Shown here in pieces: positions 1-64,000 of a DNA stretch of 64,000 bases. The notes under the pieces were generated by a model. The model made no database searches. It had not been told where the DNA came from and was given only the letters and a program-made list of their open reading frames with translations. The DNA comes from the human T2T-CHM13v2.0 reference genome, Homo sapiens: the NCBI RefSeq assembly GCF_009914755.1, contig NC_060925.1. The stretch is one strand, 5' to 3'. Every line of letters begins with the position of its first letter. Within the stretch, counting starts at the first letter, position 1. A program made the translations under genes and the position numbers.

Positions 1-610
1 TAAAAGACTTTGCATCTTGGTTTTGGGACCAGAGTCACATCAATTCCAAGCACAGCAGGCAGGCTCCAAGCCTATTGCCAAGGGGAGGCTGACAGAAGCA
101 AGGCCGTCTCTATGTAGGAGACAAGCACACAAGGGGAAGCCAATATTTCAGCCCTGGAGGGGCGAGTGTTGGCTCCAAGGTGACGGATGGCAGATTCCAC
201 AGCTGCTAAACACCACAGAGCCGGGTAGAAATTGCACCTGCTGCTTGGAGATGGCACTTTGCATATTTCAGTTGGACCTTCATTCTCCCCTTCTTTTGCC
301 ATTGAAGCCAGTGATCAGTGGTGGGATCCAGATATTTTAGATTTATGCAAGTGCTCTGTGGTCTCCGGGGAAACTGATGCCAATTCAATTAAACCCATCA
401 CGTGATATTCAGCCTCTATGAGGCACTTGTAACTGAACTAAGTACACTGGAGAAGGGAAGACACAAAATAAGCAAATGATGTCATCTCTAACTTTCAAGA
501 TTATGATACAGATTACAGACAATATAATAAAATTCTGTGATATGCAACAGACACCCAGTAAAAAAGAGTTTGAAAATCTCAATGATATATATGTGAACTA
601 GGCTTATTCA

Positions 611-1198
<588 letters not shown>

Positions 1199-2036
1199 CT
1201 AAATTACTTCACGTCTCTGAGGCTCTGTTTCCTCATCTGTGAAAGAGGCGAAAACCATACCTCATAGTACTGCAGTGAGAATTAAATGAAATAAAGGCTG
1301 CCAGGGTAGCCCATTGTCTGCCACACTGTGATTACTCTAGCAGTAACACAGCCCAGGAGTGAAAGAGGGATGAGAAGGAGGCCAGTTTAAGATGCAGCAC
1401 TTCTGAAAATATAGAGACTTGTGTTCAAGAGCTCACTTGGTGATCAGTTCATCGGGTGGCAGTGGGCAATTCACATCACCTCTCTGGGGATCAGTTTCTC
1501 ATTCTGGAAAATACAGGATTAGTCTTATAGGATTAGCCTATAGGGAAGTGTCCTTTTCAGCTTCAACCTTCCGAGATTCTTCAAGTTGATGTCATCATCC
1601 CTGGAATTCTCCCCTCCAGCCAGGTGTCGATAGGGTTACTGGGGGAATCATTGAAATCTTTCTGAAATTGCAAGACTTCACTCATCTCCTGACTCTAATG
1701 AGAATTTAGTTCTGTTTTCCTGAGGGGAAGAAAACACTGCAGTCTTTCCTAATCTCCTCACATTCTGCTGTGTGACCAGGCAAGCATTATTATTACTATT
1801 CTTTGCTGTCTCTGCATATTATTAAACTGATGCCAAATTCAACTTGGCATTTCCAAAAAAAGAGTTTCTGAAATGCAGACTGCTTTGGGATGTAAGATTT
1901 TTATGCAAATACAAAACATTAATATATTTCAAAACTTGAAGCACTTTGCTCTCCAGGAGAGAAAGAAGCTTATTTTCAGATGCTCAATTCAGCGTTTACT
2001 TAATAAGTGTTTAAAGTTGTAAGGCAGATTCTTTAA

Positions 2037-2488
2037 CTCCTCCCTTTAGCTTTTTCTCTTTCTTTCTTTCTTTCTCTTTCTTTCTCTTTCTCTCTCTCCT
2101 TCCTTCCTTCCCTCCCTTTCTCTCCTTCCTTCCCTCCCTTTCTTTCCTTCCTTCCTTCCTTCCTTCCTTCCTTTTCTTTCTTTCTTTTTCTTTCTTTCAT
2201 TCTTTCTCTCAACATTTTCGCTCTTGTTGCTCAGGCTGGAGTGCAATGGCGTGATCTTGGCTCACTGCAACCTCCGTCTCTGGGGTTCAAGTGATTCTCC
2301 CACCTCAGCCTCCTGAGTAGCTGGGATTACAGGTATGAGCCACCACGCCTGGCTAATTTTTGTATTTTTAGTAGAGACAGGGTTTCAACATGTTAGCCAG
2401 GCTGGTTTTGAAATCCTGATCTCAGGTACTCTGCCCGCCTCAGACTCCTAAAGTGCTGGGATTACAGGCGTGAGCCACCATGCCGGCC
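2037..2488 (-). mobile_element. AluS whose tail is expanded into CT/CCTT/CTTT microsatellite (2037-2210)
   Basis: Antisense Alu body 2212-2488 preceded by a polypyrimidine tract. Confidence 0.9.
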
Positions 2489-2930
2489 AGAATTCGCTTT
2501 TTCTAAAAGCTGGTTGTGAGGAGCAAGCTTCCATTTAATGGCCTCAAGGTAAAACTAATTATGGAGTATGGAGGAGGAGGTGCGTAAGAGATGTGGTCCT
2601 ACCTGTTACCATAGCAACTGCATATATTCTTCTTTTCCTCTTCTTCCCCATCAACTCTATGAAATAGCTTTTTGATTTATGTTGCCAAACCTCCAGAAAC
2701 ATTGTGGCATTTTGCCTTGCCAGAAGTAGGTAAACAGAGTCCATAAACCTGGAGAAGACCAACTTTTTTCCTTGAGAAAGTTGGAGAATGGAGCAAAAAT
2801 TAAATTAAGAGAAAACAGGAAATTTTATGTGTCCCCTGAGATTCTGTCAAAAGATTGATGCTCATCACCAACTCATACAGCTGGATGCAATGTGTGAGTG
2901 CAGAGGGGAAATGGAGGGAGGTTTGCATAA

Positions 2931-3699
<769 letters not shown>

Positions 3700-4777
3700 A
3701 TTTAGCTGATTTTGAAAATAATATATAGTCATTATAGAAGACTTCTGTGAAATAGAAAAACAAAAAGAAAAAGGCACTGTGTAATCCCGACATCTCGAAA
3801 TAACATTTCATTGATAGACTTCTGATATAACATAGGCATATATTTCAAATTATGATTATATAACAGTTAGATATAACCCATATATTTAATATAGATTTAA
3901 ATTTACATTATTTTTCTTTCTTTCTTTCTTTTCTTTTTCTTTCTCTCTCTCTCTCTCTCCTCCCTCCCTTCCTCCCTCCCTCCCTTCACTTCCTTTTGTA
4001 TACAAATATTTTCATTTTTTTCTCATTGTATTATGACGTGATTTTCAGTAAAATATTAAGGTAGTAATATCAAGAACTCTTGTATTCTTCCTTATGCACT
4101 TAGGTTGGCTCTATTGCTTTTACTATTCCATGTGAGCTTGGCTATTATTTAATTTCTTAATGCTTTATCATATTAAGAAAATATGCTTTTGTTATGGTTT
4201 ATGAAGATATATTTTAGAATTATGAATAGATATTGAATTTAATCTAAAGAGTTTTTTCATCTTTCAAAGTGAGCATATGATTTGTCTGCTTTGATTTATT
4301 GATGTGATGGGAAATAGGCATATATTAAATAATATTGAACCATCGTTGTGTTTTTCATTAAATTATACTCACATTTTTATTATAGTACCTAAGAATCCTG
4401 ATGTTTGCAGCTATGTTCATAAAGAATGCACAGTTCTCAAACATTGTAATAAAGTTAAAATGCCTTTTGCTCCTGCTGTATTAAGTGAAAGAAAAGCAGA
4501 TTGCAGGATGATTTATCTATTTATTATATGATCCCACTTTCCTTTTTGAAAAATCCCTATAACATGAATATACGTACATAAATCTAGGAAAAAGTAGGGA
4601 AGGATGCATATCAAACCATTAACTTTGCTTGCCAAGAGAGAACTAGAAAGTAGAAGGGGGACTATATTCATGTATTTCATATACTTCTATATTGTTTGAA
4701 TTGAATGAATATGTGACTTTGTGTATTACTTCTATAATAAAAAAGCACAACATATTCATTTAAGAAGGATAAAATTA

Positions 4778-5144
<367 letters not shown>

Positions 5145-7097
5145 TCAGTTCTATTCTGACACTTCTTGCTAAAAAAATATTTAAAATAAAGCTTATTTTC
5201 CTTCAATCCAAACCTCTAAGATAGGTGGTATTACCATCGTTTTACAAGTCAAAAAAATGAATCGTTCCCTGTGTCTCCAGCCATAGATGTTGCTGGCATT
5301 TGTGTTCAAGGTTTTCCCATTGCAAATGCACTTTCTGCCATTCCACACCACCTAGACAGTCCTGCTGTGTTTCTCTCCACCATATGTAAGCCAGATTTTG
5401 TTTCTATTAACTTTCTATGACTATCTTAGGTCTTTCTCTTTTATCTGTCTTTGACACCATGGTCTAATGGTTTCAATCAAACAATCACATCCAGCACAAT
5501 TTTATGGATAAAGGACAGAAAATTAGTCATCCTCTGCCTTCAGGACACACAGAAAAGCAGAATATCTGTCCACATAACAATAACTAAATTATAAGGGGTT
5601 TTCATATTCGTCCTCTCTTACCTATCCCTGTTTTCTGAGACAGAAGCGATAACTCTAAACTATGAGGGATTTCCATTCTTTCCCCAGACCCCCTGCTCAC
5701 TCTTTCCCCTACTCCATAACTCCCAGGCTTTCCAGTGTGACCCTCCTTAATTGCTTTGACCTCACAATACCCCTCATTTGTTCTCTGGAGTATTGCCTTA
5801 GATCTGTGGATCACTTTGATTACTTCCACATCTGGGATTCGTCACATGCTTGTGTTAACCATGACCACGTGCAGAATTACCCAGCAGGATTTAGGAGACA
5901 GTCAGAAGAATCATCCCTACTAAGAACAACATCTGGAAGGAATTAAGAGAAGATACTTTCTATTGAGAATCCTTTGGAAATATATTTATGATGTAGAGAC
6001 AGGCAGACAGTAGTGCCCAGGCAGAAGCGGATGTCCTTTCTCTCCGGAAGGCTGAGGAAGAGTGATACATCTTCAGAAGATTCGCGAATTAATTATGCTC
6101 CATAAACATAAATGCCTGGCAAGTTCACTAATAAACAAGGGATTTTCTCACAGTCTTGTTTAGAAGCAGGCGTCGTCTCCAACAGAAACGAACTTTTCTG
6201 ATGCCATGTGTGTGAACAAATAAAGATTTTATAAAAAGGAGAGGGGAAGTGGGCCGCGTTTTCTTTAGTTGGATCATTGAATGTCTCCAACTATTTTTCC
6301 AAAGCTTTGGGTTTGGCAAAAGCCAAAATTAGCTTTGCCAAATATTTTTCCCTTAATTTTTAAATCCCTGTGCATTAACGAAAATGTAATCCGTATGTTT
6401 CTGATTCATTTACACTTAACTCATCAAAATTTTGTTTGTTAGAGTCATTTGGCCCTCTCAACAAGACGTAGGAGTCCTCTTTGCAGCACACAAATACTTA
6501 ACACGTAGATTACATGAGCACACACACACATTTTTGGTTCTTTAGACTCCAGAGTCACTTTCTCTCTCTAAACCCAGATCCAAGTGGCTATGTGTTAGTA
6601 AATCGTGAGCATCTAATTGCATTTAGTTACACAATTACATTTAGACTTAAATAAATAAATGACTATGCAATTACAACACATACACTTCTTTGTATGATTT
6701 GGAATGAATCATTTCAGGCTTCCCTGCAATGGGTGCATATCTTGACTATGGGTGATCGTCTCCTTTAAGGAGTTGATGTCAGCCAGTTTAGTTTTCTATG
6801 GTACTTCAGTGCAATATACAATAAATATTGCATTAATTTCTAAACATTGAATTACAATCAGTTCAGAGGAGACCAATGATGATGATAAAGATGTAAGGAA
6901 AGGCAGACATGAGCATCTCTGTGGAGACTGGGTTGGAGGGAAGACGGGTTGTGTACATAAAGGCATAGAATTTGGGGAGGTTGTGGGAAGGTTTTGTTAT
7001 CTTCTCAATGCCTGAGCATGAAGAAATGATTTGCTTGCAGCCCTAGATCATGGTAAACATTTCAGTAGAATTCCTAACATTAAGAGTTGGAAAATAG

Positions 7098-8255
<1,158 letters not shown>

Positions 8256-8939
8256 CCCACGGCAACCACGAGAGATTTGGTGAGCTCGACTGTCATGTTT
8301 TGCAAATCCATATTGGAAGAAATAGTCTGTGATGGGTGACAGCATCTTTTACAAAAGGACATGTCTTTCCTATTGTTAACATGACGTCATCATTTGTTTT
8401 CCCTCACTTCTTCACGGTTACTAGTTTTCTCTTCTCACGGAAATATCAGTGGTTTAATTGTAATTTTCTAATTTGACAGCAGGTAATCTTCCTTCCCGAA
8501 GCTGCCTTTTCACTGTAGACGATTTTGTCAGACTAACAGATTTTACTTTTTTGAACGTTTGTAAGTTTTTCTAGGTATTTATTTCCAAATGAAATTATGC
8601 CAGTTTAATTTTGCTTAGGATGAGATACTATTTATATCTCTCTTCCAAAGCTTTGAAACAGAGTATGACATAATGGGCTTTATAAAAGGAATACATTTAA
8701 TAGCCAATTAGATTAACTATCAAATCTGTTTCTGGGGGAAAAAAAAGAAATCTGATAGTGGTTTGATTTCACCAAACTACTTTGTATATTTTGATTTTCT
8801 TTAAAAAATCCTATTTCCTGAAGCTTAAGTTTTTCAAGTTTTTTTCCTCCTTTTAATGGAAACCACTATTTTCAAGGGAAATGGAATTAAAGAAAGATGA
8901 TATTTTCTCACTCAGTGGAAACTTGTATTATGTGAGTAA

Positions 8940-9441
<502 letters not shown>

Positions 9442-10217
9442 CAGCCTTTGTTTCTGATCTCCCACTTTTGCTCATCCCCAGTTGAGACAGCTATTTCCCC
9501 GCTCGCCACACACCCGATGGCCTCAGGCAGCGTGGCTGGGCAGTGGAACCTGCAATTTCTTCCTCTGCTTTTCCAACAGCAAGTATCTGCTTACCCTATG
9601 AAGACTGGCTCGAAAAGTCTCACAAGACTTCTTTTCTCGCCATTCAGAACGGTTCACTTGTTCTTTCATGATAAACAACCATCACATCAGCTACTATTTA
9701 CAGAGTGCTCGGCGCACACCAGCAATTGACGAAGTGGATAATTAATGTTCACCCTCTAATGGTCAAACACAACATATTTGTTAAATATATTTAAAATGGA
9801 ACTATTTATGTCTGGATCTGTTTCCTCTAATGGATTTTGAACTCCCTGTAATCAGGGATGATACTTAATTCAAGGTCGTATACTGTGTTCTACTACATTG
9901 ATATACTATCTATTTTATATACTTACCAAATATTAATTAAGTTTAGTTGTCATTATAAAACATACAGCAAGTAAGTATTGAGATATTATCCTTTCAAAGT
10001 AGGGAAATTCATTCATAAGTCCAAGACAGATTGATTCAACTTCACACATTTATAATGTAGTAAACATTGGGTTCCATTGTTTCATTGAAGAATGCTTGAC
10101 ACTTTTTTGTGGCTCATACTTTCAGGAAATATTAGTTGAGCACTTAACTAGGTGCCAGGCACTGTTTCAGGTGCAAGAGAAACAGAGCAGAAGAACCCTT
10201 TGGCTTCATGGATTTTA

Positions 10218-10547
<330 letters not shown>

Positions 10548-10815
10548 TTAACAATTGGACAATAAATAAATTCTATAGCATATGATAGTTCTTGTAGAGA
10601 AAAAACAGGGAAAGAAGGAAATTAAATGCAAGGGCAGAGGGCAGGGGCCCGCTGTGCAGCAGACAAGGAAGGCCTCACTAATAAGGGGGATACTTGAGTA
10701 GAAGCATGGAGGGGCGGCTGTCCTAGCATCTGAGGGCAACTCTTCCAGGCATAAGCACTGTTACAGTTGTAAGGTGAGAATATGCCTTCTGAGAAGGAGG
10801 AAGGAGAGAAGAGGA

Positions 10816-11887
<1,072 letters not shown>

Positions 11888-13011
11888 AGGTACAGAACAG
11901 TGGTTGCTGAGATCAGAGAGGACAGAGCCGAATCCCATAGAGATTTTTGATAGAATGTGAAGATGGACGGATGTGAACAGGGCAAAGATAGCATGCTCTG
12001 ACACTTTTTAAAAGAATCACCTTGGAAGGTGTGTGGAGAACAGACCGATGCGGAAGGAGGAGTAAGCTGGGAGATCACATAGGAAGCTCATGCAATCTTC
12101 CCTGGGAGAGAAACAGATGCCTGCAGTGGGGAATTGGACTGGAGATGGTGAGAAGTGGTCCAGTTCTGGGTTTGTTTTGGAATTTGAGTCAATAGGATTT
12201 AGGATATATTGGAAAGTATGGATCGGGTGCGAAAAGGAGGAAGCAAAGATGGCTCCAAACTTCTGGGCTCTGAATGCTGGTGTTGCAATGTACTGAGATG
12301 GAGAAGACTGCAGAAGAAGGAGGCAGGCTGTGGGGAGAGTTGTCAAGGTCATAAGCCCAAGGCTGGCCAAGGTCAAGGCCTTGATTTGGCTGATCTTCCT
12401 GGTAAAGATACGGTGACACACTTTTGCACAGCTTGTTACATACACAGGTAGTGAACAGAGGAGTAAGTGAAAGAGACCAGTTCCCTCTGATTCTTGTCTC
12501 ACACACCAAAATAATGATCTGAAACAAAAAGGGCTCAGTGACGGCAGCAGGAATGCTGCCTCCTTGTTGCTGAGGAGCCAATTCTTGACTATAGTACAGT
12601 AGCCTCTGCGGCTCTCTACTGAGGGTGGTTGTCAGGACGCCCCACATTTCATTAGAACTAGAGAGCCGATAAGAATTTATCTCCCGATAGCATCCAAGGG
12701 AAGACAAGGAGGCAAGTGAGGGATGGTCTCATAGCTGTAACTTGTAGACCTTCCATCCTCGTGTGTTCTGGGGAAATCACAAGGCATCTGCCAAAACTCA
12801 GATTTAGCTGTGGTTTAAGCCTTCGCCTAAATGATGGATTCTGATAACTGCAAGGTCAACATGGTGCAGGTGTTGCCCTATGGGAATCAAGAGTATGGAT
12901 TTTGGCTATGTTAGACATCCACATAGATGGCTGAGATTGGGATTTAGGGCTGGGAGTCTGTCTGGGGAGTTTAACCAGGAATTCATATATTTGACTGTTA
13001 TTGGATATAAA

Positions 13012-13666
<655 letters not shown>

Positions 13667-14307
13667 TTACTTTCCTTATCAAAGGATATAAAACAGGATA
13701 AGACTCAAGCTGCCTTGATTCTGCAAATCTTAAATATTAGCTAGCAAAAATAGGAATTAAAAAAACTTAGAATGTATAAAATGAAGCATGAAGAAGGAGA
13801 CACAAGGTAAAAAAAAAAATGTGTTAAGGTCCTTTGCAGAAAGCAGAGAAAACTGGGGAGAAGTGGGAAAATAAATAAGACAAACCATCTACAAAGATCC
13901 AGACCATCTCATTTATACTGTACTGTCATTGTAAAGGGGAAAAAGGGATTACACCACAAGGGACTTTTTCAATTTATCTTGCTTTCTTCAAAGTATCTTT
14001 TACCAGCATTTAGTCAGGGCCAGGGTCAGACATGCATGCCCCAAGAATAAAGGAATATCCCTGGTACTTTAAAAGAATGAAAATCATTTTTAAAAAATCT
14101 CCAAGGAAGACAAATACATCTGAAGAAATATATTTTATACATCTATTCCCCTCTCCTGAAAAGTTATTAGAGTGAAAAACTTCGGCCCCTGAGGTTTTAA
14201 TTCCTATTCCCCACCCAAGTTGGAAGATAAATGGTGATTGGAGTTGAAAACCTTCTCAACTATAGCTCTTCTGAGAGAGCATATGGACACAGAAAGTTCA
14301 GAGAGGT

Positions 14308-14661
<354 letters not shown>

Positions 14662-14999
14662 CTATAATCCCGTTCACCCACTTTAGGCATAAAATGAAAC
14701 CTGCATCTACTTACATGGGTATTTTTAAAGGGTCAGCCCTGGGCGTTGCCCATCTTATTGGAGCAATGTCAGTGCTTTCACTGCTGTGGCTGTTGTTGCC
14801 ATGCAGTCCTGCTGTTGAAACCATCCCTGGCAGGCTGGCGGAGTCATCGTCCCCCAGGTTAGGCCGCAGGTGACCTAATTACGATGCCATCAAGACTTGG
14901 GTGCAGAGGCCCGACTGCAGCTGAAAGCCCTGGGTGTGTTCTGACACTACTGGGCCAGCAATCAATTCTCAGCATGTGGTGGATTAAGAAGCCCCTTCC

Positions 15000-15364
<365 letters not shown>

Positions 15365-15699
15365 TTAGCATATCCGGTTACCCAGCTCTTTTAGCACATA
15401 GATTTCAGCTTTGTCTACAATGTACCACCCTGAGAGTCAGGTGGCCCCCCAGAACCAAGAATCCAGCTCTTGAGTGAAGCAACATCCAGGCTTTAGACAA
15501 GAGAGGAAATCTGATCCCGGGCCTGCCCATTTCCTGCTCGACAGTTCTTTTAAGGACAAGCGGTCCATTGTTTAATGGCCAATGACTGTTGTAAGCAGTG
15601 AGAGCATGCCAGCTTTATGAATTTCTGTGTACCCACCCGCCCCCCAGCACCTCATTCATGTACATCACCATCCACTTTCTTCCTTGTTTTCATGCATAG

Positions 15700-19063
<3,364 letters not shown>

Positions 19064-19454
19064 CTAACTTTGTGTCTTAGACATCAAGGTTCTTGGAATA
19101 AAAGGTCTCTTTTCCTTTAATTGCACGGGGACTCTGAAGCTGGGCAGTAGGGATGTAAATTTGGAATTCTTAATCTGGTTCAAGAATCGGGTCTCAAAGT
19201 ATTACTTACATAATTGCCTATGCTTAGCGACTTCAGTACCTAGTTCAGAAAATCATTTAAATATGGACCCCCTCCACCAGTAACACGGAGACTAGCCTTA
19301 TTAAGAGGATGGTATCTTCAGTTTCCCATTTGCTTAAACGATGGCACTTCAATGCTGACGCCCTATGAATTTGAGCAATTTAAATAAATTGCAATATTCT
19401 ACCAAATTAATCAAATTACTGCATGTAGAACATTGTTACTATTTGTTTGCCATC

Positions 19455-20662
19455 TGAATTGGTTCATTTTATGTGTCAACTGACTGGGCCAGGAGATGCC
19501 CAGGTAAAACGTCATTCTGGATGTGTCTGTGAGGATGTTTTGGATGAGATTAACATTTAAATTGGCAGACTCAGTGAAGCAGATTGCTCTCCCTGATGCG
19601 AGAGGACCTCATCCAGTCAGTTGAAGGTCTGAGTAGAACAGAATTGCTGGTCATCCCCTGAGTGAGAGGGAATTCTTCCTGCCTGACGGCTATTGAACTG
19701 GGACATCAACTTTCTTCTTGTGGCTTGGGAATGAAACTGAAAACATCCATTCTTCCTGGAGTCTTGAGCCTTTGAGCTGGAATTTTATCATCAGCTTTTC
19801 TGATTCTCAAGTGTTCAGACTCAGACTGGAACTATACTATTGGTTTTTCTGGTCTCCAGCTGGCTGACTCACCCTGCAGATCTTAGGACTTGTCAGCCTC
19901 TGTAATCATGTGAACAAATTCTTTTTTTTAAATTATTTCTTTAATTTTTTATTTCCAAAGGTTATTGGGGAACAGGTGGTGTTTGGTTACATAAGTTCTT
20001 TAGTGGTGATTTATGAGATTTTGGTGTACCCATCACCTGAGCAGTATACACTGCACCCAATTTGTAGTCTTTTATCTCTCACCCCCTTCCCACCATTTCC
20101 TCCTGAGTTCCCAAAGCCCACTGTGTCATTCTTATGCCTTTGCATCCTCATAGCTTAGCTCCCACTTATGAGTGAGAACATATGATGTTTGGTTTTCCAT
20201 TCCCGAGTTACTTCACTTGGAATCATAATCTCCAGTCTCAACTAGGTTGCTGCAAATGCCATTAATTAATTCCTTTTTATGGCTGAGTAGTATTCCACCG
20301 TGTATACATACCACAGTTTCTTTATCCACGCATTGATTGATGGGCATTTGGGTTGGTTCCATTATTTTGCAGTTGCAAATTGTGCTGCTATAAACATGCA
20401 TGTGCAAGTATACTTTTTCATATAATGACTTATTTTCCTCTGGGTAGATACCCAGTAGTGGGATTGCTGGATCCAATGGTAGTTCTACTTTTAGTTCTTT
20501 AAGGAATCTCCATGCTGTTTTCCATAGTGGTACTAGTTTACATTCCCACCAGCAGTGTAGAAGTCATGGGAACAAATTCTTTAAAATAAATTTCTTTATA
20601 GATGCACATTCCTATTGGTTCTGGTTTTTTGTTTTCCCTGGAGGGGCCTGACTAATAATACA
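19455..20662 (+). mobile_element. MLT2 (ERVL) LTR split by an L1PB insertion
   Basis: ttttatgtgtcaactgactgggcc...ggatgagattaacatttaaattggcagact...cctgactaataataca. Confidence 0.8.
19921..20563 (-). mobile_element. L1PB1-like 3' end, 5'-truncated
   Basis: ttattggggaacaggtggtgtttggttacat..., ORF2 C-terminal [11 protein letters not shown] motif, TSD tcatg(t/g)gaacaaattcttt at 19906 and 20564. Confidence 0.85.
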
Positions 20663-21275
20663 CCATCTGGCATTTACTTTTTCTTCTTAACAGTAACCTA
20701 GTCTCTTTTTTGGAAATTACCTCACCCATAATACATGCAGTCAATCACAGTGGGACTTCAGGTGCCTGCAATCCTATTACCAAGACTAAACTGGATGCTT
20801 TTTTCATTAGATAATTGTAAAGGTAAAAACGTTAACAAGATGAAAAATAATACCTACAAAACCCTGACTCTGGGCCAGGCACTGTTCTGTATTATTTGTA
20901 TTCACTCTTTTAATCACACAGCAACCATTATGCTCATTTTTTAAAAAGTGAAACTGAGACACAGGAAGTGAGATGCTAATGGTGGGGCCAGGATTTGAGC
21001 CGTAAACATTCTGACTGCAGAGATTGTGAAGAACCAAATAAGAGTCTTGGATTTTTACCCAGAACACAGCTAGAAGCCATGAAGAGGTTTATTTTAGGAA
21101 CCTCGTATAATCAGATTAGGTATTTTTTGAAACCTCCCATCTATATTTATGTGGCTATGTTCACCTGAAGAGGTGGCCCAGAAGCAGTGAAGGCAGCCCA
21201 GACAAGAAATATTATATTCACTGCTTCTGGGCAGCCTTCGCTGGTCAACATATCCAGATACAATAGGAGTTGGAT

Positions 21276-24393
<3,118 letters not shown>

Positions 24394-26289
24394 CTAAGAA
24401 ACTCTGCCCTACCAAGCTCTTGATAACATATTTGGTGGGAAAACGAGGACATCAAAGAGTCTGGGTTGCAAAATAATTCTGAAGAATTGGATTCTGAATG
24501 AGAGGAAACTTTTGGAAACCTTTCATTTGTATCTCTCATATTTTCCTTTTTAATGAGTATGCAAGAATGAAATATGACAGAATTGTTTAAATATGTTCTA
24601 AAAAAGCTCTTTCAATAAGGCTAAGATAAAAATTCTGAATAATACAAAGGCACTGTGTTGGTTTAATTGGCAGTGGTTTGGGGACTTTTATCCCCCTTTT
24701 TTATCATGGTGCATGATATAATGGTTGATTTATGTTGATGCATCTTTGATGTGATGAAAAACAGAAGCATTCCAATGAGTCATTTCTCTCTCCATGGTAC
24801 AAAGGCATTTGGTCTTACTTTTATTTTGTATTTTCTTTGCTTTAGAAAAAAGCTGGGGCTCAGAATATAAGATCCAGATTAGCAGTTAAACAAATGGCTC
24901 TTTAAAGTATTACCAACCCATGAACAAGTGATCTTGGAGATTCAAATGCAGCTCGGGATTACTTAGAGCTTTTTAACTTATTAGCTAGGGCCAGGTTTCA
25001 GGAGGCCACTGAATCTGGCAAACATGAGCATGTAGAGATGCTTCCATGGGTCCCAAAGAAGTCTTGTATACTTGGAGTTGCAGTTAACTTCAGATCCTTA
25101 AAAGCAGGAAGCATGATCATACTCTCGAGATTGATTGATGCATTTTAAAGTTATACAGGTGTTCCACAGCAGGTAAGTAGTTTCAAAACCTTCTATGCAG
25201 CATTCAGCGTATTACAAGTTCTTTGCTTGATGCTGGATAGGGAAAGACAAATTAAATAGCAGTCCAAATAGAGAACAGGCACTGAAAATAAATAATAGTG
25301 ATATAGTGCATCTATGATGCTAAGATGAAGGAATGCCAAGAGCTCACTGGGAAGGACTTCCAAGGCCAAAAATATGTGCTAAATCCTCATGATCTATGAG
25401 GAAACAAAGGGAAGTTATTGTTTTAACCAGAAAATAGCAATTTTATTTCAGTAAGTTTTCCTGCACTCTTTAGTTGCCCAAGTTGAATGTTAACTTGCCT
25501 AGTGAAGGTTTTTGCTTTGGTGAGAGTGATTTCCATTTGGAAATGTGTATGTATTTTAAAGAAGCTGGCTGCCCTATGTGAAACATAAGACCTTAAAAAA
25601 TCTATTTCATTTAACCTTGGAAATTAACTAGTCTATAATCTTAAACATCTATTGGATAACAAACAAGCATACTATTTCTTTTAAATGTTAAATTGAGGCC
25701 AATTCATTAAGTTAACTCTTCCCCAGGCATCACCCCAAACTCAGTCTTGTAAATGTGAAGTGGCTGTTAATGTCTGTGAAGTCAAATGCCTAGATAATGC
25801 TAGTTTCCCTATTTGAAGCTGTTCTTTAAATTCTGGGACTCCCATGAAGACCACACACTATTAAAAAAGTGATAATTCTCCTACCCGGATCTGTTCACTA
25901 GGATCTTACTCTTGGAATGCCTCTTGATTTACTGTATCTTATATGTTTCTCTTTCAATTTTTAATTTGTATGAATTAAAAATTGTAATCTGTTTGTATTT
26001 TCTCTCAATATATATTATTTAATTGTTTATAAGGCCTCTAATGAAACTCTTTTAGATCATATACGTACACTTGAGTTCCCTTCTATTTAATTTAGTAGTT
26101 ATTCATACAACAACCATCTATTAAGCATATACCATGGGCAGGGACAGGGTTCAGTGCTATAGAAGGAGCCTTGTCTGAGTAAGGTGAAGAACATGGGCTT
26201 TGGAGTCAGCCATACATTAATTTGAACCCTAACTTCTACCAATTGCTAGCTGTAAGGCTGGATTTACCAAGTAGCTAATAAAGCAAATA

Positions 26290-26900
26290 TTTTCTCCCAC
26301 TCTGACTTATTTTTTTATTCTTTTAACAGTGTCTTTCAAAGGGCAGAAGTTTTTAATTTTGATGAAATGTAATTAACTAATTTGTCCATCTATGGATCAT
26401 GTTTTTGGTGTCATATGTAAGGAATCTTTGCCTAACACAAGGTCATAAACATTTTCTTCTTCGTTTAGTTCTAGATGTCCTATTGTGTTAGTTTTACATT
26501 TAGGTCTACGAACACTTTTGAGTTAATTTTTGTGTTTGGATTGAAGTTTCAGTTTTGTTTTTTTTTCTGGCTCATGAATATCAAATTGTTCTAGCATCAC
26601 TTGCTGAAAAGACTATACTTTCTTCATTGAATTATCATGGTATCTTTGTTAAAAATCAGTTGTCAATGTATGTGAGTCTATTTCTTCCAAACCATGAACA
26701 CGATATATCTCACCATTAAATTAGATCTTCCTGAATTTCTCTGTCACATTTGAAGCTTTCACTGCACAGATTTTTCACATATTTTGTTAAATTTATTCTT
26801 ATTTCATCTTTTTTATGCCATCGTAAATATCGTTGATTTTAACATTCTAGTTTCTGATTATTGCTACTATATAGAAATATAATTAATTTTAGTACAACTT
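26290..26900 (-). mobile_element. Old L1M (L1MB/ME-like) fragment
   Basis: cagaagtttttaattttgatgaaat...ttgctgaaaagactatactttcttcattgaatt. Confidence 0.65.
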
Positions 26901-27677
26901 TTTTGAGTTATAATTCACACATCATAATGTTCAACTTTTAAAGTATAATGAAGATCTAACACTTGTGAAAATTATCAAAATCATTTTTTTTCAAAACTCT
27001 GGAAATTAACCAAAGTCTTGCAACAATGGAAGGGCTTTTCCCTGAGAAGAGGCTCTGCCCAGAGGAGTTTATCACAGGTAGACAGAAAGCAGAGGAATCC
27101 TGGTCCTTGCCTTGAAGCCAAGGTAATATCTGCCGACAGTTTTAGTCTTTGTTTACCCTGATGCTCTTCTTCCCAGAGAAAGAGGAGAGACTAAAGAGAT
27201 CTGTCAGAAGCTGAAATTTCAATGTTCCACATTTTGGACCAATTGAACCTACATAAAAGCTACTGGTACCAATAAGGGAGTGTTGCAAGCTTATAAACCT
27301 GAACTTCAATCCATACCCAACAATTAACTCAAAATAAGTTATAGACCTAAATATACAACCAACACAATAACACTTCTAGAACTAAACATAGAAAAAAATT
27401 CTGTGACCTTGGGTTAGGCAAAGATTTCTCAGGTTTGACAGACATGTCAGTTTAGCTATTGGTAGAACAGACAACTCGGAGTCTGCCATGAAGACCCAAC
27501 TCTTTTATAGACATGCCACAGTGTGTAAATCCCATTTGGACTTAGAGTCTGGACTTACAATATCCTACTCTAGCCTAGGACTTTAGTCTTTTTCTACATT
27601 CTATCATTTCTCTGAAATTCCTGATTGCAGAGAGTTAGTTTATAGGAGCTTTTCCTGGTTAATTTGTTGGCCGCTAA

Positions 27678-28309
<632 letters not shown>

Positions 28310-30025
28310 TTAGCTGCTAATTCTTAATAGGCAGTATTTCCTTTCCCTTGGTGTATATATAAGATAATCCTTGCATTTATGTATTATTTTACCCCCCAGA
28401 ACTCTGGAGGTGAGAACGAGTGAGCCTCATGATGAGATTATTGTGGGAACTTTCCTGAGCAAAAGAAAAAAACCAGGTTATTTCCCTGAGTCAGTGGTGC
28501 AATTTTTAATCCTACAATGACAAGAATGTTAGAAAGTCACGTGGAAAAGCTTTGAATGTGTGATACCCTCAGGTGTGGTCACCAGAGAAAACTTTAGACC
28601 TTTGAATCTTGAAGTCATTTTACGAACAGCAAATTGATAAAGTTCAATCTGTTTTTGCTTAGTGTGTACAGCAGTTAGCACGCAGGCCATTTGATGGTCC
28701 TGACTTTTTGCCTGTAAATATAATATTAGAAACTTGTGCTTCAAATAGATGGTGGGTGTTGATGCCAGATACAGTGGGAAAATGAGGTCTGACTATATAT
28801 AATATAATATAGAATACATATTGTTTGCACCCACAGATTTTGTGTTAGCAAGACCTGCCTAAGAATCCCATGAGATCGATCCTTACGGGCACATGTTCTC
28901 CCAGGAAGCATCACGTCTTCCAGTCTCTGTTCTATTTATTTTGTTGCCTAGATTTCATATACTCACAGTTAAAGTGGGTAAAGATGTCAGATGTTGTTCC
29001 TTCCTTATTTGCTGATCAGAACCTCCAGCTCTTGGCTGGTTTGTTATGTCATAAATACTGCTTAGACACACACCTTACATGCAGGGTGTTCAGTCCTTGG
29101 AGCCTAAATCTAAGCACACAGACCTGGAGCTTTCCATTTTGGGGATATTGTTTCCTCAGTCAGTAATCAGGGAGGTCAGAATTCAGAGCTTTAGGCTTCG
29201 AATCTTAGGCAAAACCCAGCAAGAGTTTTGAAAGGACCATAGATTACTCTTAACTGACATGGCATCCCTGAGACTAATCTGCATTTGGATACACCAAGCT
29301 TTGTGAAGACCATAAAAGCCTCTATTGCTTTCACAATTAGTTTGCCACTCTTCTTTCAGAGCTAGAAGCCAAGAGCAAAATGGGCATTAGATTACTCGAA
29401 GATTTAGTGTATTAGGTACTCCAGTGCCAGGCATACACTGTAAATGGATTAAAGAAACTTCAGGATACACTCCACCCTTATCTTTACTAGTTTAATTTGC
29501 TCCTCTATAGAGAGTACATTTAATAGATAATTGCCTCTATTCTCCTCCCCCAGTCCCTTGGAAATAGCATGCTTTCTTCCTGCAGCAGCTAATGAATTAT
29601 CTTTATTAGTAATAAAGAATTCTGCCTTTTCATTCTTATAACTCATCTGAAATGCAATATATTTGAACACTAACATTCAGGCTCAAATTGATCTTTAGTG
29701 GAAGCATATGATAGAAAAAAAGATCCAAGAGAAATAGAATCTGTTGGTAATTCAGACTTTTGGTTTAATGCCAGGACTTACAGAAATTTTGGGTTTCTCA
29801 GGGGATGATAAAATTATAAAATTATTTGAAATCAATAAATAATATAGTACTTATGTATTTTTCATATGAGAAACTTCACTCCTACTAGAATAGGTGAAAG
29901 ATTTCATGTTGAAGTCAGACAAGAAAACTCATCCATACTGGCACCAGTTGGAATTAACCAGTGTTAAGATATTAGCATGTTGGCTTTTGGTTTTTTTATC
30001 ATATCTTAAAAAAATTGCACAAGTT

Positions 30026-30374
<349 letters not shown>

Positions 30375-31126
30375 TTAAAAACTAGAATGTTATGGTTAGA
30401 AACAAACTCTTACTTTGACCCCTATCATAATCCATATTGACTCAACCTCCAAGCAGAACCAATCGCTATTATCAGGGTTCTTTTATATACTTTCACCCCC
30501 ACACACTCACACACATATAGCCACAGAAAATACTCTCTTTCTGGGGTTTCATACACATTGGTACACGTTATTTGACAGCTTACTTGTTTACTCAATGTTA
30601 TTTTTGGAACTATATATATAGATACCTATAAATATAGTTCATTCTTATAACTACTGAATAATCATCCATGTGATTTCAATTCATTTGCTCACTTATTTAC
30701 TCATTCCCCTGTTGAATTATGTGGTTACTTTCTACCTTCCTCCTTTCCTCTCTTATAAAGAATGCTGTAATACTCATCTTTACATATTTCCATATCCACA
30801 CATATTTAACCTAGAGACTGAAAAGAATCTCTGAGAAATAGAGCATGTATATTTTCACATTTAATAAATGCAATCAAATTGCCCTCTGCAATGGTTGTAG
30901 TGATTTCCATCAGCAACTTACCTGAACTTCATTTTGACCTCTCAACAATATGTAATACTGTTAGATCTTAAAATGTTGGCTGATCCAATGGGTGAAAAAT
31001 GGCATAGCATTATTTTAATTTGTACTTTCCTGATTACTGGTGACTTTTATCATCTTTTCATATGTTTGTTGGTATTTGGATTCTGTAAATTGCCCCTTTA
31101 TATATTTTCCATAAGTTTTCTATTGA

Positions 31127-31324
<198 letters not shown>

Positions 31325-31935
31325 TAATTTTTTTATATTTTTGGTAGAGTCAGGGTTTCACCATGTTGGCCAGGCTGGTCTCCAACTCCTGACCACAAGT
31401 GATCCACCCCCGTCGGCCTCCCAAAGGGCTGGGATTACAGGCGCCTGGCCTGGTATCATATCATTAAAAGTAACACTCCATTATATATGTTCTTCATCCT
31501 ACATGTTGTCTCATCTTTGTATATGCTGTTTCTGATTAAGTAGAAGTTTAAAATTTTGATATAGCCACATTTATGACTTTCTATTCTATTGTTCTTATCT
31601 TGGGCTAATACAATTATTTTCTTTGTAACCCAAGGTCATAAACTTTTTGACTCAAACAGTTTACTTTTTCCATAGTTTTGTATATAATTTATTGAGTTTA
31701 TTTTATATTCCACATTTTTTTCCAATTTTGTTTTTTCCATAGTGATAACTGTCTCCCTACCATTTGATTAATAGTGTACATTATCTCTCACTGATTTGTG
31801 ATGCTTCCCTATCATACAACTATACTTCTATTTATGCTTCTGTCTGTATCTGGGCTTTTTGTCTGTTGCATTTACCTCATTTACCTATTCATGTATTTCT
31901 AGGCTAATTTCACTCTTCTAAAATTACTGTAGCTT

Positions 31936-35127
<3,192 letters not shown>

Positions 35128-36477
35128 TAAAATTACTATAGCTTTAACAAACATCTTGCTAAATGGTAGATTAAGTGGCCCTGTCTTGTCTATTTTATTT
35201 TTTTGTCCCATTTATTGTTTTGCATTTATGCTTCCATATAAATGTAGAATCAATTTGAAAAGTTCTACAGATAATTTTAAGATTTTGATACTGCATTGAA
35301 TTTATAAATTCATTTATAAATAATCAATATGTATATAATATTGAAAATTCCCACTATTTATTATTTATGCCCTCCAACAAGATTCCTTGTTTTCTTTATG
35401 AAGTTCTTCCACTTTTTCTAACTTTATTCTTAACTACTTTTCAATTTTTGAAACTAATTTCAATGGCATGTTTTGTACCTCATTTTTCTTATAAATCATT
35501 GTTATTTACAAATGCGTTCAGTTTTGTATGTGGATCCTCCCATCAGCAATGTATCTAAGATAAATATGTGTTACCTGCTGAAATCTCTTATGAATTCTAA
35601 TAATTTGCTCATTGACATTTTTAAATTTTCTATGTGAAAGTGCTAACAGTCCCTCCCTACTTTGTATTTCTATGTTTTCTTTCTTCTGAGGATATTCTAC
35701 ATTCTTGTGAATTGAGTTACGCATTTAAAATACTTTTAAAAAATGTTACCCAGCATTTCTAGGTACTTCAGAAGAAGTTGTAGTTATGTGCTCTACCTGA
35801 ATGCTCTGAATTACATTCCAGAAATTTATTCATTTTGCCCAGATATTAGAATTGTTATTTCTCTTTTTCTAAAAAATACTCCCAAACCTTATTTATCTCT
35901 ATTTAAAACAATCATCTCTCTTTTCCTGTTTTTGTTGGAAACAAACTCAAATTGTCACAAATAAACACAAAGAACTTTTTCTCCATCATCTGAGGGTAAT
36001 TTGTTGACATGAAACTTCATTACTCCCAAATAATTTAGTATGTATTTCTTACAAACAAGAACATTCTTTTACATATCAACAATCAAATCATAAACATTAG
36101 GACATTATCACTGATTTGTTATTACAATCTATTCCACAACACCCATCAACCTTTGCAAATTGCCCCTCAATGTGCTTTATAGAAAAAGGATCCAGTCCAG
36201 AATCATGCATTGCATTGAGTTGTGTTGCTTTGGTCTCCTTCAATTTGGAACAGTTCCTCAGCATTCTCTTGATGTTTTTGGACCTTGATATATTTGAAGG
36301 TTACAGGTCAGTAATTTGTAGAATGTTCTTCAATTTGAGTTTGATGTTTCCACATGATTAGATTCAGGGGTGCATCTTTCTCAGGAATATCATAGAAATG
36401 ATGCTGTGTTCTTCTATTGCAACCTAACAGATGGGCACTTCATTTTGATTTGTCCTGTTGGGATTTGATTAAGGGAG

Positions 36478-37053
36478 TGTGATGGTCAATTTTATGTGTC
36501 AACTTGGCTGGGCTAAGGGATGCCCCAATAGCTGGTAAAACATTATTTCTGAGTGTGTCTCTGAGGATGTTTCTAGAAGACATTAGCATTTGAATCAGTG
36601 GACTGAGTAAGGAGAATCCACTTTCACCAATGTGGGTGGTCCTTATCCAATCCATTGAGGACTGGAATAGAACAGATATACCAAGGAAGGGTGAATGCTC
36701 TCTTCCTTCCTGAGATGAGACATTCATTTTCTCTTACCCTCGATACTGGAGCTCCTGGTTCTCAGGGCCTTGGACTCTGGGGCTTTCACTAGCATGCTTC
36801 CACTCTCACCTGCTGGTTTCCAGGTCTTCAGCCTTGAATTGTTGGCTCCTCTGGTTCTCAGGCCTTCAAGCTCAGAATGGATTACAGCACTGACCTTCCT
36901 GATTCTCCAGCTTGCAATGGCATATAGCATAGGACTTCTTGGCCTCTGTTAGCTCATGAGCCAATTGCTGTAATAGATCTCCTCTCCTATATTGAGATAT
37001 ATGGGTTCTCCAGAGAAACAGCCCAGTAGGATGTCTAGATATGTGAGACTAAT
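36478..37053 (+). mobile_element. MLT2 (ERVL) LTR with rearranged 3' end
   Basis: tgtgatggtcaattttatgtgtcaacttggctgggctaagggatgcccc...; the terminal segment is inverted (see findings). Confidence 0.8.
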
Positions 37054-37129
37054 GCGGGTGATGTCTGCCAGAGAAACAGCCCAATACGATGTCTAGATAT
37101 GTGAGACTAATGTGGGTGGTGTCTGCCAG
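37010..37129. repeat. 58-bp tandem duplication
   Basis: ccagagaaacagcccagtaggatgtctagatatgtgagactaatgcgggtgatgtctg is repeated at 37068 with about 4 substitutions. Confidence 0.9.
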
Positions 37130-37200
37130 GCTTATACATTGTAAAGTAATTAATTTTCTTTTTGTAATTAATACTATTTTGTGGGGAGGTGCTTTGAGAG

Positions 37201-37577
37201 TGATATGGTTTGGCTCTGTGTCCCCACCCAAAACTCATCTTGAATTGTAATTCAAACTGTAATTCCCAGGTGTTGAGGGTGGGTCCTGGTGGGCGGTAAC
37301 TGGATCATAGGGGTGGTTCCCCCATGCTGTTCTCGTGATAGTGAGTGAATTCTCATGAGATCTAATGGTTTTCTAAATGGCAGTTATGCCTGCTCACTTC
37401 TCTCCTGCCTCCTTGTGAAGAAGGTGCCTGGTTCCCCTTCTTCCATGATGATAAGTTTCCTGAGGCCTCCCCAGCCATGTGGAACTGTGAGTCAACTCAA
37501 TGTCCTTTGTTTATAAATTACCCAGTCTCAGGTAGTATCTTTATAGCAGTGTGAAAATGGACTAATGGACAAATACA
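37201..37577 (+). mobile_element. THE1 (THE1D-like) MaLR LTR
   Basis: tgatatggtttggctctgtgtccccaccca...aattacccagtctcaggtagtatctttatagcagtgtgaaaatggactaat. Confidence 0.88.
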
Positions 37578-37657
37578 GAGAACATGTAAATATTGCATTC
37601 CTTATCAAACTTTCCCTTTATGGATTCATTCAATTTGTATTAATTTATACTCAATGA

Positions 37658-37876
<219 letters not shown>

Positions 37877-39259
37877 TGAACTCCTGACCTCAGATGATCC
37901 TCCAGCCTCGGCCTCCCAAAGTGCTAGGATTACAGGTGTGAGCCACCACACCCAGCCTCAATGATTGCTATTTCATTCACTAGGTTTTTATTTGTTCATT
38001 AGGGAATCTGTTATTACTATTAATTTTGATGCTCAAACTGGCCAGTGAGACTGCCTTTAAGCTCAGTTCTGTGTCCTTTTTACATGTCCCCAAAATTCTG
38101 TGTTATGTCCTTACTTTCTGGTACAGTCAGATGTTTCAGCTTCATCTTTCCTGCCCCAGTCCTGGAACTGACCATTTTCTGTAGGTAGCCCTGGATCCTT
38201 TTGGTGAGTAGTGCCATTTAGAATCCATGACTTTGGTCCTTGTTTTTTTCATTACTACTGGGATGTGTCTTTCTCAGTGGACATAGCGAGAGAATTTGAT
38301 TAAGTGTGTGTATTTACACATTACATCTATATTTCTAATCCATCTCTATATATTAAAAATATACAAGCTCATACTGATATCTCCAATTCTAATGAAATGT
38401 TCCAGGATTCTTTCTAGTTTTCTCCTTCTCTGTTCTTTCCCCTTCCTCCGTCCCTCCCTCCCTCTCTCTCTGTCTCTATCAGTCTCTCTCTTTCTTCCTT
38501 CCCTTCCTTCCTTCCCTTCCCCTTCCTTTCTTCTTTCCCTCCCTGCCTCCCTCCCTCCGTCCCTCCTTCCTTCCTTCCCTCCCTCCCTCCTTCCTTCTGT
38601 CTGTCTCTCTCTCTTTCTTTTTATGATGGAGTCTTGCTCTGTCATCCAGGCTGGAGTGCAGTGGTGCAATGTTGGCTCACTGCAACCTCCGCTTCTCTGG
38701 TTCAAATGATTCTAGTAGCTCAGCCTCCCAAGTGGTAGGAATTACAGGTACACACTACCACACCCAGCTAATTTTTGTATTTTTAGTAGAGACAAGGTTT
38801 CGCCATGTTGGCCAGGCTGGTCTCGAACTCATGTGATCCGCCCCTCTCAACCTCCTAAAGAGTTGGGATTAGAGTGTGAGCCACCGCACCTGGCCCCTCT
38901 CCATATTTCTAAACTCCTTCTCCAACAGGGAGAAGGCTGGCTGCCATTACCCTTAATATATTTACTGACTGAATCCTGCACGGTACTCTTTTCACTGCCT
39001 TTGCCCTTTCCTTTCTTTTCTCCTCCCTCCTTTAACCTGTGTTGATGTCTTTCTCACCTCTTTTGGGCTACGCCACCCTGCTTACCCCTCTCCCTCGGCA
39101 TGAATGTCCTCCTCACCTGCCTTGAGCTGGGTCATTTCCTACGTGGAAGCTCTCTTCTCCCGTCTTGGGCTGTGATATCTCATGCCAGCCCTCTCACTGA
39201 GTAGATACTATCTTTAACCTGCTCAGGCCTCTAGACCCCCTGATGGGCCTTCCTCCTAA

Positions 39260-39585
<326 letters not shown>

Positions 39586-39989
39586 TGAGTCACCGTGCCC
39601 GGCCCCCACCACCAACCTTCTCTGGCTCTGACACCCTGTGCCCCCTCCTCTGGGATGTCCCCTGGATGGAGGCCCTCTTCCCTCTGCTCAGTCTCCAGAA
39701 ACCTGTACCTCAGGCTCTGGCAATGTCCTCCTCAGTCTGCTTGGTTTCTGATGCCCTAGCTGTCTCTGGGTTATTGCAGAAGGTGAGCCTCCTTGTGGAC
39801 CCTCTTCTTGCCCTGCTCAGCCTTCGATAGGCCATATCAGGCTGCCTCCCTATGGGGACACCTCCTCACCCTTCGTGGTCTCTGACACCTCATGCAGCCT
39901 CTGTGGCTCTCCCCGCAACACCTGCCTTGTTCAGCCCCAGCTACCGGCTTGTGGTTTGAATTATTCAAGAAGGAAAGAAAAAGAAAAAG

Positions 39990-41208
<1,219 letters not shown>

Positions 41209-43231
41209 AATTCTTTTCTTTTTAGAAAAATCCTTTATTAAAACATGAAAATAATCTGAATAAATTCAAGCTATTGGTTTTAGTCTCTATTGCTTCATTA
41301 TTAACAAATGCATATATAAAATACCTAGTAACCACAACACTGGACATTTTGAATCATGCATTAGAATGTTTGTACTCTAAAATCAGAGTTAAGGGCCTGC
41401 CACTATTGCTTGCACTTTCAATCAGACCCAGTTTGAATTTAATAAGCATGTAAAATAAACTCCTTGATTCAGAGGAATTCTGGGAAATAACAAGGATCCA
41501 TGCAAGTTTCAACTCAAAAGTTGGGTTAATAATTGCTTAGAAATGCAGGCAGAAACTCCACATCTATCACAATGCTGCTTCAGAACAGGGATAAGAGTCA
41601 TACACAAAAATGTTAAAATTAGGACCATTAATCAGTTTTAAAAGGCTTATATGCAAATCCTGGTCCATCTGATTAGAGAATGATGTACAAACTCTGGGAA
41701 AAGAAAGAGAATTGAGGGATGTACAGTCTTAAGGAGCTGTTAATTTTCTTGGTGATTTACTGACAACTATAACAGGAGAGCATAGGTGGTTTAGGGGGAT
41801 GGTTAAGATGCTCTTAGGCAGAATGGTTTCTTTTCTGATTCATGCTAATAAGCATTACCTGCATAGCTCCCTAGGGAAAAAATGATAAAGAGCAGGGCTA
41901 ATACAATGTAAACTCAAGCTATCAATAACCTCAAATTTAGCACAGCCCTCTGCTTTTTAAAACTGTTCACCAAGGGATCCTTCCAAATAGGATATAATTA
42001 ATAGCCAACAATGTTCATTAATAAACTAGAAGAAATCTGCTTGAACCAACAGCACCGTGAGAATGTAAGCTCCTGGAGGCCAAGAATCTCTTCATATTTT
42101 TGCATATCACAGACACATGAAGAGTCAACATGAGACCACAGTAACTTTGAAAAGTAATTAACTGTATACTTTCAAGACTATGAAAAACTCATAGTATATT
42201 TTAGCATTTAGACGTATTAACATGGCTGTTAAGGGTAATCTTTAATTGTTCCAAGTAACTGAACTGCTGACATCATTGTAATATGTAGTGCTGTCCCCAG
42301 ATAGCGCAGATGTCTGAATATTGCTTGGTTATTCCAATGTCTCTAAGACCAACTGACAGCATAGGACATTTCGAGAGGAGCTATAATCAACTTAACACAG
42401 CCTTTTCCCTGTGTGTCAGTTGTCATGTAAGAATTAAATATTCAAGAGGCACTATTTCTTAGATCTACATCACTTATCTTTTTGTTTTTTCCCTGGGAAA
42501 ACAAGGAAATGTAGATCCAGTCTTTTCAGGGATAGTCAAGGTGCTAACAGGCCAAGATAGACATCAGGTGAAAGGGAGTGAAGTCACCCTAGTTCCACTA
42601 TTATATTCTGATGTGAGCTGTGTGATTCCTCAGATCAAGAAAGAAACTAGTTTGCTGGGTTCTCCTTGATAAAGAATAAGCGGTCACAGGGCATAGACAC
42701 GTCTATGTTAAACAAGGTTTCACACCCCGCCCACCCAAACATATTCACTGGCTATTCCTTTCAATCCTTCTGCTTTGCATCTTTAAATCTTAACTCCCTA
42801 ATCATAAGCATGAGAGAAATCCGGCTTATCCATGTTCTTGGGAGTTTTTTTAAAACATTAAACTCACAAACTTCTCTCCCTTTAAAAAAAAAATGTACCC
42901 AGGAAACCAATGGAGAAAGATGAGGAGACAAAGCAGAAAGTACAGCGTTCTACAAAATAAATGCCTGTTGCTGAAACATTGTAAGCAAAAAACCCACAGA
43001 GCAGCTTCAGTGGGGCCTTGGTACATTTGTTCCCAGGTTAAGCACTATAAAGGTTTAATTTCAACAGCTCTAACCCTCTGATTTAGGAAACAAACAGGAC
43101 CTTTAACCTTTAACTTACATAAAAGTTGATTATTTCTCACACAAAGATAAATTCATATACATTCATACTGTTCTAAAAGAAAGTACCTTTCATACGCTCT
43201 TTAACCAGAACATTTTTTCCTTTTGTGCAGC

Positions 43232-43494
43232 TTTTTTTTTGAGGCTGGAGTACAGTGGTGTGATCCGGATCACTGCAACTCCGCCTCCCAGGTCCAAGCG
43301 ATTCTCCTGCCTCAGCCTCCCGAGTAGCTGGGACTACAGGCATGTGCCATCACACCCAGCCAACCCTTGTACCTTTAGTAGAGACGGCGCTTCACCATGC
43401 CGGCCAGGATGGTCTTGATCTCTTGACCTTGTGATCTGCCCACCTCGGCCTCCCAAAGTGCTGGGATTACAGGCATGAGCCATCACACCTGGCC
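43232..43494 (-). mobile_element. AluSc-like inside the Cyrano retrocopy, with clustered T>C changes
   Basis: ggatggtcttgatctcttgacc Sc diagnostics; the linker reads ccaacccttgtaccttt instead of ctaatttttgtattttt. Confidence 0.92.
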
Positions 43495-44487
43495 TTTGTG
43501 CAAGTCTTGATTGCAGAGCCCTACAAACTCAAGTAGTATCACTTATTCTATTGTACAACCTTGCTAATGCAGATTACTATACATGCACAAACTTATTGCT
43601 ACTAAAATTCTACCTCTTGAAAATTACTATTCATTTTATGGCTTTTTTTTTTTTTTTGCAACAGGAAATATCCTTTCCTATATACTGTGCTATTCTGTAT
43701 TCATTAGCTTTTCAGTTTTTTTTTTTTAATTTTTTTAATTTAAATGCTTTTCAGTAATGGATTCTCCCAGGAACTAAACTACATAAGCCAAGAGTATAAC
43801 TACACCAAATACACTACGAGAATCTAAACTTGAGTCTCTGGAGACCTGCTGCCAGAGTCTACTTGTTCTAACCTGTGTATGCACAAGATACATCACATTA
43901 TAATAGTTTTGCATGTGCTATCATGCATCAGTTATGTAGAATCTGTGTCAGCAAATGCTGGACTCTATCTAATACTGAAATTTAAAAATCACCTCAGAAA
44001 ACTGCCACTTCTGAGTTCTCAAGGCAGCTTTTAGAGGTAGGAATTCCTTCTCTACAGAAAGCTATCTTATTCTTTCAGAGCAAAACAACTGTTTCATTTC
44101 CACAAGTAAAGTAGATAAAAGTGAAAGCTGTCCGAGGCTTACTATACCCAAGAGAAAGAGTCTACTTATTATGTAGCAACCTAGGTAGGTGCCACCCAGC
44201 TACATTTCCAGTTCTCATGAAAAGGTCTGAAAATCCCATCAATAGACAATTCGGCGCATTTGGAAACAGGAAGAGCCCTAACAAATAATCGAATACTCCA
44301 AATTACTGAGTGTTTGCACACAGCATGCTGCAAACAGGAAATGTAAATGGTTTGCAGATTAGAAAAGCACTCACTGAAGCAATTAACAGCATCTCCATAA
44401 GACATGCAAAATGTAATTTCTTGACATACAAGGAGTAGGAAAAGAATGAACCTAGAAGACGTGTCATGTTAAGACATGAAAAGAGCA

Positions 44488-44736
44488 GGCCGGGTGGATT
44501 ACTTGAGGTCAGGAGTTTGAGACCAGCCTGACCAACACGGTGAAACCCCATCTCCAATAAAAATACAAAAATTAGCTGGGCATGGTGGCGCATGCCTGCA
44601 GTCCCACCTACTCGGGAGGCCGAGGGACGAGAATCACCTGAACCCAAGAGGCAGAGGTTGCAGTAAGCCGAGACTGTGCCACTGCACTCCAGCCTGGGTG
44701 AGAGAGTGAGACTCCATCTCCCCACCCCCGAAAAAA
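44488..44736 (+). mobile_element. AluS inside the Cyrano retrocopy (about 50-bp left-arm deletion), inverted relative to 43232-43494
   Basis: TSD aaaagagca. Confidence 0.92.
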
Positions 44737-45103
44737 GAGCAAAGCAGAATAATTAAATGGGGTCTCATTTTGACTTGAGGTTTCATAAGACACAAAGACA
44801 GCTGGTTTCCAGACACCTTATGGAAAGCTGAAATGTCCTCAAACATAGTATCTCAGATTTTGACCCCATATTTCTATTCATAAATGAGTCTTTTGGGCCT
44901 TAACCTCTTTTCCCCAGGGAGAATATAACATATTTAGACATTATGGAAAAAGAAAAGTTTTAGATTTTCCACTCTTTTTACACTGTTATTATCAATAATT
45001 CATCCTGAAGTTTAAAATCACTAGGCTCATGCACTAACCCCTAACATGGCACTACAATATGCTACCAAGCACTAATGCTTACAAAACTATACATATCTTA
45101 AAG

Positions 45104-45129
45104 TGGAAGACATTGGTGATTTTGTTGTT
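45104..45129 (-). promoter_or_regulatory. Extended miR-7 complementary site (Cyrano TDMD trigger sequence)
   Basis: Minus strand AACAACAAAATCACCAATGTCTTCCA: 8mer seed match to miR-7 (UGGAAGACUAGUGAUUUUGUUGUU), central internal loop, then extensive 3' pairing. Confidence 0.93.
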
Positions 45130-46426
45130 CTTAAACAACTTTTAACATTTGTCCACAAGTATTAAAATACACATATATATATACATTTCTATTGCACATA
45201 TCCTGTTTTTGTTTAACTTTTCAAAAGAAAAACTGCCAGCTAACATGGATGAGCAAGGGAAGGGAAGGAAGCATGGCTACAAATCGACGTACAGTCCTGC
45301 CTAAAATTATAGCTTTTCCTATCAAAGGGACCAAAATAGACAAGAAAAAAATGTAGATGTATTAAGTAAACACTGGGCAACTACAGCTGCAATATATCCA
45401 TTTTGTTAAAGGCATCTGATCTGAACCATGGAAGATACAGAAACAATTTCAAGAGCATTAAACACTGGTTCTCTCAACTGTGGAATGAAAAAAATATAAA
45501 GTATATACACTGAGTCTGATAGCTATTTAAACAAGTGGGCCAGAGCCGGTTTCAATGGTGCCAAAAGTACAGGTACTCTACCACCCGTCAAATGATCCTA
45601 CCAAAAAAGATGCCAGAAGTACACACAGAAGATGGGTTAACAGACACCTGGAAGGTACAAATTCTCCATGATATGACATTTTCAACATACTAGTGGAACC
45701 CATATATGTAGGCTCCATTCTGTCTTGAACAATTCCAAAATATTAAAGAAAAACATCAGGAAGTAGGTAGATTACTTAGAGAAAAATTTGAGTTACTTTT
45801 AAGCAAAGATTTTTACTGTGCTTTTATCACTCACTCAGTAGTTGCCCTCAAAAAAAGAAATATTTTATATATAATATGTAATTATTTTACTAAAAGTATT
45901 TTTTACCCATTTCAAATGGGTTGATTGACCAATCTCACTAATAGTAAGAGTGCTCAACATTTCCAATTTTGGGCCATTTTTATCACTCTCAAATTTTGGT
46001 GAATCTTCGCTATTCCTAGCATCATAGCATTGATGGACCTGAGTAAACATTCCGGAAAACACAGAGATGTTCCAAAACTCTCTGTTCTTAATTTCATCTA
46101 GTTTCAAAATTTATTCTCTACTCACAAAGAAGCATAAAGGTTTCACTCTTACATAAAGACCTGACAGTACACACAATGGTCCTCTGCTGATTTGGAAGCA
46201 AGGACAGTTTTCTACGACAGTCTGTTCTTTATAACTGTTGTGGGAAAAAAAATCAATTTCTTATTGTAATTATTTTTCTTGTTTGAAGTTTCTTTTCCAC
46301 GATGACCCAACCGCAAGTTTGGGAACATTGCTTCTGAGGCCCATGCTCTGATGAGAAAGTCCAGTCCCAACTGGGGACAGTACCTGAGTCCCAGCCTTTT
46401 CAGCCTAACATTATACCTAATATCTA

Positions 46427-47212
<786 letters not shown>

Positions 47213-47701
47213 TAGTATCTTTCACGTTAAATTAGAAACACATATTTGGAATTTACTGCTGCAGCCTCAGCTGTGCTTATCATGGTAGTGGCTGAAAGTG
47301 GAAGACTTTTTTTTAAACCCTGAAGTCATCCATACTTGCTACTTCTTTAGTCTTCTTGCTTGGAATGAAAAGTATTCACAAATACCACCACCTAAGCACC
47401 TGTTTCAAATGAAACTCAGCCCTCAGCTTGAAAAATGATGTCTTTATAATTAAGCAAACAGCAGAAGACCCATGCGAGTTGCTTCTTTCTCCCTGGAGAT
47501 GTTGGCAGGATAACTGGAATCCTAGGAGCTCCTCTGTGTTCAACTTCAGAGGCAGAACAAAAAGGAAAGTGGCCTTTTCCATTCCAAATCACGGAGGTAA
47601 TGTGTAGAGAAGTGATAGCCACATTTCAAGCATAGGGAAAGTAACTTGGTAAAAGAAGCAGGACTACCCACTCTAGGAGACAACATAGAGACACTTGCCA
47701 A

Positions 47702-49089
47702 TGAGAGGTGACAGCGTGCTGGCAGTCCGCACAGCCCTCGCTCGCTCTCGGCGCCTCCTCTGCCTGGGCTCCCACTTTGGCGGCACTTGAGGGGCCCTTC
47801 AGCCCACCGCTGCTCTGTGGGAGCCCCTTTCTGGGCTGGCCAAGGCCGGAGCCGGCTCCCTCAGCTTACAGGGAGGTGTGGAGGGAGAGGCGCGAGCGGG
47901 AACCGGGGCTGCGCGCGGCGCTTGCGGGCCAGCTGGAGTTCCGGGTGGGCGTGGGCTTGGCGGCCCCGCACTCAGAGCAGCTGGCCGGCCCTGTCGGCCC
48001 CAGGCAATGAGGGCTTAGCACCCGGGCCGGCGGCTGCGGAGGATGTACTGGGTCCCCCAGCAGTGCCGGCCCACCGGCGCTGTGCTCTATTTCTCGCCGG
48101 GCCTTAGCTGCCTTCCCGCGGGGCAGGGCTCGGGACCTGCAGCCCGCCATGCCTCAGCCTTCCCCGACCTCCGTGGGCTCCTGTGCAGCCCAAGCCTCCC
48201 CGAGGAGCGCCGCCCCCTGCTCCACGGCGCCCAGTCCCATCACCACCCAAGGGCTGAGGAGTGCGGACGCACGCCGCGGGACTGGCAGGCAGCTCCACCT
48301 GCAGCCCCGGTGCGGGATCCACTGGGTGAAGCCAGCTGGGCTCCTGAGTCTGGTGAGGATGTGGGGAACCTTTGTGTCTAGCTCAAGGTTTGTAAATACA
48401 CCAGTCAGCACCCTGTGGCTAGCTCAGTGTGAATGCACCAATGGACGCTCTGTATCTAGCTACTCCGGTGGGGCCTTGGAGAACCTTTACGTCTAGCTCA
48501 GGGATTGTAAATACACCAATGGGCACTCCGTATCTAGCTCAAGGTTTGTAAACACACCAATCAGCACCCTGTGTTTAGCTCAGGGTTTGTGAGTGCACCA
48601 ATCGACACTGTATCTAGCTACTCTGGTGGGGCCTTGGAGAACCTTTGTGTCTAGCTCAGGGGTTGTAAACGCACCAATCAGTGCCCTGTCAAAACAGTCC
48701 ACTGGGCTCTACCAATCAGCAGGATGTGGGTGGGGCCAGATAGGAGAACAAAAGCAGGCTGCCCGAGCTAGCAGTGGCAACATGCTCAGGTCTCTTACCA
48801 CGCTGTGGAAGCTTTGTTCTTTCGCTCTTTGCAATGAATCCTGCTGCTGCTCACTCTTTGGGTCCACACTGCCTTTATGAGCTGTAACACTCACTGTGAA
48901 GGTCCGCAGCTTCCCTCCTGAGCCAGCGAGACCAGGAACCCACCAGAAGGAAGAAACTCAGAACACATCCCAACATCAGAAGGAACAAACTCCAGACGCG
49001 CCACCTTAAGAGCTGTAACACTCACCGCGAGGGTCTGCGGCTTCATTCTTCAAGTCAGTGAGACCAAGAACCCACCAATTCCGGACACA
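47702..49089 (+). mobile_element. LTR12C (ERV9/HERV9) solo LTR
   Basis: Starts TGAGAGGTGACAGCGTGCTGGCAG and ends CCAATTCCGGACACA. CpG-rich 5' U3 and tandem CCAAT/TATCTAGCT enhancer repeats. 4-bp TSD ccaa at 47698-47701 and 49090-49093. Confidence 0.95.
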
Positions 49090-49176
49090 CCAAGTCCTGA
49101 GTTCAGAATTTTGTTTTTGAGATGAACATAAAAGCACCTAAAGGTCAAGGAAGATGTTCTTCCTGTGATAAGGAAC

Positions 49177-49219
49177 ACAAAGCCTGTTTGGTGGTCTCTT
49201 CACACGGAAGCGCATGACA
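49177..49219 (+). mobile_element. 3'-terminal fragment of a HERV-H LTR7-family LTR carried inside the retrocopy
   Basis: acaaagcctgtttggtggtctcttcacacggaagcgcatgaca matches the recalled LTR7 U5 end and stops abruptly at the antisense splice-donor position. Confidence 0.8.
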
Positions 49220-49777
49220 GTTCGCTTTAGTGTAGATGACCACTCCCCTCTGTAAGGTAGGGAGGAAGAATGTTCGGTTAGTTCCTTTCCTCCGGCCGAT
49301 CTCTTTTTTTTCTTCTGGCACGGTCCAACAGACACTCCTGGCACTTGGCTTCCCGGGGGCTGCTCGCCCCCGGCCCAGAGGCCGGTTTCCAGCGGCAGGC
49401 CTTATTCCACCATCTTTGCAGCTTCCAATTCTTTTCATGTTAAGTTGTTTTTTGGAGAGATATATAAATTTATTTTGGTCAGTATTTGTCTTATATCTCT
49501 TTTTCCAAATTCTTTATGTTCCAATTTTTGGGGTAGTATTGTTTTAAGTGTCTCTTACATACTATATCTAGATATATCTTTACTCTGAGAATTTTTTAAG
49601 AGGCAGTTTAAAACCGTTACCTGTACTACAACTGCAAATATACTTGAATTTATTTCTTTTATATTATTTTGTGTTTGCAATTTAATATTATCTTTGTTTC
49701 TCTTCTTATATCCAATTGTGTAGGTGAAGTTTTCTTTGTTTCATTTCCCTCTGTTTGTTTAAAAAGTTGTATTTTCT

Positions 49778-52097
<2,320 letters not shown>

Positions 52098-52979
52098 GCC
52101 TTTATAAATATTATTGTAAAATGTCTTTAGCCTAGATGAAGCTGAAATTCTTTCCAGTGAATCTTCTGCTGTGGCTATTAAAGTTTACTATGAAAAAGAA
52201 GCAGAAAGACATGCTCCTGTGCCTGAACACTGAAGAGGATTGCAAAGGCCAAAGGCAGGAAGAAGTTCAGGGGATAGGATGGAGAATGAGCATAGCAAGT
52301 TGCTCCTGAACTTAGTCCTGTAATAAGTCTGCAGGGCAGAAGGTTCCAGGGCACATAAACTAGGATAGGAACTGCTATCCTAGTTTATATGGAGTGGAGT
52401 GATATAGTTTGTGTGGAATGATATGGTAACTAGGTATATGAATACATTCCTCATAGCAACATCATTCCACACAGGCAATTCAGACTCTGGCCTGAAGGCA
52501 ACAATTCTGAGTTTATTCTTTATTTCCTGAATTCAGTCTCCCTCAACCTGTGAATTGCAACCTCACCTACCAAATGTCTGCTACCACTTGAGTGGGACCA
52601 TCACCAGCCTGGATTTGAGAGCTCACCTGGCAATTTCTCCAGCCATTATATCATGGAATCAATAGGTTACAGGGTCTCCAAGACCTCCTATGCCAAATCA
52701 TTCAGTCTTTCTGTGGGGTTATGAGTACCCCTTCCCTGTGTAGTCCAGGAGACTGCTGGAAACTTGGTGTGTGTGTGGGTGCAGAGGGTGGCGAGAGAAG
52801 TTCCTATACTTGTAGGACAAAAATACTTTTGGAGCCAGACAAAAATAGCTTTGGACACCCTGGACTGGGAAAGATGGGATGATTCCATCCCTGCTACATT
52901 ATCACTCTCTGTCATCTACTCTCTTCTTCACCTCCAGCTCATAATGGCTAGGTTCCCATAGGATTTTCCATTCTACACA

Positions 52980-53351
52980 TGTCTTAGTCTGTTTTGTGTT
53001 GCTGTAACTGAATGCACGAGACTGGGTTATTTACAAAGAAAAGACATTTATTTCTCACAGTTTTGGAGGTTAGGAAGTCCAAGGTTGAGGGGTTGCATCT
53101 GATGGGGGCCTTCTTGCCGGTGGGGACTCTCTGCAGGGTCCTAAGGCAGCTCAGGGTGTCACATGGCAAGAGGACAAGAAAATGCCAAACTGGCTTTTAT
53201 AACAGACACACTCCTGTGATAACCCATTAGTCTACTAATCCGTGAATGGGTTATTCCTTTCAAGACAGAAGAGCAAATATAACCCAGCCACCTCTGAAAT
53301 ACCCCATCTTCAACATGAGTCTTGGAGGACGCAGACATTCACACCATAGCA
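52980..53351 (-). mobile_element. MST-type MaLR LTR
   Basis: tgtcttagtctgttttgtgttgctgtaac...tttatttctcacagttttggagg...cattcacaccatagca. Confidence 0.8.
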
Positions 53352-53895
53352 TGAGGCTGTAGATGTCTTCAAAACAACCTCTGCCTTTGTCTTCTAGAAG
53401 TGGAGTTTCCAGACTCTACTTGTTCAAGGATGCTGTGTCCTTGACTTAGCTCATTATCACCTTTTGGTCACCTTTTTCATCCTGGTGCTTTATGGACTCT
53501 AATTGATCGGTTTCCAACCCACCACCATATCTGACTGTGCTCTAGGTGTTTCCTGTGATCTCTGGGATCCTGATCCGCACCACTCAACTTTGGCCTCCTA
53601 AACTTCATCCTTGACCCCACCCCAGGTAGGAAGGATGTGTGGATATTTCTTTTATCTTTCTGCAACGATGACCTTTTGGAGAAAAAGAAAGGAAGCAGGT
53701 AAGATAAACATTGCTTTATCCATTATGTATCAAGCACTGTGCTTGATGATTTACATTATCTTCATCCTTTCAACCAATACTGGAGGAAGATGATATTAAT
53801 CTTTAAAATATATCAAACATGCTCAGCTTTATTTCCCAATAAATGTGAAATGATTAAGGTCCTATAATCTGATTAAGATATCAAGATTAATCAAA

Positions 53896-56800
53896 TTTTT
53901 TAAACAAAATTCGCATTTTATTTAGATTGATATAAATTATAGTTTATTTTCTTCACCAAAAAATAACTGCAATATTTTCCGTATTTTTCTAGATAAGCCA
54001 ATACACTTATATTTGTAGGTTTTCCGGGTTTTTCTTATAAATCAAGATGAGGCAATAGGTAAGAGTCATGAAAAAAGACAGAAAAAAAAGATAAATCAGT
54101 TGTCAGTATCCATAGCCTCTGATTCTGTCTTAACCGTGAAACAGAAGTGGTCAACATATACTTACTAAAAAAGCTTAGGAAAATGTAGGCTCCACAAAGG
54201 AATATAAACAGCAACAACTAGATGTGGAACGACAGCAGGCTCTTCCATTCAAACTTTAACTGTCATTTGTTCCTTTAAGTTCATTTGTGAAAGATAAAAA
54301 TCTACCCTGAAATCCTTGTTTGGCAAGCTCACAAGCGTCTCTTTCTCTGGTAATTTCTTGTAACTGTCCAATATAGATTTTTAACATACTTAAAACTCCT
54401 ATTAGTGAAAGGTCAATTGTGGGCTTCACTGTAACATTTTATAAAATGTATTCCTTCCTCTCATACCTCTTCAAAATATGTTTCTTCAAAGAATTGGTAA
54501 CTCAACACCCAAGGAGCAGAGATCCACAGTGATAATAAATGCGGTGTCTCAAATGACTTAAACAATTGCAGAGTGCCACCCACAGAGATCATGCGGAAGT
54601 GAAAGATGACACTTTCAATGTTCTGTTCTGGAAGAACAGACAGGTCTTCAAAGCATGCGGGTTCAAACGGGCCATTTAAACAGGTAGATTATCAATGGCT
54701 AATGTATTCAATGGAGGCCTACAGGCAAAGATATTAAGTGATTAAGGCCTACATACACCTTATGGCTTTCCTTCCAAATATCGAATATAAGAAAGACTAT
54801 TTTTAAAAGTCTCAGGTATTTTCCATGGTTTCTGAATTATCTGTGGGAAGCTCTGACTTACTGTTACAGAGTTTAATATATGTGTCCACCAATAAATCCA
54901 GGTCATGTTTTATATCAAAATTTATGTTAATCTAAGCCAAGTTACTTGACCTTTGGTCTGTCAAAGTGTTCCTCAAGTATGCTTTAAGATGCTTTCGTCC
55001 ATTTTCATACTGCTCATTCTCAACCTTCATCACAGGAGAAATACACAGGACCTTTGGCAATAGGTCATTTAGCATACACATTAGGAAAAAACTTGATGTC
55101 AGGCAGATGGAGGGCTTCATAAATGGTGGACAGAAGCTCTGTGTCTTTCCCCATTTCCATTTGATTCTCCAACAATGAAGCTCGGCTGAGAGCATGTCGG
55201 GATTGGGTAAGTCATTTCTATACATGTCAGCATGGTGTTCCTCCGATGTATTGAATTTGAGTTGTCCCATGACTGAGGGTACCAGAGATAAGCATTTACG
55301 AGCTTGGAGGTGCTGTTCTGCGATTATATCTTTAAGTTCCTGAATAATGTGCTCCACTGTTGGGACACTTAGGATTTCTTTATAGTAACTCTCAGAGGTT
55401 AGCTGAGATTCCAAGTTACGCTGGTAAGCTCTGCAATATTTCCCAGGGAGTTTCATTTGAATATCAAGTTTGGTTGCCAAATTTGTGGCTTCCTCAAATC
55501 AAAATTCCTGATAAACTTCAATATTCTCCGTCACTTCACTGAGTGAACGCAGTGCTGCAGTCAAGCTACTGGCTGCAAAGAAGACATCAAAGGTTTGCCC
55601 CTGGAGATTTTTCCCAAAGGCTCTGGTAAAAGATAGGACATTTTTAAGAACAACAATAGTAACAATGAAGTCAAAATCTGTTACTGCACTGCAGAGTACA
55701 AATGCTCAGCCAGCTACAGTTATTCCATCTAATATTTGTGTCACTATTTATATCATCTAAACATAAAACAAATGCTTGCAGAAGTTCCACTACAATTTCA
55801 AAAACATCATGCCTGCCTGTCCACTGAGAATGGCAGAGTTCCTTCAGTTCTTTGTCCCTTTCTTTACTGTTCTGAAAAAGAACAGAAATTACATTGTCAA
55901 ATTCTAAAAGCAGTTGTGGTGATTGATGGAAAAAAAGAACAAACTCCGTCAATTGTTCCTGATGCAACAGATACTCCCATAACAGGTACTGATTTTACCA
56001 ACCACATATTTAAGACGCAGGAAGAGCAGAGTGGGTAGATAGCTTGGGGATATTTCTCTAAAAGTCTAGAAGCAACAACTTTCATTTTGGAAGAAAATCC
56101 AGTAGACAAAATGTAAGCTTGGTCATGACAGTACTCCATATTTAATCCCCATTTCTCAGCTATCATAGTGTGAAATTTCACAGCCAAAACTTCTGCATCA
56201 GCTTCATAAGGCAGGAAGCCTACAAATTCCCCTCTTATGTTTTGAGACTCATCAACAAACCTCACCGAGACTCATCAACAAATCTCACCAACATAGGTAG
56301 GTGCCCTTCCCCTGCCATGTCCGCTACATCGTCAGTTATAATGGAAAAGAAGTGTGAGTCTCTCACTTCCCTGCATTCTTCCCGAATGCAGCTCTCACAG
56401 ATCTCTAGCATCTGCCTCTGCTGTGTTTTTAATAAAACAACATGTTAACTGCTGTTGTCTCAAACTGCTTTCTCAGGACCTCTTGACCAGAATTTATCCA
56501 GCACTCCAGCACGGCTTGCACGTTATCTGGAGTAAAGAGACCTTCTGGGATTTCATCAGCCTCCTGTCCATCCAGAGGTATGTTTTGCTTTCCCATCAGA
56601 ATCAAGATTTCAAACAGAGATTTTAGGTATCCTTTGTTTTCCTTCTTTTCAAGGGTTAGAGGTAAAATGTCCTCATCTGGCCCTTCACTCCCTTCTTTAC
56701 TGGGGTTCGGAGCATTGCTGTTGTTGGTTTCTTTATGTTTTTGTTCCTGTTCAGAAGTTTCATCAACAATTCTTTTATTCGTTTTCTGGGTCTACTAGGT

Positions 56801-57174
56801 GGGTTGTTCAAATGACCAGTAAGAGCAAATATTGTTGGTATTGCATTATCTCATAGAACTGTCCTATAAGGACTAGTTCTACAGACCCCAGATGTCTCAA
56901 AATGTTTGGCACCTCATTGATCATGTTTAGTTGATCATCCCTGGGGCTGGGGAGGGCAGCCAGGCCAGCCAGCGCGCAGGGCAGGGGCGGGCGGAGGAGA
57001 AGCCTGGAGGAGGCTGACGGGAAGCCTCGAGGAGGGGCACCCCGGTCCGAGGCTGGGCTGGGAACGCTGCTCCACAGCGCTGTGAGTGGCCGGGAGGACT
57101 TACCGCCACCACCGCTGCCTCTGGGGCATCTCCCACCCGCCCGGGATGCTGCCGCCTCCTTTCCACAATGCCTG
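53896..57174 (-). pseudogene. Processed pseudogene of THAP12 (PRKRIR/P52rIPK)
   Basis: Minus-strand ORF fragments (RFVDESQNIRGEFVGFLPYEADAEVLAVKFHT; FFHQSPQLLLEFDNVISVLFQNSKER; ATKLDIQMKLPGK...LKAYLRNTLTDQRSSNLA) match THAP12 with many frameshifts. It is intronless, with a GC-rich 5'UTR remnant at 56940-57174, the stop remnant at 54812-54814, and a 3'UTR with AATAAA at 53917-53922. Degenerate TSD ttaatcaaattttttaa (about 53887-53903) / ttgatcaattttttaa (57175-57190). Confidence 0.93.
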
Positions 57175-59203
57175 TTGATCAATTTTTTAATCAAGAAGTA
57201 TTCATGTCTACCCAGCCTCTAATGACTTTTTTGAAAATGAAGTTACAAACACAAAGCACATATCAGCTCCAAAAACTCCTCAAAATATCTAAGGGCATCT
57301 GCAAGTTTTTCTTCTAATCTGATTTTTAAATGGAAGCATCTTATGTTTGATACAAAATTTGATGTCTTTTAAAAAATGAGTTCTAGAGCACAACATTTTC
57401 AATAAAAAGTACAAATGTATGGTTGTACAATAAAATGTATAAGATACCTTTTTTGTGTGTGTGTAATACATGAATGTAGTTCCTCTCTATTCTTTATGCT
57501 CTTTAAATTCTTCATTATTATGCACTATTTCTTAAAATGGCCTAGGGAATGGATTGGTAGCTTTGGCTGTTTCCTGCTGACGTTTTAGAGGGCTACTAAA
57601 ATGTGCAAAGAGGTAGTTACAGACAACAGTAAAACAACTAAATATTCAATGTGCCCTTTCAAATGTGTATTTAAGGACACAGAATCTTCTGTGTGGAGAC
57701 AATCTGTGCATGCAGCTAGACTAAATGCGTGCTAGCAGCCAAGACTTGCCTCTCTCAGTAGACCAGAATTATTCATAAACCATCATGTAAAGAGAAGTGA
57801 GCAGTCAACCAGGAGAACCAAGGGCACAGCTGTGAGTCCTGAGTAGCAAGATCAAATCTCACACACTCATTACGAAGAGGGAGGGTTTGTGCCTTCATTT
57901 ATTTTTGGACACAGCTTAGCTAAGGTTGCTGGCCATATTTCTGTTATTTTGATTCAAGCAGAAAATCCTGTGCAGATCCACGGAACACATTATTGTAACA
58001 TCGCTCAGAGGAGAATTGGGCCAATGCAATTTAGAGGATGAAAATAGCTCTGCAACGTGGTGTAGAAACTCTGGTTTATTGGAGGATAACTTTTTTGATG
58101 GTCTCAAAGTTAAAAAAAAACTTAAAAACAATTTTATTAAATAGAAACTTGAGAGATTTTTATTCTATGCCTTATAGATCAAATGATTTTAGCATGGGGT
58201 GCGAGGCAGATGCCAAGGGCTTACTGGAGTGAACTGCAAGCAACTCCAAAACTTTTCTGTGCTTCTCCTGAAATACTCTTGCTTTGTATGTGAGTCGTGT
58301 CTAGGCCACATTAAATGGAGTCATTAGGCTTGAGTAACTTGAGTAACTTTTTAAATTAGGAATTCTTGACTTGGGGTTTCTCTTTTCTGCCGTCTTTTTC
58401 TACGATTGAAAATGGCAATAAGGACGAATTTTTCCATGATTTGGAATTACCAGGAAGGATGGACTTCTAAGGACTGATAGCTTGTGAAAGATAACCACTG
58501 AAATAACCAATCGTATTTGTGCAAGGCTCATTGTTTTAACGCCATATTCGTCTTATAGGATTATTGTTTTCCTTAAAAGAATGTTTCTACTAACTAGACT
58601 TTTAATCTAACTTCAGTGCTGTCTGTCCAAGACTGTCCTGAATTAAGTGATTTTAAGGGATAAAGTCTATCAATTTAATTTATTTGCATTTTATGGATTC
58701 TTCTTTTTTATTAAAAAAATGTTTATAGTTTAGATTATAGCTTATATACAAATTTCTCCTATGAAGTCTCTTCCGTTTTGTGACAGTTTGATTAAATAAC
58801 CAACAGACTCCACTGCTGATTTATCACCAATGATAATAAATTTTTTCAGAATTTAAATTTATCTACAGTAAGTAACAGGCATTAATAACTTGGTTTCTTT
58901 TTTAAATAACCAGAGTCTGCAATGCCTTGGTTTATGCAAAAGCAGACAGGTCAGGCCCATCTCCTGGCTGGGTAACCTTTTTTTGCCACTGATCCAGCCC
59001 TTAAAGTGAGTCAAGTTGTTTACTTGGGGGTCCATGGATGAGCTACAGAGATTAGTCTGTGAATATCCTAAAATTCAGTACAACTGTGAGTTTACGTAAA
59101 TTTTCACATAATTTTTATCAAAAGAAGTTTGTGGTATAATGGATAGGTGGGCACTATAGTGTACCCCGCAGTCAGACTGCCTAGATTTATATGATGATGG
59201 GCT

Positions 59204-59973
<770 letters not shown>

Positions 59974-60172
59974 TAATCCCAATCCACTACTTAGGTAGGT
60001 GACTTCAAACAAGTTACTTAACCTCTCTCTGCTTCAGTGTTCTCAAAATTGCAGAAACGATCTTATAGGACTGCTGTGATGGTTAAATGTGAGAATTTTG
60101 AGGGCACAGAAAACTCTTAATGAAGTGGCAGGTACTTAGTAAGCGTCACTAAATTTTACTAATTACATCACA

Positions 60173-60471
60173 CAGTCGGCCCTCCTCGTCCACAGGTTCC
60201 ATAGCTTTAGATTCAAGCAACCTTCCAACAATAAAAATAATAATGCAACAATTAAAATTGTATTAATTAAAAATACGGTATAACAACTAATAGCATTTAC
60301 ATTGTATCAGATATTACAATAATCTAGAGATGACTTAGTATGTGGGAGGATTTACGTAGGTTATATGCAAACACTACACCATTTTATATTAGTGACTTGA
60401 GCATCTGTGGATTTTGGTATCTGAGGAGGTCCAGGAACCAATTATTTCCCAGGGATGCCAAGAGGTGACTG
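60173..60471. mobile_element. Tigger3/GOLEM-type (TcMar) non-autonomous DNA transposon
   Basis: Terminal inverted ends cagtcggccctc...gaggtgactg(ta); internal tagcatttacattgtat...aatctagagatga...ttatatgcaaacactacaccattttata. Confidence 0.8.
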
Positions 60472-60904
60472 TATTCTCAAAATAATCTGTAACCTCCAAA
60501 AAGTTAAGAGACACTGAGCTATGATATTTTTAGAATTGTGTTTTAAAGAACAAATCAGTACCTGATTTAATAAGTCACACTCAAGCTTAATTCAAACAGA
60601 AATATTAATTTGCAAAATATACAGATGCATATTCATCATGAGGCAGAAAGGCCTTTTAAATAGCTTTGAAAATGTGGAACATCAATTTGTGTTGTTCTTC
60701 CATGGGAGAAAAAGGATTACTAAGTCTCAGGTAAGCCTCCAAAAAATATTTCCATCTGCCCCTGGCTTCCGTACTATCCAAGCTTGTCTTGAAACCTTGA
60801 AATAAATTTCAAGGTGACAACCTAAATTTAACTCTGCGGTAGTGGGTTGTGGATTTCTCAGCATTTTCCTTTTTAGTTAGCATGGAAGTCAAAAGTTACA
60901 AAAG

Positions 60905-61556
60905 CAATGAGATTCTGCATCTTTTAATGAAAGATAAAACAACAATATAAACATACACAAATTTACAGAGAAGGGATCAACTTTAATACATTTGGAGTAA
61001 AAGGTGTTTCTTCTTTAAATATGGTATAAAAATAAATGCGAGAAACATTAACGGAGAATGTACAGACAACAGACGAAGACATGAGTTTGTTTCTGACTGT
61101 GACACATTGGTGAAATGAAACTTTCTGTGCGGAATTTATTGTTTAATAAATGTGAAGCCACATGTATACTTATTGATATATACTTTTTTCTTTTACAGTT
61201 CTTCCAGTTTTTGACTGACTGAATTTTCAGTGAACTGTGTGTCTAACTGAAGCTTTGAGAGAGAGAGAGAGAGAAAGAAGGAAAAAAAGAAAAGGTTTTA
61301 CTTCACTTGAACTTGTTAAAAAGGAAGAGACACAGATCCAGCATAGTAGAAGGAGAAAGAAAGCAGACAACAGTTTGGAATGGAGGCATTGAGACGGAAG
61401 AGTCCATTGGAGATGGAATGTACACACAAAAATAACAATTTAGGTCCTTTGCTCATGCAACATCTTGTTCTAATGTCCTCTGCTCCAGGTCACAACATTG
61501 AGCTACAAAGTGTGTGCAGTGACTCCAGTCTGCATTCATGCTACAAGATGATCCGT
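60905..61556 (-). other. RGS7: RGS7 3'UTR with candidate poly(A) signals
   Basis: Largely repeat-free, U-rich sequence after the stop. Minus-strand AATAAA at 61135-61140 and ATTAAA at 60982-60987 and 60923-60928, with several UGUA motifs. The exact cleavage site is inferred. Confidence 0.7.
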
Positions 61557-61607
61557 TTAGTAAGACTGAGCAAGGCTTGTTAACCTCTTGGACGTGAGAG
61601 ATTTCCC
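61557..61607 (-). CDS. RGS7: RGS7 terminal coding exon (C-terminal GKSLTSKRLTSLAQSY-stop)
   Basis: Minus strand: polypyrimidine tract plus ...ttttctcag acceptor (AG at 61609-61608), then GGG AAA TCT CTC ACG TCC AAG AGG TTA ACA AGC CTT GCT CAG TCT TAC TAA. The peptide matches the RGS7 C-terminus as I recall it (paralogue RGS6 ends GKSLAGKRLTGLMQSS). Too short for the ORF track. Confidence 0.88.
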   Translation of the reverse strand, partial: GKSLTSKRLTSLAQSY

Positions 61608-62406
61608 CTGAGAAAATATATAAAACAAGAGAAAAGAAAGAAAATCAAGTACGATCACTGAAAACCTGCTTAGTAGTAGCAACTATTTACTGTAGCTGAT
61701 TTTTGTGCAAGGTCAACACTGAACCCTTTAAGTCCATCTTAGTTCAAACCTCATGACCAACCTGCCTTCCCCCCTCCCTCCCTCCACTGACACGTCAAAC
61801 AAAACTATCCTCCCTCCCTCCACCCTCCTACCCCTCCCAAATCCTTCCTCCCCACTGCAAACAGACTGATGGTTTCACAGCACAGATTAGCAAATCATAA
61901 AACATATCCATAAATGCTCCATCAAGGCTTAGCAATGAAGCAACACCTAGGTTCCCAACTGATTATAAACATGTTACAACAAATCTTAGTAAGCTGCTCT
62001 GAAAGATAATGTGAGTGCATTCTTGTTCAATGGCTGAAATTAATGTCACATTTATAAATATCTAGAAATGTAGAGGATACGATTTAATTAAATAAAATGC
62101 AGTTTTTGAGGGTGTGATTCATGAAACTCAAGATTGAGTCTGCTCCCTATCTTACATAATAATGGATAAAAAGGTGCCAATTATATATCTGAAGATAAAA
62201 GTCTACTTGTTCCCTGTTTCTAGCTGTTGATGTCTTCCTGTTCTTTCCTACCTGACTTCTTCCAACCCTAATACAAGAAAAAATCTGTTCTATTCTGATT
62301 CCACAAATCATATGATTACATAAAGCACATACTTATGTTTTAGAAATCTTGTAAGTCAACAGTGTTGCTGTTAATCACAAGTACTCTAGAGAGATAAGAA
62401 ATTTGA

Positions 62407-62687
<281 letters not shown>

Positions 62688-62954
62688 TAGAAATTTGAAA
62701 CGTTTGATCGGAATGCAAAACTGCTGGTTTTCATTTCATGTCTTATTTTATATGTTCTATTATAAAATTATGTGGGCCAGTTATTTAATGAATTTTTGTA
62801 CATCTCAGAAGATAAGTAAAAATTAAAAAATTGGAAACATATATTTTAGTAATAAATCACAGTCATAGCAATACTCTTGATTTGCTACCTAATGTGGCTC
62901 AGTTTTAGAAAGGGGTCAGCGGTGATGGGAGATACATCATCACTCATGGCCATT

Positions 62955-63803
62955 GCCTTAGTCTGTTTGGGCTGCTATAACAGAAAACGATAGACTAAGT
63001 GGCTTATAAACAACAGAAATTTATTTCTTATAGGACTGGGAAGTCCAAGATCTAGACACTTATAGATTCTTTGTCTAGTGAGGGCCTTTTCCTTGGTTCA
63101 TCAATGGTGCATTCTCGTTGTGTCCTCAGATAATGGAAGAAGGAAATAAGCTCCCTGGGACCTATCTGATAAAGGCTCCTGTTCATAAGGGCTTCACCTT
63201 CATGATCTAATGACCTTCCAAAGGCCCTAACTCCTAATACCATCACCTTCATGATCTAATGACCTTCCAAAGGCCCTGACTCCTAATACCATCACCTTCA
63301 TGATCTAATGACCTTCCAAAGGCCCTGACTCCTAATACCATCACCTTCATGATCTAATGACCTTCCAAAGGCCCTGGCTCCTAATACCATCACCTTCATG
63401 ATCTAATGACCTTCCAAAGGCCCTGACTCCTAATACCATCACCTTCATGATCTAATGACCTTCCAAAGGCCCTGACTCCTAATACCATCACCTTCATGAT
63501 CTAATGACCTTCCAAAGGCCCTGGCTCCTAATACCATCACCTTCATGATCTAATGACCTTCCAAAGGCCCTGACTCCTAATACCATCACCTTCATGATCT
63601 AATGACCTTCCAAAGGCCCTGGCTCCTAATACCATCACCTTCATGATCTAATGACCTTCCAAAGGCCCTGGCTCCTAATACCATCACCTTCATGATCTAA
63701 TGACCTTCCAAAGGCCCTGGCTCCTGATACCATCACCCTTGAGATTAGGATTTAACATGTGAACTTGAGCGGGAAGGGATCACAAATATTCAGTTCATAG
63801 CAG
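62955..63803 (-). mobile_element. MaLR LTR (MLT1A/MSTD-like) hosting the VNTR
   Basis: ttagtctgtttgggctgctataacag...cttataaacaacagaaatttatttct...ggaagtccaagatc...attcagttcatagca is typical antisense MaLR sequence. Confidence 0.75.
63194..63737. repeat. 49-bp minisatellite (about 11 near-perfect copies) inside a MaLR LTR in the last RGS7 intron
   Basis: Unit catcaccttcatgatctaatgaccttccaaaggccctg(a/g)ctcctaatac, period 49 (63241, 63290 ... 63682). Confidence 0.97.
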
Positions 63804-64000
63804 CCACATTTTTGGAAAAAGACAATATGTTTAAGAAAAGATTAATAATTCCATAATCAACCTGTCTTTACACACCATATAATTACTGATAAGGGCCCTT
63901 TTGCTGATATGAACAGCAGCAATGAAAATCATGCACCATTTTCTCTTAATTTTTTCTTAATTGGGAAAAAGGGTCCACAACTTAGCTTTCAGCATCTGAG

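What the first reader, a model, noticed from the sequence alone, without database searches (positions are those of the whole stretch)
41219..49426. Spliced, TSD-flanked retrocopy of the lncRNA Cyrano (OIP5-AS1) downstream of RGS7
Seen: an 8.2-kb minus-strand insertion (about 6.8 kb without the LTR12C) with a GC-rich 5' end, AATAAA plus A-tail remnant, and a 10-bp TSD (aattcttttc), splitting an old L1M. Recognised: the 5' sequence and the extended miR-7 site are those of OIP5-AS1/Cyrano. Inference: a long noncoding RNA was retroposed from its TSS region to a poly(A) site. With no ORF, protein-based pseudogene pipelines would miss it. It is a potential second source of a miR-7-degrading RNA, and a source of cross-mapping for OIP5-AS1 reads, primers, siRNAs and guides. 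I cannot tell whether it is already annotated.
Basis: partly seen in the sequence, partly recalled or inferred. Interest (0 to 1): 0.9.

Follow-up and report, generated by a model that had tools for sequence, protein, structure and literature searches.

The report
Retrocopied Cyrano RNA with fossil edits
Human chromosome 1 holds a spliced DNA copy of the long noncoding RNA Cyrano that keeps its intact miR-7-binding site but is likely silent, and it carries clustered A-to-G changes that likely record RNA editing of the single molecule copied an estimated 20-30 million years ago.

Summary
Confirmed. Window 41219-49426(-) is a full-length processed copy of OIP5-AS1/Cyrano (chr15:39,090,186-39,110,654, T2T). 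Three GT-AG introns (1114, 647, 11,925 bp) are precisely absent, identity is 94.5%, and it has AATAAA, a 5-A tail, a 10-bp TSD and a later antisense 1388-bp LTR12. It is the only perfect Cyrano-type miR-7 site in the genome besides the parent. The core, however, diverged at the neutral rate, no promoter came along and the LTR points away, so it is most likely inert.

(1) In its inverted Alu pair, 14 of 85 ancestral A became G on the transcript strand, against 1 of 90 T>C (p 2e-4; against its own non-Alu rate 1.5e-6). All 14 lie in a predicted 211-bp duplex. The signature repeats in a separate chr2 copy (9 of 71 vs 1 of 69) but not in the chrX copy. This is likely ADAR editing of the template RNA, fixed in DNA.
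(2) It is one of nine copies (about eight events) that record the parent's splicing before and after an LTR created its exon-2 donor.

Ten literature searches found neither point.

The parts
49427..49436 (.). Target-site duplication, copy at the 5' end
49426..49426 (-). Extra G before the first parent-matching base (possible cap-templated G; also seen at the chrX copy start; could be a point change)
   Evidence: interpretation inferred
49315..49425 (-). Exon 1 of OIP5-AS1 (chr15:39090186-39090289), with a 7-nt insertion
49177..49314 (-). Exon 2 (chr15:39091404-39091542). Its last 43 nt (49177-49219) come from an LTR in the parent's intron 2 that supplies the splice donor (LTR7/HERV-H name recalled)
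49090..49176 (-). Exon 3 up to the LTR insertion (its last 3 nt lie at 47695-47697)
47702..49089 (+). Solo LTR12 (ERV9), 1388 bp, 4-bp TSD at 47698-47701 and 49090-49093, antisense to the retrocopy. TATA-like motif (48747-48753) and TSS motif (48767-48778) each differ by one base from the form described in the review
   Evidence: subfamily C recalled
41224..47694 (-). Exon 4 (chr15:39104205-39110654), colinear, with four shared Alus
46814..47122 (-). Alu 1 (sense to the transcript)
46424..46610 (+). Alu 2 (partial, antisense to the transcript); approximate ends
45104..45132 (-). Extended miR-7 (TDMD-type) site, identical to the parent
44490..44740 (+). Alu 3 (antisense to the transcript), with 5 copy-derived A>G at 44674, 44638, 44621, 44599, 44555; approximate ends
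43229..43496 (-). Alu 4 (sense), with 9 copy-derived A>G at 43401, 43400, 43390, 43373, 43372, 43366, 43365, 43361, 43294
41234..41239 (-). AATAAA polyadenylation signal, shared with the parent
41219..41223 (-). Non-templated A5 tail remnant
41209..41218 (.). Target-site duplication, copy at the 3' end

Best explanation
This is an intron-less DNA copy of the spliced, polyadenylated 6.8-kb OIP5-AS1/Cyrano RNA, likely made by LINE-1 proteins in the germ line an estimated 20-30 million years ago from a molecule that ADAR had likely already edited, and it is likely non-functional today. Steps: (1) the four-exon RNA was spliced and ended at the AATAAA site (shown by alignment); (2) its inverted Alu 3/Alu 4 pair formed a long duplex (predicted) in which about 12-14 adenosines were deaminated to inosine (inferred); (3) target-primed reverse transcription read inosine as G, copied the RNA up to its start and duplicated 10 bp of target (hallmarks shown, enzyme inferred from established knowledge); (4) an LTR12 later inserted antisense, 3 nt before the exon 3/4 junction (nesting shown); (5) the copy has since drifted neutrally and kept the miR-7 site by chance (inferred from rates). 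If transcribed in sense it would be predicted to trigger miR-7 degradation as the parent does.
For: Intron loss at three GT-AG junctions, TSD, tail, 94.5% identity. Editing: 14 of 85 ancestral A>G vs 1 of 90 T>C in Alu 3+4, Fisher p 2e-4; against 14 of 560 copy-private A>G outside Alus, p 1.5e-6; each arm alone 5 of 34 (p 0.003) and 9 of 51 (p 3e-5); 14 of 14 pair with U in the predicted fold. In 122 other Alus the same 48 columns carry at most 3 A>G, against 9 here. Independent chr2 copy: 9 of 71 vs 1 of 69 in its own inverted pair. Present-day OIP5-AS1 Alu editing is reported. Neutrality: core 11 of 299 differences (3.7%) vs copy-branch rate 2.8-3.7%, P(<=11) 0.57-0.86; a perfect 29-mer is expected with P 0.34-0.44. 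Upstream 300 nt have 26% GC and 1 CpG vs 53% and 21 in the parent.
Against: The editing signal was noticed post hoc (about 48 type-by-Alu tests; it survives that correction). It is absent in the chrX copy (3 of 65) and in Alu 1/2 of this copy (3 of 65). 12 of 14 sites have a 5' A or T, which also fits polymerase-eta clusters (recalled), and 8 lie within 41 nt. The 5'-G depletion (0 of 14, p 0.025) uses the parent's context; one site probably had an ancestral 5' G. The copy has a mild A>G excess outside Alus too (14 of 560 vs T>C 8 of 533). Silence is not shown: no expression data could be examined. The age rests on a recalled calibration.
Confidence: 0.78

Rival explanations
1. The copy is transcribed in sense, by RGS7 read-through or a cryptic or reverse LTR12 start, and acts as a second miR-7-degrading trigger in some cells.
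For: Site identical to the parent, duplex -29.5 vs -29.6 kcal/mol with miR-7 taken from the genome's own hairpin. Only 2 exact sites genome-wide. Flank needs are about 25 nt and sequence-independent (PMC13083262 passages). Same strand as RGS7, 10.7 kb past its annotated end. Some LTR12 are bidirectional. Longest ORF 96 aa.
Against: No purifying selection. No promoter carried. 19 AATAAA lie on the minus strand between RGS7's end and the copy. The LTR faces away and its two core motifs are altered. No RefSeq model in the table given.
Confidence: 0.08
2. The retrocopy is real, but the A>G cluster arose in DNA after insertion (error-prone polymerase, Alu gene conversion, or transcription-linked strand asymmetry).
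For: W-A context in 12 of 14 sites; tight cluster in Alu 4; mild A>G excess outside Alus; no signal in the chrX copy.
Against: Both arms, 1 kb apart and in opposite orientation, show the change on the transcript strand. The chr2 copy repeats it in another inverted pair over about 620 nt. No pool Alu carries these G (pool G frequency 0-9%; at most 3 per Alu). The 16% rate is far above the 2.5% background.
Confidence: 0.12
3. Segmental duplication of the chr15 locus.
For: None beyond length and colinearity.
Against: 13.7 kb of introns absent at exact splice junctions, no flank homology, tail and TSD present.
Confidence: 0.01

Closest known systems
L1-mediated processed pseudogenes (retrocopies)
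   Same: Intron loss, poly(A) remnant, TSD, dispersed site, no promoter; parent has Alu-rich last exon (PMC5199112 links such Alus to pseudogene formation; passages seen).
   Different: Parent is a lncRNA, the copy is unusually long and full length, and it carries an editing-like A>G cluster.
OIP5-AS1/Cyrano, TDMD trigger of miR-7
   Same: Four exons, miR-7 site between Alus that end at nt 1584 and start at nt 3283 of my model, matching the 1585-3282 region of PMC7430676; identical trigger site.
   Different: No promoter, antisense LTR12 inside, neutral drift, expression unknown.
APOBEC3 'DNA editing' fixed in genomic retroelements (PMC2873906, passages)
   Same: A cluster of one mismatch type records a deaminase acting during the retro-life cycle.
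   Different: That is G>A made on cDNA; this is A>G on the transcript strand, confined to inverted Alus, i.e. ADAR on RNA.
LTR12/ERV9 solo LTR promoters (PMC11853044, passages)
   Same: TG...CA ends, 4-bp TSD, 41-nt repeats, position of the TATA-like and TSS motifs.
   Different: Both core motifs carry a substitution here, and the element points away from the miR-7 site.

Membership tests
Processed pseudogene / retrocopy | Precise loss of parental introns | tested here: met
   3 of 3 introns, GT-AG ends
Processed pseudogene / retrocopy | Non-templated poly(A) after a poly(A) signal | tested here: met
   AATAAA, 10 nt, then 5 A absent from the parent; tail is short
Processed pseudogene / retrocopy | Target-site duplication at both homology ends | tested here: met
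   10 bp
Processed pseudogene / retrocopy | No parental flank or promoter; other chromosome | tested here: met
Processed pseudogene / retrocopy | L1 endonuclease consensus nick site | tested here: inconclusive
   T-rich, two bases off the recalled consensus
TDMD trigger (Cyrano type) | Seed pairing, central loop, extended 3' pairing to miR-7 | tested here: met
   Same duplex structure as the parent
TDMD trigger (Cyrano type) | At least 25 nt of flanking RNA, outside an ORF | tested here: met
TDMD trigger (Cyrano type) | Expressed in sense in miR-7-containing cells and lowers miR-7 via ZSWIM8 | not testable with these tools
   No RNA data; membership therefore not claimed
TDMD trigger (Cyrano type) | Purifying selection on the core | tested here: not met
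   3.7% divergence equals the copy-branch rate; low power for the 29-nt site alone
ADAR A-to-I signature | Excess A>G over T>C on the transcript strand | tested here: met
   14 of 85 vs 1 of 90
ADAR A-to-I signature | Confined to inverted-Alu duplex, both arms | tested here: met
   (duplex is predicted, not probed)
ADAR A-to-I signature | Depletion of 5' G | tested here: inconclusive
   0 of 14 in parent context, p 0.025; one site probably had an ancestral 5' G
ADAR A-to-I signature | Same positions edited in present-day OIP5-AS1 RNA | tested here: inconclusive
   Two published hg19 sites could not be placed on T2T: 217 compatible offsets
LTR12 solo LTR | TG/CA ends, 4-bp TSD, high-copy family, 41-nt U3 repeats | tested here: met
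LTR12 solo LTR | Subfamily C assignment | not testable with these tools
   No repeat library; name recalled
Segmental duplication | Introns and flanks retained | tested here: not met

The most novel reading that the evidence does not exclude
The copy is a DNA snapshot of one ADAR-edited germline Cyrano molecule from 20-30 million years ago, one of two such snapshots in this family, and this route is general and undescribed. L1 retroposition writes A-to-I edits into the inherited genome, so retrocopies with inverted Alus form a mineable archive of ancient single-molecule RNA editing, splicing and 3'-end choice. (The separate bold reading, an expressed second miR-7 trigger, is rated 0.08 among the rivals.)
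Probability: 0.55. Interest if true: 0.75.

Novelty: new variant of a known kind. Interest (0 to 1): 0.62.

Why it matters
It would let one ask directly whether Alu editing sites, levels and duplex partners in the germ line were the same 20-30 million years ago, and it shows a route by which RNA edits become heritable. A genome-wide scan of retrocopies with inverted Alus follows at once. In practice, OIP5-AS1 oligos and guides can match up to three other loci, pre-edited DNA copies can confound editing calls, and human Cyrano knockouts should check this second perfect miR-7 site. The nine copies also record how a deeply conserved lncRNA changed its splicing in primates.

Tried and rejected
Segmental duplication: rejected.
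Selection on the miR-7 site: not supported.
LTR12 as sense promoter: orientation is antisense by the motifs in PMC11853044.
Coding potential: longest ORFs 93 aa (parent) and 96 aa (copy), at different positions.
Rfam gave only two Alu/SRP hits.
L1M flanks: searches uninformative.
Placing two published hg19 editing sites on T2T failed.
Recalled GENCODE names for the region gave no usable coordinates.
The supplement of PMC5564778 showed no oligo sequences in the passages returned.
The chr19 matches (79-80%, nt 1587-1880 only) were not counted as a retrocopy.
The older copies were examined only within 1.5 kb of the matches, so their TSDs and 3' ends are open.
No other primate genome was available.
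Full report
Observation. The 10-mer occurs at 41209-41218 and 49427-49436; 14 of 100 shuffles give two matches, so its weight comes from abutting both ends of the homology. Rfam found only two Alu-type SRP hits.

Parent and mechanism. Searches of the own genome place the source on chr15. Exons are 39090186-39090289, 39091404-39091542, 39092190-39092279 and 39104205-39110654, all with GT-AG ends; introns of 1114, 647 and 11,925 bp are absent from the copy. Over 6,711 aligned columns identity is 94.5% (K2P 5.7%; 4.9% outside Alus). With Alus masked, the whole window has 11 matches to the 50-kb parent region: 8 exonic, 1 to a second LTR copy near exon 1, and 2 short matches (77-79%) far from the insertion. 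That the parent is OIP5-AS1 rests on three points: 3 of 3 published shRNA targets match it exactly (PMC6317922 passages); it has four exons; and its Alus bound nt 1585-3282 as in PMC7430676 (passages and Introduction). The 3' end follows a shared AATAAA by 10 nt and ends in 5 non-templated A. The 5' end has one extra G, as has the chrX copy. L1 as the enzyme is established knowledge, not tested.

The LTR. 47702-49089 lies on the + strand with a 4-bp TSD, 3 nt before the exon 3/4 junction, so it is younger than the copy. It belongs to a large family (81 matches from 40 scored of 4,373 candidates) and has 41-nt repeats. PMC11853044 (passages) gives a TATA-like heptamer and a TSS 12-mer. Both lie on the + strand here and each has one substitution; 6 of 7 compared relatives keep the heptamer. 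Any main transcript would run away from the miR-7 site. 'LTR12C' is a recalled name.

The miR-7 site. miR-7 was taken from the genome's own hairpin. The site at 45104-45132 is identical to the parent's and gives the same duplex (-29.5 vs -29.6 kcal/mol). A pattern search allowing one mismatch gives 3 places: parent, this copy, and one imperfect site on chr5. PMC13083262 (passages) reports that about 25 nt of flank of any sequence suffice, so the RNA would be predicted to work as a trigger. There is no sign of constraint: 11 of 299 differences in the core against a copy-branch rate of 43 of 1,163 and 62 of 1,832, P(<=11) 0.57-0.86, and 19% of all 29-nt windows are identical anyway. The copy brought no promoter, and 19 AATAAA separate it from RGS7's end. 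Expression could not be examined.

Fossil editing. The copy has more CpG than the parent (75 vs 59), which led to a substitution spectrum: Alu 4 has 20 A>G in 79 A, 16 of them in one 200-nt bin. I polarised each difference with 104-128 other Alus from fetched DNA, counting only ungapped columns with at least 10 pool letters where the parent base is the pool majority at 70% or more. This kept 85 of the 123 A in Alu 3+4 and set aside 11 A/G differences as parent-side changes and 1 as unclear. Result: 14 of 85 A>G against 1 of 90 T>C (p 2e-4). Against the copy's own non-Alu rate (14 of 560, polarised with chrX) p is 1.5e-6; Alu 3 alone 5 of 34, Alu 4 alone 9 of 51. The two Alus are inverted, form a predicted 211-bp duplex, and all 14 A pair with U in the fold. 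Of 122 ordinary Alus none exceeds 3 A>G at the same 48 columns; this one has 9. The chr2 copy, which ends before Alu 3, shows 9 of 71 vs 1 of 69 in Alu 1/2 (p 0.01; 1e-7 vs its own background). The chrX copy (3 of 65) and Alu 1/2 of this copy (3 of 65) show nothing. A strand-specific A>G cluster, duplex location and lack of 5' G are the ADAR hallmarks in PMC2873906 (passages). 5' G is 0 of 14 in the parent's context (p 0.025), but one site probably had an ancestral G. The test was post hoc; a factor of 48 leaves it significant. Present-day editing of OIP5-AS1 Alus is reported (one site in PMC11291244 passages; one at 40% in a supplement row of PMC6307200), but I could not map these to T2T. DNA-level clustered mutation remains the rival (0.12).

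The family. Searches with exons 1-3 and the start of exon 4 found copies on chr2 (nt 1-1918, tail and 14-bp TSD), chrX (1-2608 without 333-480, tail and TSD), chr5 twice (nearly identical, probably one event later duplicated), chr8, chr10 and chr12 twice: nine loci with this one, a lower bound. Searches with the miR-7 region and with the last 2 kb found only parent and this copy. The parent's intron 2 starts inside a 366-bp LTR with a 5-bp TSD that supplies the exon-2 donor (LTR7 name recalled). The chr1 and chr2 copies carry its 43 nt. The chrX, chr5, chr8, chr10 and chr12:123.85 copies do not, and the chr5 pair reads straight across the empty site. The chr12:51.6 copy lacks exon 2 altogether. 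A tree groups parent, chr1, chr2 and chrX (100/99) without resolving their order. Private non-Alu changes of 3.4-3.7% (chr1), 2.3% (chr2) and 2.9% (chrX) suggest 20-30 million years by a recalled calibration (about 3% per lineage since the macaque split); this is not tested.

Cross-reaction. Identical windows: 31% at 21 nt, 6.5% at 50 nt, none at 100 nt. Published shRNA targets match this copy in 2 of 3 cases, chr2 in 2 of 3, chrX in 1 of 3.

What is in print. The RefSeq table given lists nothing here. Searches for a Cyrano pseudogene or retrocopy, for lncRNA retrocopies, for local gene names and for edited RNA fixed in processed pseudogenes gave no listing that describes either point; two searches were background searches. 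For most hits I saw only listings and abstract starts. Passages of PMC3636048, PMC5199112, PMC3983040, PMC5564778 and PMC8172627 did not mention it. The library lacks most subscription papers: I did not read the original Cyrano papers (Ulitsky 2011, Kleaveland 2018), which may mention copies. bioRxiv supplements, GENCODE and retrocopy databases were not visible. Novelty is therefore 'not found', not 'absent'.

Verdict. A real and well-preserved lncRNA retrocopy, most likely inert. It is of more than routine interest because it likely preserves A-to-I edits of its template and belongs to a series of copies that records the parent's splicing history. Interest 0.62; new variant of a known kind.

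Noticed in passing
G000:C2:172651345-172653310 (L015/L016): Second young OIP5-AS1 retrocopy (1.9-kb isoform, long A tail, 14-bp TSD, inside what looks like a THE1 LTR by recall) with its own A>G excess in Alu 1/2 (9 of 71 vs 1 of 69).
   Followed up: yes
G000:C23:40021100-40023630 (L013): Retrocopy ending at nt 2608, about 250 nt before the miR-7 site; lacks the LTR-derived 43 nt and nt 333-480 (alternative acceptor or deletion).
   Followed up: partly
L040/L041 (chr5:178.46 and 176.47 Mb), L022 (chr8), L044 (chr10), L042 and L028/L043 (chr12): Older copies (84-88% in the shared stretch; chr8 76-95% by exon) with different exon-2 donors, one with an Alu-like 164-nt piece at the exon 3/4 junction and no exon 2.
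   Followed up: partly
G000:C15:39091500-39091865 (L008): Antisense LTR with 5-bp TSD inserted exactly at the ancestral exon-2 donor of OIP5-AS1, giving today's donor; a second similar LTR piece lies near 39088856-39088899.
   Followed up: partly
G000:C5:74813421-74813445 (L056): miR-7 site with seed and extended 3' pairing, one mismatch; may be chance.
   Followed up: no
G000:C19:6528280-6528887 (L005/L006): 79-80% matches to nt 1587-1880 of the parent only; old repeat or old fragment.
   Followed up: partly
window 63194-63737: 49-bp VNTR, 11 copies at 98% identity, in the last intron of RGS7.
   Followed up: no
window 54515-56935 and neighbours in the annotation: THAP12P8 lies 5 kb away on the same strand, and four more pseudogenes lie within 100 kb: a region rich in retroposed inserts.
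   Followed up: no
window 38000-40500: Strongly T/C-skewed stretch with simple repeats, two Alus and a pyrimidine-rich GC-rich segment (38900-39950) of unknown origin.
   Followed up: no
chr15 parent vs window 41224-47694: The transcribed parent has lost more CpG than the copy (59 vs 75), many in the Alus, as expected from gene-body methylation (inferred).
   Followed up: partly

What the first reader, a model, noticed from the sequence alone, without database searches (positions are those of the whole stretch)
45087..45197. Intact miR-7 TDMD trigger module with miR-25/92 and Pumilio motifs preserved in the retrocopy
Seen on the minus strand: AACAACAAAATCACCAATGTCTTCCA (45129-45104), with seed 8mer, central loop and extensive 3' pairing to miR-7. 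Also a miR-25/32/92/363/367 8mer GTGCAATA (45197-45190), a canonical Pumilio element TGTATATA (45185-45178; another at 45509-45502) and TGTATAG (45093-45087). Established: this site in Cyrano triggers ZSWIM8-dependent miR-7 degradation, which in turn affects the circRNA Cdr1as in neurons. Inference: any minus-strand transcript through here could be a primate-specific TDMD trigger or partial back-up for OIP5-AS1. A 26-nt stretch can stay unmutated by chance at this age, so intactness alone does not show selection.
Basis: partly seen in the sequence, partly recalled or inferred. Interest (0 to 1): 0.85.

Follow-up and report, generated by a model that had tools for sequence, protein, structure and literature searches.

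The report
Cyrano retrocopy with RNA-editing fossil
This is an unannotated, intron-less genomic copy of the lncRNA Cyrano whose miR-7-destroying site is identical to the parent's, likely by neutral inheritance in a likely silent locus, and its Alu repeats carry A-to-G changes that likely record ADAR editing of the RNA molecule it was copied from.

Summary
The site lies in a full-length processed retrocopy of OIP5-AS1/Cyrano (49425-41224, minus strand; four exons spliced, target-site duplication, no parent promoter) split by a solo LTR12-type element pointing away from the site. The 26-nt miR-7 site is identical to the chr15 parent and occurs only at these two places in the genome. However, 23% of 26-column windows are identical anyway, and the block around the site is no better conserved than the rest (6/112 vs 4.6%, p=0.65). 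Both canonical Pumilio elements are absent from the parent, so they are not 'preserved'. No transcript is annotated, and transcription could not be tested; RGS7 read-through (11 kb upstream, same strand) or antisense LTR activity are weak routes. Unexpected: in four shared Alus the copy has 16/174 derived A>G versus 2/163 T>C (p=0.001) and 1/159 A>G in the parent, concentrated in an inverted Alu pair. This is a likely fossil of ADAR editing. My searches found no paper on the copy. Verdict: ordinary as a trigger, moderately interesting as an edited lncRNA retrocopy and a read-mapping confounder.

The parts
41224..49425 (-). Full-length processed retrocopy of OIP5-AS1 (Cyrano), about 6.8 kb of spliced RNA plus an inserted LTR; no row in the supplied annotation
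49427..49436 (-). 5' copy of a 10-nt target-site duplication
41209..41218 (-). 3' copy of the target-site duplication, after a short A tract
49315..49425 (-). Exon 1 copy (parent 39090186-39090289); conserved AUGGCG element mutated
   Evidence: element from Ross 2021
49175..49316 (-). Exon 2 copy, ending in the exonised LTR7 fragment
   Evidence: LTR7 label from Kapusta 2013 supplement
49090..49176 (-). Exon 3 copy, interrupted 3 nt before its end by the LTR
47702..49089 (+). Solo LTR12/ERV9-type LTR with a 4-nt target-site duplication, 41-nt repeats with CCAAT and GATA motifs, oriented away from the miR-7 site
   Evidence: motif description from the review; subfamily not determined
41224..47694 (-). 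Exon 4 copy (parent 39104205-39110654), 341 mismatches in 6379 aligned columns, ending at a proximal poly(A) signal
45104..45129 (-). miR-7 trigger site, identical to the parent, inside a 38-nt identical run (45141-45104)
45190..45198 (-). miR-25/92 family site, shared with the parent
45087..45093 (-). TGTATAG Pumilio-like element, shared with the parent
45178..45185 (-). Canonical Pumilio element present in the copy only
45502..45509 (-). Second canonical Pumilio element present in the copy only
45027..45033 (-). Rbfox element, shared with the parent
44488..44735 (-). Antisense Alu, 5' arm of the inverted pair; 4 copy-derived A>G at stable sites
43232..43495 (-). Sense Alu, 3' arm of the inverted pair; 9 copy-derived A>G, 8 of them within 43401-43361
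46437..47120 (-). Two further shared Alus (sense 47120-46825, antisense 46600-46437); 3 copy-derived A>G
41234..41239 (-). AATAAA poly(A) signal of the copied short isoform; the parent's distal conserved signal is not included

Best explanation
The miR-7 site is a base-for-base inherited part of an intron-less retrocopy of OIP5-AS1/Cyrano that is likely silent and likely decaying neutrally, and that was likely reverse-transcribed from an ADAR-edited RNA. Shown: spliced junctions, target-site duplication, no parent promoter, about 5% divergence, no extra conservation at the site, and a strand-specific A>G excess in the inverted Alus. Inferred: L1 machinery copied one spliced 6.8-kb Cyrano molecule roughly 20-30 million years ago (recalled substitution rates); inosines in its Alu duplex were fixed as G; an LTR inserted afterwards; the site survives because a 26-mer has about even odds of escaping mutation on one lineage. 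The site would trigger miR-7 decay if expressed as a stable cytoplasmic RNA, but probably is not expressed at a level that matters beside the parent.
For: Junctions match the parent's GT-AG introns. Target-site duplication; the 5' flank has 34% GC and CpG o/e 0.36 versus 52% and 0.86 upstream of the parent. 1500 of 6517 26-column windows are identical. Alu-polarised changes other than A>G are balanced, 24 in the copy and 25 in the parent, and P(26-mer intact)=0.49-0.55 at 2.3-2.7% per lineage. No deficit of changes round the site. Of 8 named Ross 2021 elements, 5 are intact, 1 is mutated and 2 lie beyond the copy's end. The LTR's 3' end faces away (7 of 8 pattern matches share the same downstream internal sequence). 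Editing: 16/174 A>G vs 2/163 T>C (p=0.0011) and vs 1/159 in the parent (p=0.0002); 4.2 expected from unselected Alus; 5' G in 1 of 16 against 49 of 174 sites (p=0.043); all 13 sites in the inverted pair are A-U paired in the predicted duplex. The 36 neighbouring Alu hits show no such bias (45/1841 vs 56/1765), and none of 102 unselected Alus shares more than 1 of the 9 Gs.
Against: No expression, CLIP, population or orthologue data could be examined, so silence is inferred. The selection test has little power: 42 motif bases expect about one change. Editing: the sense-Alu cluster was noticed first and then included in the test; without it the contrast is 7/116 vs 2/127 (p=0.09), or vs 0/109 in the parent (p=0.014). 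There is no 3' G preference (4 of 16 vs 57 of 158, p=0.43). Polarity rests on paralogous Alus, not orthologues. Single unselected Alus reach up to 8 A>G on the same stable sites, though over their whole age. Being paired is expected of most sites in that duplex.
Confidence: 0.8

Rival explanations
1. The copy is transcribed in the sense direction by read-through or splicing from RGS7, uses its own poly(A) signal and acts as a minor second miR-7 trigger in neurons.
For: RGS7 ends on the same strand 10.7-11.5 kb before the copy (annotation). Acceptor-like sites exist at 49250, 47673 and 45478, and the copy keeps AATAAA at 41239. The site pairs like the parent's. ZSWIM8 needs about 25 nt of flank, of any sequence (PMC13083262). 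Cyrano acts with multiple turnover (bioRxiv 279687).
Against: The annotated RGS7 span (25 transcripts) ends at 60136. 20 AATAAA and 12 ATTAAA hexamers lie between 61000 and the copy's start. The acceptor filter was crude and passed 175 sites. Post-cleavage read-through RNA is normally nuclear and short-lived (recalled), whereas Cyrano is over 90% cytoplasmic at about 100 molecules per mouse neuron. CRISPRi of the parent alone raised miR-7 about 3-fold in K562. No sign of constraint.
Confidence: 0.08
2. The inserted LTR, when de-repressed (germ line, HDAC or DNMT inhibitors), fires antisense and transcribes the exon-4 part, making a conditional trigger.
For: The LTR sits directly upstream of exon 4 and keeps 69 CpGs and its CCAAT/GATA repeats. 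Some LTR12 elements are bidirectional, and many are induced by DNMT/HDAC inhibitors (PMC11853044).
Against: The LTR points away from the site, and induced LTR12C transcription was mainly unidirectional. Its main product would be antisense to exons 1-3.
Confidence: 0.06
3. The A>G excess comes from ordinary DNA mutation, transcription-coupled strand bias or Alu gene conversion, not from RNA editing.
For: The signal is dominated by one Alu; there is no 3' G preference; the non-Alu part has a mild same-direction lean (50/1644 vs 41/1823, p=0.17, unpolarised).
Against: Eight-fold strand asymmetry, confined to the copy's branch; 8 of 9 sites in 41 nt (post hoc p=7e-5); no regional bias and no candidate donor Alu among 185 hits compared (102+71+12; at most 2 shared Gs).
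Confidence: 0.15
4. The module in the copy is under purifying selection as a co-opted regulatory element.
For: miR-7, miR-25/92, TGTATAG and Rbfox motifs are all intact; a 68-nt identical run follows at 45093.
Against: Seven longer identical runs lie elsewhere in the exon. 4 differences in 67 nt round the site, above the 1.5-1.8 expected on one lineage. The parent's own constraint explains low divergence there.
Confidence: 0.04

Closest known systems
OIP5-AS1 / Cyrano, the miR-7 TDMD trigger lncRNA (bioRxiv 10.1101/279687; PMC13083262; PMC7798263)
   Same: Identical 26-nt site and predicted duplex; miR-25/92, TGTATAG and Rbfox elements shared; same four exons.
   Different: No introns or promoter, short isoform without the distal conserved poly(A) and miR-153 elements, AUGGCG mutated, LTR inserted, two extra canonical Pumilio elements, no known transcript.
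L1-mediated processed pseudogenes (for example neighbouring THAP12P8; PTENP1 as a recalled expressed case)
   Same: Spliced, flanked by a target-site duplication, dispersed, decaying.
   Different: The parent is a lncRNA, so there is no reading frame to break; the functional 26-nt unit survives intact; not in the supplied annotation.
ADAR A-to-I editing of inverted Alu repeats (PMC3636048; an OIP5-AS1 site listed in PMC11291244)
   Same: A>G on the RNA strand, inside an inverted Alu duplex, depleted after G.
   Different: Here the changes are fixed in genomic DNA, a snapshot of one ancient molecule; no 3' G preference seen.
LTR12/ERV9 solo LTRs as cryptic promoters (PMC11853044)
   Same: About 41-nt U3 repeats with CCAAT and GATA motifs.
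   Different: Oriented against the retrocopy; activity of this copy unknown.

Membership tests
Processed retrocopy | Introns precisely removed | tested here: met
   Three junctions match GT-AG intron ends in the parent
Processed retrocopy | Target-site duplication, poly(A) signal and A tract | tested here: met
   10-nt duplication at 49436 and 41218; AATAAA at 41239; A tract short
Processed retrocopy | Dispersed location without the parent promoter | tested here: met
   chr1 vs chr15; similarity starts at the first exon
TDMD trigger RNA | Seed match, central loop, extensive 3' pairing | tested here: met
   Same duplex as the parent
TDMD trigger RNA | Accessible site with at least 25 nt of flank | tested here: inconclusive
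   Flanks present; predicted opening cost 0.6-2.6 kcal/mol higher than the parent over 5 window sizes; flank sequence not critical in vitro
TDMD trigger RNA | Expressed as a stable RNA that meets AGO-miR-7 | not testable with these tools
   No annotated transcript; no RNA data available
TDMD trigger RNA | ZSWIM8-dependent loss of miR-7 | not testable with these tools
   Needs experiment
TDMD trigger RNA | Site conserved beyond its flanks in this locus | tested here: not met
   6/112 and 4/67 differences vs 4.6%; two-sequence test, low power
ADAR A-to-I footprint | A>G excess on the RNA strand over T>C | tested here: met
   16/174 vs 2/163, p=0.0011; p=0.09 without the sense Alu
ADAR A-to-I footprint | Located in long double-stranded RNA | tested here: met
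   Inverted arms of 192 nt, 82% complementary, 1074 nt apart; 13 of 13 sites paired
ADAR A-to-I footprint | 5' G depleted | tested here: met
   1 of 16 vs 49 of 174 sites, p=0.043
ADAR A-to-I footprint | 3' G favoured | tested here: not met
   4 of 16 vs 57 of 158, p=0.43; a weaker, recalled preference
ADAR A-to-I footprint | Same adenosines edited in present-day parent RNA | tested here: inconclusive
   One published site maps, with a recalled hg19 offset, to a parent A where the copy has G, but polarity there is ambiguous (43 A, 53 G of 99 Alus)
LTR12/ERV9 solo LTR | TG...CA ends, short duplication, CCAAT/GATA repeats, no internal part | tested here: met
   family name from the review and recall
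LTR12/ERV9 solo LTR | Subfamily assignment and promoter activity | not testable with these tools
   No repeat library or expression data

The most novel reading that the evidence does not exclude
Primates carry a second, latent Cyrano: a retrocopy of an ADAR-edited molecule whose intact miR-7 site is switched on by RGS7 read-through in neurons or by antisense firing of its LTR, giving a conditional back-up trigger for miR-7 destruction.
Probability: 0.08. Interest if true: 0.8.

Novelty: new member of a known kind. Interest (0 to 1): 0.4.

Why it matters
As a trigger it probably does nothing. Three things remain useful. (1) It is the only other genomic copy of the best-studied miR-7 degradation site, so short CLIP/CLASH reads inside the 38-nt identical run cannot be assigned uniquely, and 179 of 569 SpCas9 protospacers in the shared exon match both loci perfectly, though neither of the 2 cutting near the site does. 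(2) If the A>G cluster is editing, it is a dated snapshot showing that an Alu-edited lncRNA molecule reached L1 machinery in a primate germ line or early embryo; a genome-wide search of retrocopies for such footprints becomes an obvious test. Edited parent reads may also mis-map to this copy. (3) Activating the locus would be a natural test of whether an intact site in a near-native context is enough for degradation.

Tried and rejected
Rfam scan of the window: only two SRP/Alu hits, no RNA family at the site. Selection on the module: rejected on four block sizes, p=0.35-0.85. Further copies of the site: none. Outgroup Cyrano sequences to polarise the Pumilio changes: supplement 2 of PMC7798263 gave 0 hits and supplement 7 only reviewer text; no primate genomes are held. 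Present-day editing tables: one row for exon and repeat content only in PMC3636048, no supplement for PMC11291244. Literature on the copy: 'OIP5-AS1 + retrocopy' 0 papers, 'RGS7 + readthrough + OIP5-AS1' 0, 'OIP5-AS1 + pseudogene + Cyrano' 26 papers, 20 listed, none about it by title or abstract start. Literature on edited retrocopies: 3, 0 and 7 papers, none on this by listing. A CpG imbalance (42 CpGs in the copy only, 19 in the parent only, p=0.004) was not explained. A three-way THAP12 control for regional strand bias was not run; neighbouring Alus served instead. Editing did not weaken the predicted Alu duplex (-347.8 copy vs -343.8 parent).

Full report
Observation. The five motifs are at the stated minus-strand coordinates. 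A 501-nt query round the site has one other match in the genome, chr15:39106470-39106972 at 94%, and the gapped site pattern occurs at exactly two places. The CLASHub paper gives a 26-nt OIP5-AS1 interval for the miR-7 hybrid (passages), and the hg19 transcript end of OIP5-AS1 maps 28 nt past a parent poly(A) signal when a recalled offset is used; this identifies the parent. miR-7-5p read from the genome forms the same duplex with copy and parent.

Anatomy. The copy runs from 49425 to 41224 on the minus strand. Parent exons 39090186-289, 39091405-542, 39092190-279 and 39104205-39110654 are joined at their GT-AG intron ends, about 6.8 kb of RNA. It ends after a proximal AATAAA; the distal conserved signal and the miR-153 element near it lie 2 kb beyond in the parent. 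A 10-nt duplication flanks it, and the 5' flank is AT-rich, unlike the parent's CpG-rich promoter. A 1.39-kb solo LTR with a 4-nt duplication sits 3 nt before the exon 3/4 junction. It has many genomic relatives and 41-nt repeats with the GATA motif described for LTR12. Its + strand end is followed by one shared sequence in 7 of 8 genomic pattern matches, which I read as the start of the internal part, so its sense direction points away from the miR-7 site. The supplied annotation has no row for the copy.

Is the site preserved beyond chance? No. Exon 4 differs at 341 of 6379 columns (K2P 0.056), and 1500 of 6517 26-column windows are identical. In the Alus, polarised changes other than A>G split 24 to 25 between the branches; at 2.3-2.7% per lineage an intact 26-mer has probability 0.49-0.55. 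The 67-nt limits are my approximation of the block described by Ross 2021 (passages). Of that paper's 8 elements named in the text, 5 are intact, AUGGCG is mutated and 2 were never copied; the figure with the ninth was not visible. The two canonical Pumilio elements are in the copy only. The test is weak, since few changes are expected. The age of roughly 20-30 million years rests on recalled rates.

Would it work, and is it expressed? The pairing is the parent's, and ZSWIM8 binding needed about 25 nt of flank whose sequence did not matter (PMC13083262, passages), although some triggers work better with longer native context (PMC10899785, passages and section 12). So forced expression would probably lower miR-7; that is a prediction. 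Expression is the missing step. RGS7 ends 10.7-11.5 kb upstream on the same strand, with 32 poly(A) hexamers between 61000 and the copy's start and 175 crude acceptor-like sites between 60136 and the site. Induced LTR12C transcription is mainly unidirectional, though some elements are bidirectional (PMC11853044, passages). Cyrano is over 90% cytoplasmic, about 102 molecules per mouse granule neuron, and silencing the parent locus alone raised miR-7 about 3-fold in K562 (bioRxiv 279687, passages). A trace nuclear transcript would add little. CLASHub's target list excludes pseudogenes and uses annotated RNAs, so it cannot speak for or against this locus. PMC13631368 (passages) names Cyrano as the miR-7 trigger in breast cancer cells; the 12 of 15 passages shown mention no second copy.

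The unexpected part. The sense Alu at 43495-43232 has 19 copy-G/parent-A differences and 3 copy-C/parent-T. Using 99-105 unselected Alu hits as outgroup, at sites where at least 80% agree, the copy has 16 of 174 A>G and 2 of 163 T>C; the parent has 1 of 159 A>G; 4.2 were expected from the pool. Thirteen lie in an inverted pair 1.07 kb apart and all are paired in the predicted duplex. A 5' G is depleted (p=0.043). Neighbouring Alus show no strand bias and no compared Alu shares more than 2 of the 9 Gs. Inosine is read as G in reverse transcription (PMC5224506, passages), and Alus in lncRNAs are common editing substrates (PMC3636048, passages). Against: the cluster was seen before the test; without it p is 0.09 against T>C and 0.014 against the parent; there is no 3' G preference; the outgroup is paralogous; ambiguous CpG-type sites were set aside (11 A/G among 25 ambiguous). 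A published OIP5-AS1 editing site (PMC11291244, passages) maps to a parent A where the copy has G, but the offset is recalled and that site's polarity is ambiguous, so I do not count it. I put editing at about 0.85.

Novelty. Searches found no paper on this copy, and none, by listing, on it or on an edited lncRNA retrocopy. The library lacks most subscription papers, and supplements or other gene catalogues that I could not see may list it. From recall, genomic traces of editing in retroelements have been sought before, so the idea is not new in kind. Verdict: a new member of a known kind. The trigger claim is unsupported; the edited retrocopy is a neat, testable side result.

Noticed in passing
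window 47694-41224 vs L011: CpG-type differences are lopsided: 42 CpGs are present only in the copy and 19 only in the parent (p=0.004; 63 vs 43 CpGs in all). Heavier germ-line methylation of the parent gene body is one untested reason.
   Followed up: partly
window 49316-49315: The exon 1/2 junction uses the distal AG of a tandem (NAGNAG) acceptor in the parent, a record of the isoform that was copied.
   Followed up: partly
window 45478 (-): The indel that gives the copy its second Pumilio element also gives a stronger pyrimidine tract before an AG, 350 nt upstream of the miR-7 site.
   Followed up: no
window 47313-47306 (-): A second plain miR-7 8-mer seed match, shared with the parent.
   Followed up: no
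window 54515-56935: THAP12P8, a second processed pseudogene on the same strand 5 kb away; 91% identical to a chr11 match, with many paralogous copies.
   Followed up: partly
L003 (C15:39088856-39088899) and L004 (C15:39091500-39091544): The LTR7-like end exonised in exon 2 has a second match about 1.3 kb upstream of the parent's first exon.
   Followed up: no
window 61000-49500 (-): The stretch between RGS7 and the copy holds many poly(A) hexamers and acceptor-like sites, including a strong one at 59936.
   Followed up: partly
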